64,000 nucleotides of DNA. Source: an uncultured Pseudomonadota bacterium. GTDB lineage: Bacteria > Oederibacteriota > Muellerivitia > Muellerivitales > Muellerivitaceae. Where the stretch lies: positions 416,001-480,000 of the forward strand of contig CAVYRH010000004.1 in assembly GCA_963770835.1 (NCBI GenBank), given 5' to 3'. How positions within the stretch are numbered: the first letter of the stretch is position 1; the number at the start of each line of letters is the position of its first letter. The notes below the pieces were generated by a model. That model saw nothing but the letters and a program-made list of their open reading frames with translations. It searched no databases and was not told the origin of the DNA. The position numbers and the translations under genes were made by a program. Positions 1 to 64,000 of the stretch are shown in pieces.

Positions 1-212
1 GGCTCGTTTGGGCGCTTTTGAGGTCCCAGCTCTGGGCTTATCCCACCGCCATCGGAGTTTTTATCGCCTTCGGGGCGTACCAGATTTACCGTTACGTCCT
101 TTCGGCCTCACCGGCCATGGTGGTGCTGACGGTCCTGGACGTCCTCGTCATCTGGCTGACTTGGGCCGAGTACCGCCGGCTCAAGGGAGAAAGGGCCCGC
201 GCACCGGACTGA
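1..212 (+). CDS. DUF2127-like membrane protein, 3' part (5'-truncated by window)
   Basis: C-terminal LWAYP...YQIYRY...LTVLDVLVIWLTWAEYRRL resembles the DUF2127 family; hydrophobic helices. Confidence 0.7.
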   Translation, partial: LVWALLRSQLWAYPTAIGVFIAFGAYQIYRYVLSASPAMVVLTVLDVLVIWLTWAEYRRLKGERARAPD

Positions 213-265
213 AAAAATTTATAAACCGGAGGAAAAAGGACAGAAACAGTGGGCCCGGATTTTCC

Positions 266-2017
266 TCAGGGCGTCCCGGAAGAAGGATCCATCTCGATGC
301 GGACGGAGACGCTTAAGGTTTCGGTCCCGCCCCCCTTGAAGAGGGTGCCTGAGGTGGGGGTGGCGTCCAGGTAGTGCCTTCCACAGGCCACCCTGACGTG
401 GTCCAGGCCCACTACGGTTCCGTTGGTGGGGTCGAAGCCGCACCAGCCGCTCTGGGGCAGGTAGATTTCCACCCAGGCATGGGAGGCGTCGGCCCAGGGT
501 TTGTTCTCATAGTTGCCCCCTGTGAAGATGTAGCCCACCCGGTAACGCGCGGGCAGGTTCATCAGGCGCGCCATGCAGATGAAGAGATTGGAGAAGTCCT
601 GGCACACGCCCTGGCGGCTCGCGTAGACCTCGAAGGGTGTGGTGGCGCTGTTGGTGGAACCGCTCACGTAGGCGTAATCATTGTGGATGGTCTGGTTCAT
701 ATCCAAGAGCGTATCCAAAAGGTCCATGTCGTTTCTTTGGGCGAAGCCCATGGCATAGTCGGTGAGTTCCTTCAACTGGGTCTCGGGAAGTTCGGGCGGT
801 AAAAGATAAGGAAGCATCATCTGACGCTGGCCGGGCATCCAAACGACCGGCATCTGCTCCCGCTTGGGCAGGCCGGAGAGCCAGCGGGTGGGGCCCTCGG
901 TCAGCCGCACCCTCGAGAAGGCCTTGATCACCATTTCAGTGAAGGGCTTGTCCACTTCCAATTGAATCGTGGTGTTCCCAAAAACGTCCTGGAATTCCCG
1001 CCGCCTTCCCTCCACCGAAATATCCAGGCGGAAGTCCAGCAGTCCCTGGAAGCGGTCCTCCACGGGCCGCAAGCGCAACAGGTGGAGGGAGCGTTCCACG
1101 GGCATTCGGTAGTGATAGGTGGTCTCATGCGCCACGTTCAAGACGCAGGGGTCGGTCCGCCGGGCCAGGGGAGGGGCAAAGAGGGTGGTCTGCTGGCCCT
1201 GGCTTCCCACCAAGGCCCAGGGGTTTGCCTGGGAAGGATCCGCCACCGAGCTGTCGTACAAAAGGCGGCTCCGGCGGACCACCTTTAGGCTTCCGGGCGG
1301 CAAGGGTTGCCAGTCCTCGCCCGACAAAGGATGGCTGGAAAAGGCGTAAAGCGTGCGGTTGGCGTCCAGGGCGTTGCCCAGGTCGATGGAAAGCATCTCG
1401 CTTTCCAGTAAACCCTCCGGGTGGGGAGGCGTGCGCCGGAGGCTGAAAATCCCGCCACGCCCCTCCCGGTCGCGGTAGGCCAGGTGGTTCTTGCCATCGC
1501 TTAAGACGCAGTTCAACTCCCCCAGGGCGTTGACCTCGGTCAGCCATTGGTGAAGGTCCTTCCAGGGCACATCGGAGAGGCGCCGGGCCTGCCTCAGGAA
1601 AAGCTGGTGAAGGACCCAACAGAAAGCGTGTTCCATGGGGGAGGAGCCCAAGGGCTCGAAGCTAGGGTCCCCGCCCAGGGAAAGGGCGGCCTTGAAGTCG
1701 CCTTTGAGGCTTCCGTTGAAGATAAAAACGAACTGGCGGCCCCCGTAGCTGCGCAGGTAGGGGGGAATGTTCTTTCCTGTCTGCCGCTCGCCGGTCATGG
1801 CGAAAAAGGATGCGGACCTAAAACGGTTCCAGTCGGCCAGGACCCTTTTCAAGTCCTCGTCCCCCGCGCCGGCGCCCCGCAGGAGGGTGGCCGGGCCGTC
1901 GTCGCCGGTATAGCCCACCATACCCCAGTCGCCGGGCAGGGCCGGGTCCGAGGGGGGCTTGAGGCGCAAGGAGGGTGAAGCCACATTATCGAAGGACAGG
2001 GAGAAGAAGTTCTGCAT
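266..2017 (-). CDS. Class II glutamine amidotransferase-like (YafJ/EgtC-like) domain fused to a bacterial transglutaminase
   Basis: N-half has Ntn-GATase-like segments (DWGMVGY, FIFNGSL, MEHAFCWVL, GELNCVLSDG, FSSHPLSGEDWQPL). C-half has HETTYHY...LRLRP, FQDVFGN and the transglutaminase triad GVCQDF / SHAWVE / GFDPTN. Confidence 0.85.
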   Translation of the reverse strand: MQNFFSLSFDNVASPSLRLKPPSDPALPGDWGMVGYTGDDGPATLLRGAGAGDEDLKRVLADWNRFRSASFFAMTGERQTGKNIPPYLRSYGGRQFVFIFNGSLKGDFKAALSLGGDPSFEPLGSSPMEHAFCWVLHQLFLRQARRLSDVPWKDLHQWLTEVNALGELNCVLSDGKNHLAYRDREGRGGIFSLRRTPPHPEGLLESEMLSIDLGNALDANRTLYAFSSHPLSGEDWQPLPPGSLKVVRRSRLLYDSSVADPSQANPWALVGSQGQQTTLFAPPLARRTDPCVLNVAHETTYHYRMPVERSLHLLRLRPVEDRFQGLLDFRLDISVEGRRREFQDVFGNTTIQLEVDKPFTEMVIKAFSRVRLTEGPTRWLSGLPKREQMPVVWMPGQRQMMLPYLLPPELPETQLKELTDYAMGFAQRNDMDLLDTLLDMNQTIHNDYAYVSGSTNSATTPFEVYASRQGVCQDFSNLFICMARLMNLPARYRVGYIFTGGNYENKPWADASHAWVEIYLPQSGWCGFDPTNGTVVGLDHVRVACGRHYLDATPTSGTLFKGGGTETLSVSVRIEMDPSSGTP

Positions 2018-2097
2018 CCGCCTATTCTACTATTGAAACCACCCGAAGTGGACACTCTAATAGGCCCCTAATCCAAATCCGCAACGGGTTTAAACCT

Positions 2098-5000
2098 ATG
2101 GCCACCCAAGTCTTGCTGGAACACACCACCCTTTACCGCTTTGACCGGCCCGTGCGCCTGGGGCCCCATATCATCCGCCTGAAACCCGCGCCGCACTGCC
2201 GCACGCCCATCCTATCCTACTCCCTTTCCATCGTCCCCAAAAAACATTTCCTCAATTGGCAGCAGGACCCTTTCGGCAATTACCTGGCCCGGGTCGTGAT
2301 CCCGGAGGCGGCCGGCGAATTAGAGGTCACGGTTTCCCTGCGGGCGCAGTTGGACCCCATCAATCCATTCGATTTTTTCATCGAGGAGGATTACCTCCAT
2401 TTTCCCTTCAAGTACGAAAAGAAGCTGGCCTCTGACCTTCGTCCCTACCTGACGGTGGAGGAAAAGGGCCCGCTGCTCAAGAAGTTCGTAAAAAGTTTCG
2501 GCCGCAAGAAGCGGCACATGGTCGAGATGCTCTCCGAGGTCAACCAGAAGATCAACCGGCAGAGCCGGTACCTGGTACGGCTGGAACCGGGAGTCCAAAG
2601 TTCCGAGGAAACACTCTCACTTAAAAGCGGATCCTGCCGCGACCTGGCCTGGCTGGCCTGCCAGGCCTTCCGGCACTTAGGGATCGCCGCCCGTTTCGCC
2701 TCCGGCTACCTTATCCAACTGGTGGCGGACGAAGAACCGGTGTCCGGCCCCAAGGGCCCGGAGAAGGATTTCACGGACCTTCACGCCTGGGTGGAAGTCT
2801 ACTTGCCGGGCGCGGGCTGGGTGGGGCTGGACCCCACCTCAGGGTTCTTCGCCAGCGAGGGCCATATCCCCTTGAGCTGCACCCCGCACCCCACCAGCGC
2901 CGCCCCCATCAGCGGCACCCTGGAGGATTGCGAGACCGTCATGGAGCACAGGATGACCCTGAAGCGGGTTTTGGACCCGCCGCGGGCCACCCTTCCCCTG
3001 ACCCCGGACCAATGGGAATCCATCGACCGCCTGGGGGAGGCGGTGGATGACCGCCTCAACCTATTGGGCGTGGGCCTCACCATGGGCGGGGAGCCCACCT
3101 TCGTGTCGGTGGATAACCGCGACGACCCCCAATGGGTCACGGGCGCCCTGGGCGCGGAGAAACTGAAAAAAGGCTGGGAACTGCTCTCCCGCCTCAGGAA
3201 GCGCTTCTCACCGGGCTCCTTGGCCCAGGCCGGCCAGGGCAAATGGTACGGGGGTGAACCCTTGCCCCGCTGGTCCTTGAACTGCTTCTGGCGCGCCGAT
3301 GGCGAGCCGGTTTGGCTGAACGAGCAACTTTTGGCGGACCCTTCGGTTCCCGGTGACGCGCCCTTGAACGGCGCTAAGGCGCTTTTGACCCAATTGGCCC
3401 AGGGCCTGGGGATTCCGCCTTCGCGCATCCTTCCAGCTTATGAGGATGCTGAAGAACACCCCTTGGCGCCGGCCGCCGCTGCTTTGCTCCCCCCGCCCCC
3501 CGAAGTTAAAGGCGCCACCGGACAAGAGCGTAAGCGCCCCCCCAAGAAGCCCAAGGAAGGCACTCCCCAACCCGTGGGTTACGTTTTGCCGCTCAACTGG
3601 AGCCTGGCACAGGAAGGCTGGGCCAGCGAGGCCTGGCGTTTTGAGAAGGGCCATCTTTCCCTCATCGAGGGGGATTCGCCCCTAGGCTACCGCCTGGCCT
3701 TGAACGACATCCTCAAAGATAAACCCCTGGAGCCGGTGCCTTTCGCGCGCGACCCCTTTGAGGATTTCACACCCCTTCCTTCCCACAAGAAGCTGGCGGC
3801 GGCGCCACCCAACCCGCGGTCCGAGGCCAAGGGGGCGGTCCGCACGGCCCTTTGCCTCGAGATCCGGGAGGGGAAGCTCCATGTGTTCCTGCCGCCCCTC
3901 TACCAGTTGGAGCATTTCCTCGAGCTGGTGGCCAAGGTGGAGGCCGCCGCCGCGGCGCTTCATTTGAGCGTGGTGGTGGAAGGCTACGAGCCTCCCTCCG
4001 ACAGCCGCCTTTTGTGCTTCCGCATCACTCCGGACCCGGGCGTGTTGGAGGTCAACATCCATCCCGCCGCCGACTGGGAGAGTCTTCGGGACAACACCGA
4101 GGTCTTATATGAGGAAGCCCGGCAGATCGGCCTGACCGCCGTGAAATTCACCGTCAACGGCAGGCCCGTGGGGACGGGGGGCGGAAGCCACCTGGTTTTG
4201 GGCGCCTCCATCCCGGAAAAGAGCCCCTTCTTTCGCCAGCCCCGGCTGCTGCCCGCCATGATCGCTTATTGGCAGAGGCATCCCAGCCTTTCCTACTTCT
4301 TCACGACCCTTTTTGTGGGGCCCACCAGCCAGGCCCCCCGGCCCGACGAGGCCCGGCATGATTCCCTTTACGAACTGGAAAACGCCATGCGGCGCATCCC
4401 GCCGGAGGGCGACCTGCCCTTTTGGCGCCTGGACCGGCTTTTCCGGCACCTGTTGGTGGACGTCTCCGGCAACACCCACCGCACCGAATTCTGCATCGAC
4501 AAGCTCTACGACCCCAGCTCGGGCCGGGGCCGCCAGGGCCTGCTGGAGCTTCGCGCTTTTGAGATGGCCCCCAACCCCCGCATGGCGCTCCTGCAACAGC
4601 TTTTGGTCCGGGCCCTGGTGGCCCATCTCTACAAAGTCCCGCTCAAATCCAGCCTGGTGCGCTGGGGCACCCGGCTTCACGACCAGTTCCTGCTGCCCTG
4701 GTACCTGTGGGATGACCTGGCGAAGGTCCTGGAGGACTTGTGCCATGACGGCTTTGCCTTCGAGCTGGAATGGTTCCGCGCGCACTTTAACTTCCGTTTT
4801 CCCTCCTGTGGCAAGGTCTTGATCGAGGGGGTCGAGCTGGAAATAAGGCCCGCCCTGGAGCCCTGGCCGGTTTTGGGCGAGGAGGCGGTGGGCTCCACCA
4901 TGAGCCGGGCCATTGACGCCTCCACCGAAAGGGTGCAGGTGACGGTGAAGGACGCCCGGCCCGGGCTGGTGCTCGCCTGTAACGGGCGCCGGGTGCCCTT

Positions 5001-5343
5001 GATGGCCACCACCACACCAGGCCTACAAGTCGCGGGGATCCGCTACAAGGCCTGGGACCAGCCCTTTTCTTTATATGGAGATCTGCCCGCCGTGCCCTTT
5101 TTGGAATTGGACCTGATCGACCCGGACAAGGGGATTTCGCTCGGGGGCTGCGCGCTCCATACTTTCCACCCGGGGGGAAGGGCTTTCGACCTGATGCCGG
5201 TTAACGCGGAGGAGGCCGAGTCCCGCTGGAAGGCGCGCTTCGAACCCCATGGGCGCTCCAGCGGGAAGATGAACGCCCCGCCGGAAGAATCCCACGACGA
5301 TTTTCCCCATACACTAGACTTGAGAAGGCCCCGGACGGTTTAA
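2098..5343 (+). CDS. Transglutaminase + DUF2126 putative COOH-NH2 amidoligase
   Basis: HTTLYRFDRPVRLGPH, WQQDPFGN, GSCRD, DLHAWVEVYLPGAGWVGLDPTSG; ligase motifs GGEPTFVS, TPDPGVLEVN, GTGGGSH, SQAPRPDE, GNTHRTEFCIDK, LLELRAFEM. Start taken as the in-frame ATG at 2098. Confidence 0.9.
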   Translation: MATQVLLEHTTLYRFDRPVRLGPHIIRLKPAPHCRTPILSYSLSIVPKKHFLNWQQDPFGNYLARVVIPEAAGELEVTVSLRAQLDPINPFDFFIEEDYLHFPFKYEKKLASDLRPYLTVEEKGPLLKKFVKSFGRKKRHMVEMLSEVNQKINRQSRYLVRLEPGVQSSEETLSLKSGSCRDLAWLACQAFRHLGIAARFASGYLIQLVADEEPVSGPKGPEKDFTDLHAWVEVYLPGAGWVGLDPTSGFFASEGHIPLSCTPHPTSAAPISGTLEDCETVMEHRMTLKRVLDPPRATLPLTPDQWESIDRLGEAVDDRLNLLGVGLTMGGEPTFVSVDNRDDPQWVTGALGAEKLKKGWELLSRLRKRFSPGSLAQAGQGKWYGGEPLPRWSLNCFWRADGEPVWLNEQLLADPSVPGDAPLNGAKALLTQLAQGLGIPPSRILPAYEDAEEHPLAPAAAALLPPPPEVKGATGQERKRPPKKPKEGTPQPVGYVLPLNWSLAQEGWASEAWRFEKGHLSLIEGDSPLGYRLALNDILKDKPLEPVPFARDPFEDFTPLPSHKKLAAAPPNPRSEAKGAVRTALCLEIREGKLHVFLPPLYQLEHFLELVAKVEAAAAALHLSVVVEGYEPPSDSRLLCFRITPDPGVLEVNIHPAADWESLRDNTEVLYEEARQIGLTAVKFTVNGRPVGTGGGSHLVLGASIPEKSPFFRQPRLLPAMIAYWQRHPSLSYFFTTLFVGPTSQAPRPDEARHDSLYELENAMRRIPPEGDLPFWRLDRLFRHLLVDVSGNTHRTEFCIDKLYDPSSGRGRQGLLELRAFEMAPNPRMALLQQLLVRALVAHLYKVPLKSSLVRWGTRLHDQFLLPWYLWDDLAKVLEDLCHDGFAFELEWFRAHFNFRFPSCGKVLIEGVELEIRPALEPWPVLGEEAVGSTMSRAIDASTERVQVTVKDARPGLVLACNGRRVPLMATTTPGLQVAGIRYKAWDQPFSLYGDLPAVPFLELDLIDPDKGISLGGCALHTFHPGGRAFDLMPVNAEEAESRWKARFEPHGRSSGKMNAPPEESHDDFPHTLDLRRPRTV

Positions 5344-5482
5344 CAGGATGCTGAAAAAGTCCGGAGAACGGACTTTTTCCTACTTATGAACGAGCCACAG
5401 TACAAAAAAACCATATTTTTAGTGGCTCGTTCTATCCCATGGCTGTTGACAGGGTGCTGAAAAATACTTTTTCAGCACCCTG
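5344..5482. mobile_element. MITE-like non-autonomous element (139 bp) with terminal inverted repeats and TTAA flanks
   Basis: Left end CAGGATGCTGAAAAAGT and right end ACTTTTTCAGCACCCTG are complementary at 16 of 17 positions. TTAA lies on both sides (5340-5343, 5483-5486). Internal hairpins present. Confidence 0.7.
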
Positions 5483-5496
5483 TTAAGAAGGTGTTT

Positions 5497-6588
5497 ATGG
5501 TCGCGGTGAAAAAGGCGAAATACGACAAGGTGGAGCGGGAAAGGAAACTTTTCCAGCAGCAGGCCCACTTGTACCGGCAGCTCATGGAAGCCATGCGGGA
5601 AGGCCACCCCCAAGGCGAAATCTTCAAGTCGATCATCACGGTGGCCACCAAGGGCCTGGGCTATGACCGCGCGGGCATTTTCCTGGCGGACGAGAACGAC
5701 TCCAGGATCAAACTGGTCATGGGCGTCGACGACAAGGGGAAGTACGACAAACACGCCACCGAATTCCCCCTGGTGGACTCCAAGGGGCAGGACCCCTTTT
5801 CCGACATCTATTTCGGCTACCGGCGGAATTTCCTCCTGAACCGCCCTCCCCTTAAAAACTCCGCCTTACCGTTCAAGAGCAAATCCTACAAGCTCGATTC
5901 CCGCGTCCAAAACCACGCTATCGTGCCCCTGGAAGTGGGCAAGGGGGAAATCATGGGCCTTTTGGCGGTGGATAACCTCTTCACCCACCGCCGCATCACC
6001 CCGGCGGACCTGTCCTCCCTCATGGATTTCGCCACCCAGGCGGGCCTTGCCATCCAATCCATCCAAATGCACCACAAGATCGTGAACCTGACCATCATGG
6101 ATACGCTTACCGAGGTCTTCAACCTGCGCTATTTCGACCGGGTCCTGGACGCGGAAATAAAACGCGCCCAGCGTTATAGCAGCAGCTTCGGGTTGCTTTA
6201 CGTGGACGCGGACCATTTCAAGGCCGTGAACGACGGATGGGGACACGAAGTGGGGGACCAAGTCTTGAAGCACCTGGCCCTGGTGCTGCGGACCGGGGTG
6301 CGCAACATCGACACGGTGGCGCGTATCGGGGGTGAGGAATTCGCCATCATCCTGCCCGAGACCAACCCCAACGGGACGGTTCTGACCGCCAGCCGGCTGG
6401 TCCAAAGCGTGGCGGATGCCGAATTCCCGACCGAGGCCAAAAAGCTCACCGTCAGCGTCGGGATCACCTGCTTTCCCCGCCCTTGCGGCAAGGCCGATGC
6501 CGTCAGGAACCTGGCCGATCGAAGCCTCTATGCCGCCAAAAACGACGGCCGCAACTGCGTCGGGCCTTTTGTTCCATTAAGCTCTTAA
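5497..6588 (+). CDS. GAF-GGDEF diguanylate cyclase
   Basis: GAF-like N-terminus; DTLTEVFNLRYF, DADHFKAVND..GH..GD, RNID I-site and GGEEF active site. Confidence 0.9.
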   Translation: MVAVKKAKYDKVERERKLFQQQAHLYRQLMEAMREGHPQGEIFKSIITVATKGLGYDRAGIFLADENDSRIKLVMGVDDKGKYDKHATEFPLVDSKGQDPFSDIYFGYRRNFLLNRPPLKNSALPFKSKSYKLDSRVQNHAIVPLEVGKGEIMGLLAVDNLFTHRRITPADLSSLMDFATQAGLAIQSIQMHHKIVNLTIMDTLTEVFNLRYFDRVLDAEIKRAQRYSSSFGLLYVDADHFKAVNDGWGHEVGDQVLKHLALVLRTGVRNIDTVARIGGEEFAIILPETNPNGTVLTASRLVQSVADAEFPTEAKKLTVSVGITCFPRPCGKADAVRNLADRSLYAAKNDGRNCVGPFVPLSS

Positions 6589-6758
6589 AACAAATTCGTC
6601 CTAACGGCTGTCATAGGATCCTTTACCCAGTTTAAAAGACCTGAAACCAGGGGTAAAAAGCCGGTCCCTGGCTATAATAGGCGGCATGGATTTTATTGGG
6701 TGAGACGCAGATGTAATTGGCGGCGGGCCCCTTCGGGGAATGAAAGCAGGATGGTGAT

Positions 6759-7745
6759 ATGAAAACAGCAGTCATCGGCACAGGCAACATGGGGACGGCC
6801 CTGGCCTGCCTTTTGGCCGACAACGGGCACACCGTGGCCTGCTGGGACCACGTACCGGAAGTGGTGGAAGACATCAAAAAAAACCACGTGAATACCCGGT
6901 TCCTGCCCGAGGTACAGCTACCCTCCAGCGTGACGGCGGACCACCTTTTAAACCATGTCGTGCGGGAAGCCCGGATGGTTTTCATCGCCACGCCTTCCCT
7001 TTATTTCCGCCAGGCAGTCAAGGAATTTTCACCCTTTTCCCCGCCCGAGGCGGTGGTGGTGGGCACTTCCAAGGGATTGGAATCCGCCACCCACAAGCGC
7101 ATGAGCCAGGTTTACGCCGAAGCGACCCTGCACGCCCCCGACCACTATGTGGCGTTGTCCGGCCCCTCCATCGCCGGTGATTTCGCCCGCAAGAGGCCCA
7201 CGGCGGTTGTGATCGCCGGGACCAACCATACCTGCGTGCAAAAGGCGGCCGGGGTGCTGGCCAACCCCTACTTCCGCGTGGAAATCTCCAACGACCCCTT
7301 GGGCGTGGAATGGGGCGGGGTTTTGAAGAACATTTACGGCTTGGGATTCGGCCTTTTGGACGGCCTGAACGGGGACAGCCCCAACCTGAAGGCGGCTTTC
7401 ACGACCATGGCGCTGAAGGAAATCAAGGAAATCGCCGCTTCCATGGGGGCGAAGGAAAAGACCATGGAAGGCTTGGCCGGCCTGGGGGACCTGGTGTCCA
7501 CGGGTTTTTCACCCAATTCCCACAACCGCAAACTGGGCGAGTACTTGGCCCATGGCATGGAGTACGACAAGGCCATCGAGAAAATGGGCGGGGTGGTCCC
7601 CGAGGGAGTGCATACCCTCAAGGTCATCCTGGAGACGGCCGGCGCTTCCACGGAAACGCCCTTGGCCCACCTCATCCAGACCTGCCTGACCCAGCCGGCG
7701 GCCCGGACGAAGTTCGTGGATGAGGTTTGGAAGATCGTATCCTAA
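6759..7745 (+). CDS. gpsA: NAD(P)H-dependent glycerol-3-phosphate dehydrogenase
   Basis: GTGNMGTALA, SKGLE, LSGPSIA, GVEWGGVLKN, GLAGLGDL, EGV motifs. Confidence 0.92.
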   Translation: MKTAVIGTGNMGTALACLLADNGHTVACWDHVPEVVEDIKKNHVNTRFLPEVQLPSSVTADHLLNHVVREARMVFIATPSLYFRQAVKEFSPFSPPEAVVVGTSKGLESATHKRMSQVYAEATLHAPDHYVALSGPSIAGDFARKRPTAVVIAGTNHTCVQKAAGVLANPYFRVEISNDPLGVEWGGVLKNIYGLGFGLLDGLNGDSPNLKAAFTTMALKEIKEIAASMGAKEKTMEGLAGLGDLVSTGFSPNSHNRKLGEYLAHGMEYDKAIEKMGGVVPEGVHTLKVILETAGASTETPLAHLIQTCLTQPAARTKFVDEVWKIVS

Positions 7746-7746
7746 A

Positions 7747-7781
7747 GGCAGTTGGCAGCTCGCAGTCGACAGTCGGCAGTA
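7747..7781. repeat. Degenerate 7-bp tandem repeat (5 units)
   Basis: GGCAGTT GGCAGCT CGCAGTC GACAGTC GGCAGTA directly after the gpsA stop. Confidence 0.7.
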
Positions 7782-7812
7782 AAAGATTGAAAACTATAAA
7801 AAGGTTGACGCC

Positions 7813-8253
7813 TTGCCACTGGAATTCGTATCCCATTATCCCGAATGGCACCACGTCCTGTTCAAGATCAAGGACGCGGACCTGTCCATCCACTTTTACA
7901 GCGAATACCTGGGGATGGGGGCGGTTTCGGACCAAAGGGATGGCGACGGCAAGCGGTGGGTCTGGATGCGGTTCTCCGAAAACCCCTACGCGCCCTTTTT
8001 CGTTTTCGTGGAAGAGCCTCAGTTGAAGGGTTCCCACGGGACGTCCGCCGCCCCCCCGACCTTTTCCTTCCGGTTGCCCGATGTGAAACCCGTGGAGGAA
8101 ATCAGCGCCAAGGCCAAGAAGGACAATTGCCTCATTGAACCGGCCGGGTATGGAGGGCACATCAAGGGGTATTTTTGTGTGATTTCGGACCCCGACGGCA
8201 ATTTTTTGGAATTCTCCTATCAGCTGTCCCCCAAACCGGGGCAAACACAATAA
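7813..8253 (+). CDS. VOC/glyoxalase family protein
   Basis: HHVLFKIKD...SIHFYSEYLG and C-terminal DPDGNFLEFS. Confidence 0.85.
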   Translation: MPLEFVSHYPEWHHVLFKIKDADLSIHFYSEYLGMGAVSDQRDGDGKRWVWMRFSENPYAPFFVFVEEPQLKGSHGTSAAPPTFSFRLPDVKPVEEISAKAKKDNCLIEPAGYGGHIKGYFCVISDPDGNFLEFSYQLSPKPGQTQ

Positions 8254-8271
8254 AAGGTTAATTTTAAATTC

Positions 8272-9837
8272 ATGAACCCTTCCCACGCCTTCCGGAAAAA
8301 CCTCTGGATTTTGTCCCCCTCCGAAATCCTGACTTCCGCCCTGCTCGTTCTATTTTTCCTCTTGACGATGGGTGCTTGTTTCACTGAAAGGCCCGGCTGG
8401 GAAGCGGCCTTTTGGCAGGCCTTCCTTTCCTGCTTGGTTTGGGCCGGATGGCTTTATTTTGTGGTCGCCGTCCGCCGCCCGCCCCCCATCGGGCTCTGGG
8501 GCCTGGCGCGGGGCCTGGCACCCTGGGGAGGCTTGGTGCTTTGCTACAGCCTGATGAAACCCCTCGTGCCGGTGCTTCATCCCCAGCTTTACGACGCGCA
8601 GTTGCACGGACTGGATTTACGGCTCCTGGGCCGGGGGCCTTCCTTCTTCGAACAATTCCTCATGGGGCGTCCCCGCCTCACCGATTTTTTTTCCGTCTGT
8701 TACCTGGCCCTCTTCGCCTGGCTTTTGGGACTCCTGATTTATCACAGCACCCTCCGGCGCGTCCTCTACCAACGATTTATGTTGGGACTCATCCTGGTTT
8801 ATATCGGCGGGTTTATGGGATATCTCACTTACCCGGCTATCGGCCCACGTTTCGCCTATCCCGACGAGTGGATTTGGTTGAAAGGGGGAGCGGTTTACAG
8901 GGTTGCGGAGTTTTTGATCGTCAACTTGGGATCGCGGTTCGATGTCTTTCCCAGCCTGCACGGCGCCATCTCGGGCTACCTGCTTTTTTGGCAGGCCGCC
9001 CATGACCGCCGTTCGCTGGTGTGGGGCTTGCCCTTAACAATGGGCATCTGGCTTTCCACTTTGTTCCTGGGGTTTCATTACCTGCCCGATTTGATCAGCG
9101 GCGGCCTCTTAGCAGGGGTCAGCGCCTGGTTGGCGCCCCAGATGGAAGTCCTGGTGGGGGCCTACCGGCGATCCCTCCACCCGCCCCGCGTCTGGCTTCT
9201 TTCCCTCACGGAGGGCCACGGCGACTATTACGGAAAACTGGCCGGGCGTTTAAGCGACCTTCTCCCCTTGGGGGGCGAGACCTCCCCGGGGTTCATCTGC
9301 GGGGGAGTGCCGAAAAGCCGGGGAGAAGAGGCCGTCCGCCAGGCCCTGGGGGACCTGGGGGAGGGGCCCTTTTGGCTGAGGCCTTCCGATGTTTCAGGGT
9401 CCAAGAAAAGCACCCTCCAGGCCCTGAAACCCCTCTCGCTCGAACAAGTCGTCCGCGCGGTTTTCGCGCCCCCCACCAAGCGTTATTTCATCGCCCAGAA
9501 AGCGCTGAAGGTCTCGGCGGTCGGGATCTGCCGGTCCTTTCCGCCCCAAGGGCTCAAGCTGACGGACGTGGAAATCCGCATCAATTCTCTGCCCCGGGGA
9601 GACGAACTGATCCTCCGGCTCACCCCCAACCGGACCCTTTTCAAGGGCTGGTTGGATACGCCGTGGAATTATTTCCCACCCTCTTTTCCCTTAAGGGGCT
9701 TTGAGTTGTTCGACGTGGTCAAGCTGACCCGAAAACTGGCGGGCCGATGGGGGAAGTTCACCGAAGTGGAATGGATCCTTTCCGGCGGAAAGGTTTACGT
9801 CCTGGATGGGCGGCCGGTGCTGGAAAAGAGGGAATAG
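8272..9837 (+). CDS. PAP2/inositol-phosphorylceramide-synthase-like membrane enzyme fused to a degenerate PEP-synthase/PPDK N-terminal (ATP-grasp) domain
   Basis: Multi-TM N-half with PAIGP, FPSLH and HYxxD. The C-half aligns by eye to PPDK_N (YGKLAGRL..L..LG..TSPGF, PFWLRPS, IAQKAL..SAVG, EVEWILSGGKVYVLDGRP). Confidence 0.75.
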   Translation: MNPSHAFRKNLWILSPSEILTSALLVLFFLLTMGACFTERPGWEAAFWQAFLSCLVWAGWLYFVVAVRRPPPIGLWGLARGLAPWGGLVLCYSLMKPLVPVLHPQLYDAQLHGLDLRLLGRGPSFFEQFLMGRPRLTDFFSVCYLALFAWLLGLLIYHSTLRRVLYQRFMLGLILVYIGGFMGYLTYPAIGPRFAYPDEWIWLKGGAVYRVAEFLIVNLGSRFDVFPSLHGAISGYLLFWQAAHDRRSLVWGLPLTMGIWLSTLFLGFHYLPDLISGGLLAGVSAWLAPQMEVLVGAYRRSLHPPRVWLLSLTEGHGDYYGKLAGRLSDLLPLGGETSPGFICGGVPKSRGEEAVRQALGDLGEGPFWLRPSDVSGSKKSTLQALKPLSLEQVVRAVFAPPTKRYFIAQKALKVSAVGICRSFPPQGLKLTDVEIRINSLPRGDELILRLTPNRTLFKGWLDTPWNYFPPSFPLRGFELFDVVKLTRKLAGRWGKFTEVEWILSGGKVYVLDGRPVLEKRE

Positions 9838-9838
9838 C

Positions 9839-10312
9839 TTGCCATCGAAAGTGGTCCGATTGGAAAAACTTTTAATTTTCTTGGTTCTTCTCTTTTCCAT
9901 CGTGGGGGCGCGGAAAGCGCTGGCGGCCAACGAGATAATCACCGTACCAGTTGTCCTGGCCGATTATTACGGCTGGGCTTACACGGAAGCCTTCGAGGAC
10001 CACGCCGATATTTATGGATGGTCCACCGCCGGCGTGGATGCCCTGGGATGGACGCTTTTTTTCGCCGCCAACGACTATGACGCCGGGTTGTTTTTGGTGA
10101 ATACGGCCGGGTTGGCCAAGACCCTCTATCCAGTGGCGACGCTTTTGGGCGCGTCTGATTCCGCCGTCCGGGAAAGGGCCTGGATCGCCGTGGGAACCCA
10201 TACGGCGACTTTGCTGACCCTGGAATTATTGGGCCGTCCGGCCCTCAATGTTCAAACCAGCCTAGGGCCCAGCCGGGACGGTTATGGGGTTTCCCTCGCC
10301 TACAAGTTTTAA
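9839..10312 (+). CDS. Hypothetical exported/membrane protein
   Basis: Signal-peptide-like segment ending ALA; C-terminal GVSLAYKF aromatic strand. Start codon uncertain. Confidence 0.55.
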   Translation: MPSKVVRLEKLLIFLVLLFSIVGARKALAANEIITVPVVLADYYGWAYTEAFEDHADIYGWSTAGVDALGWTLFFAANDYDAGLFLVNTAGLAKTLYPVATLLGASDSAVRERAWIAVGTHTATLLTLELLGRPALNVQTSLGPSRDGYGVSLAYKF

Positions 10313-10354
10313 CCACTGATATCGCGAGAGATATTTTCAAAGTCGAGGATGTTG

Positions 10355-10463
10355 TAAATTTTGAATTTTAAATGAAGGTCGCTTTTCGGTTTGGAGTTTA
10401 AAACGAAAAGCTGTCCTTAATTCATAATTAAAAATTTAGAATTTAAAATTCGCCCGAAGGGCG
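10355..10463. repeat. AT-rich heptamer repeats in inverted arrangement plus a terminal CGCCCGAAGGGCG hairpin
   Basis: Left AATTTTG AATTTTA AATG; right AATTCAT AATTAAA AATTTAG AATTTAA AATTCGC. Lies between convergent genes. Confidence 0.6.
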
Positions 10464-11438
10464 CTACTGGAAGTTGTAAACCAACCCCACCGTGTAAGCC
10501 GTGAAGCCCTGTTCCGTCGGCTTGGTGAAGGTTTGGGTTTTTCCCGTAATCGGGCTGAAAACCGTGCCGGCCGAATAATATTGCTGGCCGGCCTGGGCGG
10601 TCAACTGCAGTTGGAAGTCCTTCTGGAAGGTGACTTCCCCCTCCAAGATGGCGGAGGGTATGCGGTCGGATTGATTGATGGTTTTAACGTTTTCGTGGAC
10701 GATGTTCTGGGTTTGAAAGGTATAGTCAATTTCCTGTTGCCCTGTTAAGGAAAAGATCAGGAAGTCCCAAGGGACGAAGGAAACCACTATTCCGCCGCTC
10801 CAATCGCCGGTATCCACCTCAAGTATGGAATCCGGATTGGTGTTGTCCTTGGGATAAATCTGGTTTGCCGGCCCCTGGTGGTTTTCCAAACCCGCGCTTC
10901 CGGTGGGACCCACCGTGAGGGAATCCACAACCTGGAAATTTAAGTTCAGGGTGGAGGCATAAGAAGTCAGGGCGGAGGCGCCATCCTGTAACTGGAAGTT
11001 CAGGGAAGGAAGGAAAATCCCCAACCCCAAACCTCCCTCGCCTGTTATTTCACCGTAGTTCGTGTTGGAACCCTCCAGTAACTGCTGTCCTAGCCCGATT
11101 TCAACGGAAAAATAATCGCCGCTCTCGGTGATGTTATAGGTGCCGGTGAGGTTCAACTCCTTGGTGATTTGGCCCTGGCCTTGCTGGGTGGGCGCGGTGG
11201 AGTAAGTGAAACCCAGTTGCCCGGTCCAATGGGGGATGAAGATTTTTTCCGAAATATCCCCATAGTCGGTTGTGTCGTCGACGCTTTTGGCCGCGGAACC
11301 CGTAACGGCCCCGTTGGCGGCCGGTCCAGGGGCTGGCGCGGCGGAAGCTGGAGTCGGGACGGAAGCAGCTTGCGTTCTCAACGGAACCAAAAACCCGGAA
11401 TAAACCGCCATCAGCCCCAAAAGAAAATAAGTTCTCAT
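10464..11438 (-). CDS. Putative outer-membrane beta-barrel protein (paralog A)
   Basis: Signal peptide, amphipathic strands, C-terminal VGLVYNFQ. ATG at 11438. Confidence 0.7.
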   Translation of the reverse strand: MRTYFLLGLMAVYSGFLVPLRTQAASVPTPASAAPAPGPAANGAVTGSAAKSVDDTTDYGDISEKIFIPHWTGQLGFTYSTAPTQQGQGQITKELNLTGTYNITESGDYFSVEIGLGQQLLEGSNTNYGEITGEGGLGLGIFLPSLNFQLQDGASALTSYASTLNLNFQVVDSLTVGPTGSAGLENHQGPANQIYPKDNTNPDSILEVDTGDWSGGIVVSFVPWDFLIFSLTGQQEIDYTFQTQNIVHENVKTINQSDRIPSAILEGEVTFQKDFQLQLTAQAGQQYYSAGTVFSPITGKTQTFTKPTEQGFTAYTVGLVYNFQ

Positions 11439-11479
11439 GATCTTGTTCCCGAGGAGATTCAACCGGCAGCCCACCGATA

Positions 11480-12373
11480 TTACTTGAAACTATAGCTGAT
11501 GGAAACCGTGCCGCCCACGAAGTTTTGGGAATTGGCTTCCGTATTGGCCACCAAGCCGCCGGTTTCAACGCTGTAGGAAATCCCCGCCGGATAGTAAATG
11601 GTTCCCGCCTGGGGGGCAATCCCCAGGATGAAATTCTTGAAAATTGTGAAATCCATTCCCAAGGTCAATGTGGCCACCCGGTCCGTATTGGCAAGCTTGT
11701 GGATGATTCCCCGGTAAGTGATGTTGGTGCCGTCGTTCTCATATTCGAGGGTGGGGGAAATGGACCACCAGTCCCAGGGAGTGAAGGTGAAGCCCAGGGA
11801 GGAGGTGGCGGTGGTCGTGTCCACCAGGGCGTTTCCAGGCAGGATCGACATGAGGTCGGAAGCCGGGGTTTGGTGGTAACCCGCCGTCCCCCCGAAGACC
11901 AAGTCGACGGCCAAGGGGTCCCAAAGCTGGAAGTCGAGGGTCAGGTCGCCGCCGATTTGATGCCAGCCTTGTTGGCCGCCCCCCAGGTCCAAGTTCAGCG
12001 AAGGGCTAAAGAATCCCAATCCCAAACCGCCTCCCAAGACAAGGGTTCCGGTGCTGGAAGCAACCCCCTCTATTTTTTGGCGGGAGGTTTGGGCCCCGGC
12101 CGAAAGAAAATGCCCCCCTTCGGTGAGGTGGAAAGTGCCCGTGTACGCCAGGGTATTTGTCGATTGGCCGGCCTGCTGGTTGGCCGAGCTTAATTCGAAT
12201 TCATTCTCGTAATAAGGGGTGAAGAGTTTTTCTTCCGAATCATCGATGGAAGAATCATCGGAGGTTTGAACGGAACTTTTGCCCGCCGCCGGGTTTGTGG
12301 TTTGGGCCCGCAGCGGTGAACCAAGGGCCCCGGCCAGGATCAAGGCTATCCACAAATAGGCGTTCTTTTTCAT
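11480..12373 (-). CDS. Putative outer-membrane beta-barrel protein (paralog B)
   Basis: Signal peptide, C-terminal ISYSFK. Shares EK(I/L)FxP, GGLGLG(I/F)FxPSLN, FxPWD and DR motifs with the neighbouring gene. Confidence 0.7.
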   Translation of the reverse strand: MKKNAYLWIALILAGALGSPLRAQTTNPAAGKSSVQTSDDSSIDDSEEKLFTPYYENEFELSSANQQAGQSTNTLAYTGTFHLTEGGHFLSAGAQTSRQKIEGVASSTGTLVLGGGLGLGFFSPSLNLDLGGGQQGWHQIGGDLTLDFQLWDPLAVDLVFGGTAGYHQTPASDLMSILPGNALVDTTTATSSLGFTFTPWDWWSISPTLEYENDGTNITYRGIIHKLANTDRVATLTLGMDFTIFKNFILGIAPQAGTIYYPAGISYSVETGGLVANTEANSQNFVGGTVSISYSFK

Positions 12374-12505
12374 GCCCTCCCCTTTAACAAAGCGATTTGC
12401 GATTGGCGGCAAAGCTTCAGTTAGGAGTTGGACGGTTCAATCCCTTTAAAAGTTCGGCTGGATTTGACTTCCGGAGCCGAGTCCTCTTTCAATCAAGAAA
12501 AAGGA

Positions 12506-13225
12506 TTATTTTTGGACCTGACTGGCCGGTTCTTCCTTGAGGAAGGTATGGATGCCGCACTCGATCTTCCCGGTACCGGCCCAGCGGCCGGAACGCGGGT
12601 CCTCGCCCAGCTTCACGGGGCGGGTGCAGGTTTCGGGCGAGCAGCCGATGGAAAGATAGCCTTTTTCCCAAAGCGGATGGTAGGGCAAGTCGTATTTTTT
12701 TGCGTAGTCCCAGAGCATCTTGCTAGTCCAGTTGAGCAAGGGGTTCACCTTTACCAGGGTGTCCCGGTAGTTTTCAAGGAAGGGGGCGGCCTGGCGGGTA
12801 GCCGCCTGGTTGCGGCGGATGCCGGTGATCCAGGCTTTGTAATCCTTGAGGGCTTTCTCGAAGGGCGCGATCTTGTTCATGGCGCAGCAGGCATCCGGAT
12901 CCCTCTCGTAAAGCTTGCCGTATTGGGCGAGGAATTGCTCGTGGGGGATTTCGGGCGTCAGCTCGCGCAGATTCAACTTCAAGCGGCTCACCACGTAGTC
13001 CCGATGGTCCAGGGTTTCCTGGAAATGGAAGCCCGTGTTGGTGAAGAGCACGGGGATGTCGGGCTTGATTTGGGTGACCAGGTGCAACAGGACGGCGCTT
13101 TCGGAGCCAAAGGAGGTGGACATGGCCAAGTCCGGGCCGAATTCCCCCGCGGCCCAGCGGACGATATCCTCGGAGGTTTGGGTCTCGAAGTCCCGGTTTA
13201 ACTTTTCGTAATCGTAGGATTTCAT
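12506..13225 (-). CDS. cysH: APS/PAPS reductase (Fe-S cluster type)
   Basis: STSFG, TGFHFQET, CC pair (DACCAMNK), WITGIRRNQ, SIGCxxxxC, RSGRW, ECGIH. Confidence 0.9.
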   Translation of the reverse strand: MKSYDYEKLNRDFETQTSEDIVRWAAGEFGPDLAMSTSFGSESAVLLHLVTQIKPDIPVLFTNTGFHFQETLDHRDYVVSRLKLNLRELTPEIPHEQFLAQYGKLYERDPDACCAMNKIAPFEKALKDYKAWITGIRRNQAATRQAAPFLENYRDTLVKVNPLLNWTSKMLWDYAKKYDLPYHPLWEKGYLSIGCSPETCTRPVKLGEDPRSGRWAGTGKIECGIHTFLKEEPASQVQK

Positions 13226-13420
13226 AAAATCTCCAAGTTCCTCAACGGCCTTCGCAATCATACGTTGCCATGAAGGCAAAGACAAGGAAGGGGAGCCAAA
13301 ACCCTTTTTTTACGGGCCTGGAACGGCGGGGAGCCCCTTGAATCGGTTTTTACGTTGACGGTGGGTTAGGGTCCTGGCTATCTTCGACGGCGACTTTCAA
13401 TCAAAACGGCGGGGAAAAGT

Positions 13421-14446
13421 ATGAAAATCTCAAGAATGCTGTTGGCCGTCTCCCTAATCGGGGTAACCCAGGCTCATGCCGATACTTCCCTGAAAGGCAC
13501 CGGCTCCGTACTACCGGCCCCCCTTTATTTAAAATGGATTGCAGAATGGCATCACACTCAAGCGGGTGTCAAAACCCAGTATGAAATAAAAGATTCCTCC
13601 GAAGCAGTCAATAAGGCGTTGAACCATGGTTCGGATTTCGCCGCGACCGACACCCCCTTCACTCTGGAGGAGGAACGCCTGGCACAGAGCCGGGCCATCC
13701 TTCATTTGCCGGTGGCCCTGGAAGCGGTGGCGATCACCTACAACTTACCGGGCGTGTCGACGGGCCTTCAATTGTCGCCGGCCATCCTCTCGGATATTTT
13801 CCGGGGCGTTGTCAAGAAGTGGAACAGCACGGCGATTAAGGAACTAAATCCCGGCGTCGAATTGCCGGACCTGGAAATTCGCGTGGTCCATCGGGAGGAG
13901 GAAAGCAGCCTTCACGATCTTTTCCCCTCTTTCCTGGCGAAACTGGATTCCCAATGGACCTTCAAAAGGGAAAAGGACAAGAAGCTCCATTGGCCGGTGG
14001 GGCAAAACGTGAAGGGGAACGACAAGGTCCTTGAGAAACTGCGCCTATGGCCGGGCACCGTCGCCGCAGTGGATCTTTCCTTCGCGGGACAAAAACACCT
14101 GCCCGTGGCCGCCCTGAAAAATGAGGCGGGAGAATTCGTCCCGCCCTCGGTGGAATCGCTTACCGCCGCCGTTTCCGACCTCCAGAACCTGCCGGAGGAT
14201 TTCCAGGTGAACCTGACCCAATCCCACGCCAAGGGCGCTTATCCCCTTTGCGCTTTTTCCTATTTCTTGGTCCATCAAAATTATTTCAACGTTTATCACG
14301 ACCACAAGAGAGGACAAGCTTTGGTGGATTTCCTGAATTGGGTTTTGACCGATGGCCAGAAGATGGAGGGCGATCTTTCCTACGCGCCCCTGCCGGAGAA
14401 TTTCCTTTCCCAAGTGAGGGAAAAAATAAAAACCATCAAGTATTAA
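13421..14446 (+). CDS. PstS-like periplasmic binding protein, divergent and orphan
   Basis: PAPLYLKW, DFAATD, YNLPG, IFRG...WN...LNPG, GAYP and YAPLP match the PstS fold; several phosphate-loop residues are altered. Confidence 0.8.
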   Translation: MKISRMLLAVSLIGVTQAHADTSLKGTGSVLPAPLYLKWIAEWHHTQAGVKTQYEIKDSSEAVNKALNHGSDFAATDTPFTLEEERLAQSRAILHLPVALEAVAITYNLPGVSTGLQLSPAILSDIFRGVVKKWNSTAIKELNPGVELPDLEIRVVHREEESSLHDLFPSFLAKLDSQWTFKREKDKKLHWPVGQNVKGNDKVLEKLRLWPGTVAAVDLSFAGQKHLPVAALKNEAGEFVPPSVESLTAAVSDLQNLPEDFQVNLTQSHAKGAYPLCAFSYFLVHQNYFNVYHDHKRGQALVDFLNWVLTDGQKMEGDLSYAPLPENFLSQVREKIKTIKY

Positions 14447-15330
14447 TTTTTCCACCCCGGCTCTAACGAAGCTTTCATCCGCCCAATCAGCTGTTCCAAT
14501 TCCTTCCGCATTTCAGATCTGGAAAGCTTGATCCGCTGGCCGTGGCCTGGCAGTACCCATTCGAAGTCAAACCTCAAGAGCCTTTCCATGGATTCGGCCT
14601 GCTTGCGCCAGGAATACCAGGCCACGCTTTGGGAAGCCCCCAATTGCTTGCGCTTCCGGCGCCACCATAAATGGTCCCCAGTGAGGAGGAACCGGTCCTG
14701 GTAAAGCAGCACGCAATGGCCTTCCGTGTGGCCGGGCGTGGGGATGATCTTGAAACCCGGCACTGGTTCCAAAATGTCCATCCCCTGGACGAGGATTTCA
14801 GCACCCGGTTGGGCTCCCTTGTCCTCCTCGTGGATGATCCGCTGGGCCTTGAATCTTTCCGCGTACTTGGCGGCTTCGGCCACATCGTCCTGGTGGGTCA
14901 GGAAGATATAGCGGATTCCGCCGGCTTCCTCGAATTTCTGGACCAAGTGGGGGAGAAACTTTGGGGAATCCACCAGCCAGTTACCCGAGGGATGCCGGAT
15001 GAAGTAACTATTCCCGCCGAAGGATTTCGGAGAGTTGAAGCCGCAGTAAAAAACACCATCTTCGATTTCCAATGGGAAATCGTCCATGATTTCCCCGGAA
15101 TTGTTCTTGTGGAGGGTGCCGATGGAACCGGTAGGGCAGGCCAAGAGGGCCTGCATTGCGGCGCGAGTTTCTGCGAGGCTTAGGGGTTGGTTTTGGACGA
15201 AAGAAGTATCGCCCGCATCGTCAAAAACGCCCGGCGCCAACTGGCGGCAGGTGTCACAGTCGATGCAGGTGGAGTCCACAAAAAACTCGCCTTCGACATT
15301 TTGTGGAACGCTTTTTTTAAAATCCGCCAT
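14443..15330 (-). CDS. Ferredoxin-domain metallo-beta-lactamase-fold protein
   Basis: CIDCDTC...CP ferredoxin motif; THQDD, TPGHT, TGDH, LPGHG. Confidence 0.88.
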   Translation of the reverse strand: MADFKKSVPQNVEGEFFVDSTCIDCDTCRQLAPGVFDDAGDTSFVQNQPLSLAETRAAMQALLACPTGSIGTLHKNNSGEIMDDFPLEIEDGVFYCGFNSPKSFGGNSYFIRHPSGNWLVDSPKFLPHLVQKFEEAGGIRYIFLTHQDDVAEAAKYAERFKAQRIIHEEDKGAQPGAEILVQGMDILEPVPGFKIIPTPGHTEGHCVLLYQDRFLLTGDHLWWRRKRKQLGASQSVAWYSWRKQAESMERLLRFDFEWVLPGHGQRIKLSRSEMRKELEQLIGRMKASLEPGWKN

Positions 15331-15469
15331 AAAAAACAAACCTTGGGTTTTGCCCTGAAAATAAGTGTTTCCCCAAGTTTGGGACGGGGTTGAAATAAAA
15401 ACAAGGCTCGGTTCAAATAATCCGCTAAAATAAAGCGCCTTACCCTAACTCTTTTTTTCCGAGGTCCCC

Positions 15470-17011
15470 ATGGCAAGCCCCAGTCCCGTGCTTTTGGAAA
15501 ATCCGCTTCGCCAGGGATTGTTCAGCGACCGCGTGCCCGAACCCTGCAGCCTGGTGATTTACGGGGCCTCCGGCGACCTGACCCACCGCAAGCTGGTGCC
15601 GGCCCTCTTCGACCTCTACCAAAAGCACATGCTTCCCACGGCCTTCAACCTGGTTGGCATCTCCCGGTCCAAGATGACCGACGAGGATTTCAAAAAGCAC
15701 CTGAAGGAATCGCTGAAACAAAGCGAATCCCAATTGTCGGATTCCCTTTGGGACAGCTTTTCCCAAAACTTCCACTACCTCTCGGGCAGCTATGACGATT
15801 TTAACGCCTACCAAAGCCTCTCCAAGCTCCTCGACGAACTAGACACGGAAAACGGCACGGCGGCCAACCGCATCTTCTACCTTTCCACCCCCCCCAACGT
15901 CTTCGAGAACATCATCTCCAACCTGGGGGCGGTGGGCTTGAGCCGGGAAGAAAAAGGTTTCGCCCGCATCGTGATTGAAAAGCCCTTCGGCCACGACCTG
16001 GACTCGGCCAAGGAACTCAACCTGAAGGTTAAGGAAGTCTTTAAGGAGAACCAGATCTACCGGATCGACCATTACCTGGGGAAGGAGACGGTCCAAAACC
16101 TCCTGGTGATGCGCTTCGCCAATTCCATCTTCGAGCCCATCTGGGACCGCCGGTACGTGGACCACGTGCAGATCACCGCCTCCGAGGATTTAGGCGTGGG
16201 CAGCCGGGCGGGTTATTACGAAAGCTCCGGGGTCCTCCGGGACATGTTCCAGAACCACCTTTTCCAGGTTATGTGCCTGATCGCCATGGAGCCGCCGGTG
16301 ACCTACGAGGCCAACGCCATCCGCGACGAAAAACTGAAGATCCTGAAATCGATCCGCCCCTTCGACGACCGCACCCTCACCCAATGGGCGGTGCGGGGGC
16401 AGTACGGCCCCGGCTACCTGGCGGGGGCGAAGGTTCCCGGCTACCGGCAGGAGGAGGGGGTCAACCCCAAGTCCATCACACCCACCTACGCCGCCATCAA
16501 AATCTTCCTCGACACTTGGCGCTGGCACGGTGTGCCTTTCCTGCTGCGCTCGGGCAAGCGCCTGCCCAAGCGGGCCACCGAAGTGGCTATCCAGTTCAAG
16601 GAACCGCCCAACCTGATGTTCAAAAACAACGCGACCGAGCTTTCACCCAACGTATTAGTCGTGCGCATCCAGCCGGACGAGGGCATCACGCTGAAGTTCG
16701 AGACCAAGGTGCCGGGCATGACCATGGAAGCCCGCACGGTCAACATGGATTTCCGTTACGGGACCACCTTCGCCGAGGGCACTTCCGAGGCCTACGAGCG
16801 CCTGCTGCTGGACTGCATGCTGGGGGACGCCACCCTTTTCATCCGCGGGGATGAAACCGAGGCGGCCTGGGCGGCTTTGATGCCGGTGATCAGCCGGTGG
16901 GAAACCACTGAACCGGAGGGGGATTTCCCCAATTACGAGGCCGGCAGTTGGGGCCCCGCCGCGGCCGACCACATGCTGGAAAAGCCCTGGCGCAAGTGGC
17001 GCAGGCTCTAA
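15470..17011 (+). CDS. zwf: Glucose-6-phosphate 1-dehydrogenase
   Basis: GASGDL, EKPFG, RIDHYLGKE, RDMFQNH, GVPF.LRSGK. Confidence 0.97.
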   Translation: MASPSPVLLENPLRQGLFSDRVPEPCSLVIYGASGDLTHRKLVPALFDLYQKHMLPTAFNLVGISRSKMTDEDFKKHLKESLKQSESQLSDSLWDSFSQNFHYLSGSYDDFNAYQSLSKLLDELDTENGTAANRIFYLSTPPNVFENIISNLGAVGLSREEKGFARIVIEKPFGHDLDSAKELNLKVKEVFKENQIYRIDHYLGKETVQNLLVMRFANSIFEPIWDRRYVDHVQITASEDLGVGSRAGYYESSGVLRDMFQNHLFQVMCLIAMEPPVTYEANAIRDEKLKILKSIRPFDDRTLTQWAVRGQYGPGYLAGAKVPGYRQEEGVNPKSITPTYAAIKIFLDTWRWHGVPFLLRSGKRLPKRATEVAIQFKEPPNLMFKNNATELSPNVLVVRIQPDEGITLKFETKVPGMTMEARTVNMDFRYGTTFAEGTSEAYERLLLDCMLGDATLFIRGDETEAAWAALMPVISRWETTEPEGDFPNYEAGSWGPAAADHMLEKPWRKWRRL

Positions 17012-17013
17012 AT

Positions 17014-17108
17014 AGAGTCGACGGTCGACAGCCCACAGCTGACAGTAAAGGCAGGAGCAGGATTTCCAGGTTTTGCTGTCGACCGTAAGCTGTTGACTGT
17101 GAACTGAC
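17014..17108. repeat. Inverted pair of GACAGYN heptamer tracts
   Basis: Left GACGGTC GACAGCC CACAGCT GACAGTA; right tract is the reverse-complement type (GCTGTC GACCGTA AGCTGTT GACTGTG AACTGAC). Confidence 0.7.
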
Positions 17109-17122
17109 GTTCGAGGTGTTGA

Positions 17123-18226
17123 ATGGCCGTTTCAGCCCAATCCATCGAAAAAGACCTGGCCGACCTCTGGAAATCCGGGCCCGACGACAAGAGCCAGGAA
17201 CTGGGGCTTCAAAGAGTCTATACGACCAACCTGGTGGCCTATGCCTCCGGCCATGACGAAGGTTACCGGGTGGAGCAGATCCTGAACGACCTGGCGGAAA
17301 AGCACCCCGGCCGCTACATCCTGGTGCGGCCCGCCGCCGACACCACCGAACCGGCCCTGCGTTCCTATATTTCCGGCCACTGCCTTTTCGGGGCGGGGCG
17401 GGAAAAAAGGGTCTGCTGCGACCTCATCAAGCTGGTGGCCCAGCCCGAGATCATCGAAAATCTCTACGGATTCACCTTCTCGCTACTCATGCCCGACCTG
17501 CCGGTGGAGTTTTGGTGGCCCGGCGACCTGCCCTACGAAAACGCCTTCTTCGAAAAAATGGCCCAAGAGTCCAACCGGGTCTGGGTGGATTCCTCCAAGT
17601 TCAAAAAGCCCGTCCAATCCATCGCCCGGCTCGCCGCCTTTTGGCACAGCCGCTACCCCCACACCTTCCTGGGCGACCTGAACTGGATCCGTATCCAGAG
17701 GTGGCGGTCCCTGATCGCCGAACTTTTTGACGGGGAATGGGCCAAGGCCCTCAAGGGCATCCGCCAGGTCACCATCGAGTACGGGGAAGGCACCCAGCCC
17801 ACCCGGAGCTTTTTCCTGGCCTGCTGGCTGGCCGTCCAACTGGATTGGAAATACCTCGGGCCCCGGCTTTCGGAGTTTTCCGACCGGCTCACTTTTGAGG
17901 CTCCCCAGGGGAAAGTTGAAATCTACTTAAAACCCGTCCCTGTCCCGGAAACAAAATGGGACCGGATCTTCGCCGTGGGGATATCCACCCAGGGGGAGCA
18001 GGAAGGGATTTTCACCGTGGTCCGGGACCAGGACCCCTACTGTGTTATCGCCCGATCGGAAATCATGCACAAAGTGGCCTTTTCCCGGACGGTTTCCTTC
18101 GACCACCTTCATTCCAACGAACTCCTGAACCTGGGTTTGAAGCACTTGGAAGAGGACCCGCTTTGGAAGAAAACCCTCCTCATGGCCGGGTCGGTCCTGG
18201 TCAAACCTAAATTGACGCTGGATTAA
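17123..18226 (+). CDS. opcA: G6PDH assembly/allosteric protein OpcA
   Basis: HPGRYILV, VCCDLI, LLMPDLPVEFWWPG, RVWVDS, DLNWIRIQRWRSLIA; lies between zwf and pgl. Confidence 0.88.
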   Translation: MAVSAQSIEKDLADLWKSGPDDKSQELGLQRVYTTNLVAYASGHDEGYRVEQILNDLAEKHPGRYILVRPAADTTEPALRSYISGHCLFGAGREKRVCCDLIKLVAQPEIIENLYGFTFSLLMPDLPVEFWWPGDLPYENAFFEKMAQESNRVWVDSSKFKKPVQSIARLAAFWHSRYPHTFLGDLNWIRIQRWRSLIAELFDGEWAKALKGIRQVTIEYGEGTQPTRSFFLACWLAVQLDWKYLGPRLSEFSDRLTFEAPQGKVEIYLKPVPVPETKWDRIFAVGISTQGEQEGIFTVVRDQDPYCVIARSEIMHKVAFSRTVSFDHLHSNELLNLGLKHLEEDPLWKKTLLMAGSVLVKPKLTLD

Positions 18227-18325
18227 CAGGTTTTCTTTTCTCTCCGCTTGGATTCGACCCAAAGGGGCGCGTAGAATTATCGGGTGGCGGTTGAAGCCGC
18301 TTCCCGCTCGTAGTTGGAGGAAAAA

Positions 18326-19195
18326 ATGGCTCCCAAGAAGAAAGTTTTAGCCCGTCCCAAGGCGGCCAAAGCCAAACCTAGCGCCAAGAAAAATAAAACT
18401 GCCCACAAGGCCAAGCCCTCCAAAACCCTGAAAGCCGGCAAACCTAAGGTTTTACTCTTTCAGCCGGAAATCCGGATCTATCCCACGCCGGAAACCTTGA
18501 TTCAAGAGTCCGCCCACCAAGTCATGCAGATCGCCCGGGAAGCCGCCGACGCCCGGGGGCGCTTCGTGGTGGCCCTTTCGGGCGGTTCCACGCCCAAGGG
18601 TTTGTTCCAACAATTGACCGAAGACCCTTACCGGACCCTCATCCCCTGGGTCAAGACCCATCTTTTCTGGGTGGATGAGCGCCACGTGCCTTTGGACCAT
18701 CAAACCAGCAATTACCGTATGGCGCAGGAATTCCTCCTGTCGAAAGTGCCGATTCCCAAAGAGAACGTGGTTCCCGCCACCAATGGCTCCCTGCCGGTGG
18801 ACAGGGCGGCCTGGGCTTATGAAATAAAGATGAAGAAGTTTTTCGGGGATGGCCCGGTGCCGCGTTTCGACCTTTGCCTGCTGGGAATGGGCGACGACGG
18901 CCATACGGCCAGCCTTTTTCCCGGCGTGCCGCAGGTGAACGAACTGGACAAATGGGTGGTGGGCTATTTCGTGGATGAAGCCCGCAAGGAACGGGTGTCC
19001 CTGACCTTCCCCGTCCTGAACGCCGCCCGCTTTCTCATGGTCTTGGTGGAAGGCGAGAAAAAAGCCGCCATGGTGAAGAATGCATTGGGAGGCCCCTCCG
19101 ATCCGCCCCGCTATCCGATCCAATACCTGCGCCCCACCGAGGGGAAGCTGGTCTTTGAGCTGGACCAGGCCGCGGCCGCTTTGTTAAAAAAATAA
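18326..19195 (+). CDS. pgl: 6-phosphogluconolactonase with Lys-rich N-terminal extension
   Basis: ALSGGSTP, DERHVP, SNY, LLGMGDDGHTASLFP, RVSLT. Confidence 0.93.
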   Translation: MAPKKKVLARPKAAKAKPSAKKNKTAHKAKPSKTLKAGKPKVLLFQPEIRIYPTPETLIQESAHQVMQIAREAADARGRFVVALSGGSTPKGLFQQLTEDPYRTLIPWVKTHLFWVDERHVPLDHQTSNYRMAQEFLLSKVPIPKENVVPATNGSLPVDRAAWAYEIKMKKFFGDGPVPRFDLCLLGMGDDGHTASLFPGVPQVNELDKWVVGYFVDEARKERVSLTFPVLNAARFLMVLVEGEKKAAMVKNALGGPSDPPRYPIQYLRPTEGKLVFELDQAAAALLKK

Positions 19196-19253
19196 TTTTA
19201 CTGTCGTTTCGATTTGGCCAATATTTTCAAAAACAAACTAGTGACAAAGTGAG

Positions 19254-19285
19254 GGAAAAGCCCTGGCTTGCGCCAAGGCTTTTCC
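19254..19285. terminator. Hairpin between convergent genes (likely terminator)
   Basis: GGAAAAGCC...GGCTTTTCC stem. Confidence 0.55.
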
Positions 19286-19304
19286 GAGACGTAAACCGGC
19301 CGCA

Positions 19305-19727
19305 TCAATCGCCGTCTTTGTCCCCGGCCTTCTTCATGCCGCCTTCGGATTTAGAGGTGTTCTCCGCGTCGGCCAATTGAAAATACAGGATGCCTTTGGT
19401 CTTGATAACGGTGCCGGTTAATTCGACCGTTTGGCCCGCCTTGTCCTTAATGGCGTCCCGCCCGGAAGAAAAGTCGGAATTAATGACGGAATAAAGGTTG
19501 CCCTTGGAATCCATCAGCCCAAGGTCCGTTCCATTCATGGCGCATTTCATGGCGCAGGCGGCATGCCCGGCCCCATGGCCTCCATCCTTGCCCATGGCCG
19601 CGTTATGCGCCATGCACTTCAGGCAGACGACTTCATATTTTTGAGTGACCGTTTTGTCCCCGGCATGGGCCAATCCAGCCCAAGCCAGGCAACCTACCAA
19701 AAGTACCGCGATTTTAAGTCCCCGCAT
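19305..19727 (-). CDS. Exported Cys/His-containing hypothetical protein
   Basis: Signal peptide (AHA); CLKC...HAACAMKC motif. Confidence 0.7.
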   Translation of the reverse strand: MRGLKIAVLLVGCLAWAGLAHAGDKTVTQKYEVVCLKCMAHNAAMGKDGGHGAGHAACAMKCAMNGTDLGLMDSKGNLYSVINSDFSSGRDAIKDKAGQTVELTGTVIKTKGILYFQLADAENTSKSEGGMKKAGDKDGD

Positions 19728-19949
19728 TTCACAACCTCCTTGTGGAATTCGCCAAAAAGCTCAACCGGCGATTTCCTTAAGTTACGGTTCCAGCGAATGC
19801 GGGGTTACAGGTTTGAATTATTTGTGAAAGAAGTAACACTCACAGCTCTTTCATGGCAGTTCTAGAAAATCAACGGAGTTCCTAGAGCAGGGCCCAGGAT
19901 CGGGATCCATAAAAACGGACTTAACTAGAAGCCCTTTCCCACGCGGCGC

Positions 19950-20450
19950 CTAGGGATAAACCCGGATCCCCACGTTTCCATAAAGATCAAAAGTGGATGT
20001 GTTGGAGATGAACCAAAGGGTCGGCACCACCTGGGCATAGATGTCCAGGGGCGTGCGATGGCCGAAGATATAGTCGAGGCCGATCGGCACCCGGGCACCG
20101 ACGGCGGCGGGATCGGTCAGGCTCAAATCCCCTCCCACGCCGATGTAAAAGGGAAGCGCCCCCGACGCGACATGGAATAGATGGTAATTGTGCCAGAGGT
20201 AGTCCAATTGGAGGATAGTTTGCCCGCCGTTATCGAACTTCACATCGGGTTGGAGCGAATCCACGTAGTTCAACCATAAATTGCCGACAACGCCCCAATT
20301 GCCCGGATAACCGAACTCCACACCCAGCCCAAAGGGACCGCCGCCCCGGACAGGGTCTTCGGAGGATTGGTACCGGGCTTGGGCGGGAGAAAAACCGGCC
20401 GCCCAAAGCAAAACCGTCAAAAGCAAAAGTCTTTTTTTTAAACCTTTCAT
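19950..20450 (-). CDS. Small outer-membrane beta-barrel protein
   Basis: Signal peptide; FGLGVEFG, DYLWH, FYIGVGG, GARVPIGLDY, GIRVY. Confidence 0.75.
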   Translation of the reverse strand: MKGLKKRLLLLTVLLWAAGFSPAQARYQSSEDPVRGGGPFGLGVEFGYPGNWGVVGNLWLNYVDSLQPDVKFDNGGQTILQLDYLWHNYHLFHVASGALPFYIGVGGDLSLTDPAAVGARVPIGLDYIFGHRTPLDIYAQVVPTLWFISNTSTFDLYGNVGIRVYP

Positions 20451-20471
20451 GTCCTGCTCCTTTCGAATTTA

Positions 20472-21716
20472 CTAGAACCGGCTGATGTCTCGGCCAAAAA
20501 AGCCGGTCTTGAGCCAGTCAAACAACACCAAAATTTTGTTCTTCCAGCTCATCAGCCGGGTGAAATAAGCCGAACGCCAGAGGAAATAGGTGCCCCGGCC
20601 TTTTCCCTTGATGGCGTTCAAATCCGCGATAGCCGCGTCTTCCCCGATATAGGCCAGCATCCCATGGTGGTTGTACTTGAAGGGCTCCGCGGGTTTACCG
20701 TCCGCCAGCCGGTTCAGGGCCTTGGCCAGGTAATTTCCTTCCTGCATGGCTACCTGGGCCGTGGCGGGGTAGTTTTTTCCTACCACGCAGGCGCAGTCGC
20801 CCATGGCGTAAATATTGTCCTGCTCCTGGACCTTCAGGGTCTGGTCCACCAAAAGGCGGGAGGCCTTGTCCTTGGGCAGGTTGAACTGGCTCACCGCGAT
20901 GGTGGGGCCCAGCCCGGTGGACCAGACCACCATGCCGAAGTGGACTTCCGAACCGTCGTTCAGGATGGCCCGGTCCTTTTCCAGTTTTACCGTGCGGATA
21001 CCGGTGCGCACCTGGATGTTTTGGCGCTGGAAATGTTTTGTCGTGTAATCGCTCAGGCTTTTGTCGAAAGCGCCCAGGATGTGGTCGGCGGCATCCACCA
21101 GTGTGATGCTTACGTCCTCCATCAAGTGCGGGTAGCAGGCGCGGACTTCCTTCATGACGAAATCGTGCAGTTCGGCGGCGAATTCCACGCCCGTGGGTCC
21201 CCCGCCCACGACGGCGAAATGCAAAAGCTGGCGGCGCCTTTCCTGCGGGAGGCCGGGTTCGGAAGCCTGCTCGAAACACTCAATGGTCCGGCGGCGGATC
21301 TTGCGGGCATCCTCGGCGGTCTTGAGGAAGAGAGCGTTTTCGGTGACACCGGGGATGCCGAAGGTGTTCACCTTGGCCCCCACGGCGATGATCAAGATGT
21401 CATAGGCCACGTCGAAGGTTTCCTGGCCCAGGGTGGAGACGAAGCGCACCCATTTATTGGCGGTGTCCAATTCCCGGGCCGAGCCCTGGAAAAACCGCAC
21501 CCCCTTGCAGGCCCTGCGGATGGGCTCGATGATGCTGCGGAATTCCACCGTGCCCACAGTGGAACTTGGCAAGAGCGGCGTGAATAAGAAATGGTTGCGG
21601 GAACTGATGACCGTGAGGTCGTAAAGCCGTTGGTCGAGTTTCTTAAGCAGGCTGAAGCCCGCGAAGCCGGTGCCTAAAATCACCAGCTTGGGTTTGTCCC
21701 GGCGGGCGGATTCCAT
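20472..21716 (-). CDS. ndh: Type II NADH dehydrogenase
   Basis: GTGFAG, FLFTPLL, VGGGPTGVEFAAE, GDCA..ATAQVAMQEG, WRSAY. Confidence 0.9.
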   Translation of the reverse strand: MESARRDKPKLVILGTGFAGFSLLKKLDQRLYDLTVISSRNHFLFTPLLPSSTVGTVEFRSIIEPIRRACKGVRFFQGSARELDTANKWVRFVSTLGQETFDVAYDILIIAVGAKVNTFGIPGVTENALFLKTAEDARKIRRRTIECFEQASEPGLPQERRRQLLHFAVVGGGPTGVEFAAELHDFVMKEVRACYPHLMEDVSITLVDAADHILGAFDKSLSDYTTKHFQRQNIQVRTGIRTVKLEKDRAILNDGSEVHFGMVVWSTGLGPTIAVSQFNLPKDKASRLLVDQTLKVQEQDNIYAMGDCACVVGKNYPATAQVAMQEGNYLAKALNRLADGKPAEPFKYNHHGMLAYIGEDAAIADLNAIKGKGRGTYFLWRSAYFTRLMSWKNKILVLFDWLKTGFFGRDISRF

Positions 21717-23720
21717 TTACCCCGCCAGGCTTTCCTTCGCCGCTTTGACCACATTTTCCACCGTGAAACCCAAATTCTTCATCGCAACGCCGCCGGGGGC
21801 GCTGGCGCCGAAATGTTCCAGGGTGACGAACTTCCCCTGATCGCCCGCCCAGCGGTGCCAGCCGAAGGAAGTGGCGGCTTCCACCACCACCCGGGCCTTC
21901 ACGGAAGGTGGAAGAACCTCATCCCGGTAGGCGGCGGATTGGGCGGCAAAAAGCTCCAGCGAGGGGGCGCTGACCACGCGGGCCAGGACACCCTCTTTCT
22001 CCAATAGTTCCTGGGCCTTCACGCAAAGCTGCAATTCCGAGCCGGTGCCGATGAGGATCACCTGGGGCTTCCCGCCCTTGGCTTCCGAAAGGGTATAGGC
22101 GCCCTTCAAGACCCCCGAGGCGGGGGCGAACTTGGAACGGTCGAAGGTCGGCACGGCCTGACGGGAAAAGACCAGGGCCGTGGGCGCGTTCTTGCGCTGG
22201 AGGGCCACCAGCCAGGCATAAGGAACTTCGCCCGAATCCCCCGGGCGGATCACGCAGCCGTTGGGGGTGGCACGCATGGCCGCCAAGGTTTCCACGGGCT
22301 GGTGGGTAGGGCCGTCCTCGCCCTGGCCGATGGAATCGTGCGTGTAGACGAAAATGGATTGCACTCCCATCAGGTGGGCCAGGCGGTAGGCGGGCTTCAT
22401 GTAGTCGTTGAACATCAGGAAGGTGCCGCCGAAGGCGATGACGCCCCCGTGCAGGGCCATGCCGTTCAGGGCCGCGGCCATTCCGTGCTCGCGGATGCCG
22501 AAGTGAAAGATTCGTCCCAGGTGGTTGTCGGCCTCAAAATCCCCACCCTTGTCGATCAAGGTGTCGTTGGAGCCGGCCAGGTCCGCCGAGCCGCCGTAAA
22601 AGAAGGGAACTTCCTTGGCGATGACGTTGAGGGTCTTTCCAGAGGACTGGCGGGTGGCCATGCCCTTCTCATCGGCGGGGAAGACCGGCAGCTTGCTTTC
22701 CAAATCCGCCGGGAGTTCCTTGGCCAGGGCCTGCTGGAACTGCTTGTACTTGTCCGGGTTGGCCTTGGCATAGGCATCCCGGTTGGAATTCCATTCAGCC
22801 TCGGCTTTCTTTCCCTTTTCTACCGATTCCATACAGCGTTTCTTGGCCTCTTCGGGAACATAGAAAGTAGGTTCCTGGGGCCAATGAAAGAATTCCTTAG
22901 TCTTCACTATCATTTCAGGAGGGATGGCACTGCCATGTACCTTGGCGTTGTCCTGAAGTGGGCTTCCGTAACCGATGTGGGACCGCACCGCGATGATGGA
23001 AGGGCGCTTCGTCTCAGCCGCCGCTTCCGCCATGGCCTTGTCGAGCTCATCAAGGTCGTTGGCGTCGGTAACCCGCAAGGTATGCCACCCATAAGCCTCA
23101 TAGCGTTTCAGGACGTCCTCGGAAAAGGCCAGGTTTGTGTCGCCCTCGATGGAAATATGGTTGTCGTCGTAGATCACTTTGAGGTTGGCCAGCTTCAAGT
23201 GGCCGGCTAGGGAGGAGGCCTCGTGGGAGACGCCTTCCTGCAGGTCGCCGTCGGAGGCGATGACCCAGGTTTTGTGGTTCACCAGTTCATCCCCGAACCG
23301 GGCGGCCATGATCCTTTCCCCCATGGCGAAGCCCACGGAAGTGGCGATGCCCTGGCCCAGGGGACCGGTGGTGGTCTCCACCCCCTCGGTGTGGCCGTAT
23401 TCGGGATGGCCGGGGGTCTTGCTGCCCCATTGGCGGAAATTCTTGATCTCCTTCAGGGGCAGGTTGTAGCCGTGCAGGTGGAGAAGGGAGTAGATGAGCA
23501 TGGAACCATGGCCGGCGGACAAGATAAAACGGTCCCGGTCCACCCAATGGGGGTTGGAGGGCGAATGCTTCAGGTGCCGGCTCCAAAGCACGTGGGCGGC
23601 GGGGGCCATGCCCATGGGCATGCCCGGGTGGCCGGAATTGGCCTTCGCGGTGGCGTCCACCGCCAGCATCCGGATGGTGTTGATGGCCAGTTGGTCGGTT
23701 TGATCAAAGGCTTTGGACAT
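21717..23720 (-). CDS. tkt: Transketolase
   Basis: [50 protein letters not shown]. Confidence 0.97.
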
Positions 23721-23857
23721 GGGTTCAATCTCCTTAATGAAAATTGGAAAGGCAGGTTGAGGCAAAGACCGGTGCGGCAAGAGTTCCATATCTTATGAGT
23801 AAGCCCTGATGAAAAAAAGACCTTTGGGGAGGGATATTTGGATTTTTTAACGGAACG

Positions 23858-25396
23858 TTAAAAGGAAACCTGGGTGGCCGCGTAGTAATTGTTGGAGTGC
23901 TGGGAATAGAGGGAATAGCTGGACTGGATTTCCTGGAACTGGTCCCCCAGGACGAAACTCCAGTGGGGAAGGAAGGGAATGCCCATTTCCAGGGTGGCGT
24001 TTTGGAGCCAGTCCGACCGGGGGTTGCCGCTGGCGTCGTAAAAGAAAGGATAGGCCTGCCATTGGGGCGTGTAATTCACCGAGGTGTTCCAGCCCCCTCC
24101 CCATTCCAGGTGGTAGGTCAGGGAAAGGCTGTGAAGGTAGTAACTGTAAAAATCATAAGCAGAGGAATCGGCTAAGCATTGGCGGAAGGAATAGGACAAG
24201 CTCAGGAAATGCGAGGAACCCAGGATGAAGGAGGAAGAGACGGAGCCGATCCAGCTGTTCGTGCCCACTGGCGAGGACAGGAAGAAAACCTCCCGGAGGA
24301 ACTGGGCCTGAACCTGGATCGAGTTGATGCTTTGGAACAGCCATTGGAAGCCGAGGGACCCCTGGTGGTGCTGGTAGTAAACGGCCCCGGAGGAGTTCAA
24401 GCCCAACTGCTCGTCGTAGGAAAAGGGAACCTGCCAATTGGACGGCAGGTGGAGCAGGGACCCCGCCGAGAAGTCGTGGAAACTGTAAATGCTGGTGTTC
24501 TGGCCCGGCGCCTCGTTCAACATCCCGTCCAGGGCGTAGGAAAAATTGGCGATGGTTTTTCCGATCATGGGGGAATAGCCCAGTTGGAGGTGGCCGTATT
24601 GGTTGACGCCGCTGGTGACGGCGGGGGGGGAGCCGGGATAAACCGGGAAGTTTTCCATGGTGGTTTGGCTGCCCCCGCCCTGCAGCCGCATGGAAAAATG
24701 GAAGGGGGAAGAGGAATCGCCCGACTTGAGGGAGGAAAGACGCATCATAGCTTCCATGTTGTAAAGCCCCGCGCTGGGGGACTGGGCCACGTTCAAAAAA
24801 TAATCCTGGGCCTGGAGCGCCCCGCCCTCCTTCTCATAAAGGACCCCCAGGGCGTATTCGGCCCGGAGGTCGTCGGGCTTGAGCTTGAGGCACTCCTTCA
24901 ATTCGGTCTCGGCCCTGCCCCAATCGTCCAGCTTCAGGTAGGTCAGGCCCAGGTTGAAATGAAGCTCCTCTGAGGAAGGGTTGAGGGCTCCGGCTTTGGC
25001 GAACATCTCCTTGGCTTTGTCATACTTGTGCATCCGGTAGAACATCACGCCCTGCTTGAGGAACAACAGGAACTGCAGGTCCTGGATCTCCTGCTGGTCC
25101 AGCTTATCCTTGACCCTTTTGAGGAGGTCCTGGGCTAGAAGCAGGCCCGGCTTGAGGCGCAAGGCCTTTTTGGCGTTGGATTCGGCGGAAGGGAGTTTCC
25201 CCAGCAGGTACTCGCAAAGGGCGGCTCCGTAGAAACCCGCCGGGTTTTCGGGATCCTGGTCGCAGGCCCGGAGGTAAAGGGCCTCGGCTTCCTGGTACCG
25301 GCCGTTGAAATAAGCGGTGTTGCCCTGCAGGACCGGCGAGGGGAGGGAGGCGGAAGCGGAAAAGAAGGGCAAAAAAAAGATAAAAAAAATCGCCAT
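23858..25396 (-). CDS. TPR protein with C-terminal outer-membrane beta-barrel (Slam-like architecture)
   Basis: Signal peptide, multiple TPR motifs, then aromatic-rich amphipathic strands ending YYAATQVSF. Confidence 0.72.
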   Translation of the reverse strand: MAIFFIFFLPFFSASASLPSPVLQGNTAYFNGRYQEAEALYLRACDQDPENPAGFYGAALCEYLLGKLPSAESNAKKALRLKPGLLLAQDLLKRVKDKLDQQEIQDLQFLLFLKQGVMFYRMHKYDKAKEMFAKAGALNPSSEELHFNLGLTYLKLDDWGRAETELKECLKLKPDDLRAEYALGVLYEKEGGALQAQDYFLNVAQSPSAGLYNMEAMMRLSSLKSGDSSSPFHFSMRLQGGGSQTTMENFPVYPGSPPAVTSGVNQYGHLQLGYSPMIGKTIANFSYALDGMLNEAPGQNTSIYSFHDFSAGSLLHLPSNWQVPFSYDEQLGLNSSGAVYYQHHQGSLGFQWLFQSINSIQVQAQFLREVFFLSSPVGTNSWIGSVSSSFILGSSHFLSLSYSFRQCLADSSAYDFYSYYLHSLSLTYHLEWGGGWNTSVNYTPQWQAYPFFYDASGNPRSDWLQNATLEMGIPFLPHWSFVLGDQFQEIQSSYSLYSQHSNNYYAATQVSF

Positions 25397-25558
25397 CCAC
25401 CTTCCGATGACCTTGAGAAGGGGATGAGTTCCCGAAGAATGGCTCCGTCCGCGTTGAACTCCCAAGCCCACCGTCCTTTAAGCCGGAATCTTGGCCGCCG
25501 CTTAAGTTCCCGGTGCGGTCCAGCCTACCACCTGTTAATGTTTTTAGCCCAAAGCGCA

Positions 25559-25599
25559 AAAAACCAAAGGCTTTCCGAAGAGAGGAAAGCCTTTGGCAA
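25559..25599 (-). terminator. Rho-independent terminator downstream of the repeat-protein gene
   Basis: 13-bp stem CCAAAGGCTTTCC/GGAAAGCCTTTGG followed by a T-run on the minus strand. Confidence 0.7.
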
Positions 25600-25657
25600 A
25601 GCTTTTTGCGCTGATTTTTAGGCGGTGAAAAGCACCGCCCTCATTCTTCAGCCCGGC

Positions 25658-26236
25658 TTAGTCGCCGTCGATGTCCGCCACTCCTAGGACCGAGTCAAAC
25701 ATATTCTCGATCTGTTCATGCACCGAAACGCCGGTCGTAGTGGCCACAGCCTGCAAGGTGGGCAGAATGGTCGGGATGCTCTGCTCTAAGGCCTGCAAGG
25801 TGGGCTGCACCGTCGGCAACTCGGTGGCGATGGCGTGCTGCTCGGCGATCTCCGTGGCTACCATGGTTTCCCGCGCCTCGACTGTCGGGGCAATGGTAGC
25901 CTGGAAATTGGCCACAGCCGTCTCACGCGCTTGCACTGTCGGGGCAATTGTCGCCTGGAAATTGGCGACGGCCGTTTCCCTGGCCTGAATGGTCGGGGCA
26001 ACGGTAGCCTGGAAATTGGCCACAGCCGTCTCACGGGCCGCTACGATCGTGGGTTGCGCGGTTTGAAAGGCCGCCACAGCCGTCTGGCGCGCTGAAACCT
26101 GGGTCGGATTTGGCGTAAAATTAGGCATGGGCCCCCAGCCGTGGCCATAGGCGTTCTTTTGTGAGAACACCATTCCCAGCATCAGGGTCACCAACCCCAA
26201 GAATACAAGGCTAAAAAATCTCAGAAGCTTTTTCAC
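25658..26236 (-). CDS. Secreted protein with ~18-aa tandem repeats (ARETAVANFQATxAPT)
   Basis: GTG start after a GAGGAGG SD; signal peptide; 4-5 near-identical 54-bp repeats. Confidence 0.8.
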   Translation of the reverse strand: MKKLLRFFSLVFLGLVTLMLGMVFSQKNAYGHGWGPMPNFTPNPTQVSARQTAVAAFQTAQPTIVAARETAVANFQATVAPTIQARETAVANFQATIAPTVQARETAVANFQATIAPTVEARETMVATEIAEQHAIATELPTVQPTLQALEQSIPTILPTLQAVATTTGVSVHEQIENMFDSVLGVADIDGD

Positions 26237-26298
26237 AGTTTCCTCCTCGTCCTTCATCAAAGTTAAAAGCCTTGCGGGCTTTTACGCCTTAAGGAATG

Positions 26299-26313
26299 GC
26301 AAGGGATGTGCCA
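26299..26313 (-). promoter_or_regulatory. Sigma54 (-24/-12) promoter
   Basis: TGGCAC-ATCCC-TTGC on the minus strand, about 60 bp upstream of the repeat-protein start. Confidence 0.8.
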
Positions 26314-26418
26314 GGAAAGCGCGAGCAAGGACCTTGCTTTAACGTTCTAGAGTTTTCCACTTTGTCCTAAATTTCAAACAGCATGCCGAAAATTAGGCCA
26401 CCCCCCGCCTGATCAGGC

Positions 26419-27090
26419 TTATTTCCGAATTTGTTTTTTCAGGGCCAAGAGCTTCGTGCGCGTCTCCTTGTCGGGATCATCGCTGAGGGCGGTATTGATT
26501 TCCTGCAAGGCCTGGGAAGGTTGCCTCAAATCGTGGAAGGCCAAATAAGCCAAGGCATAGTGCGCTTTGGGGGAGGATGGGTCCAATTCCACGGCCTGCC
26601 CGAGCTCCTTTTGCGCGTCGGTAATGCTCTTTTTCTTGTAATGAATCAGGCCTAGGTAGTAGTGCACCATGGCGATCTTGGGGTCCAATGTGTTGGAGTT
26701 TTCCATCTCCGAAAGGGCCTGGTCATAGCGTTTTTGGTCAAAAGCCACCCGGCCCAGGTAGTAGTGGTCGATGGGCATGTCCGGGTCGTGGAAGTTAACC
26801 CATTCGAAGTAACCTTCGGCTTCCGGAAGATGGCGGGTGTAATACTCGATTTCCCCCAGGCAAAAATGAGCCTTCAAGTTTTCCGGATCGTTTTTTAAAA
26901 CCTTCTTGAAACCGCTTTTGGCCTTTTCCCAATGCATGGCTTTCAGGTCGTCGGTGGCGGTGAGGAAAACCTGCTCTTGGTTTTTTTGGGGAGGGGCATC
27001 GGCCCGAACCGCGTGGGTCATTCCCACGACCAAAACCAGAAGCAAGGTTTTGCGGAAATCAAAACGGAATACGGGTTTAATTGATGTCAC
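26419..27090 (-). CDS. Exported TPR protein
   Basis: Signal-like segment then about 5 TPR repeats. GTG start overlaps the end of the regulator gene. Confidence 0.8.
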   Translation of the reverse strand: MTSIKPVFRFDFRKTLLLVLVVGMTHAVRADAPPQKNQEQVFLTATDDLKAMHWEKAKSGFKKVLKNDPENLKAHFCLGEIEYYTRHLPEAEGYFEWVNFHDPDMPIDHYYLGRVAFDQKRYDQALSEMENSNTLDPKIAMVHYYLGLIHYKKKSITDAQKELGQAVELDPSSPKAHYALAYLAFHDLRQPSQALQEINTALSDDPDKETRTKLLALKKQIRK

Positions 27091-28429
27091 GGCAATGACC
27101 CTCCAGTTGGTATTTTTTAATCTTGTATTGAAGGGCGGAACGGGAAACACCTAACTTTTTGGCCGCTTGGTTTTGGACGCCCTTGTTATCGACCAGTGCT
27201 TGCAAGATCAATGCCTTCTCCATTTCATCCAGGGTGGTGGTGAGATCGCCCCGGAGATGGAACGAGGGTGAAGGGGACTGGGAGGAATCTGGAACCACGT
27301 GCAGTTCGTCCTTATCGCTGAACACCACGGCCCGCTCCAGGAGATTCTGCAGTTCCCGTACATTGCCGGGCCAGGGATAGGCCTCCAAAATTTTCAGGGA
27401 GGCGGCCGTTAAATGCTTCGGGGGTTTACCCATCTGCCGGGAGAAGCGTTCCAAAAAATGGCCGGCCAGGAGGGGGATGTCGCCCTCCCTTTCCCGCAAG
27501 GGCGGGACATGAATGTTGACGACGTTCAGGCGGTAGAAAAGGTCCTCGCGGAAGGTACCGTTCGACACCTTTTCCTTGAGGTCCCGGTTGGTGGCCACGA
27601 TCAAGCGGATGTCCACCTGGATGGTCTGGTTTCCCCCAACCCGCTCCAACTCCCTTTCCTGGAGCACCCTCAGGAGCTTGACCTGGAGGTCCAATGGAAT
27701 CTCCGAAATCTCGTCGAGGAAGAGGGTGCCGCCGTGGGCCATTTCAAAACGGCCCACCTTGCGCTGGGTGGCCCCGGTGAAGGACCCTTTCTCGTGACCG
27801 AACAACTCGCTCTCCAAAAGGGTGGGAGCCAGGGCCGCGCAGTTGACCTTGATGAAGGGGGATGATTTGAAGGGGCTGGACTGGTGGATGGCGTGTGCCA
27901 CCAGCTCCTTGCCTGTGCCGCTTTCGCCGCTGATCAGGACCGTGGTGCGGGCGGGACTGACGCGCCGCACCGCCTCATAAACCTGGCGCATGGCGGGGCT
28001 GTCGCCCACCATTTTGCCCCGGAAAGGATGGAGACCGTCCTTGGAGAAGCGGCTTTCCTCCGCCGGGAACTTCAACCGCAGGGAATGGGCCACCTTCATC
28101 TCCAGTTCCTCCATGGGGAAGGGCTTGGTAAGGAAGTCGTGCGCTCCCAGCTTGATGGCCGTGACGGCATCTTCCACCGTGCCGTAGGCGGTCATCACCA
28201 GGACACTGACCTGGGAGTCGGTTTCCTTGAGGCGGCGCACCAACTCCAGCCCGTCCATGCCGTTCATCCTCAGGTCCGTGATGACCGCGTCGACCTTCCG
28301 GCGGCTCAGCAGGTCCAGCGCCTCCTCCCCCGAGGGCGCGGTGAAGACGTTGTATTGGGCTTCTTCCAGGTAATCCTGGATGGTTTCCAGCATGTCGGGT
28401 TTGTCGTCCACGATGAGGATGGTGCTCAT
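27077..28429 (-). CDS. NtrC/AtoC/ZraR-type sigma54-dependent response regulator
   Basis: REC domain (DD, D, TAYG, KP); AAA+ with GESGTGKE, ESELFGHEKGSFTGA, WPGNVREL; C-terminal Fis HTH. Confidence 0.95.
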   Translation of the reverse strand: MSTILIVDDKPDMLETIQDYLEEAQYNVFTAPSGEEALDLLSRRKVDAVITDLRMNGMDGLELVRRLKETDSQVSVLVMTAYGTVEDAVTAIKLGAHDFLTKPFPMEELEMKVAHSLRLKFPAEESRFSKDGLHPFRGKMVGDSPAMRQVYEAVRRVSPARTTVLISGESGTGKELVAHAIHQSSPFKSSPFIKVNCAALAPTLLESELFGHEKGSFTGATQRKVGRFEMAHGGTLFLDEISEIPLDLQVKLLRVLQERELERVGGNQTIQVDIRLIVATNRDLKEKVSNGTFREDLFYRLNVVNIHVPPLREREGDIPLLAGHFLERFSRQMGKPPKHLTAASLKILEAYPWPGNVRELQNLLERAVVFSDKDELHVVPDSSQSPSPSFHLRGDLTTTLDEMEKALILQALVDNKGVQNQAAKKLGVSRSALQYKIKKYQLEGHCRDIN

Positions 28430-29895
28430 GCCGCCTCCTGTAATGGCAGAATGACCCGGAAAACAGCGCCGCCTTCGGGACGGTTCAAGGCCTCAACCTG
28501 TCCACCGTGGGCGTGGAAGACTTTTTGAGTGAAGGCCAGGCCCAAACCGGTTCCTTCCGGTTTGGTGCTGAAAAAAGGCTTGAAGAGTTTCGGAAAGTCG
28601 GCCGGGGCAATGCCGGGCCCGTTGTCCTCCACTTCGATCATGGCGCGGTTGAGGATCTGCCTTAGGCGAAGGATGAGCCGGCCGCCGACGGGCATGACCT
28701 GCAGGGCGTTCAAACCCAGGTTGTAAAAGCTGTTGTAAAGGAGGTTCCAGTCCGCGGAGAGGGGTTCGCAGGGCCCGAAGTCCCGCAGGATTTCGACATT
28801 CTGACGCTGGGCCTGGTCCGACAGGTCCTGGACGACGCGTAGGAGGAGCTCGGGCAGGGGGAAGGGCTGGCGCTTCAAATGGAAGGCGCGGCTGTATTCG
28901 AGGAACTTGGACACCAGGATATTCAGGTTTTGGACCTGGGACTGGATCTTTTGGGCCGAGGCCTGCAGGTCCAAGTCCTGGTCCTTGACCTTCTTTTGGA
29001 TGCGGTCCACCTGCCCCTGGATGACCCCCAGGGGGTTGCGGATCTCGTGGGCCATTCCGGCAGCTACCAGCTTCATTTCCACCGCCTGGTTTTCGGCTGC
29101 CTGCCTCAGGTAGTTGAGCTCCACTTCGCGGCTGTGGATCCTCAGGAACATGGCCTGCAGGAGCTTGACCCAGCGGCCCAGCTCGTCCGACCGGATGGCA
29201 TCCTCGGGCTGGGGAAACTGCCCCCGCATGACGTCCTCCGTCATCTTGTAAACCAGGTTCAACGGGTGGATCACCCTCTGGGCCACCAGGGCGCCGGCCA
29301 TGCCGCTGACGCAGAGCCCCACCAGGCCCAGCACGATGGAGACACGGGTAAATTCCTGGATGATGTCCAGGTAATGGGGGTCGGCGTCCACCTCGAGGAT
29401 AACCTTCGACACCAGGGGCAGGAGCACGGACTGGTGAAGGAGGCCGAAATCCCCCTTGTGGATGGGAAGCACCACCGGTTTGGTGAGGGCCTTGTTGAGG
29501 ATGCGGTTCTGGTCCTTGCGCCAGTAGGGCTTGAAGCCGGGAAGGGCCTCGCCGGTGGCGTCCATGAGCACGGTCCCCTGCTGATCCAGGAGCACGATGT
29601 TGTCCAGGACCCCCACCTTCAGGAAACCGCGCAATTGCCGGGAGAGCTTGAGGAAAAAAGCGTCGGGGGTGTCGAAAAATCCGGGCTGGAGCTGGGCGGA
29701 AACCTTCGTTTCCAACTGCTGGGCCACCAGCTGCGCCATGGCGAGGAGCTGTTCGCCCATCTTGGCTTCCAAGCGGTGGTAGGCGATCTGATAGACGATA
29801 GCGCCGGTCCCGGCGAAAAGGAATGCCCAAAGCAGGGCATGGAAGAGAAGAAGCTTCGCCTTTAAAGATTTACCTAGGCGGGTCAGATAAACCAT
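28426..29895 (-). CDS. Membrane sensor histidine kinase (HAMP-HisKA-HATPase)
   Basis: Two TM helices, DELG HAMP, AHEIRNPL, NALQ, DNGPG, FFSTK..GTGLGL. Confidence 0.93.
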   Translation of the reverse strand: MVYLTRLGKSLKAKLLLFHALLWAFLFAGTGAIVYQIAYHRLEAKMGEQLLAMAQLVAQQLETKVSAQLQPGFFDTPDAFFLKLSRQLRGFLKVGVLDNIVLLDQQGTVLMDATGEALPGFKPYWRKDQNRILNKALTKPVVLPIHKGDFGLLHQSVLLPLVSKVILEVDADPHYLDIIQEFTRVSIVLGLVGLCVSGMAGALVAQRVIHPLNLVYKMTEDVMRGQFPQPEDAIRSDELGRWVKLLQAMFLRIHSREVELNYLRQAAENQAVEMKLVAAGMAHEIRNPLGVIQGQVDRIQKKVKDQDLDLQASAQKIQSQVQNLNILVSKFLEYSRAFHLKRQPFPLPELLLRVVQDLSDQAQRQNVEILRDFGPCEPLSADWNLLYNSFYNLGLNALQVMPVGGRLILRLRQILNRAMIEVEDNGPGIAPADFPKLFKPFFSTKPEGTGLGLAFTQKVFHAHGGQVEALNRPEGGAVFRVILPLQEAA

Positions 29896-30278
29896 TCAGT
29901 TGTTCCCTGAAATCCATAAGTTAAACATCGAGTCAGTGAAGATTATTTTAACACTCAGTTTGGAACAAAATTCCAGGGGGGAGGGAGAGATAGGAGAAAC
30001 GTTTACAAAAAACGGGTGAATGGGAAACATTAAACCACGTTTAACAAGTCGTTCTTGACGGGTATTGAAGAGACAGAACGACTACTTCTTTTGCCGCGGT
30101 GCCGCGAAGAAAAGCAAATAATCTGAATGAATTCGGAAATAAAACCGAGTCCCCAATGACAACTGGAGCTGGATTTTGTTCAAGTTTTGAGGGAAGGATA
30201 AGACGCTTTTGGCGATCCATGTTCGTCTTATGCCAAAAGAAAATAAGGTGGCTTCTTTTTAGCGGGATTCCCACATGC

Positions 30279-30701
30279 CTAAAGCGGTTTGCGGTTTTGG
30301 AAACCGCCTTGGAGGCTGTGCCAGTGGGTGATCTCCGCTTCCCCTTCCCGCCAACACAAAAAAACGACTTCGCCGCCGCGGCGGCTGTAAAAATCCACAA
30401 GCCCGGTGTCCAAATCCTTCAAATAGGCGCCGAATTGGACCATGATTTCGAGTTTTTCCTCGAATTGACGGGTTTGGTGACGGAGGATTTCCATGTATTG
30501 GGTGACGGCGGCCCGGCCCCGGGGAAAAAGATCCCCTTCCGGGGAAGCGGCGGTCATTTCCTCGATCTCGATCTGGGCCTGGGTGCGCAAAACGACCGAT
30601 CGAAGATCCCGGAGGGACTTGAGGGACAGGCGGATTTGGGGCAAGAGGGCGTTGGCCTCGTCCACCGTCACCATCTTTATTTTTGTCTCATCGCTGGCCA
30701 T
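30279..30701 (-). CDS. DUF2203 family protein
   Basis: TVDEANALLP, KDLDTGLVDF, FLCWREGE..ITHWH...GGF..RKP. Confidence 0.85.
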   Translation of the reverse strand: MASDETKIKMVTVDEANALLPQIRLSLKSLRDLRSVVLRTQAQIEIEEMTAASPEGDLFPRGRAAVTQYMEILRHQTRQFEEKLEIMVQFGAYLKDLDTGLVDFYSRRGGEVVFLCWREGEAEITHWHSLQGGFQNRKPL

Positions 30702-30769
30702 GAAAGTTCCTTGCCGCGCATTGTAACAGGTTTTTGGAAGGTCCCTCAATTGCTCCCGAATATTTTTAA

Positions 30770-30798
30770 TTGACATTTATTTCCATTTGCAATAAATT
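30770..30798 (+). promoter_or_regulatory. Sigma70 promoter of the PerR-like gene
   Basis: TTGACA - 17 bp - TAAATT. Confidence 0.65.
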
Positions 30799-30805
30799 AC
30801 CATTT

Positions 30806-31297
30806 GTGAAAACGGCCCCCCAAAACACAAGGGAGAAAATGAGACATTTTGAGGAACTGTGCCGGCAGCAAGGCGTCCCCTTGACGGTTCAGCGCTGCGT
30901 TATCCTGGAAACCTTGGCCCTGCGCGAGGACCACCCGACGGCGGACCAGGTTTTTGAGGACGTGGCCCACCGACTGCCGGGGTTGTCACGGACCACCGTT
31001 TATCGCGTTTTGGAAACCCTGGTGGAAATGGGCGTCATCCATAAGGCCAATCACTTGGGCTCAGCCGCCCGGTATGACCCTAATACCGAAAGGCACCACC
31101 ATTTAACCTGTCTTTCCTGTCACAAGGTCATGGATATGAAAGAAGAAGCGGTTCGGGAATTGGTCATTCCAAAGGGATCAGCCAAGGGCTTTGAAATCAC
31201 CAATTATTCCGTGCATTTCAAGGGCTATTGCGCTGACTGCCTGAAAAACGGAAAAAATTCCAAGCCCCCGGGGCGGAAGGCCGGTCCAGGCAAATAA
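30806..31297 (+). CDS. Fur-family regulator, probably PerR-like
   Basis: TVQR, HPTAD, SRTTVYR, HHHLTCLSC, CADC; immediately upstream of ahpC. Start is GTG 30806 or ATG 30839. Confidence 0.88.
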   Translation: MKTAPQNTREKMRHFEELCRQQGVPLTVQRCVILETLALREDHPTADQVFEDVAHRLPGLSRTTVYRVLETLVEMGVIHKANHLGSAARYDPNTERHHHLTCLSCHKVMDMKEEAVRELVIPKGSAKGFEITNYSVHFKGYCADCLKNGKNSKPPGRKAGPGK

Positions 31298-31425
31298 GAA
31301 ACCGACGGACCCGCGATTCCGGGTTTTAAATTTAATTCGAGGGCTTGAACCGGAGCCCTGGGATTTGGATACTACCGGTCTCTTGAAGAAGCGGTGGATT
31401 TAGAAAAGAAAAGGGAGGTTGTGCT

Positions 31426-31947
31426 ATGCCAGTTCAAGTGGGACAAAAAGCCCCTGATTTCCAGGGACAAGCCGTGATGCCGAACGGGGAATTCAAGGAC
31501 GTCAAATTGTCGGATTACAAAGGGAAATGGGTAGTGTTGTTTTTCTATCCCCTGGATTTTACCTTTGTTTGCCCGACCGAAATCAAGGCTTTCAATGAGA
31601 AGTACGATGAGTTCAAGAAGATGGGCGCCGAGGTTATCACGGCCTCGACCGACAGCGTCTACAGCCACAAGGCCTGGCAGGAAGCCACCTTGGGCAAGCT
31701 GAAGTTCCCCCATTTGGCGGATACCGCCCACCATATTTCCCGCGCCTACGGCGTGCTGATCGAGGATAAGGGTATCGCCTTGCGCGGAACCTTTGTCATC
31801 GACCCAGAAGGGAATTTGAAGCATTCAACCGTGAACGACACGGCGGTCGGCCGCAACGTGGAAGAGACCATCCGCACCTTGGCGGCTTTTGAGACTGGCA
31901 AATTGACGGGTTGCGGCTGGACACCCGGAGAGAAGACGTTGAACTAA
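31426..31947 (+). CDS. ahpC: 2-Cys peroxiredoxin AhpC/Prx1
   Basis: FFYPLDFTFVCPTE, ALRGTFVIDP, GRNVEE, C-terminal CGWTPG. Confidence 0.92.
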   Translation: MPVQVGQKAPDFQGQAVMPNGEFKDVKLSDYKGKWVVLFFYPLDFTFVCPTEIKAFNEKYDEFKKMGAEVITASTDSVYSHKAWQEATLGKLKFPHLADTAHHISRAYGVLIEDKGIALRGTFVIDPEGNLKHSTVNDTAVGRNVEETIRTLAAFETGKLTGCGWTPGEKTLN

Positions 31948-31968
31948 AGTTTTCTTGCGAAAGCTTCT

Positions 31969-32000
31969 AAAGGGCTTCCCCCACGGGGAGGCCCTTTTTT
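31969..32000 (+). terminator. Rho-independent terminator
   Basis: AAAGGGCTTCCCC-CAC-GGGGAGGCCCTTTTTT. Confidence 0.75.
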
Positions 32001-32003
32001 GTT

Positions 32004-34157
32004 TTATGGCGGCGTTCCTGGGGCCATTCCCTCCAGTTTCGAGGACCGTAAAAGTTGGTCGATCATTCCAATGTTTTGCAAAGCGGAAGTGTGGTTCCAC
32101 GGGCATTGCGTGGCTTTTTTATAAAGCTGTCTCGAGTCCTGGAGCCGGCCCTGCAGAAAACGCATGTACCCCAATTCGTTGTAAACGGCCGCGGTCGGAT
32201 AACCCGACCGCTGGGCTTGGAGAAGGGCCAAGAGGGAGGAAGCGAAGTCATGGTCGGCGGACCCATGCAGATAAACAGCTTCCCAAAACAAGGATTCCAA
32301 TAGCGGGTCACCCTTGAAGAGAGGACGCATTCCCATCAAGGCCCGCGCGATTTTTTGATGGCTTTCCTCGAAAGTGAGGTGCATGGTTTCGACCGTAACT
32401 TCCCGCATGGCCCGGTTGGCGCTCAAAAGCCTGGAAAAGAGTGGCTCAACCGCCGGATCCAAAGGCAGGACCATGAGCATGAGGGAACCGTCCGAATCTT
32501 CGGCCCTGGGCGGAAGAACGGCAAACCGGGCTTGAGGAAACCGGGTCTTTAAGAAGGGATAACAGTTTTCATTGACCAACAAGGCCCCCCATTTGGGATG
32601 GCTTTGGGAGTACTTAGGATTTTCGGCGGCGTTAAAGGGGAAAGTGGACACAATCAGGGAAGGATCGGGCGGGGAAACGAGATTGGTCAGGATCCAACCC
32701 GGCCCCCATTGGTCGGCGGTCGATTTCAGAAGCTTGAAGGCCTCGCCAAAGGGATAAAACCGGAGACCCTGCTCCGGATAATGCTTTTGCCCCCCTGGGG
32801 CCCAAGCCTTGGGACAAATATCAAAAAGTTGGTATCCGTCCAACCCCATGGAAGCGGCAAAAACGAGGGAAAGGATCCAAGGCCTGATCGGTTTTTTCAT
32901 CCAACCTAAAAACATTTCCAAACCCATGACAACCGTGACGAGAAGCAAGGGAAAGACCTGGATAACGCGGAAACATTCGATATTGGCGGTTAAAGCGCCG
33001 GGCAGCATCATCAGGAGAAAGGAAACCACTCCCCACCGAATCCAGGGGGAGCGCCACCTTCGTGTGAGGCCGATCAAACCCAGGAAAAAAAACGCATCCA
33101 GCAAAGGGTTCAAGAAACCGCCCCAGTTGGGCATGTAACATCCCTCTTGAAGCCCTCCCCACCAGAGGACAGAAAAATAAGTCAAAGAAGTCAGCAACTG
33201 GTTCCACCCTATTTGGGCCGAGCTGGGTGGAATGAGGATCGAAGCGATGTAATGGCCCATGGGCCCATCGGTGAAAAGAAAATAGAAATAAGGAGCGGCC
33301 AGGAGAAGCAGCGGGGCCCCATAAAGCCGTCCAACCTCCCTCCAAGTAATTTGGCGGGCCTTGCACATTACCCAAGCCAAATAAGCCATGGAAAGCGCTA
33401 TGGCTGGCCAGGAAGTAAACGCATAGAAGCCCAAGCCGGTGGCCGCCCCGAATAAAACCAGACCCTTCCTTTGGCCGATGGGGGTATCCGCTTTCCAAAA
33501 ATAGCCCGCCGCGGTGAAAGCCAGGCATTCCCAAAGAAGAACCAGCACGCCGGCGTGGGAAAAACGGCCCTCCACCAGCGGCCAAAAGCTGAAGGCCAAC
33601 AAAAGAAAGGCTAAAAATGAAAAACGGGCCGGAAAGAAAAAACGCGTAGCCGCGTAACCGAAGGCGACGGTCAGGATGGAGATCAAAGCCGGAAATAACC
33701 AAAGGGAAAAGAGGGAAGGCTCAAAAAATTTAAAAAGGAGGCCCAATCCCCAGATGTAAAAGGGTGGAAATTGGGAGCAAGTATAAAAGAATTGAGGTTT
33801 TTGGCCCTGCACCAGTTCCAGGCCCAGGTAGCTGTGCATGGCTTCGTCCTGAAGCGGCCAAGCCGCAAGGGTCGTCAGGCGGTAAAGCCGCAGGAGAATC
33901 GCGCCGGCCAGGAGAACCATCCAAAACCAGGTTGGGATATGGAAAGAAACAGTGTCGAACAAAGGCTCCGGTTTTGATTTTAAAGTCATTGGAATACCGA
34001 CGAGAGGGAGAAGGATTCCAAAGAAGAATATCCAAAGTTTCCAAGATGCCGGGAGGGAAACGAAAGAGAGAAGCCCGTTGGAAACCACGCTGGCTAAAAG
34101 AAAAATCCAAAGAGGCATAGAGGTTAAAAACAAATCAGGCAGTGGTGTTTTTTTCAT
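32004..34157 (-). CDS. GT-C (PMT/ArnT-like) polytopic glycosyltransferase with C-terminal TPR
   Basis: LRLYRL...DE motif, PP.Y, FSFWP...RF, many TM helices, TPR-like tail. Confidence 0.75.
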   Translation of the reverse strand: MKKTPLPDLFLTSMPLWIFLLASVVSNGLLSFVSLPASWKLWIFFFGILLPLVGIPMTLKSKPEPLFDTVSFHIPTWFWMVLLAGAILLRLYRLTTLAAWPLQDEAMHSYLGLELVQGQKPQFFYTCSQFPPFYIWGLGLLFKFFEPSLFSLWLFPALISILTVAFGYAATRFFFPARFSFLAFLLLAFSFWPLVEGRFSHAGVLVLLWECLAFTAAGYFWKADTPIGQRKGLVLFGAATGLGFYAFTSWPAIALSMAYLAWVMCKARQITWREVGRLYGAPLLLLAAPYFYFLFTDGPMGHYIASILIPPSSAQIGWNQLLTSLTYFSVLWWGGLQEGCYMPNWGGFLNPLLDAFFFLGLIGLTRRWRSPWIRWGVVSFLLMMLPGALTANIECFRVIQVFPLLLVTVVMGLEMFLGWMKKPIRPWILSLVFAASMGLDGYQLFDICPKAWAPGGQKHYPEQGLRFYPFGEAFKLLKSTADQWGPGWILTNLVSPPDPSLIVSTFPFNAAENPKYSQSHPKWGALLVNENCYPFLKTRFPQARFAVLPPRAEDSDGSLMLMVLPLDPAVEPLFSRLLSANRAMREVTVETMHLTFEESHQKIARALMGMRPLFKGDPLLESLFWEAVYLHGSADHDFASSLLALLQAQRSGYPTAAVYNELGYMRFLQGRLQDSRQLYKKATQCPWNHTSALQNIGMIDQLLRSSKLEGMAPGTPP

Positions 34158-34239
34158 GAAAGGAAAACCAGTAGGAGTTTGGACAAGGTGAATTTATTTT
34201 ATCCGCTCCGGCAGGATGTCTAAAGAGCAAACCTCTTTG

Positions 34240-35430
34240 TTAAAGAGTGGTGGGGCGGGTGGTCGAAACGCCGTCCGAGTGTGGTGGAAGGGGGGGCGTC
34301 TCCTCGAGCGGTTTTACAATGAGGCTTTTTCCCTTCAAGAGAGGGAAGAAGAGGCGGCTCGAGAGGCGGGGGGTGTAAAGGTAGTTGGACATGCCGGAAC
34401 CCGATAAGTCCTTCCCCTCATGGGTCCAACGCACTTGGTCTTGAAAGATGAGATGGACCGGTCCGTCGGAAAGGATATTTTGGTGTTCGATGGTTGAATG
34501 GAATCTTCCGTGAGCGTCGGGCTCCAAAAGCATGATGACGCGCTCATAGGGGACAAGAAAAAAGTTATGTTTGCGACCCGAAAAGTGAAAAAGACCCTCT
34601 CCGGCGGCAATTTCGGGTTTTTCCTTCTCAAAAACAAAAAAGGCTCCTCGGGTGGATTCTGATTCTTGAACCGGAGCCTGAGCCGAATAAACAATCGTTC
34701 TGTCGCCAAGGAATGCCCTCCCCCAATGCCAGGCTTTCACGAAGCGGTCAATGGGAACGGTTCCAAAATGATGATCGTGATAGCCTTTTCCAATAAAAGA
34801 CACCGCCTTGCGGGATTCGCCCTCATGGTTCACCCATTCGAAGGTTCCTTCTACATGGCACAAGGGGGCGGCCAAGATCCAGGTATGGGTGGAAGGAATA
34901 TCCAGCTGGGGAAGGGTGGGTTGGTATTTAAGAAGGGGTGTGAAAAAAAGCCGGGCCCGGACAGCGGTCCTGCCGCCGTGGAGAGGAGCCTGGGCTGTCA
35001 GGACGTAGGAAGGGGGATCCCCCCGTTGGTCCCAGTTGAAGCGGTTCGGCCCCAAAAGGACCGCACCATGCTTATCGGAAGCCTTTAGGGATTTTTGAGG
35101 GAATTCCTGGAAGCTTTCCACCACCATGCTTCCTTTATGGAAAAGACGGAAGGAAAACCCACAATAATCCAACGGGTTCGGCGGGCTCACCGCAGGCGGG
35201 TTAGGGACTTCCGGCGAGCGGGAGGAGTCCATTAACGGGGATTTCGTTTTTTCCCAATAGGTTTTTAAGCTATCTTGATAATAAGCGGAAAAAAGGTTCC
35301 CCGCGTGGAATTGGATGGAGAAGGAATAGCCGGATTTTTCGTCCGTCCCATCGAAATGCCACCATTCGTAGGCCCCCGGCGATTTTTGGGGCCGGTGGAA
35401 ATCCTGCTCAACTCCCGCTAAGAGGTTCAT
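34240..35430 (-). CDS. crtC: CrtC-like carotenoid 1,2-hydratase
   Basis: PGAYEWWHFDG, F.GNLFSAYY, HTW and GYHDH motifs, WHWGR. Confidence 0.7.
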   Translation of the reverse strand: MNLLAGVEQDFHRPQKSPGAYEWWHFDGTDEKSGYSFSIQFHAGNLFSAYYQDSLKTYWEKTKSPLMDSSRSPEVPNPPAVSPPNPLDYCGFSFRLFHKGSMVVESFQEFPQKSLKASDKHGAVLLGPNRFNWDQRGDPPSYVLTAQAPLHGGRTAVRARLFFTPLLKYQPTLPQLDIPSTHTWILAAPLCHVEGTFEWVNHEGESRKAVSFIGKGYHDHHFGTVPIDRFVKAWHWGRAFLGDRTIVYSAQAPVQESESTRGAFFVFEKEKPEIAAGEGLFHFSGRKHNFFLVPYERVIMLLEPDAHGRFHSTIEHQNILSDGPVHLIFQDQVRWTHEGKDLSGSGMSNYLYTPRLSSRLFFPLLKGKSLIVKPLEETPPLPPHSDGVSTTRPTTL

Positions 35431-35432
35431 GC

Positions 35433-36560
35433 GTGTTCCTAGTGGCTGCCTATTGGTGGTTCCTGGCGGTTTACCTGATTTATTGCGCCTGGGATAACAC
35501 CCGGCTTTTCGTGAAGCCTTCCCTGCCCGATCCTAAACGAAAAAAATGGCCCTTTGTTTCCGTCTTAATTCCCGCGCGGAACGAGGAATTCCGCGTCCGG
35601 CCGTGCTTGGAGAGCTTGCTGAAGCAGGATTATCCCGCCTTCGAGATACTGGTGCTGGACGACCGGTCCACCGACCGCACGTTTAATCTAGTGAAGGAAT
35701 TAGCCAAACACAACCTCCGCTTGAAAATTCTCAGGGGCCGGGAACTTCCACCCGGGTGGGTTGGCAAACCCTGGGCCTGTTTCCAGCTTTCCAAAAAAGC
35801 CAAGGGCGAATGGTTTTTCTTCACGGACGCGGATACCTGGCACCAGCCGGAAATGTTGAAACGCACGGTCCAAATGGCGGAGGAAAAGAAAGCGGATGTC
35901 CTGACCCTTTTCACACGGCAAGTGACCAAGACCTGGATGGAAGCCCTCGTCATTCCCGTGATGGCTTACACCCTTTTAGCTTTCCTGCCGGCCCGGTGGT
36001 CCTTAAAAAAGGGAAGCTTCTTTAACCGGTTTGCCGGGGTCAGTGGACAGTTTGTTTTTATCAAAAGGGTTGTTTACCGGGCCTTTGGAGGGCATGAGAC
36101 GGTGAAAAACGAAATCGTCGAGGACCTGAATTTAGGAAAGCAAATTGTCCGAAACGGTTACCGACTGGCCTATGGGGATGGGTCAGATTTTTCTTTTTGC
36201 CGCATGTACACCAATGCCGGGGAAGTTTGGCAAGGGTTCTCCAAGAACTTCTTCCCCGCCGTGGCCTTTTCACCCCTTTACTTCTTGAACGCTTTCATTG
36301 TTTTGATCCTGGATGGGGTGCTGCCCTTCGCGGCCGTCGCCATGGGTTCCAGTTTTTCCTTGTTCTGGCCGGGTTTAGCCATGGCCTTGGTGTCCTTGGG
36401 AGTTCGCGGACTTCAGGCCCTGAAATACGGCTACCATAAAGGATCGGTCTTGTTTCATCCCCTGGGATGCTTGTTGTTCGCGTTGATCGGCTTAAACTCG
36501 ATTCGTTGGTTTTGGTTTGGGGGCGGTCATTGGAAGGGAAGAACCTTAAAAGAGGGCTGA
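35433..36560 (+). CDS. GT2 glycosyltransferase (carotenoid/hopanoid glycosyltransferase-like)
   Basis: LIPARNEE, DDRSTD, LPPGWVGKPWAC, FTDADT, GQF, GGH..V...IVED, RMY, HWKGR. Confidence 0.85.
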   Translation: MFLVAAYWWFLAVYLIYCAWDNTRLFVKPSLPDPKRKKWPFVSVLIPARNEEFRVRPCLESLLKQDYPAFEILVLDDRSTDRTFNLVKELAKHNLRLKILRGRELPPGWVGKPWACFQLSKKAKGEWFFFTDADTWHQPEMLKRTVQMAEEKKADVLTLFTRQVTKTWMEALVIPVMAYTLLAFLPARWSLKKGSFFNRFAGVSGQFVFIKRVVYRAFGGHETVKNEIVEDLNLGKQIVRNGYRLAYGDGSDFSFCRMYTNAGEVWQGFSKNFFPAVAFSPLYFLNAFIVLILDGVLPFAAVAMGSSFSLFWPGLAMALVSLGVRGLQALKYGYHKGSVLFHPLGCLLFALIGLNSIRWFWFGGGHWKGRTLKEG

Positions 36561-36584
36561 GTGTTTTATAAATTTTACCCGGCT

Positions 36585-37451
36585 CTATATCGGGAAATGA
36601 AAGGACCTTCCAAGGGTGGCGACCTCGAATTTTAATTTTTGAACCTTGTCGTAACCTTCCACTAAATGTTTTGTTTCAAAAGTGGTTTCTTTTTGAACCA
36701 AGTAAAAATAAAAACGATCCTCATAAGGGATAACAGGTTCCAAGACGGGATTTTCCCTTGAACCAAAAAGGGATTGGATCGCGTCCTCCGGGAAAGACGA
36801 AGGAAGCTGAAAACTCGAATAAGAATCCCTGTCAAGAACCGCGATCGAAACCGCTTGGTTTGTGCCAAGGTCGACCGACCAAATTGTAAATAAGTCGTTT
36901 TTATCGTGGGTGGCCGCATATAAGGCGCCGCCGTCTTTGGGCGGCGCATCGGATAAAACCCCTCCCAATTGATCTTCAGGAAAATCCACAAGGACGCTCG
37001 TGCGCTGCAGATCGTAGTCATAGCACACCAAATGATTGTTATTTAAAAAATAGATCTTTTTCCCGTCCGAGGACCACAGCGGACTAAAGGCTTTTCCGAA
37101 TTCTCCTGTGGCGCGCGAGATATCGGAATTGCAAATGGATTTGGGTTTGCCCTCGAGTTCGAATTGCGGGGTTAAATTGAAGACGGTGATAGCAAAGTCA
37201 CTCGGCTTGACACAGGCGATTTTAGTTTTATCGGGTGATAAGGCCGCTTGACTATAACCACCGCCAATTATTTCCTTCGCGCCGCTTCCATCGCCATTGA
37301 CCAGGTAAATGCTACCGTTATACACAAAAGCAAATTGGAGGTCGGGTGGCGCTATCGATGAAGAAGGGCCGTCGCAACCAATGGCGGAAATAAGCAACAA
37401 AAGGGAGAAAAGGAGTTGAAAGGCAAATTTAACTGACGGTTGTCTTAACAC
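36585..37451 (-). CDS. Lipoprotein with TolB/PD40-like propeller segments
   Basis: Lipobox AIGC; LSPDKTKIA and WSSDGKKIYF repeats. Confidence 0.65.
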   Translation of the reverse strand: MLRQPSVKFAFQLLFSLLLLISAIGCDGPSSSIAPPDLQFAFVYNGSIYLVNGDGSGAKEIIGGGYSQAALSPDKTKIACVKPSDFAITVFNLTPQFELEGKPKSICNSDISRATGEFGKAFSPLWSSDGKKIYFLNNNHLVCYDYDLQRTSVLVDFPEDQLGGVLSDAPPKDGGALYAATHDKNDLFTIWSVDLGTNQAVSIAVLDRDSYSSFQLPSSFPEDAIQSLFGSRENPVLEPVIPYEDRFYFYLVQKETTFETKHLVEGYDKVQKLKFEVATLGRSFHFPI

Positions 37452-37452
37452 A

Positions 37453-37908
37453 TTAGCTCTTGGGAGGATTTGTTGGATTCTGCTTTTTTTTTGCGATTTC
37501 CTGTTGGACCAGGGAAATCCATTCTTTGATTTCTTTTTTGGGCTGGGGCGGGGTAGGAACCAGGGGACGGGGGGGCATGTTGTTCGGGCTTAAAAGGCTG
37601 GGGCCACCCGCCTTGACCTTTTCCTTGGTTTTATCCACATAGGTCTTTTGAAGATCGTCTAAAACTTCCCTTAAAACTTTTTTTTCCTCCACATTCAGGT
37701 TGCCTGATGTTTTTTTGATCAAGGAGCTGATCATGTTGATGGTAATCCTCGCCCGGGGAAGGTTGAGGTCCTTATCCCGGTAATAAGGGTGCACCAACTC
37801 GCCCAGGTCGATCTTGGCCGAGGAAGCCAGCATCAGGACCAGATCGATGAAGTAATAGTCCGTGGTGCCCCAGTCCCGGTTGTCCTTATAATTTTGAGGT
37901 TCAGCCAT
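37453..37908 (-). CDS. DUF1844-like protein
   Basis: F..LV..LA..A...LG, ARITI.M...L..KT.GNL..EE...L...L..L...YV. Confidence 0.75.
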   Translation of the reverse strand: MAEPQNYKDNRDWGTTDYYFIDLVLMLASSAKIDLGELVHPYYRDKDLNLPRARITINMISSLIKKTSGNLNVEEKKVLREVLDDLQKTYVDKTKEKVKAGGPSLLSPNNMPPRPLVPTPPQPKKEIKEWISLVQQEIAKKKQNPTNPPKS

Positions 37909-37961
37909 GGTTTCCCCTAACAGGGTTCTGAAAAGATGCCTTTTCATCCTACCGCTAAAAT

Positions 37962-38597
37962 TCAGTCCTTCTCGCCGCTGACCATTCGAACGGCGCGGAT
38001 CCAGGCATCCCATTCCTTGCCGACGGACTCCTGAGAACGATGATAGTCCTGCTTTTCGAGAAATTCATTTAAATCTTTCAGCAGGCGTTTCAAGGCTTTT
38101 TCACCTGTTTCCCGAAGTCTCTTTTCCTCGGAAGAAACCATTTTTTGGCCAAGCGTTTTTTCCAAATGGGGAAGACAGAGGATGCCTTTTTCAGCAAAGG
38201 CATCACGGAGTTTTTCCGACTCTACCCAGCAATGGGCGAATTCTTTGATGACGGAATGTTCCCGAGCTTTTTCAGACTCGCAAAGGAGGCAGGAGCCGGC
38301 TTCGTCGGACTTCCAGAAACGTGGCTTTAACAAAAGTTCCTTCAGCCCTTTTTCCAGCAGGCTGCCGTAAATGACAGCCATCCCCAAGGATTGGCGCTGG
38401 TGGACTCCCTGCCAGGCGTGGCGGCGGCAGAATCCCTTGGACTGGAAAAGTTTTTCACGGGTGGAGGGGTCGGTAACACATTCGTCGAGAAGGGATTTCA
38501 AATGCTCATAAGCATAAGCCCGTACCACAAAGCAAAGGGGACAACGGTCGGGTTGTAAAATTTCGAGGAAACGGTCCGGGTCTGCGAAGGAGGGCAT
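37962..38597 (-). CDS. DUF6062-like Cys/His (zinc-binding) protein
   Basis: Duplicated CPLC...FCRRH and CLLC...LCLPH motifs; KQDY. Confidence 0.75.
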   Translation of the reverse strand: MPSFADPDRFLEILQPDRCPLCFVVRAYAYEHLKSLLDECVTDPSTREKLFQSKGFCRRHAWQGVHQRQSLGMAVIYGSLLEKGLKELLLKPRFWKSDEAGSCLLCESEKAREHSVIKEFAHCWVESEKLRDAFAEKGILCLPHLEKTLGQKMVSSEEKRLRETGEKALKRLLKDLNEFLEKQDYHRSQESVGKEWDAWIRAVRMVSGEKD

Positions 38598-38618
38598 AAG
38601 CGGCTTTCGGCCCCGGGG

Positions 38619-39170
38619 TCAGAAAATTTTCTTGGACCAGATGCTGGGCTTCGGCTCGACATCGTCCTCGATCCGGTCCTTTACGGCGGTGAACCCGCTG
38701 ACCGGAGAGAGTCCTCCCGTGGGCGGCATTGGTTGGGTAGGCGGATGGTTTTCCTGGTTTTTGGTCCAGAAATACCAGCCGATACCGGCCAGGACCAGCA
38801 CCACGAGAACCCACAAAAGCCAATGGGAACCCCCGCTCTTTTTAACAGGAACCGGGGTCTCGACCGAAGGCGTTTGATTCGGAGTTACGGGTGGGATGGC
38901 CGGGGTAGTAACGCCCTCAGCATTGATAGGTGTAGTGGTAATGGTTGTGGTCGATTTTGGACCTTTTGTCCGATGGATCTTTTCGACATAGGTATGGACG
39001 GGAGTATTCTCGCCCGGCATGGGGGTTTGTTCAGCATTCAAGACGGTTTCTGGGGCTTTTTCACTATTGACGTTGGTTTTACTTGCGCAGGCGGGTAGGA
39101 GGAGAACGGCACTGCCCAGCAAAAGAAGGAAAAGCCAGCTTCGTGTATAGGTGTTCAAAGGTGTCTCCAC
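38619..39170 (-). CDS. Putative lipoprotein with Pro/Thr linker and C-terminal TM helix
   Basis: LLLPAC lipobox; TM HWLLWVLVVLVLAGIGWYFW. Start uncertain. Confidence 0.6.
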   Translation of the reverse strand: METPLNTYTRSWLFLLLLGSAVLLLPACASKTNVNSEKAPETVLNAEQTPMPGENTPVHTYVEKIHRTKGPKSTTTITTTPINAEGVTTPAIPPVTPNQTPSVETPVPVKKSGGSHWLLWVLVVLVLAGIGWYFWTKNQENHPPTQPMPPTGGLSPVSGFTAVKDRIEDDVEPKPSIWSKKIF

Positions 39171-39344
39171 GTTGAGTGTGCTTTCTTCGTTTATTTTACC
39201 TGAGCCAGGGAAGTCTTGGAAGGAAAAGAGGAAGAAAAAGGGCGAAAACAACAAGAAAAAAGAGAAGGTGAAAAATAGTCACTATCGGTAGAGGGGTCCA
39301 GGAGGAGCGCCTACCAAATACATGGTTGAGACTAAAAGCACTTT

Positions 39345-39438
<94 letters not shown>

Positions 39439-39658
39439 ACGGGCTTAAAAGAAAAAGTTAGATTGATTGAAACCAAGGCAAACCAACATCTAATAAAAGT
39501 AAGACTCAACGAAGGCGTAGATCCGGAAGAAAGGAACCTTTAACTCCAATTCTCTATGGTTGTTTTCTTCCCGCCGCTTAATCGGCGCTGAACCTACGGT
39601 TCTCGTCTTTCAACATCGTTCGCCATATCCCGGGGCACCCCAAAGGTGCCTTGGGATA

Positions 39659-39745
39659 TGGCGGAGGGTGCAGGACTCGAACCTGCAAGGGGTTTCCCCC
39701 GGTGGATTTCAAGTCCACTGCCTTACCAATTAGGACTAACCCTCC
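39659..39745 (-). tRNA. tRNA-Ser(TGA)
   Basis: GGAGGGT acceptor; anticodon arm GTGGA-CTTGAAA-TCCAC; variable arm GGGG-GAAA-CCCC; GGTTCGAGTCC; GCCA end. Confidence 0.95.
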
Positions 39746-39919
39746 ACTTGCCCAATTGTAGCCCGTTTCCACGGGCCAAGTCAGGGGGCATATTGTACCC
39801 AAATCCATGGGGGGGACAACCTCTATCTATTCGGGTTTTCCAGGGGTTTAAAAGGATTTAAACGGCTTGAAGGCCCGATAGGCGTTGGGGGGGGTTCCGA
39901 TAAAAAATAAAAAACACTC

Positions 39920-39954
39920 TTGCTATTTCAAATTTAGTTAACTATATAGTTTAC
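39920..39954 (+). promoter_or_regulatory. Promoter with overlapping palindromic operator (probable ArsR autoregulation)
   Basis: TTGCTA-17-TATATA; perfect palindrome AACTATATAGTT (39940-39951) covers the -10 element. Confidence 0.65.
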
Positions 39955-39975
39955 AAGTTTTGAAAGGATTTTTGG

Positions 39976-40341
39976 ATGCGATCCAAAAACGCCACGGCAC
40001 CGCTGGACCATATTTTTTACGCCCTCTCGGATCCGACCCGGCGGCAGATCTTGTCGGAGCTTTCCAAGGGGGAGACGCAAGTGAGCGAACTGGCGGAACG
40101 GTTTGACCTGTCCCTGCAGGCGGTTTCCAAGCATTTAAAGGTCCTGGAACGGGGGAACCTGATTGAGCGCCGCGCCCACGAGACGGACGGCCGGGCCCAG
40201 GTCCTGGCCTTGAAAAGCAAACAGTTGGACAAAGCCACCGATTGGCTGGAGAAGCACCGGCAGTACTGGAACGCCCGGTTCGACGAACTGGAGCGCTTTT
40301 TGGAGCAACATCCGGAACCGAAAAAAGGAGAGGGGAAATGA
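39976..40341 (+). CDS. ArsR/SmtB-family regulator
   Basis: FYALSDPTRRQIL, VSELA, AVSKHLKVLE, W..RFDELE. Confidence 0.92.
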   Translation: MRSKNATAPLDHIFYALSDPTRRQILSELSKGETQVSELAERFDLSLQAVSKHLKVLERGNLIERRAHETDGRAQVLALKSKQLDKATDWLEKHRQYWNARFDELERFLEQHPEPKKGEGK

Positions 40342-40778
40342 CCCAAACGAACCTGGCCTTGGTGGTGCAGCGCAAACTAAAGACCTCCCCGGAGCGGCTT
40401 TTCGACGCCTGGACCAAGCCGGAGCTGTTGATGCAGTGGTTTCATGCGGAAGAAAAGATGACGACCCCGAAAGCCGATACGGACCTGAAGGTTGGCGGAG
40501 CTTGGAGTTTGACAATGCACCATACCGACATCGACGAGTATAGAACCACTAACGGAAAATATCTGATCATAGACCGCCCGAATAAGCTGGTTTTTACCTG
40601 GCATCCCTGCCTGAAGGATTACGAGACTAAAGTCACGCTTCTGTTCAAAAAAGTTTCCGATGGATACACCGAAATGACCCTAACTCACGAAGGGTTGAGG
40701 AACGAGGAAGACTTCAAGGGCCACAATATGGGTTGGGAAGAGATTTTCAATACGCTTTCGAACTGGCTGATGAAATAA
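40338..40778 (+). CDS. SRPBCC/AHSA1 domain protein 1
   Basis: SPERLFDAWTKPE..QWF, DLKVGG, G.Y..IDRP.KLVFTW, GW. Confidence 0.88.
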   Translation: MTQTNLALVVQRKLKTSPERLFDAWTKPELLMQWFHAEEKMTTPKADTDLKVGGAWSLTMHHTDIDEYRTTNGKYLIIDRPNKLVFTWHPCLKDYETKVTLLFKKVSDGYTEMTLTHEGLRNEEDFKGHNMGWEEIFNTLSNWLMK

Positions 40779-40796
40779 AACGAAAGGAGAAAACCA

Positions 40797-41252
40797 ATGA
40801 CCCCAACGAACCTGGTCTTGGTGGTGCGGCGAAAACTAAAGGCTTCCCCGGAGCGGCTCTTTGACGCATGGACCAAGCCCGAACTCATGAAACAATGGTT
40901 CCACGCCGTGGAAAACTGGACCACGCCCATGGCCGAGGTGGATTTGAAACCGGGCGGTGCCTGGAAGGTGGACATGAAAAGGGAAGACGGCTTTATCCAC
41001 CATGCCCTCGGGGAATACCGAGAGATCGACCGGCCTAACAAGCTAGTCTTCACCTGGCATCCTTACGGGGACACCAGCGTGGAAACGGTTGTGACGCTAC
41101 GCTTCAAGAAGGTTGCGGACAACGAAACCGAGCTGACCCTGACCCACGAGGGCTTGCGAAATGAAAAGGAAAAGTCGGATCATACGGCTGGTTGGACGGG
41201 CTGTTTGGACAGTTTGGCAACATTCACGGATTCAAATGGAGAAAAGAAATGA
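40797..41252 (+). CDS. SRPBCC/AHSA1 domain protein 2 (tandem duplicate of protein 1)
   Basis: Same motifs; near-identical 5' DNA to the preceding gene. Confidence 0.88.
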   Translation: MTPTNLVLVVRRKLKASPERLFDAWTKPELMKQWFHAVENWTTPMAEVDLKPGGAWKVDMKREDGFIHHALGEYREIDRPNKLVFTWHPYGDTSVETVVTLRFKKVADNETELTLTHEGLRNEKEKSDHTAGWTGCLDSLATFTDSNGEKK

Positions 41253-41641
41253 AGACCATCACTCAGAAGGTCCAGTTCAAGGCTTCGCCGAAGGAGCTCT
41301 ACGGCATCTTCCTGGATTCCAAGAAGCACAGCCTGGCCACCGGCGCCAAGGCGGCCGTCAGTGCTAAAGTGGGAGGGCCCTTCAAGGCTTGGGACGGGCA
41401 TCTTTGGGGCAAGAACCTGGTCCTGGTCCCGGGGCGGATGATCGTGCAATCCTGGCGGAGCACCAGTTTCAAGAAGGAAGACTCCGACTCGGTGCTCATC
41501 CTCACCTTCGATAAAAAAGGGAGCGGAACCCTACTCACCATGGTCCACGCGGTGGTTCCCGACCACGACGCCGAAGGAATCACCAAGGGTTGGCACCAGT
41601 TCTATTGGGTGCCAATGAAAAAGTACCTCGGGGAAAAGTAA
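41249..41641 (+). CDS. SRPBCC/AHSA1 domain protein 3
   Basis: ASPKELY..FLD, VGGPF.AWDG, IVQSWR, GWHQFYW. Confidence 0.85.
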   Translation: MKTITQKVQFKASPKELYGIFLDSKKHSLATGAKAAVSAKVGGPFKAWDGHLWGKNLVLVPGRMIVQSWRSTSFKKEDSDSVLILTFDKKGSGTLLTMVHAVVPDHDAEGITKGWHQFYWVPMKKYLGEK

Positions 41642-41690
41642 ACGTAGTTCCCCGCCGAAGGGCGGGACATTAATTCGAAGGAGGTGGGTT

Positions 41691-42236
41691 ATGCAAAAGT
41701 TTTGGAAGCAAGGAATCGCGGCCTTGGGGCTGGTGGCCGTTTTGGGAGCGGCCCAATTTTTGAGGGCGGACGAGGAAGCCGGCATGAAGCCCCCGGCCAT
41801 GCCCGCCGAGTTCGACAAGGTGAAGTCGCTGGTGGGTACCTGGAAGGGCACCGCGGACATGGGCGGGGACAAACCCGTCGACGTGACGAACACCTTCGAA
41901 CTGACGTCGGGCGGTTCGGCCGTCATGGAAAAAATCATGGCCGGGTCACCGAAGGAAATGGTCTCGATGTACTGCTCCGAGGGCGGAAAGCTGGTGATGA
42001 CCCACTATTGCTCCATCGGGAACCAGCCCAAGATGAGCCTGCTCAAGACCTCGGACAACGAACTGGATTTCGCGGTCAAGGGCCATGCGGGCCTGGGATC
42101 GGCCAAGGAGATGCACATGCACGGCATGAACATCGTCTGGAAGGACGCCGACCACATCACTGAGCAATGGATGATGTACAACGACGGAAAGGCCCTCGGG
42201 GCCAAGCCTTTCGTGCTGGCGCGGGTGAAAGAGTAA
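41691..42236 (+). CDS. Conserved exported hypothetical protein
   Basis: Strong SD, signal peptide, LVGTW, THYCSIGNQP, HMH. Confidence 0.75.
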   Translation: MQKFWKQGIAALGLVAVLGAAQFLRADEEAGMKPPAMPAEFDKVKSLVGTWKGTADMGGDKPVDVTNTFELTSGGSAVMEKIMAGSPKEMVSMYCSEGGKLVMTHYCSIGNQPKMSLLKTSDNELDFAVKGHAGLGSAKEMHMHGMNIVWKDADHITEQWMMYNDGKALGAKPFVLARVKE

Positions 42237-42261
42237 CCGCCTCAGGAAATCTCAAACCTTA

Positions 42262-42288
42262 GGGGGCGGGAAACCGTCCCCTTTTTTG
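42262..42288 (+). terminator. Probable terminator
   Basis: GGGGCGG-GAAA-CCGTCCCC-TTTTTT. Confidence 0.6.
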
Positions 42289-42305
42289 TTCCAAGGAGGA
42301 TAAAG

Positions 42306-43037
42306 ATAGCCAAGCTTAAAACCATCCACGGCACGAAGGAACACAAGGTGGTCCCGCCCGGGCAATGGCTGGCGGCCCGCAAAAAGTTCCTGGTGAAGGA
42401 AAAAAAGTTCACGAAACTCCGCGACCAGTTGAGCCTAGAAAGGCGCGCCCTGCCCTGGGTGAAAGTGGAGAAGGAATATGTCTTCGACGGGCCGAATGGC
42501 CCGGAAAACCTCCCCGGCCTATTCGGCAAGAAAAGCCAGCTCGTCGTCTGGCACTTCATGTTCGGCACGGACTGGAAGGAAGGCTGTCCCGGCTGTTCCT
42601 TTTGGGCGGACAGTTTCAACGGCAACATCCCCCACCTGGCGGCCCGGGACATCACCATGATGGCTATCTCCCGGGTACCCTTAAAGAAAATCGAAGCCTT
42701 CAAGAAGCGAATGGGCTGGGCCTTCAAGTGGGTCTCGTCCCAAAAGAACGACTTCAACCTCGACTTCCACGTTTCCTCCACCCCCGGGGAATTCAAGCGG
42801 GGGAAGGGCTACTACAACTATAAAACGGTCAACTACGCCTTCGATGAAATGCCGGGGGCCAGCGCCTTCTACAAGGACGACAAGGGGGATGTCTACCACA
42901 CCTATTCCACCTTCGAGCGCGGCATGGACCCCCTCAACGCCGCCTACCAGTACATCGACCTGACGGCGAAGGGGCGCAACGAGCCCGCAAAAAACCCGTC
43001 TAGCTGGTTCCGGCACCACGACAAATACCCCAAATGA
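42306..43037 (+). CDS. DUF899 thioredoxin-like protein
   Basis: WLAARK..L.KEK, RRALPWV, HFMFG, GCPGCSF, RMGW.F.W.SS, D.T.KGR.E, HD.Y. The SD points to an ATA codon at 42306; the alternative start is GTG 42348. Confidence 0.88.
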   Translation: MAKLKTIHGTKEHKVVPPGQWLAARKKFLVKEKKFTKLRDQLSLERRALPWVKVEKEYVFDGPNGPENLPGLFGKKSQLVVWHFMFGTDWKEGCPGCSFWADSFNGNIPHLAARDITMMAISRVPLKKIEAFKKRMGWAFKWVSSQKNDFNLDFHVSSTPGEFKRGKGYYNYKTVNYAFDEMPGASAFYKDDKGDVYHTYSTFERGMDPLNAAYQYIDLTAKGRNEPAKNPSSWFRHHDKYPK

Positions 43038-43876
43038 CCTGGCGGGCCAGCTGCTGCCCCCCGCCCGGCGGGTCCTATGGTTCGGCGCGGTTTTACGCGG
43101 CCACGGCGGTTGTTTTCTCCCTAAGCCTGGGCGCCACCCTCACCCTGGCCCTTTCCATGTCCGGGGGAATGGATATGCCGGGCGGTTGGCGCATGTCCAT
43201 GATGTGGATGCGCATGCCCGGACAAAGCTGGGCGGGGTCGGCCGGGGTTTTTCTTTATATGTGGCTGGCGATGATGGTCGCCATGATGACGCCCTCCGTC
43301 ATGCCCAAGCTCCACCAGTTCCACCGGTCCATAGTTTGGCGAAGGGCCGACCATCCCGGGCTTTCCACGGCCCTGGTGGCCTTGGGCTATTTCGCCGTAT
43401 GGACCTTAATCGGGGCCGGGGTCTATTCCCTGGGCATTCCCTGGGCCCTGGCGGACATGCACCGGCCGGCCTTGAGCCGCGCCGTTCCTTTCCTCACGGG
43501 TTTTGTGTTGATCCTGGCCGGGGCCTTCCAATTCAGCCCCTGGAAAAGCCGGGGCTTAAGCCACTGCCGCGACCTTTTGGTTTATGCCCCCTATCGCAGG
43601 CAACGTAAAGGCCTGCCCGTGAAAATCCTAAAAACCGACGATGCCCTTGCCTCTTTTTCGGAGGGACTCCGCCAAGGCTTATCCTGCGCGCTTTGCTGCG
43701 CGGGTTCCATGGCGGCCTTGGTGGCCTTGGGGGCCATGAATCTGTTCGTCATGCTGGCGGTGGCCGCCGTCATTGCCCTGGAAAAGCTCCTGCCCCAACC
43801 CAAGCCGGTGGTTTATGGGGTGGGGGGGCTGGCAATGATGGCTGGCGTGTTTCTGATGATACGGCCATTGTTTTGA
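43034..43876 (+). CDS. DUF2182 predicted metal-binding membrane protein
   Basis: Met-rich MDMPGG, MW..MM.AMM.PS, GY..VW, QFSP.K...L.HC, CC...M, ALEK. Confidence 0.88.
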   Translation: MTWRASCCPPPGGSYGSARFYAATAVVFSLSLGATLTLALSMSGGMDMPGGWRMSMMWMRMPGQSWAGSAGVFLYMWLAMMVAMMTPSVMPKLHQFHRSIVWRRADHPGLSTALVALGYFAVWTLIGAGVYSLGIPWALADMHRPALSRAVPFLTGFVLILAGAFQFSPWKSRGLSHCRDLLVYAPYRRQRKGLPVKILKTDDALASFSEGLRQGLSCALCCAGSMAALVALGAMNLFVMLAVAAVIALEKLLPQPKPVVYGVGGLAMMAGVFLMIRPLF

Positions 43877-43994
43877 GAACGCCTTTTTGAAAAAAACGAT
43901 CCCCCATTGTGGATTGATACAAATTCGTCTGTTTCGGGCCGGTTACTAACTTCTTCCAAACGTGGGATTCACCCTTTTTCCCCGAAAAACGACA

Positions 43995-44010
43995 TGGCAC
44001 GGCGATTGCT
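43995..44010 (+). promoter_or_regulatory. Sigma54 promoter upstream of the EAL gene
   Basis: TGGCAC-GGCGA-TTGCT, 45 bp before the ATG. Confidence 0.8.
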
Positions 44011-44055
44011 TTTTAAGGGAATGACCCCAAAAAGGTTAAAAGGAAAATACCGCCC

Positions 44056-45302
44056 ATGGAAAAATTGGAAAGCCCCTCAATCGCCGCCCTCGACATCCTG
44101 ACCCAAAAAAGCGTGGACTCCCTTTTCCAACCCATCATCTCCATCAAAAAGATGGGGATCGTGGGCTTGGAGGCCCTGGGCCACGGGGTCGATTGGCAAA
44201 CCCAGAAAATGATCGAACCCCGGAACCTTTACCGGGAATTGGGGGAGAACCAGTCCAAGCTGGCCCTCGACCGGTTGTTCCGGGACAAGGGCCTGGAGGG
44301 TTTCGCCCAAATCCATTCCAAGATTCCGGGCCTCCTCCTTTTTTTAAATATCGAGTCCTCCATCCTGATCCCGGAGGTGGTGGGATCGGGCCATCTCCAT
44401 AAAAGGGTCCAGGATCTCCAGTTGAACCCGAGTACGATCGTCATCGAAATTTCCCCCTCCGAGAACATGAACGCGGACGTCGTCCAAAAATTCGTCGAGG
44501 CGCAAAGGGCGAACAATTATTTAATTGCCCTGGAGGAGGCCAATAACACGAGGTCCTGCCTCAGCCTGATTCGCCGTTTGAACCCCGACATCGTCAAGCT
44601 GGAGGACGCCCTCGTCCAGGATATGAGCCAGGATTCCTTCAAGCGCGAGGGGGTGAAAACCCTCGTCCAGACCGCCCACCAATTGGGGGCCTGGTGATCG
44701 CCAACGGCGTCGAGAACGAGGAAGACGCGCTTTCGGCGCTGGAACTGGGGGCCGACATGCTGCAGGGAAGCTATTTTTCCAAGCCCCAAAAAAGCGACAC
44801 CCCCACCCTGGGCTTGAAGGCCCGCATCGTCTTCATGGGCTCCCGCTACCGCCGGCTGATGGCCGAGCGCATGAGCCGGGACAAGGAACGGAAAAACAAG
44901 TGTCAGGAAATCGCCCTCGCCCTTTTCGAGTCCCTCGAGGACACCACCTCCAACGACTACTATGAGGAGGCATTCGCGAAATTCTTCCCCAAATACCCGC
45001 AGCTGGAATGCCTCTACCTCCTGAACCAGGACGGGGTCCAGGTCACCGAAACCGTCTGCAACCTGAGCAAGGTCCCGGAAAGGCGCCAGTTCCTGTTCCA
45101 GCCGGCCCCCCGGGGGACGGACCATTCCTTGAAGGAATACTATTACGCCCTGACCTACAACAAGCTCAGCCGCTACCTGACGGAGCCCTACATTTCGCTG
45201 GCCTCGGGAAACCCCTGCGTCACTTTTTCCGGGGTCCTCGCGGACAAGGCCGCCGGTAAGACCTATATCTTTTGCGCGGACATCGACGTTTCACAGGTTT
45301 AG
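44056..45302 (+). pseudogene. Degenerate EAL + Cache/PDC-like (YkuI-type) gene split by a 1-bp frameshift near 44690
   Basis: FQPI..EAL..FLN..IEI in ORF 44056-44697 continues as VIANGVE..LQGSYFSKP and TEPYISLASG in ORF 44694-45302. One added base in GGGGGCC restores the frame, so this may be an assembly error. Confidence 0.8.
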
Positions 45303-45405
45303 TTTTGGGTGTGGCGGCCCCTGGATGAAAACATTCGTCGCCAAGCCCCTTGGGTTTGCGGGTACTTTGAGGTTAACCTAACCCCCGGGGTGCCGAATGC
45401 GGATC

Positions 45406-46779
45406 ATGTTTTCCTGGCCTTTTGGCCATTTCCTTTCGATCGCCAGTTTCCTTTTGGCCGTCCTCTTCGTGTCCTTCATCCTGCGCTCCAAAAGGCCTCC
45501 CGGAAACACCCTGGCATGGCTTATTTTCGTCCTGGTGGCCCCCTACCTGGGGATTCCGTTCTACATTTTCCTGAGCGGCCGGAAGTTCCAGACCCGGCTC
45601 CAAAAAAAGAAAGCCCTTTACGAACCCAATCCCTCCGAAGCCGCCCAGTGGGAAGGGGCCGTCGAAAAACTCCTGGCCGGTTTCGGGGTCCCGCCGACCA
45701 GGCCCTCCCAAAGGGCCCGGCTGATCACCACCGGCGAGGAGGCCTACGCCAAAATCGCGGAACTGATCACTTCGGCCCAACGCCGCATCCATTTGACCAC
45801 CTTCATCTTCGCCCGGGACCCGGTGGGGGATAGCCTTATCCGGCTCCTGGAAAAAAAGGCGGAAGAGGGCGTTTCGGTTTGCCTTCTGCTGGATTCCTTC
45901 GGCTCCCTTTGGGCCCCGCGCCCTTTCTTCAAGGGCTTGAGGGAGAAGGGGGGCCAGGTCGTCTACTTCAACCCGGTCATTCATCTTCCTTTCCGGGGCA
46001 GCGCCAACCTCCGCAACCACCGGAAGTTCCTCGTCGTCGATTCCCGGCGGGCGATCCTGGGGGGGATGAATTTCGCGCAAGAATACATGGGCCCGGATCC
46101 CGACCCCCGCCGCTGGACCGATCTTTCCCTGGAGATGGAGGGTTCGGGCGTGGGGGATTTGGAAGCGGTCTTCAGCGAGGATTGGAAGTTCGCGACGGGA
46201 AAAGACCCGGGCTTGGACGGCGCCGTAGGGGCCGAGCCCCCGGGGGATTGCCAGCTCCAGGTCGTCGCCAGCGGGCCGGACGTGCGATGGGACCCCCTCT
46301 ACGACTGCCTGCTTTCGATGATCTTCCAGGCCTCGCGGAGGATATGGATCGCCACCCCCTATTTCATTCCTGACGAGGCCTTAAGCAAGGCGCTGGAACT
46401 GGCCGCCCGCAGGGGCATTGAGGTCCGGATCCTGGTCCCCCGGAAATCCAACCATTGGCTGGCCGACCTGGCCCGGGGCACTTACCTGCGGCAAATCCTG
46501 AAATCCGGGGGACAGGTGTCGCTGGCGGAAAAAATGCTTCATGCCAAGGCTTTTTTGGTGGATGGGAAATACGCCATTTTGGGGTCGGCCAATTTCGACA
46601 TGCGGAGCCTTCTATATAACTATGAGGTGGGTCTCTTGATCCGGCCCGGGGAACCCTTTTCCGCGCTGGAACAGTGGTTTGAGGGCCAATTCCGATCGGC
46701 GGGGAAATCCGACGTCCGGGTGAACTACCTACGGGACTTGGCTGAAGGCGTGGGGCGGGTTTTGGGGCCCCTGATTTAA
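45406..46779 (+). CDS. cls: Cardiolipin synthase / phospholipase D
   Basis: N-terminal TMs; two HKD motifs NHRKFLVVD and LHAKAFLVD; SGPD, TPYFIPD, GSANFDMRS. Confidence 0.9.
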   Translation: MFSWPFGHFLSIASFLLAVLFVSFILRSKRPPGNTLAWLIFVLVAPYLGIPFYIFLSGRKFQTRLQKKKALYEPNPSEAAQWEGAVEKLLAGFGVPPTRPSQRARLITTGEEAYAKIAELITSAQRRIHLTTFIFARDPVGDSLIRLLEKKAEEGVSVCLLLDSFGSLWAPRPFFKGLREKGGQVVYFNPVIHLPFRGSANLRNHRKFLVVDSRRAILGGMNFAQEYMGPDPDPRRWTDLSLEMEGSGVGDLEAVFSEDWKFATGKDPGLDGAVGAEPPGDCQLQVVASGPDVRWDPLYDCLLSMIFQASRRIWIATPYFIPDEALSKALELAARRGIEVRILVPRKSNHWLADLARGTYLRQILKSGGQVSLAEKMLHAKAFLVDGKYAILGSANFDMRSLLYNYEVGLLIRPGEPFSALEQWFEGQFRSAGKSDVRVNYLRDLAEGVGRVLGPLI

Positions 46780-46869
46780 GGAACCCCCTTGAACCAAGGT
46801 ACTTCCATTGGGTCCGGCCTCTTTAACCCCGCTCTCACCCAGGCTTGTTATTCAAAGATCCATCTTTTT

Positions 46870-46908
46870 TTACTTCTTTATCCCTTTTACCGGTTTTTTT
46901 TTCTTCAT
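46870..46908 (-). CDS. Candidate 12-aa basic micropeptide MKKKKPVKGIKK
   Basis: AAGGAGG SD 9 nt upstream of the ATG; too short for the ORF track. Confidence 0.35.
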   Translation of the reverse strand: MKKKKPVKGIKK

Positions 46909-46961
46909 CTTTTGGAACCTCCTTGTTTCATTTTATGGATTCCCGCTGGCGAAGCCGGTAT

Positions 46962-47393
46962 TCACAAAAGAATCTCGTCCCCCTGCAGGACGTTCACTTG
47001 GTCCTCATCGGATGAGGTGTTATCGGTGATCTCGGCGGAGGGGCCGGTCAAAAGCAATGTCACATTCACGACATCGTCATCATGGGCCGAATCCACAACG
47101 GGTTTGGAAATAGTCTCCAAGTAGGAAGCCAGGTCCCGGTTATCCGCCTGGCTTTGCTGGTAATGGACCCCGGTTAAAGTCACGCAAAGGCAGGCGGCCA
47201 ATAGGATCCAACCGCCCGGATGGGCCCAGGGCCTCCAAGTAATCGAACTCCGGGTATGTTTTTTGCTATCCGACAGGCGGTCTTCCACCTTAAGCCAAGC
47301 CCGCGTGAAGGCCTCGTCTTCGGGCGAAACCCCGCGCATCGCCCCCAGTTCTTTCTTAATTTGTTGAGCTTTCCAATTGTTCCGGGTCGTCAT
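46962..47393 (-). CDS. Small bitopic membrane protein, anti-sigma-factor-like
   Basis: P.DEAFTRAW..VE.RL segment, one TM helix, acidic periplasmic tail. Confidence 0.55.
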   Translation of the reverse strand: MTTRNNWKAQQIKKELGAMRGVSPEDEAFTRAWLKVEDRLSDSKKHTRSSITWRPWAHPGGWILLAACLCVTLTGVHYQQSQADNRDLASYLETISKPVVDSAHDDDVVNVTLLLTGPSAEITDNTSSDEDQVNVLQGDEILL

Positions 47394-47461
47394 CCTCAAA
47401 ATCCTTATCAACTTCCGAAATACGTATGGTTCCCTTATTAAACGGACTAACAACTTCTAAA

Positions 47462-47477
47462 TGCAACTGCCGTACCA
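47462..47477 (-). promoter_or_regulatory. Sigma54 promoter
   Basis: TGGTAC-GGCAG-TTGCA on the minus strand, about 70 bp upstream of ATG 47393. Confidence 0.65.
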
Positions 47478-47718
47478 ATTTTTTTAGAGTTCGGACGCCC
47501 AAAGACCGGCATTTATTCTGGAAAAAGAGGGGTAGGGTTGGAAAAAGAACAGCTATGGCTAAAAATCCGGTATACGGATTTGTAAGAACAACTTAAATAT
47601 TCCCCGGAAAAAGGAGCGCGCTCCGGTTCAAAATATTTCCTGTTCCCGATATTCTTAAAAACGGCCTGGAGCACATCCAGGCGGCAAGGGCATTACTTAA
47701 ACAAAGGGAGGAAAACAC

Positions 47719-48300
47719 ATGGGCAAGATCACGGTTGTCAACAGCGTGACCCTCGACGGGGTCATGCAGGGGCCGGCCCGGCCGGACGAGGACACGCGCG
47801 GGGGTTTCACGAAGGGCGGCTGGGGGATCCCCTTCCAGGACGCGGTATCGGGAAAAAAGATGGGCGAGATGATGGCGAAGGGGGACGGGGCGCTCCTCCT
47901 GGGGCGGCGGACCTACGAGAACTTTTATTCCGTCTGGCCCAAAAGGAAGGACAACCCCTACACGGACCACCTCAACAAAACCCAGAAATACGTGGCCTCC
48001 CGGACCCTGAAGGAGCCGCTTCCATGGGAAAACTCGGTGCTGCTTAAGGGCGACGCGGCGGACGCGGTGGCCGACCTCAAGAAGAAAAGCGGCATGAACC
48101 TGGGCATCCTGGGCAGCGGGGAACTGATCCACTCGCTTCTTCAAAGGAACCTTATCGACGAATTCGTGCTCGTGATCACCCCGATCGTACTGGGAGAGGG
48201 CCGCAAGCTATTCACGGAAGGGGACTCCGCCCAATTCCGGCTGGTGGAGAGCCTCCCGACGACAACCGGGGTGATCATCGCGACTTACCAGCGCGCATAG
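47719..48300 (+). CDS. Dihydrofolate reductase-like (RibD C-terminal) protein
   Basis: SVTLDGVMQGP, LLGRRTYE, KYVASRTL, GSGELI, PIVLGEG.KLF. Confidence 0.9.
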   Translation: MGKITVVNSVTLDGVMQGPARPDEDTRGGFTKGGWGIPFQDAVSGKKMGEMMAKGDGALLLGRRTYENFYSVWPKRKDNPYTDHLNKTQKYVASRTLKEPLPWENSVLLKGDAADAVADLKKKSGMNLGILGSGELIHSLLQRNLIDEFVLVITPIVLGEGRKLFTEGDSAQFRLVESLPTTTGVIIATYQRA

Positions 48301-48354
48301 CCCGTTAAGGAGTTCCGGGCGGGGCCAAGCGCCCGGCCCGGCCTCTTTGTCCCC

Positions 48355-49305
48355 TTAAAGGTAAAGCTTCAGCGCGATGTTTCCGTTGAAGCCCGTGTAG
48401 TCCATGTCTGTGTCCTTGACGCCGGACGGCAGGGCGGTACTCGTCGAAACGGGATACTCGATGTGGAAATTACTGCCGATGGGGGTATAGCTCACCAGGG
48501 CGAAGGGTCCGCCCGACTGGGAAGTCCCGTTGATAGTGTAGGAATTGGCCGTGAGCTTGTTGAAGTCGACGGCCCGGAAGCGGCCCGTAATCTCCAGGGC
48601 CAGGTTGCCCCCCAGGGACAGCTCCTCGTCCACACCCAGGGTCCCCCCGATGCCGTCCTGCCCGAAATCCCCCACAATGGTGGTGCCCCCCTCCCCGTAA
48701 TCCGTTTGGTAATGGACGGAACCGTGGTAATAGCCGCCTCCCACCACGATCGAGGTCTTGTTTCCATTGCCCTTGAGGAGCGTCAGCTCGTAGTTCAAGG
48801 CGATCCCCAAAAGAGTGGGGTCGTATTTAAAGAAAAAGCCCGTATCCGGGCCGGAGGTTACATTGAGCCCCGATTCGGAGGTCCATGTGTATTCGCCGCT
48901 GACGTCGAAGGAACTAGTGGAATCCAGGGCGTAGCCGAATTTGACGCCGGCCAAAATTCCGCTGTCGGCGACCCCCAGGTTGCTACTGTCGCCAAAGCCC
49001 TTGGCGGCGTTCACCAAGCCGTTAATGTCGCTTCCTAGGGCACCCAGGTTGGCGAAGTCGTAGCCCCCGTAAACACTGGCCCAAAAGCCTGATCCGACTG
49101 ATAGCTTGTCATCCGCTGGGGTGTCCTCGTTGTTCACGTTCTTCTTCGTAGCCTTGGCGAATAGGAGGGGCGCCGGCTGGTCCTGGGGTTCGGGTTGGAA
49201 ACCCACCGTTCCCCAAGAAAGGTCTTCCGCTTGAACGGCGGTTGCGCCGGTCACACCCAGAATAAATGCTGCGGCTAAAACCCAATTCATGAAACGCTTT
49301 TGCAT
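48355..49305 (-). CDS. Outer-membrane beta-barrel protein
   Basis: Signal peptide, amphipathic strands, terminal DYTGFNGNIALKLYL. Confidence 0.7.
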   Translation of the reverse strand: MQKRFMNWVLAAAFILGVTGATAVQAEDLSWGTVGFQPEPQDQPAPLLFAKATKKNVNNEDTPADDKLSVGSGFWASVYGGYDFANLGALGSDINGLVNAAKGFGDSSNLGVADSGILAGVKFGYALDSTSSFDVSGEYTWTSESGLNVTSGPDTGFFFKYDPTLLGIALNYELTLLKGNGNKTSIVVGGGYYHGSVHYQTDYGEGGTTIVGDFGQDGIGGTLGVDEELSLGGNLALEITGRFRAVDFNKLTANSYTINGTSQSGGPFALVSYTPIGSNFHIEYPVSTSTALPSGVKDTDMDYTGFNGNIALKLYL

Positions 49306-49452
49306 GGAATCCTCCCTTTGAAAAGTCGCCCTTGGAAGCGGGACTATTTAACCAAAGCTTTTTCGTTCGAACACCGAAGATTTCTGTCTATTTACCGTTA
49401 TGAAACTGGGGGTTAGTAGGGATTCCCCTATGAGCGCTATGCGCCGAGGGGG

Positions 49453-49890
49453 TTACCGGTACCTCTTCGAACCCAGCGAAAAGGGAGCGGTCGTTTTGCG
49501 GGTCCTGGATCGTAAAGGGTCGGAAAGAATATTGTGGAACTTATATGAAGCCATCAGCAGCACGAGGAAGATGAAGGGAAAGGGGGCGTGGGCGTAATCC
49601 CCGGCCAACAAATGGGAAGCGGTGGCGCCCAGGAACAGGAAGGTAAAACCGGCATAGGCCCATTCCTTCATCAAGGGAATCCTGCCCGTTAAGATCGCCA
49701 ATGCCCCCAGGATTTTCGCGAACCCCAAAATCCTCATCAGGTAGAGCGGATATCCCAGCGTATGAAAAATCTGGACAACGGCCTCCGAGCCGTTCGCGAA
49801 GAACTCTGGGATCCCGGAACCGGCGGTAGGCGCCAGGACCAAGACCGTCAATACCCAGTAGATCACCTTATTTTGTTTGTCCGCATTCAT
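49453..49890 (-). CDS. DoxX-like membrane protein
   Basis: IYW..T, LGYP.Y....LG.AKILG, KEWAYAGF.F...GA..SH. Confidence 0.85.
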   Translation of the reverse strand: MNADKQNKVIYWVLTVLVLAPTAGSGIPEFFANGSEAVVQIFHTLGYPLYLMRILGFAKILGALAILTGRIPLMKEWAYAGFTFLFLGATASHLLAGDYAHAPFPFIFLVLLMASYKFHNILSDPLRSRTRKTTAPFSLGSKRYR

Positions 49891-50089
49891 GGGACCTTCT
49901 CCTTTACTTCAAAATGGGTTCTTTTAATCATGGCATAGGCTTGAAAGGTTTTGGGCAATTTGCTGGGTAAAGAGCCTCGCCTTTTTGCCCATCGTGGGCA
50001 GGAAGTGGGGCTTTATCAAGCCCCATGCCCGCTTTTACCAAGCCCTGGTATAGTACGTCTTGATAAAAACAAGTTACGAACGGCATGAC

Positions 50090-51121
50090 ATGAACCCCAA
50101 TGCTTCAAGCAGGGAAGCCCATCCCCGGAGTTTTTATACATGGGCGGCTTTGACATGGATCGGCCTCCCCGCCTTCCTGGTTTTCCTGCCCTCCGCCCTC
50201 ATGGCCCAAAGCGCCCCAACCCAAAAGGCGTCCTCGGTTTTCGCCCCTGTTTCGGCTCCGGCCGCCCATTACGCGACGCTGCAAGAAGCCATGAATGCGG
50301 GCAAAGAGGCCATCCAGGACCAACGATGGGCGGACGCCCTCACGGCCTTTCTCGCCGCCGAAACCATGACGTCGAACCCCCAAGACCAGGCGGTATTGGA
50401 AAAATGGGTGGAGTATGTGGAGGCGAAGCGGGGAACGGCCGGGCCGGCCACCGAAACCAGCGGACCCGGGTCCTCCAATTCCGCCCCCCCGCCGGTTTAC
50501 TCCCGGAACGCGGTGGATATCTCGAAAGTCAAAGCCACGCCGGTTCCGGCCGGGGCCTACCGCCCCGGAAATTTCGGCGGCAGGGGGGTATGGCTCCTCC
50601 ACGGCGATGCCGTGGAGAATCTCATTGATCCGATTACGACGCTGGAAAGCTTCAACCCGGGCTTTGGCGCGGGCGCGGGTTATTTCGCGCCGATCGGTTC
50701 CCATTTCAAGCTGGGCCCGGACCTGGATTATTTAACTTATTCCAATACGAAAACCATCACGTATTTCCCCCCCGGTTCCCTGCCCGTCCCGGTCGCCCAA
50801 AACCTGGCGGAGACCGAATGGGAAATTTCCCTGGATGGACAGATCGACTTGTCGGCGCCCCATAACGATTATTCCTACTTCTTAGTGGGGCTTGGGGCAG
50901 CCTTCCAAAAATTTTCTGGAAACGGCGCGACGGTTTCGGCCACGAGCCCCATGGTCCGGCTCGGGGCCGGCGGCAACTTGATCGAACAAAAGGGCTTTTG
51001 CGCTTTCGTGGAACTGCGGTTCAACCTGATTTACCTGGGCCAATCCACCGCCGACAGTCTGGGTAGTCCCTCGGGGTTGATTCTTGAAGTGCCGCTCAAT
51101 ATCGGTATTGGGCTGGATTGA
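50090..51121 (+). CDS. Exported protein with helical N-domain and C-terminal beta-barrel
   Basis: Signal-like segment, TPR-like helix pair, Pro linker, barrel strands ending VPLNIGIGLD. Confidence 0.6.
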   Translation: MNPNASSREAHPRSFYTWAALTWIGLPAFLVFLPSALMAQSAPTQKASSVFAPVSAPAAHYATLQEAMNAGKEAIQDQRWADALTAFLAAETMTSNPQDQAVLEKWVEYVEAKRGTAGPATETSGPGSSNSAPPPVYSRNAVDISKVKATPVPAGAYRPGNFGGRGVWLLHGDAVENLIDPITTLESFNPGFGAGAGYFAPIGSHFKLGPDLDYLTYSNTKTITYFPPGSLPVPVAQNLAETEWEISLDGQIDLSAPHNDYSYFLVGLGAAFQKFSGNGATVSATSPMVRLGAGGNLIEQKGFCAFVELRFNLIYLGQSTADSLGSPSGLILEVPLNIGIGLD

Positions 51122-51239
51122 AAAGGATTAGAATCGGAGTGGTTTAAAGGTGGGCTCGGCTTCCAAGTAGGGAAGGGTTTGTCTCCCGCGGTCTCGGCGG
51201 AAGAGCGGAGACGGGGCTTTAGGTTTCTATGGGGGGCCT

Positions 51240-53372
51240 ATGACCGACGAAATGAATCCAACTCCCGTTCCGCCCGCCCCTCCTTCCGGGCCACCTCCCG
51301 CTCGTTCCCCCATCCGCAGGGCGGTGATCCTAATCCTCCTGGCCGTCGGCTCGCTGCTCACCCTTGTGTTGTTGGGCGGCGGCGGTTATGCCCTTTACCT
51401 GTACTGGCAATATATGGCCCAACAGAAGGCCCAAACCCAAAAGGTCCAGGAACGGGAATTAAGGCAACTGCAGCTTCAGAAGGCCCTCCAGGCGAGGGTG
51501 GAGGATATCCGGCAGAACGGAACGGCTCTCCCGCCCTGCCCGCTCCTCTACCCCCTCCTCAACGAAAAGGGGAAGGCCACCCCTCTTGGTTCCTTCTTGA
51601 GTTTTTACGCCATGCGGCAGGCCACCTACCTGCCCCAATCGGTTTTCCAACTTCCCGATTCGCCCGTGATCTTCGACAACTTCGACCTTTTCCAGGAGAA
51701 AGAGATAGACCCTTCGGCTTACCGGGACCAATTGCCCTATTACTTCGGTTCCAAGGAATTCGGGGAGGGGACCCTCCGGAAAACCAGCAAAGGCTACCGG
51801 ATCAAGCTGCGCTTCTGGGGCGACCGCCCCGGCAAGAAATACCAAAAGAATTTCAAAAAGAAGGACCTGAACAAGGCCCCGGGCTGGATGGCCGCCTGCA
51901 TCCAAAACTACGCCGGCTTCCAACCTGCCCTGGAACAGGCCGCTTACCGGGACCAACCCGTCTTCGGCGACGGCGACGACTTTCTCCTCGCGGCCGCGGA
52001 GGAAAAATTGTTCCGCAGCAGCGGCACCAAACTGGTCCTACATTGGGACCGCATCCTGGCGAAGAACCCCGAAAACCCCTATTTGGTGGCCCGCAAGGTT
52101 TACCTCCTCACGGCGCTGGACTACAACAATTACCTGGATTATTTGGAGCCCCTGGCCCGGAAGCAACCCGACAGCACTTATTTCCACTACGTGCTCGCGA
52201 ACGAATACAACACCAAGAAAAAATACGACCAGGCCCTGGATATTTGCTTCGCTGAGCTCAAGCGTGACGACAACAATCCCATGTGGTACGACGTTGCCGA
52301 GACAAGCCTCGAGTGGAAAGGGGATTGGATCAATGCCTACCAGTTGTTGAAAAACTGGGCCGCGAAATACCCCGGTAATCCCAAAGCCTGGGTGATGTTG
52401 GGGTATTTTTTAAAGGGTTGGGCATGGGATGCCCGCGGGTCTGATTTGGCCGTCAATGTGCCGAAGGCCGCCTGGCCCATTTTCAAAAAGAGGATCAACG
52501 AGGGTTACGGCTATGCCCAAAAGGCCACCCAAGTGGCGCCCGGCTTCTGGCTTACCTGGGACACGGCGCTGGGCTATGGGAACGGGGCCGAGCTGGAAGA
52601 TACCATCGTGCGGAATTACTTCGAGCATGCGCGCAAGCTCAATCCCATCAGTTACCACCCTTACAGTATTCTCCTGGATCACCTCAAGCCCAAATGGAGC
52701 GGGAGCGAGGAAGACATGATGGATTTCGCTCAAAAATATTCGGATCTGTTCCCTTATCTCATGGTCGAAGCCGCGGCGGAGAACATGGAGTGGGATGACC
52801 AGCTTAAAACCAAAAAAATATTAAGCCCGGAAACCCAAACGGCCTACAGGAAATCCCTCGATTGGCCCCTTTACCAAAAATACACCGAGTTGTACCTGAG
52901 GAAGTGGCCCTATGACCTGGACACCTGGTATTCCTACGCCATTTATGCCGAACAGGCCGGAGCCTTGGATAAAGTAATCCAATACGCCCGTCAAATGGCG
53001 GGGGAAAACCCGGAATTGGAGGCGCTGCCCGCCATGGTGGCCGCATCCGAAAGCGACGCCCACTATTGGAACCTGGACTCCAACTTCGAGAAGTCGGCCT
53101 ACTGGATGGGTCAGGACCGCTTCAAGGTGATCGCGGCCGAATCCCTCCAAATGCGGAAACTTGATCCCGAGAACTGGTATTGGCCCAACCGGGCCATCTG
53201 TTTCCTCATGCACACCAGCCAGGTGGACGCGGCGGTGAAGGAATACAAATACGTCGGGGAAGCCCACTGGGACCCGACGGTTTGCGAGAAATCGGACTGG
53301 GAGACCGTCAAAGGGTGGGCCATCGCCACGCCCACCGCCGTGCCGGCGGTTTCCATGCCGCATCAGGAATAA
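51240..53372 (+). CDS. Membrane-anchored TPR/DUF4034-like protein
   Basis: N-terminal TM; AWDARG..A..V...W..F..R and L.PKW.GS motifs; helical repeats. Confidence 0.65.
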   Translation: MTDEMNPTPVPPAPPSGPPPARSPIRRAVILILLAVGSLLTLVLLGGGGYALYLYWQYMAQQKAQTQKVQERELRQLQLQKALQARVEDIRQNGTALPPCPLLYPLLNEKGKATPLGSFLSFYAMRQATYLPQSVFQLPDSPVIFDNFDLFQEKEIDPSAYRDQLPYYFGSKEFGEGTLRKTSKGYRIKLRFWGDRPGKKYQKNFKKKDLNKAPGWMAACIQNYAGFQPALEQAAYRDQPVFGDGDDFLLAAAEEKLFRSSGTKLVLHWDRILAKNPENPYLVARKVYLLTALDYNNYLDYLEPLARKQPDSTYFHYVLANEYNTKKKYDQALDICFAELKRDDNNPMWYDVAETSLEWKGDWINAYQLLKNWAAKYPGNPKAWVMLGYFLKGWAWDARGSDLAVNVPKAAWPIFKKRINEGYGYAQKATQVAPGFWLTWDTALGYGNGAELEDTIVRNYFEHARKLNPISYHPYSILLDHLKPKWSGSEEDMMDFAQKYSDLFPYLMVEAAAENMEWDDQLKTKKILSPETQTAYRKSLDWPLYQKYTELYLRKWPYDLDTWYSYAIYAEQAGALDKVIQYARQMAGENPELEALPAMVAASESDAHYWNLDSNFEKSAYWMGQDRFKVIAAESLQMRKLDPENWYWPNRAICFLMHTSQVDAAVKEYKYVGEAHWDPTVCEKSDWETVKGWAIATPTAVPAVSMPHQE

Positions 53373-53395
53373 CACATCTAGGAAAGGATCTATTC

Positions 53396-54027
53396 ATGAA
53401 AAAAATTATGGGAGTTTTCGTTTTGGCCATCAGCCTATCCTGCGCGGCCTTCGCCGGGCCCATCGGTTTGGGCCTCAAGGCTGGAGTGGCTTTGGACAAT
53501 GTCAACACCGCCCCGCCGCTCCCGGGTATCACCATTGCCCAGCAAACCCTGGTGGGGTAACCGGAGGGGCCTTCGCGGATGTCCAAGTGGCCGATTTCTT
53601 TTGCGTCCAACCGGAAGTCGACTTCATCCAAAAAGGCTCCCAGTTCAACGTGTCCGCCTCCGGCCTCGCTAACACCAATTCCCAGGTTTATAACTACCTG
53701 GAAATCCCACTTTTGCTCAAGGCACAAACGGGATTGGTCCCCGGCCTCAAGGGCTACCTTTTGGCGGGCCCGGCCCTGTCCTTTTTGTTGAACGAAACCA
53801 CATCGCTCACCGGCGGGCCAAGCCCGAACGTTTCCGTGGACGATACCAAATTTTTTCCCAACAGCTCATGGTCCCTGGCTTTCGGGGGAGGGGTGGAGTT
53901 CCAGGGCATTCTTTTGGATATCCGCTATGACCTGGGGTTGGACAGCGCCCTCTCGACCGGGTTTCCCAACCGCACCTACGGCCAGCTCAACGCTTTGACC
54001 TTTGATCTGGGCTACCGGCTGTTTTGA
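53396..54027 (+). pseudogene. Porin-family (OMP beta-barrel, PorT-like) gene with a 1-bp frameshift at 53554-53557
   Basis: MKK signal and GLKAG in one frame; VQPEVDFIQKG, YLEIPLLLK, DIRYDLGL, GYRLF in the next. One extra G in GGGG restores the frame. Confidence 0.75.
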
Positions 54028-54127
54028 GGAATGGAGGGATCAGGGGTTCGAGGGGCGGGGCCAAGTGCCCGCCGGAAAACACCCTTTCCAGACCTGGGGC
54101 GTCCAAATAGATGAAGGGGATAGGAAA

Positions 54128-54562
54128 ATGGCCCATAAAGGGATTTTTATTTTTGTTTTGGCGCTCCTGGGAGTCTTGGCGGGATGCGCTCCCCCCAGCC
54201 TTATCCGCTTGGGCAATCAAAATTACCCCCCAAAACCGGCGGATTACGACATGAAGGTTTTTGTCGGTGAACAGACGGTCCCCAGGACCTATATGGAAGT
54301 TTGCCTTTTTTCCTTCAATGGAACCACCCATCTTCCGGGCCGCTCGGCGGTGATATCCGCAGATTCATGCAAGGCTGAGGCCCGCAAGGCGGGCTGTGAC
54401 GCGATCGTCGTTGAGGATGCGGATACGGAAGGCGTTGACCTGAACCCGGCGGGCCGCCACCAGGAAAGGGAGGCGGTCGTCAAAGGGATCAAATTCGTCG
54501 ACCCATCGGACCAATCGCAAACCAACAATACGGACGAATTCCTTTATCTCCATGTGAAATAG
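54128..54562 (+). CDS. Lipoprotein
   Basis: Lipobox VLAGC; ARKAGCDAIV motif. Confidence 0.7.
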   Translation: MAHKGIFIFVLALLGVLAGCAPPSLIRLGNQNYPPKPADYDMKVFVGEQTVPRTYMEVCLFSFNGTTHLPGRSAVISADSCKAEARKAGCDAIVVEDADTEGVDLNPAGRHQEREAVVKGIKFVDPSDQSQTNNTDEFLYLHVK

Positions 54563-54709
54563 CAAAGGGACCGGGATCTGGGCGCCCCTGACCCGCCCTT
54601 GGTCAGAAATTGGAAGAATAGGGAATCAGCCGGGGGCTGGTTTTAAGAATCTTAAAAAAATTGGAAGAATTCCGGGTTGAATTGTTCCGAATCGGAACAA
54701 TTCAAATAA

Positions 54710-56001
54710 GGGCACCTCTAAAAATTCTGTTTGAAGGCTTTACGGTCACCTCAAACCAGTTTGCAACCCTCAACCAAAGGAGTTCGTGGAAATTTTTGGC
54801 CCGGAATCTCCCTTCGGCTACTCCCAGAACCTTTCCTTAGCCCCCAAAGTCTTTAAAATCTATGCGTTCACTGCCTCCGGACGCATTCGTCCCATTAAGT
54901 ACGTAAATCGCTGCATGTTGTAAGCCAGGTTCCGCATTCCTATCTTCATCCGGGCCCTCACCTTGCCCACCACCCTCAACCAGTTTCCACCCATCGCCGT
55001 TTCCATGTGCCCGAACACATGCTCGACTCTCGCCCGAACCTTGGACCGCATCTTGTTCAACTTTTCCTGGAACTCCGTCATGGGATGATTCCGATTCGAC
55101 TTGTAATGAATCTGGTTGTTATATCGCCTGCGCTTCAAGGTCTTGTTCTTCTTCTGTGACCGGTATGCGCTGTCTGCCCACACCTTCTTGCGGTTCTCCA
55201 CGTCCAACAACTCCTCGAAAACCTCCCGGTCGGGTACCGAAGCCGCCGTCACCTCAAACTTCCGGACCAGCTTGTGTTTCTTATCCACGTTGATATGGTT
55301 CTTGTACCCGTAGTGATTCACGCCGTTTTTTTGCACCCATCTCGCATCCACGTCTTTTTGCCTCATCTTATCGGTATCCCCCTTCCACTCCTGAGGTGTT
55401 TCCCCCTTCTTGATCTGGCCGTTTTCGTCTTTGGTGTTCCTCTGCCGGGGCACTTCCACTATCGAAGCATCGATGATCTGCCCTTCCTGGGCCTTCAGCC
55501 CGACCCGATCCAGGTGCCGGTTGAATTTCCCGAACAACTGGTCAATCCAGCCGCCTTGGGCCAGCTTGTTGCGGTATAACCAGATGGTCTTGGCATCCGG
55601 CACATCCTTATCCATACCCAGCCCCAAAAACCTCATGAAACTCAGCCGGTCCTGGATATGGAATTGTGTCCTTTCGTCCGCCAGGTTGTATAGGGCCTGT
55701 AAAACTAGCACCTTGAACATTAGTACTTCATCGTACGGGGTACGCCCCGCCTCGCTTTTGCGTTCCTTATCGCGTAATGCCTTGCGCAACATACTGCGGA
55801 AATCCTCCCAGGGCACTACTCGGTTCAAGGCTTCCAGCGGGTCCCCCATTTCATCCAGGGATTTCAAGCGGTCTTGAAGGTCGAAGAATCCGGTTTGGCC
55901 CATTGCGGCACCTCGTTCAAGGATTTTTCAGCGTTTTCACGCGCTGTTTTCTCCTTGTACCTCCTTCACTTCGTCTCTACAACCAATTTTTAGACGTGCC
56001 C
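54710..56001 (-). mobile_element. IS5-family insertion sequence (1292 bp)
   Basis: 17-bp TIRs GGGCACCTCTAAAAATT / AATTTTTAGACGTGCCC (1 mismatch); 4-bp ATAA direct repeats at 54706-54709 and 56002-56005. Confidence 0.93.
54860..55903 (-). CDS. IS5-family DDE transposase
   Basis: DRLSFMRFLG, VPDAKTIW, IIDASIV, DVDARW, GYKNH, WADSAY, RARVEHVFG. Confidence 0.95.
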   Translation of the reverse strand: MGQTGFFDLQDRLKSLDEMGDPLEALNRVVPWEDFRSMLRKALRDKERKSEAGRTPYDEVLMFKVLVLQALYNLADERTQFHIQDRLSFMRFLGLGMDKDVPDAKTIWLYRNKLAQGGWIDQLFGKFNRHLDRVGLKAQEGQIIDASIVEVPRQRNTKDENGQIKKGETPQEWKGDTDKMRQKDVDARWVQKNGVNHYGYKNHINVDKKHKLVRKFEVTAASVPDREVFEELLDVENRKKVWADSAYRSQKKNKTLKRRRYNNQIHYKSNRNHPMTEFQEKLNKMRSKVRARVEHVFGHMETAMGGNWLRVVGKVRARMKIGMRNLAYNMQRFTYLMGRMRPEAVNA

Positions 56002-56510
56002 ATAAGGGAATTTGGCCCTTTTGGAGATAGCCCCTCCCTAGATAGGCCGGTGTGGGTTCCCCCCTGTCTAAGTGCCCGGACTCCGGGCACCTTCCCCCTT
56101 TGGATGTGGTTTTGAGGGGTAGCATAGGGGTAAGTTCCCCTATGAGCGCCTTGCGCTAGGGGGGTATCCGGTCCAAGTGGTCAGAGACTGACCACCCCTA
56201 ACCCCATCTGGGCCGCTTTTACCAACGGTTGGTAAAAACCCCCCGCCAATGGTGGGAGGGATGGCCAGCGGCTGGCCATCTTGCCTCCCAGCTCTGGTTT
56301 TGGGGTCTATGGGTATGCTTCCCTAACGAGCGCTTCCTTTTATTATTGTAAAATCAGCCCATGACAATCCCCCAGGGTTACCAACTTACCGGTTTTTTCA
56401 AAAAAACTTTGGATTAAATCCGCTTTTTCCCGTCTAAAGGCTGTGCTATATGACCATTATCCTATTCCAATTATCGCCTAGTGGAGATGATGGCCCCTCG
56501 GGGATTGAAT

Positions 56511-58250
56511 ATGAAAAAAACGCAATTTTATTGGGCGGCCGCTCTTGGGTTGGGTTTAACCGGGGTGATTTTAACCGGCTGTCCCGGCCGCATTAATCCT
56601 CCCACCACCCCCGAACCACCCGGGACGGCGACTTCCACCTTTACGGCGGAGAATAGCCCCTCCATGACCCCTACGGTTACCCTGCCCCCCACCACGCCGA
56701 CAGCGACCCACACGAACGGAACTACGCCTACCGTGACCGAAACAATCACAAGCAGCCCCACTTTATCGGCGACAGTCACATCCCCCAATTCTCCCACCAA
56801 TACCCCGATCCCCACCCCCAGCTTTACGCCGACACCCAGCGAGTCCCCTACTTCAACTCCGACTTCCCCAGCCACGACCACGGCGACCAACACCGTTATT
56901 TCCACGGCTACGAACACAGGGACCAATACGGTCACTTCCACGTGCACGTCCACGGCGACCAACACGGACACTTCCACGGACACGGATACGCCTTCCTATA
57001 CCCCGACGAATACCCCGACTTTAACGCCCACGAATACGGTAACCTCCACGATCACTGACACCGCGGCCTTCACACCTTCCTCTACCCAAACCTATACCCC
57101 CACCATTACCTCCACCCCGACCAATACGGGAACCCCCACTGGAACCCCCACCTGGACCCCGACCCCCACCGGGACTTGGTTTACCTCCACCCCGACCAAC
57201 ACCCCGACCATCACTTATACTTCCACACCCTCCTGGGTGAACGTGGGGAGCGCGGGCTTTTCCGCCGGTGAGGCATCAAGCACCTCCCTGGCCATCAACA
57301 ACGGAACGCCCTACATGGCTTTTGAGGACGGAGGAAACGGCAACCGAGCGACGGTGATGATGTTCAACGGCACTTCCTGGGTAGATGTGGGAAGCCCGGG
57401 GTTTTCCGCCGGTGCGGTTTCCTCTACCTCCCTGGTCATCGACAACGGAACGCCTTACGTGGCCTATGAGGATGCGGCAAACGGCAACAAGGCCACGGTG
57501 ATGATGTTCAACGGCGCTTCTTGGGTGAACGTGGGGAACGCGGGTTTTTCAGCCGGGGGAGCCGCCTACACTTCTTTGGCCCTTTACAACGGGACGCCTT
57601 ACGTGGCTTTTGAGGACCTGGCAAATGGCTATCTGGCGACGGTGATGATGTTCAACGGCACTTCCTGGGTGAACGAGGGGACCGCCGGCTTCTCGGCCAA
57701 CGAAGCCCCCTATACCTCATTGGCCATTTACAACGGCACGCCCTACGTGGCTTTTAACGCGATTTTCGCATTTAGCGACAACGCCACGGTCATGACCTAT
57801 AACGGCACCTCTTGGGCGGATGAGGGGACGGCAGGGTTCTCCGCCGGCAGCGCCTATTTCACCTCATTGGCATTTTCCAACAGTACGCCTTATCTGGCAT
57901 TCGCGGGCGGGTTTGGTGTCGCCAGCCCGGGCAACGCGACGGTGATGATGTTCAACGGCGCTTCCTGGGTGAACGTAGGGAACGCGGGTTTTTCAGCGGG
58001 AGGGGCCGTGTACACCTCCCTGGCCCTTTACAACGGTACGCCCTATGTGGCGTATGGGGATTCCGCGAACGGCAGCAAGGCAACGGTGATGTCTTACAAC
58101 GGCACTTCCTGGGCGAACGTTGGGAATGCGGGATTCTCCGCCGGCGTAGCCTATTACACCTCGCTGGCTTTTTCCGGAAGCACGCCCTACGTGGCTTACT
58201 TGGATGAGGCGAACGGGAACAAGGCGACGGTGATGATGTATCAACAATAG
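56511..58250 (+). CDS. Lipoprotein with Thr/Pro stalk and 7-repeat beta-propeller
   Basis: Lipobox ILTGC; long T/P linker; seven ~48-aa repeats WVNVG.AGFSAG....TSLA..NGTPYVA......ATVMMFNG.S. Confidence 0.85.
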   Translation: MKKTQFYWAAALGLGLTGVILTGCPGRINPPTTPEPPGTATSTFTAENSPSMTPTVTLPPTTPTATHTNGTTPTVTETITSSPTLSATVTSPNSPTNTPIPTPSFTPTPSESPTSTPTSPATTTATNTVISTATNTGTNTVTSTCTSTATNTDTSTDTDTPSYTPTNTPTLTPTNTVTSTITDTAAFTPSSTQTYTPTITSTPTNTGTPTGTPTWTPTPTGTWFTSTPTNTPTITYTSTPSWVNVGSAGFSAGEASSTSLAINNGTPYMAFEDGGNGNRATVMMFNGTSWVDVGSPGFSAGAVSSTSLVIDNGTPYVAYEDAANGNKATVMMFNGASWVNVGNAGFSAGGAAYTSLALYNGTPYVAFEDLANGYLATVMMFNGTSWVNEGTAGFSANEAPYTSLAIYNGTPYVAFNAIFAFSDNATVMTYNGTSWADEGTAGFSAGSAYFTSLAFSNSTPYLAFAGGFGVASPGNATVMMFNGASWVNVGNAGFSAGGAVYTSLALYNGTPYVAYGDSANGSKATVMSYNGTSWANVGNAGFSAGVAYYTSLAFSGSTPYVAYLDEANGNKATVMMYQQ

Positions 58251-58895
58251 ATGGAAATTCCATACTCCATTTAAGATTAAATATTTAGGGTCGGCTTCAC
58301 CCCTTTTTTCCACCCCTTTCCGAAATTTATCCTTTGGGCTGAGTTATCCAAACTTTGATACTGGCGCGGATTATTCCGCGCCTTTTTTATTGTAGAATCA
58401 GCCCGTGAACATTCCGATTTTTTCCGGCGCAACCCGCCCAGGATTTTTTTGTAGTGGGGAATTATCAAGTTGAGAGACTTCGGAATTTTTCCACCCACGG
58501 GGCAGAGGCCTTTCTGCTCGGTTTTGCGCGATTGTTAAAGTTCCTCAACTTCTCCGTGATCGTTATCCGTCCCTAAAAAGCATAAATATTTCTTGTAACT
58601 TTTTGAAATTTTTTTGTAGTTTCATTTCGTCCATCTTTTGTCCGGTCTCGCGTTTACCTTCACTTGGGAAAGAATTTCCATGAAATTTTCTTTCATTCGC
58701 CGTTCCGCAATCTTATCCTGAGCGCGTTCAATTCATTTTTTCTTTTCCACCACCCACAAATTTCTATTCAAAAAAAATTATTCACCCGAAAAAGAAAAAA
58801 GGAGTCGCGCAATAAAAGCGCTTTCCGGTTTTGTTTTTCATTCACGTACCCCATCAGCACCGTTCCGCGCTGTCCATTTTTCAGGAGGCATCTCA

Positions 58896-61800
58896 ATGAA
58901 ATATTCGATCCGGATTTTGGGATTCATCGTTTCTTTATCCTTGCTGGCCCCTTCGATCTCCCCGGCCCAATCCGCTGGAAGGCAACAACTGCATGGCCAT
59001 GTGCCCGACCTGGTTTTGAAAAAAGCCCCATTGTTGGGGCACGTGCCTTCCTCGAAAGTTTTCCACCTGTCCTTCGGGCTTCCCCTGCGTAACACGCAGG
59101 AGCTCCAGGTCCTTGTCCAGCAACTCTACGACCCCAAAAGCCCCCAGTATCGCCATTGGCTTTCGGTGGAGGATTTCACCTCCCGCTTCGGCCCCTCGGC
59201 CTCGGATTACCAGGCGGTCCAGGAATTCGCGAAAGCCCACAACCTCACCGTGGACCGTACCTTCGCCAACCGCATGGTGGTGAGCGTATCTGGCGCGGCG
59301 GGGGACGTGGAGAATGCCTTGAACGTCCAACTCAACCGTTACCAGCGGCCCGACGGGACCGAGTTTTTCTCGCCCGACCGGGAGCCCTCCCTGGACCTGG
59401 CCGCGGCGCTTTCGCACGTCGGCGGGCTGGACAACGCCCACCCGCCCCGCCCCGCCGGCCTTCACCGCGCGGCGGCAAATAAAACCAAGCCGGTAGCGGC
59501 CACTGGTTCGGCGCCGGACGGGAACTATTGGGGGAATGATTTCCGAAACGCCTATTGCCCGGGTGTCACCCTGACCGGCGCGGGGCAGGTGAATGCCATC
59601 ATGAGCTTTGACACCTATTACCCCAGCGACATCCCCGCCTATATCAGCCAGGCGGGAATCGCGGCCAACGCGGCCGCCGTCACCAATCTCTTTTTCGATG
59701 GTTTAAGTCCCAGCGCCACCCCCGTCGTGGAGGAAACCGTCTTGGATATCGAGGACACCCTGGCCGTAGCGCCCGGGCTTGCCCAACTGAGGATGTACAT
59801 GGCGCCTGATACGGTCAGCGGCGACGACCTGCTCAACGCGATCGTCTCGGATAACCTGGCCAAGGTCACCAGCGCCTCCTGGATTTTTGGCGTGGACACG
59901 ACGGAAAGCCAGGATTTGACGGAGATGGAGGCCCAGGGACAGTCCTTTTTCATCGCTTCGGGCGACGATGGCGCCTGGTCCCCCACCTGCAATAACGGTT
60001 TGGCTTGTTCGGAGGACTTGATGAATGAACAACCCAACCTCACCGTGGTGGGTGGCACCGAACTGACGGACAACGGCACGGGCGGAAGCTGGGCCGGCGA
60101 GGTGGCTTGGCCGGGAAGCGCGGGCGGGATTAGCCCCGACCTCCCCATCCCCAGCTACCAGGCGGGCGTGAACATGGGCACCAACGGGGGTTCCACCACC
60201 AACCGGAACATTCCTGATGTGGCCCTAGTGGCAACCAACGTCGAAATTGTCTTCAACGGCAGCCAAGATCCAGTCGGCGGCACGAGCTGCGCCGCGCCCC
60301 TTTGGAACGGCTTCACCGCGCTCGTCAACCAGCAGGCCGCGCTCCAGGGGAACCCCCCGGTGGGCTTCGTCAACCCCGCCTTGTACCAGATCGGAGAGGG
60401 ATCCCATTACGGTTTTGATCTCCACGATATCCAGTCCGGGAACAACCCCGGCATCAACAACGCGACCGGTAACAACGCCGTGCCGGGTTACGACCTGGTC
60501 ACGGGCTGGGGATCTCCCGCCGGGCAATTCCTGATCGACGACCTGGCCAGGGTGGCCTTTCCCACGCCGACCATGACCCCCACCCCCACTCCCACGCCCC
60601 CCTGCACCACCCAGATTTCCCTTCAACTGCTGGAATTCACTTCCTGCTCTTCCTCCACGCCGTCGGAAACCTTCGAGGTCATCAACAACGGCGCCGCCGT
60701 CATCAACCTTTCCGACGTCGTGATCAAGTACTGGGCGGACGACACCACGGGACAAGCCCTAGTGGGCTCGGTGAATTACGGCGGCTGTTACGGCTTCGAC
60801 TGCGCGTCGGCCATGACCGGAGTGGTGGTTACGGCCACCAATTTCTCGCCTGCCTGCGGACCCGATCCCACGAACCAGGCCAACTGGGAAATGGCCATCT
60901 CCAACACCAGCACCGGCCAGCTGGGCCAAGGCCAGACCTGGGGCAACCTGCAGATCCAAACCCACTTGTCCAATTACGGCGCTTTGTCACCGGGCACGGC
61001 CGATTGGTACAGCCCCTGCAACGTGGGAGGCGGGACCACCTACACCGACGACATCCATTACGCGCTCTATTACCAGGGAAACCTGGTGACGACCTCGGGC
61101 GGCGCACCGCCTTCCTGCAGGCCCTATTGCACCCCGGGCACCCTCACGCCGGGCCTGACGCCCTCGCCCACCAACACCCCGACCCGTTCGATGACGCCGA
61201 CTGCTACGTCGTCACCTACGCTCACGGTGACCCGGACGCCCACGGCTAGCGCGACAGCCTCCCGGACCCCTACCGCCTCATTTACGACGACCGAGACGCC
61301 GAGCCTGACCGCGACGGCTTCCCCCGCGCACACGGCGACCTTTACGCCCACCGGCGTGCTTGGCACGGCCACTTCCACACCCACGGGGACGCGTACTTCG
61401 ACAGCCACGGCCACGCCCAGCTTGACCGTTACGGCCTCGCCCACGGCGACCGTCAGTACGACGGCTACTTTCACCCCCACTCGTCCAGCCGGAACCGCTA
61501 CTTCCACGCCCACGAGGACCGCCTCCTCCACGGCCACGGCGAGCCCCACCGGCACCCGTGCCACGACGGCGACGCCGTCTAATACTCCTTCGGGGACTGC
61601 GTCTTCCACGCCTACGAGGACCGTTACCTTAACGGCCACGGCGACGATCACCCCGACCACCACTCCCTCGCCCACCTCCACTCCGGCGGTGACAGCAACT
61701 CCCACCGCCACGGGCGGGACCGCCTGCGGCACCAGTTCCCTGGACCTCCAATTGGAGGAATTCGGTGCCTGCGGCTCCAACCAGAACCAAGAGACCTTCG

Positions 61801-62621
61801 AGGTCATCAACAAGGGGACCTCGGCGGTGACCTTGTCCGATATCACCATCAAGTTCTGGGCAGACGACACGACCGGTACGGCCATGGTCGGAGCCGTCAA
61901 TTACGGCGGCTGTTTCGGCCAAACCTGCACGGCCGTGACCGGAACGGCTATCAACACGTTGAATTTCTCACCCGCTTGCGGGCCCAGCAACACCCAGCAA
62001 GCCAATTGGGAAATCACCCTCTCCAACACCGATACGGCCACCCTGGGGGCGGGAATCACATGGGCCAACCTCCAGACGGCGGTCCATCTCTCGAGTTTTG
62101 CCAACTTCTCACCTGGGACCGGCTTCTGGTATAGCCCCTGTAACGTGGGGAGCGGCTCGACCTACACCAACAACCTCAATTACGCGTTGTACGTGAGGGG
62201 CGACCTGGTGACGGCCTCGGGCGGCGTGCCGCCTTCCTGCCGGCCCCTGCCTACCTGCACGCCTTCCGGCGCGGTAGTCCGATCCCTCGACCTTGCCCTT
62301 CACGGGGAAACCCCCACGCCTTCGGCGGTCGCGAAACGCGGAACGGGATTATCGGTGGTGGCGGCGCCCAATATCTCACGGGACGGCCAACCTATCCGGT
62401 TCCAGGTCACCTTGGGACAATTCTCACCCCTTGAGTTGGATCTTTTCAGCTTGACCGGAGAAAAGGTTTTTGAGGCCCAGGCCCAGGGGGAAGCCGGGTC
62501 CAACACCATCACTTGGGAATTGACGAACAGCTTGGGAGAGAACATGGCCAGCGGTCTTTACATCTATATCGTGCGGGCCGGCGATTCGATCCAGACCGGG
62601 AAAGTCGTCGTGATTCATTAA
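58896..62621 (+). CDS. Sedolisin (S53) peptidase with two CBM3-like domains and a C-terminal FlgD-Ig/T9SS-like domain
   Basis: Pro-domain (DPKSPQYRHWLS); catalytic E-xxx-D (ETVLD), SGD, GGTS; Ca-site GYDLVTGWGSP; duplicated FEVIN.G...LSD..IK(Y/F)W domains; terminal ASGLYIY...KVVVIH. Confidence 0.9.
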   Translation: MKYSIRILGFIVSLSLLAPSISPAQSAGRQQLHGHVPDLVLKKAPLLGHVPSSKVFHLSFGLPLRNTQELQVLVQQLYDPKSPQYRHWLSVEDFTSRFGPSASDYQAVQEFAKAHNLTVDRTFANRMVVSVSGAAGDVENALNVQLNRYQRPDGTEFFSPDREPSLDLAAALSHVGGLDNAHPPRPAGLHRAAANKTKPVAATGSAPDGNYWGNDFRNAYCPGVTLTGAGQVNAIMSFDTYYPSDIPAYISQAGIAANAAAVTNLFFDGLSPSATPVVEETVLDIEDTLAVAPGLAQLRMYMAPDTVSGDDLLNAIVSDNLAKVTSASWIFGVDTTESQDLTEMEAQGQSFFIASGDDGAWSPTCNNGLACSEDLMNEQPNLTVVGGTELTDNGTGGSWAGEVAWPGSAGGISPDLPIPSYQAGVNMGTNGGSTTNRNIPDVALVATNVEIVFNGSQDPVGGTSCAAPLWNGFTALVNQQAALQGNPPVGFVNPALYQIGEGSHYGFDLHDIQSGNNPGINNATGNNAVPGYDLVTGWGSPAGQFLIDDLARVAFPTPTMTPTPTPTPPCTTQISLQLLEFTSCSSSTPSETFEVINNGAAVINLSDVVIKYWADDTTGQALVGSVNYGGCYGFDCASAMTGVVVTATNFSPACGPDPTNQANWEMAISNTSTGQLGQGQTWGNLQIQTHLSNYGALSPGTADWYSPCNVGGGTTYTDDIHYALYYQGNLVTTSGGAPPSCRPYCTPGTLTPGLTPSPTNTPTRSMTPTATSSPTLTVTRTPTASATASRTPTASFTTTETPSLTATASPAHTATFTPTGVLGTATSTPTGTRTSTATATPSLTVTASPTATVSTTATFTPTRPAGTATSTPTRTASSTATASPTGTRATTATPSNTPSGTASSTPTRTVTLTATATITPTTTPSPTSTPAVTATPTATGGTACGTSSLDLQLEEFGACGSNQNQETFEVINKGTSAVTLSDITIKFWADDTTGTAMVGAVNYGGCFGQTCTAVTGTAINTLNFSPACGPSNTQQANWEITLSNTDTATLGAGITWANLQTAVHLSSFANFSPGTGFWYSPCNVGSGSTYTNNLNYALYVRGDLVTASGGVPPSCRPLPTCTPSGAVVRSLDLALHGETPTPSAVAKRGTGLSVVAAPNISRDGQPIRFQVTLGQFSPLELDLFSLTGEKVFEAQAQGEAGSNTITWELTNSLGENMASGLYIYIVRAGDSIQTGKVVVIH

Positions 62622-62683
62622 GGGCTGACGAAGAGGTTAACAAAGCCGTATCCAGTCATTTCATTTGCGACTAAGGAGGGTTT

Positions 62684-64000
62684 ATGTTCCGCAAGAAAAC
62701 TTTTCCGTGGGTTACGTTCCTTTTCGTTTCGATCATCATTTATGGCCTAGGCCTTTTCCCTTCCGCGGCCCAAAACGCTCCGGCCGGGATGAAGGTATTA
62801 CGCGGCCACGTGCCGGAAGCTGTGACGACGGCACCAATGGTGGGAAGCCTTCCCGCCGCTCAATCCTTAAGGCTTGCCATCGGCCTTCCCCTTCGCGACC
62901 CCCAAGGACTCCAGGATTTCCTCAAGCAGGCCTATGACCCCCATAGCCCCCTCTACCGGCGCTTCCTCACGCCCGATGAGTTCACCGCCCGCTTCGCGCC
63001 AACCCAGGCCGATTACCAGGCCGTGCTGGATTTCGCCAAGGCCCACAACCTGAGGGTTGCTCAAACCCATTCCAACCGACTGCTTGTGGACGTGGTCGGC
63101 GCGGTTTCGGACATCCAGGGGGCTTTTCAGGTGAACCTCCATAACTATCAAAGGCCGGACGGCAGCCTCTTTCATGCCCCCGACAGTGAACCCTCGGTCG
63201 ATTCGTCCCTTCCCATTGCCCACATCGCCGGGTTGGAAAATTTCCGCCGGGCCCGCAACCACGCGGTGCCCGTTTCCAAGGGGGCCAGGGCCAACGTCGG
63301 CACGGGCCAGGGCGGCCTTTACCAGGGACAGGACCTACGGGACGCCTATTGCAACGGTGTATCCCCCTCCCTCAACGGATCCGGCCAATCCGTGGGGCTT
63401 TTCGAGTTCGACGGCTATTTCCCCTCTGACATCACCCAATACCAAAGCACCTCCACGCCCCCCTTTACCGCCCCCACCCCCACCAAGGTGCTGGTAGGCG
63501 GCTTCAACGGGATTCCGGTCAACGCCAACGGCAACCTGGAAGTGACGCTGGATATCGACATGGTGAACGCCCTGGCCCCGGGGGCCAACGTGGTGGTTTA
63601 CGAGGGCGACCCCAATGGGGATTCGGAAGTGGTGGCCGACGACCTCTTCGAAGCCATGGCCACGCCCCCCCTCTGCAACCAGATTTCCTGTTCCTGGTTC
63701 GAGTTCGGCGACGGAACGGCCGCGAACCTGCTGGCCCAGTTCGCCGCCCAGGGCCAGTCCTTCTTCCTGGCATCGGGTGATTCCGGGGCATTCGGCACGG
63801 GCGACATCTTCTCGGCCGTGCCCCCTCCCGGCTTCATCAGCCCCTTCATCACCGACGTGGGCGGCACCCTTTTGACCACCACCTCGCCCACCGGAACCCC
63901 CACCCCGCCCGCCATCGCCTATACCTCGGAAACGACTTGGAACACGGACTTCGGTGCCAGTGGCGGCGGTGTCTGCACGAACCAGCTTCAGATTCCTCCC
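62684..64000 (+). CDS. Second sedolisin (S53) peptidase, 3'-truncated by window
   Basis: SD AAGGAGG; ATG 62684; translates MFRKK...LRGHVP...GLPLRD...YDPHSPLYRRFL...EVTLDID...ASGDSG...VGGT. Absent from the ORF track because it has no stop inside the window. Confidence 0.88.
   Translation, partial: MFRKKTFPWVTFLFVSIIIYGLGLFPSAAQNAPAGMKVLRGHVPEAVTTAPMVGSLPAAQSLRLAIGLPLRDPQGLQDFLKQAYDPHSPLYRRFLTPDEFTARFAPTQADYQAVLDFAKAHNLRVAQTHSNRLLVDVVGAVSDIQGAFQVNLHNYQRPDGSLFHAPDSEPSVDSSLPIAHIAGLENFRRARNHAVPVSKGARANVGTGQGGLYQGQDLRDAYCNGVSPSLNGSGQSVGLFEFDGYFPSDITQYQSTSTPPFTAPTPTKVLVGGFNGIPVNANGNLEVTLDIDMVNALAPGANVVVYEGDPNGDSEVVADDLFEAMATPPLCNQISCSWFEFGDGTAANLLAQFAAQGQSFFLASGDSGAFGTGDIFSAVPPPGFISPFITDVGGTLLTTTSPTGTPTPPAIAYTSETTWNTDFGASGGGVCTNQLQIPP

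Follow-up and report, generated by a model that had tools for sequence, protein, structure and literature searches.

A row of odd-centred palindromes at whole helical turns, homologous to in-frame palindromes of orphan ParB-family genes

Background

KorB of IncP plasmids acts through dispersed palindromic operators of one sequence that form a plasmid regulon, and Noc also links DNA to the membrane. The orphan proteins considered in this work resemble KorB in belonging to the ParB family and in structure (matches to 8qa8 and 8qa9), whereas KorB is not known to have mixed arrays of sites. With ParB/parS and Noc/NBS (PMC7383237) they share the fold, a palindromic site, predicted here to be read by a dimer, and an arginine-guanine/glutamine-adenine rule at the same helix position, R173 contacting guanine 1 in ParB-parS and Q158 contacting adenine 1 in Noc-NBS. 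They differ from both in their odd-centred sites, in about ten predicted specificities per genome with each site inside its own gene, in having no adjoining parA, in mixed phased arrays, and in the membrane segment and VirB8-like domain carried by part of the family; the parS consensus used for comparison was that given in PMC7022226.

A further comparable system is BisD/bisS of ICEclc, for which PMC12409273 describes a ParB-like CTP clamp tied to conjugation, with proven sites that are odd-centred palindromes inside coding genes. BisD is part of the element, has one specificity and has its two sites in other genes, whereas the genes described here lie outside the conjugation cluster and their sites are diversified. 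In staphylococcal plasmids, SmpO and the oriT mimics (PMC8136818) also combine one protein family of diverged DNA specificities with non-coding DNA that mimics different sites, although the protein is unrelated and mobilisation, which is shown in that system, is only proposed here. Orphan proteins with a ParB-CTPase fold that are found outside the parAB operon and fused to lineage-specific domains are described in the main text of PMC12704722, according to which sequence does not predict the nucleotide; the words 'palindrom', 'transmembrane' and 'FCPU426' are absent from this main text, and its supplements could list the ParB-like family. In a preprint (bioRxiv 10.64898/2026.07.06.735840), ParB serves as a reporter only, and defences that depend on VirB8 or VirB2 are described. 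Our literature search, made mostly without subscription papers or supplements, brought up no account of a diversified ParB family whose members have cognate sites in their own genes, nor of arrays that are mixed and phased, nor of ParB fused to VirB8; the parts are known, in an arrangement that we did not find described in the literature searched.

Results and discussion

Palindromic units in the window

The array in the window, by which we mean the whole analysed stretch of 64,000 nucleotides, is a row of odd-centred palindromes spaced at whole helical turns and homologous to the in-frame palindromes of orphan ParB-family genes. Eight inverted repeats are centred at 54597, 54649, 54691, 56081, 56133.5, 56186, 56227 and 56270, and once the IS5-family element is excised their centres lie 52, 42, 94, 52.5, 52.5, 41 and 43 bp apart, as the sequence-only reading had reported. 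It had also described the array as split by this element, and we could confirm that the insertion occupies 54710-56001 on the reverse strand, with its transposase at 54860-55903 and a 4-bp target duplication; it is one of six near-identical copies. Array units were defined by a fixed rule that asks for one base at the centre and for pairing at 8 or 9 of the 9 inner positions, under which six units are found in 482 bp (IS5 excised), with spacings of 42, 94, 105, 41 and 43 bp. The same 482 bp never gave more than two units in 5000 dinucleotide shuffles (0/5000 reached three), and just 6 of 9,489 equal-length windows of the genome hold at least four. The DNA of the array is covered by contigs of the public runs X1, X2 and X7, of which X1 may be the source sample, and the X2 contig spans 55981-56321 with zero differences from the window; the array is therefore not an assembly artefact.

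At its left end, 54588-54606 holds a decayed odd-centred palindrome (centre 54597) that falls below the 8/9 rule and is followed by a common A-rich flank, as is the unit at 54640-54658 (centre 54649). The unit centred at 54691, with 14-bp arms, occupies 54677-54709 together with its flank, and the sequence that matches it best, other than itself, is the palindrome lying in frame in a ParB-like gene of genome G016 (92%, query bases 105-143, E 1.3e-8). For the left part of the array as a whole, five of the matches listed fall inside family genes, the best non-self one being this G016 segment. A contig of run X1 joins the window at 54680, and the 30 bases that it brings, read by eye, encode the helix that precedes the site in family genes, so that a family gene carrying the 54691 site likely exists in the X1 sample. 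To the right of the insertion, units lie at 56072-56090 (centre 56081), 56177-56195 (centre 56186, with one inner mismatch), 56217-56237 (centre 56227) and 56260-56280 (centre 56270). According to the recognition code presented below, the G at -6 of the 56186 unit predicts an arginine variant as its reader and the A at -6 of the 56227 unit a glutamine variant; the 56270 unit has G at -6. By eye, the 56227 unit, also found in an array of G015, is one base per half off the site in the paralog G000:C26:46127-47698, and the 56270 unit is near the site in the paralog G000:C8:85670-87706.

The palindromes had been called unrelated, which proved wrong, as the units have flanks in common, both among themselves and with those of other arrays. 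What had been counted as an array unit at 56133 is even-centred and belongs to a separate dispersed repeat (56104-56156) that is matched 12 times in its own genome and also in 12 of 24 same-family genomes, and that lies five helical turns from each neighbouring unit. In same-family genomes this repeat is often found embedded in other repeats.

This dispersed repeat, and a strand that folds better than its shuffles (z -4.3), would suit ordinary terminators, REP-type repeats or structured RNA, but the folding score stems from the palindromes themselves, and one-base loops, absent T runs, helical phasing, the link to the recognition helix and the lack of an Rfam match (one at E 3.6) all speak against such an origin, which we find hardly credible. 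For six of the eight units it is refuted by the loops, the absence of T runs, the Rfam result and the phasing: the array shows neither the stem, loop of at least three bases and T run of an intrinsic terminator nor the near-identical copies of REP elements, many copies being found only at 56133. The earlier preference for double-stranded operator-type sites over terminators is thus upheld, there being no terminator-like site in the array and its units being helically phased. A CRISPR or other repeat-spacer array was rejected because there are no identical direct repeats, only short shared flanks, and no Rfam CRISPR match.

On its left the array is bordered by a small lipoprotein gene, with a frameshifted paralog (63%) at G000:C8:171077-174415 (L173), and on its right by genes for a lipoprotein with a long Thr/Pro stalk and repeats (56481-58250) and for a sedolisin-type protease with cellulose-binding-like domains (58896-62621). 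The left flanking gene has one weak match in the 30 family genomes, and the right flanking gene belongs to a multi-copy family.

Two of the six IS5 copies sit exactly 19 bp from a site centre, namely the copy at 54710 in the window and that at G000:C3:135140, which lies in a ParB-like gene and breaks it. A second element, labelled IS1595-type from our own reading of its sequence, has four copies (G000:C4:643086, C4:85221, C26:330777 and C19:97381), and when their flanks were read by eye all four appeared to lie in palindromic sites of the family type that carry the common flank; an intact unit lies within 200 bp of three of the four, against a background of 9%.

Other arrays and helical phasing

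Using motif-led searches, we found at least five further arrays in the same genome (C3:196618, C4:642952-644280, C10:84272-84920, C20:85077 and C26:331857), that at C4:642952-644280 being split by an IS1595-type element, and clusters of at least four units in at least eight relatives (G002, G003, G015, G021, G023, G041, G043 and G046). Their loci differ: in G043 an array and two genes lie between rplI and dnaB, where the genome of the window has zero units. A two-unit scaffold with differing cores is common to the arrays of four genomes and to gene segments, and G003 (84% complete) has an array and zero family matches at E 1e-40.

Phasing was measured over all clusters of at least four units except two whose palindromes are of another type; the cluster at C4:150765, which occupies coding DNA and does not keep the phase, was retained in the count. 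The spacings fit a period of 10.48 bp best, and 63 of 70 fall within 1.5 bp of a whole turn, where 34% are expected and 0/5000 nulls reach this value; a second set, in which one array is counted twice, gave 30 of 35 spacings in phase at a period of 10.50 bp. All five spacings of the window array are in phase, but with 133 of 5000 nulls doing as well its phasing is weak when taken alone. From the whole-turn spacing we infer that proteins would be bound on one face of double-stranded DNA. The two clusters set apart are of a different odd-centred palindrome family, which we take to be ORF6N-type; 2 of their 6 spacings are in phase. Clusters of this palindrome family adjoin several ParB-like genes (L045, L065, L067, L136 and L154) and are mostly unphased at 10.5 bp.

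The units have gene-like flanks, tandem 42-bp duplications exist inside genes, several family genes are broken and the arrays tolerate IS insertions, all of which would suit a reading of the arrays as relics, namely pieces of ParB-like genes that were inserted and lost again and again at one spot, or products of module duplication, whose symmetry is kept by arm-to-arm correction and which have no present function. Such an origin is improbable in our view, since no other gene remnant was found in the six arrays of this genome, spacings of 2 to 12 turns between different units remain in phase, and the cores vary on a common scaffold yet both arms stay matched.

Palindromes inside orphan ParB-family genes

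ParB-like genes contain the flank and palindrome of array units as well, in frame and directly behind the helix-turn-helix. In the genome of the window a different palindrome occupies this position in 10 of 11 family frames, a count from which the canonical parB (C11), a plasmid-type parB (C12), one truncated frame and an identical duplicate (C22) were excluded. Members of the ParB-like family were found in 17 of the 30 same-family genomes. At E 1e-30 the family comprises 193 clusters, and among 80 members with DNA, excluding canonical ParB, two outgroups and one duplicate, the palindrome is found in 63, of which 40 are perfect, and 17 are without a clear one. Palindrome centres are distributed 70:2:1 over the codon phases, the control window giving one match, and the commonest centre lies exactly 82 bases past the helix anchor; further copies occur at intervals of 42 bp. 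Up to four in-frame copies at such intervals were seen in L046, L053, L118, L120, L137 and L160. None of nine second tandem ParB-like domains carries a palindrome. A subgroup with such a second domain, without a palindrome in it and without a membrane segment, comprises L104, L134, L138, L141-L143, L146 and L151.

The N-terminal part of these proteins matches Spo0J, Noc, ParB and KorB, and a central helix-turn-helix domain is recognised by profile and by structure; PF02195 scores above its cut-off in most paralogs, and G74 and R77 (the GxxR arginine) are invariant in 24 sequences. No ParA was found among the scanned neighbours of family genes, which are unrelated and often accessory, and the canonical parB is separate, on C11. 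A canonical ParABS centromere was accordingly rejected, with no ParA in the neighbourhoods scanned and with odd-centred, differing units as against one even-centred 16-bp parS.

The peptide encoded by the palindrome is the sole segment with pLDDT <50 in the structure model, so the constraint on the in-gene palindrome likely lies on the DNA. By eye, the sites of this genome's own genes never recur exactly in its own arrays, several differing by 1-2 bases per half. The sequence-only reading had been reminded of variable palindromic segments in phage DNA-binding proteins, and the resemblance stood as far as palindromes inside genes for DNA-binding proteins are concerned, while the genes themselves are chromosomal orphans of the ParB family in this bacterial family and not phage genes. 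A phage source found no support, the right half of the array having no match in phage or plasmid DNA. Viral contigs gave 6 distant matches only, and plasmid proteins, among the ten matches listed, only 26-34% identity.

Covariation of the palindrome with the recognition helix

Palindrome and recognition helix vary together, in keeping with the Arg-G/Gln-A rule of ParB and Noc. When 193 protein windows were compared as predictors of palindrome similarity, the seven residues of this helix were the best of them, with a partial r of 0.33 (60 rows, palindrome-encoding columns removed and the rest of the protein controlled for). Where helix position 3 is arginine, base -6 is G in 7/7 cases (others 1/55), and where it is glutamine, base -6 is A in 10/10 (others 2/52), one row with a doubtful palindrome being left out of these counts. 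Helix position 3 aligns with R173 of canonical ParB, and this agreement with a rule proven in crystals of ParB and Noc is the strongest point of the analysis.

A fresh set was then formed by 119 of 150 further proteins (26 had already been seen and 5 were too gapped or short), with bases inferred from the protein. Complementary middle codon bases at the expected centre were found in 75 of the 119, and nine of ten control centres gave 0-5 and one gave 20. Among the 75 symmetric members, glutamine went with A in 35/35 (others 2/40) and arginine with G in 6/6 (others 2/69). As helix and palindrome are about 80-170 bp apart, joint inheritance is possible, and kin within these counts are not independent; a tree-aware test on a quick tree gave about 4/4 independent pairs for each rule and 0 opposite (p = 0.125). 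An initial mutual-information scan, in which 3 of the top 20 pairs lay in the helix, was replaced because it was confounded by palindrome-encoded columns and second domains.

That arrays are silent cassettes recombined into ParB-like genes so as to vary the loop peptide would find some backing in the flanks, which are shared on both sides and could support recombination, but the loop is predicted to be disordered, the DNA tracks the helix and not the reverse, and array spacings are often not multiples of three, and we consider this explanation very improbable.

Taken together, the in-gene site, its covariation with the helix and the Arg-G/Gln-A rule suggest that each protein binds the site in its own gene and that the arrays pool such sites for many variants. 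With a good degree of confidence, we propose that each variant loads on its own-gene site and that the arrays would load several variants side by side. The description of the locus as a collection of sites for different DNA-binding proteins, already offered by the earlier reading, agrees with these results.

Membrane segment, VirB8-like domain and conjugative elements

A hydrophobic, predicted membrane segment was found in 33 of 55 long complete family frames. The domain that follows it is NTF2-like with a VirB8 fold, its top 12 structural matches being all VirB8-like (best match with Z 14.9, rmsd 2.6 A and 127 aligned residues), and it has zero matches to Pfam by sequence. It was recognised in 16/79 and 21/150 members, and a profile built from 12 of the 16 finds the small membrane-protein gene beside VirB4 on the integrase-bearing C2 element (E 3e-7; 87% by profile comparison). 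A complex prediction for the VirB8-like domain with the homolog of the resident element scored 0.02, which speaks neither for nor against an interaction.

Two conjugative elements, at G000:C2:170289-185000 and C12:1-13000, share a gene order in which a VirB4-like gene precedes genes for a small membrane protein and a TPR-GGDEF protein; the C2 element has an integrase, and the C12 element ParA/ParB and a coupling protein. VirB4 of these elements is present in 13 of the 30 family genomes. Its co-occurrence with the ParB-like family is weak (10/17 versus 3/13 genomes), family genes lie outside the conjugation cluster in both cases examined, and no perfect unit was found within the C2 or C12 elements.

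Proposed role of the arrays

Each ParB-like protein would bind its own-gene site as a dimer, loading there as a clamp of the CTP type. In an array, several such clamps would sit on the same face of the DNA, and the locus would be held at the membrane. Through the membrane segment and the VirB8-like part the proteins would make contact with the resident conjugation machinery, on which the DNA would hitch-hike; with the site inside it, no gene would be parted from its own key, and the arrays would gather keys for many variants, much as in the staphylococcal oriT mimics. Hitch-hiking on conjugation is the purpose that we tentatively prefer for the arrays, at somewhat less than an even chance; against it stand the minority of members with the VirB8-like domain, the position of the genes outside the conjugation cluster, the absence of perfect units from the two elements and the weak co-occurrence with VirB4. 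A fuller lock-and-key version, which we hold to be rather doubtful, has selfish one-gene ParB clamps that load in their own gene and plug into the host's conjugation machinery via the membrane anchor and VirB8-like domain; loci on the chromosome would assemble key-rings in phase, and whichever variant is in circulation could then tether or mobilise them.

A different purpose for the same units, whose identity it leaves untouched, would be that of decoys or a regulatory sink, which titrate or sense selfish ParB-like genes, or allow these to silence neighbours as KorB does, without any role in transfer. The arrays of this genome stand alone, at least tens of kb from any family gene, in intergenic DNA beside unrelated genes, and some neighbours of arrays or genes are defence-like (ImmA/IrrE, DUF2971), as such a purpose would lead one to expect; it has, however, no need of helical phasing across different sites, and the neighbours have no common function, so that we regard it as possible but unlikely.

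Conclusions

In the literature searched we came upon neither stand-alone arrays that would pool the sites of many paralogs on one helix face nor a ParB joined to a VirB8 fold. The family amounts to dozens to hundreds of natural protein-site pairs, each gene coming with its own predicted target, and the recognition code of ParB thereby becomes directly testable far beyond the ParB/Noc pair; it may also supply orthogonal clamp/site pairs for chromosome labelling. If the arrays do act in transfer, they would represent a new way to move for genes that have no machinery of their own.
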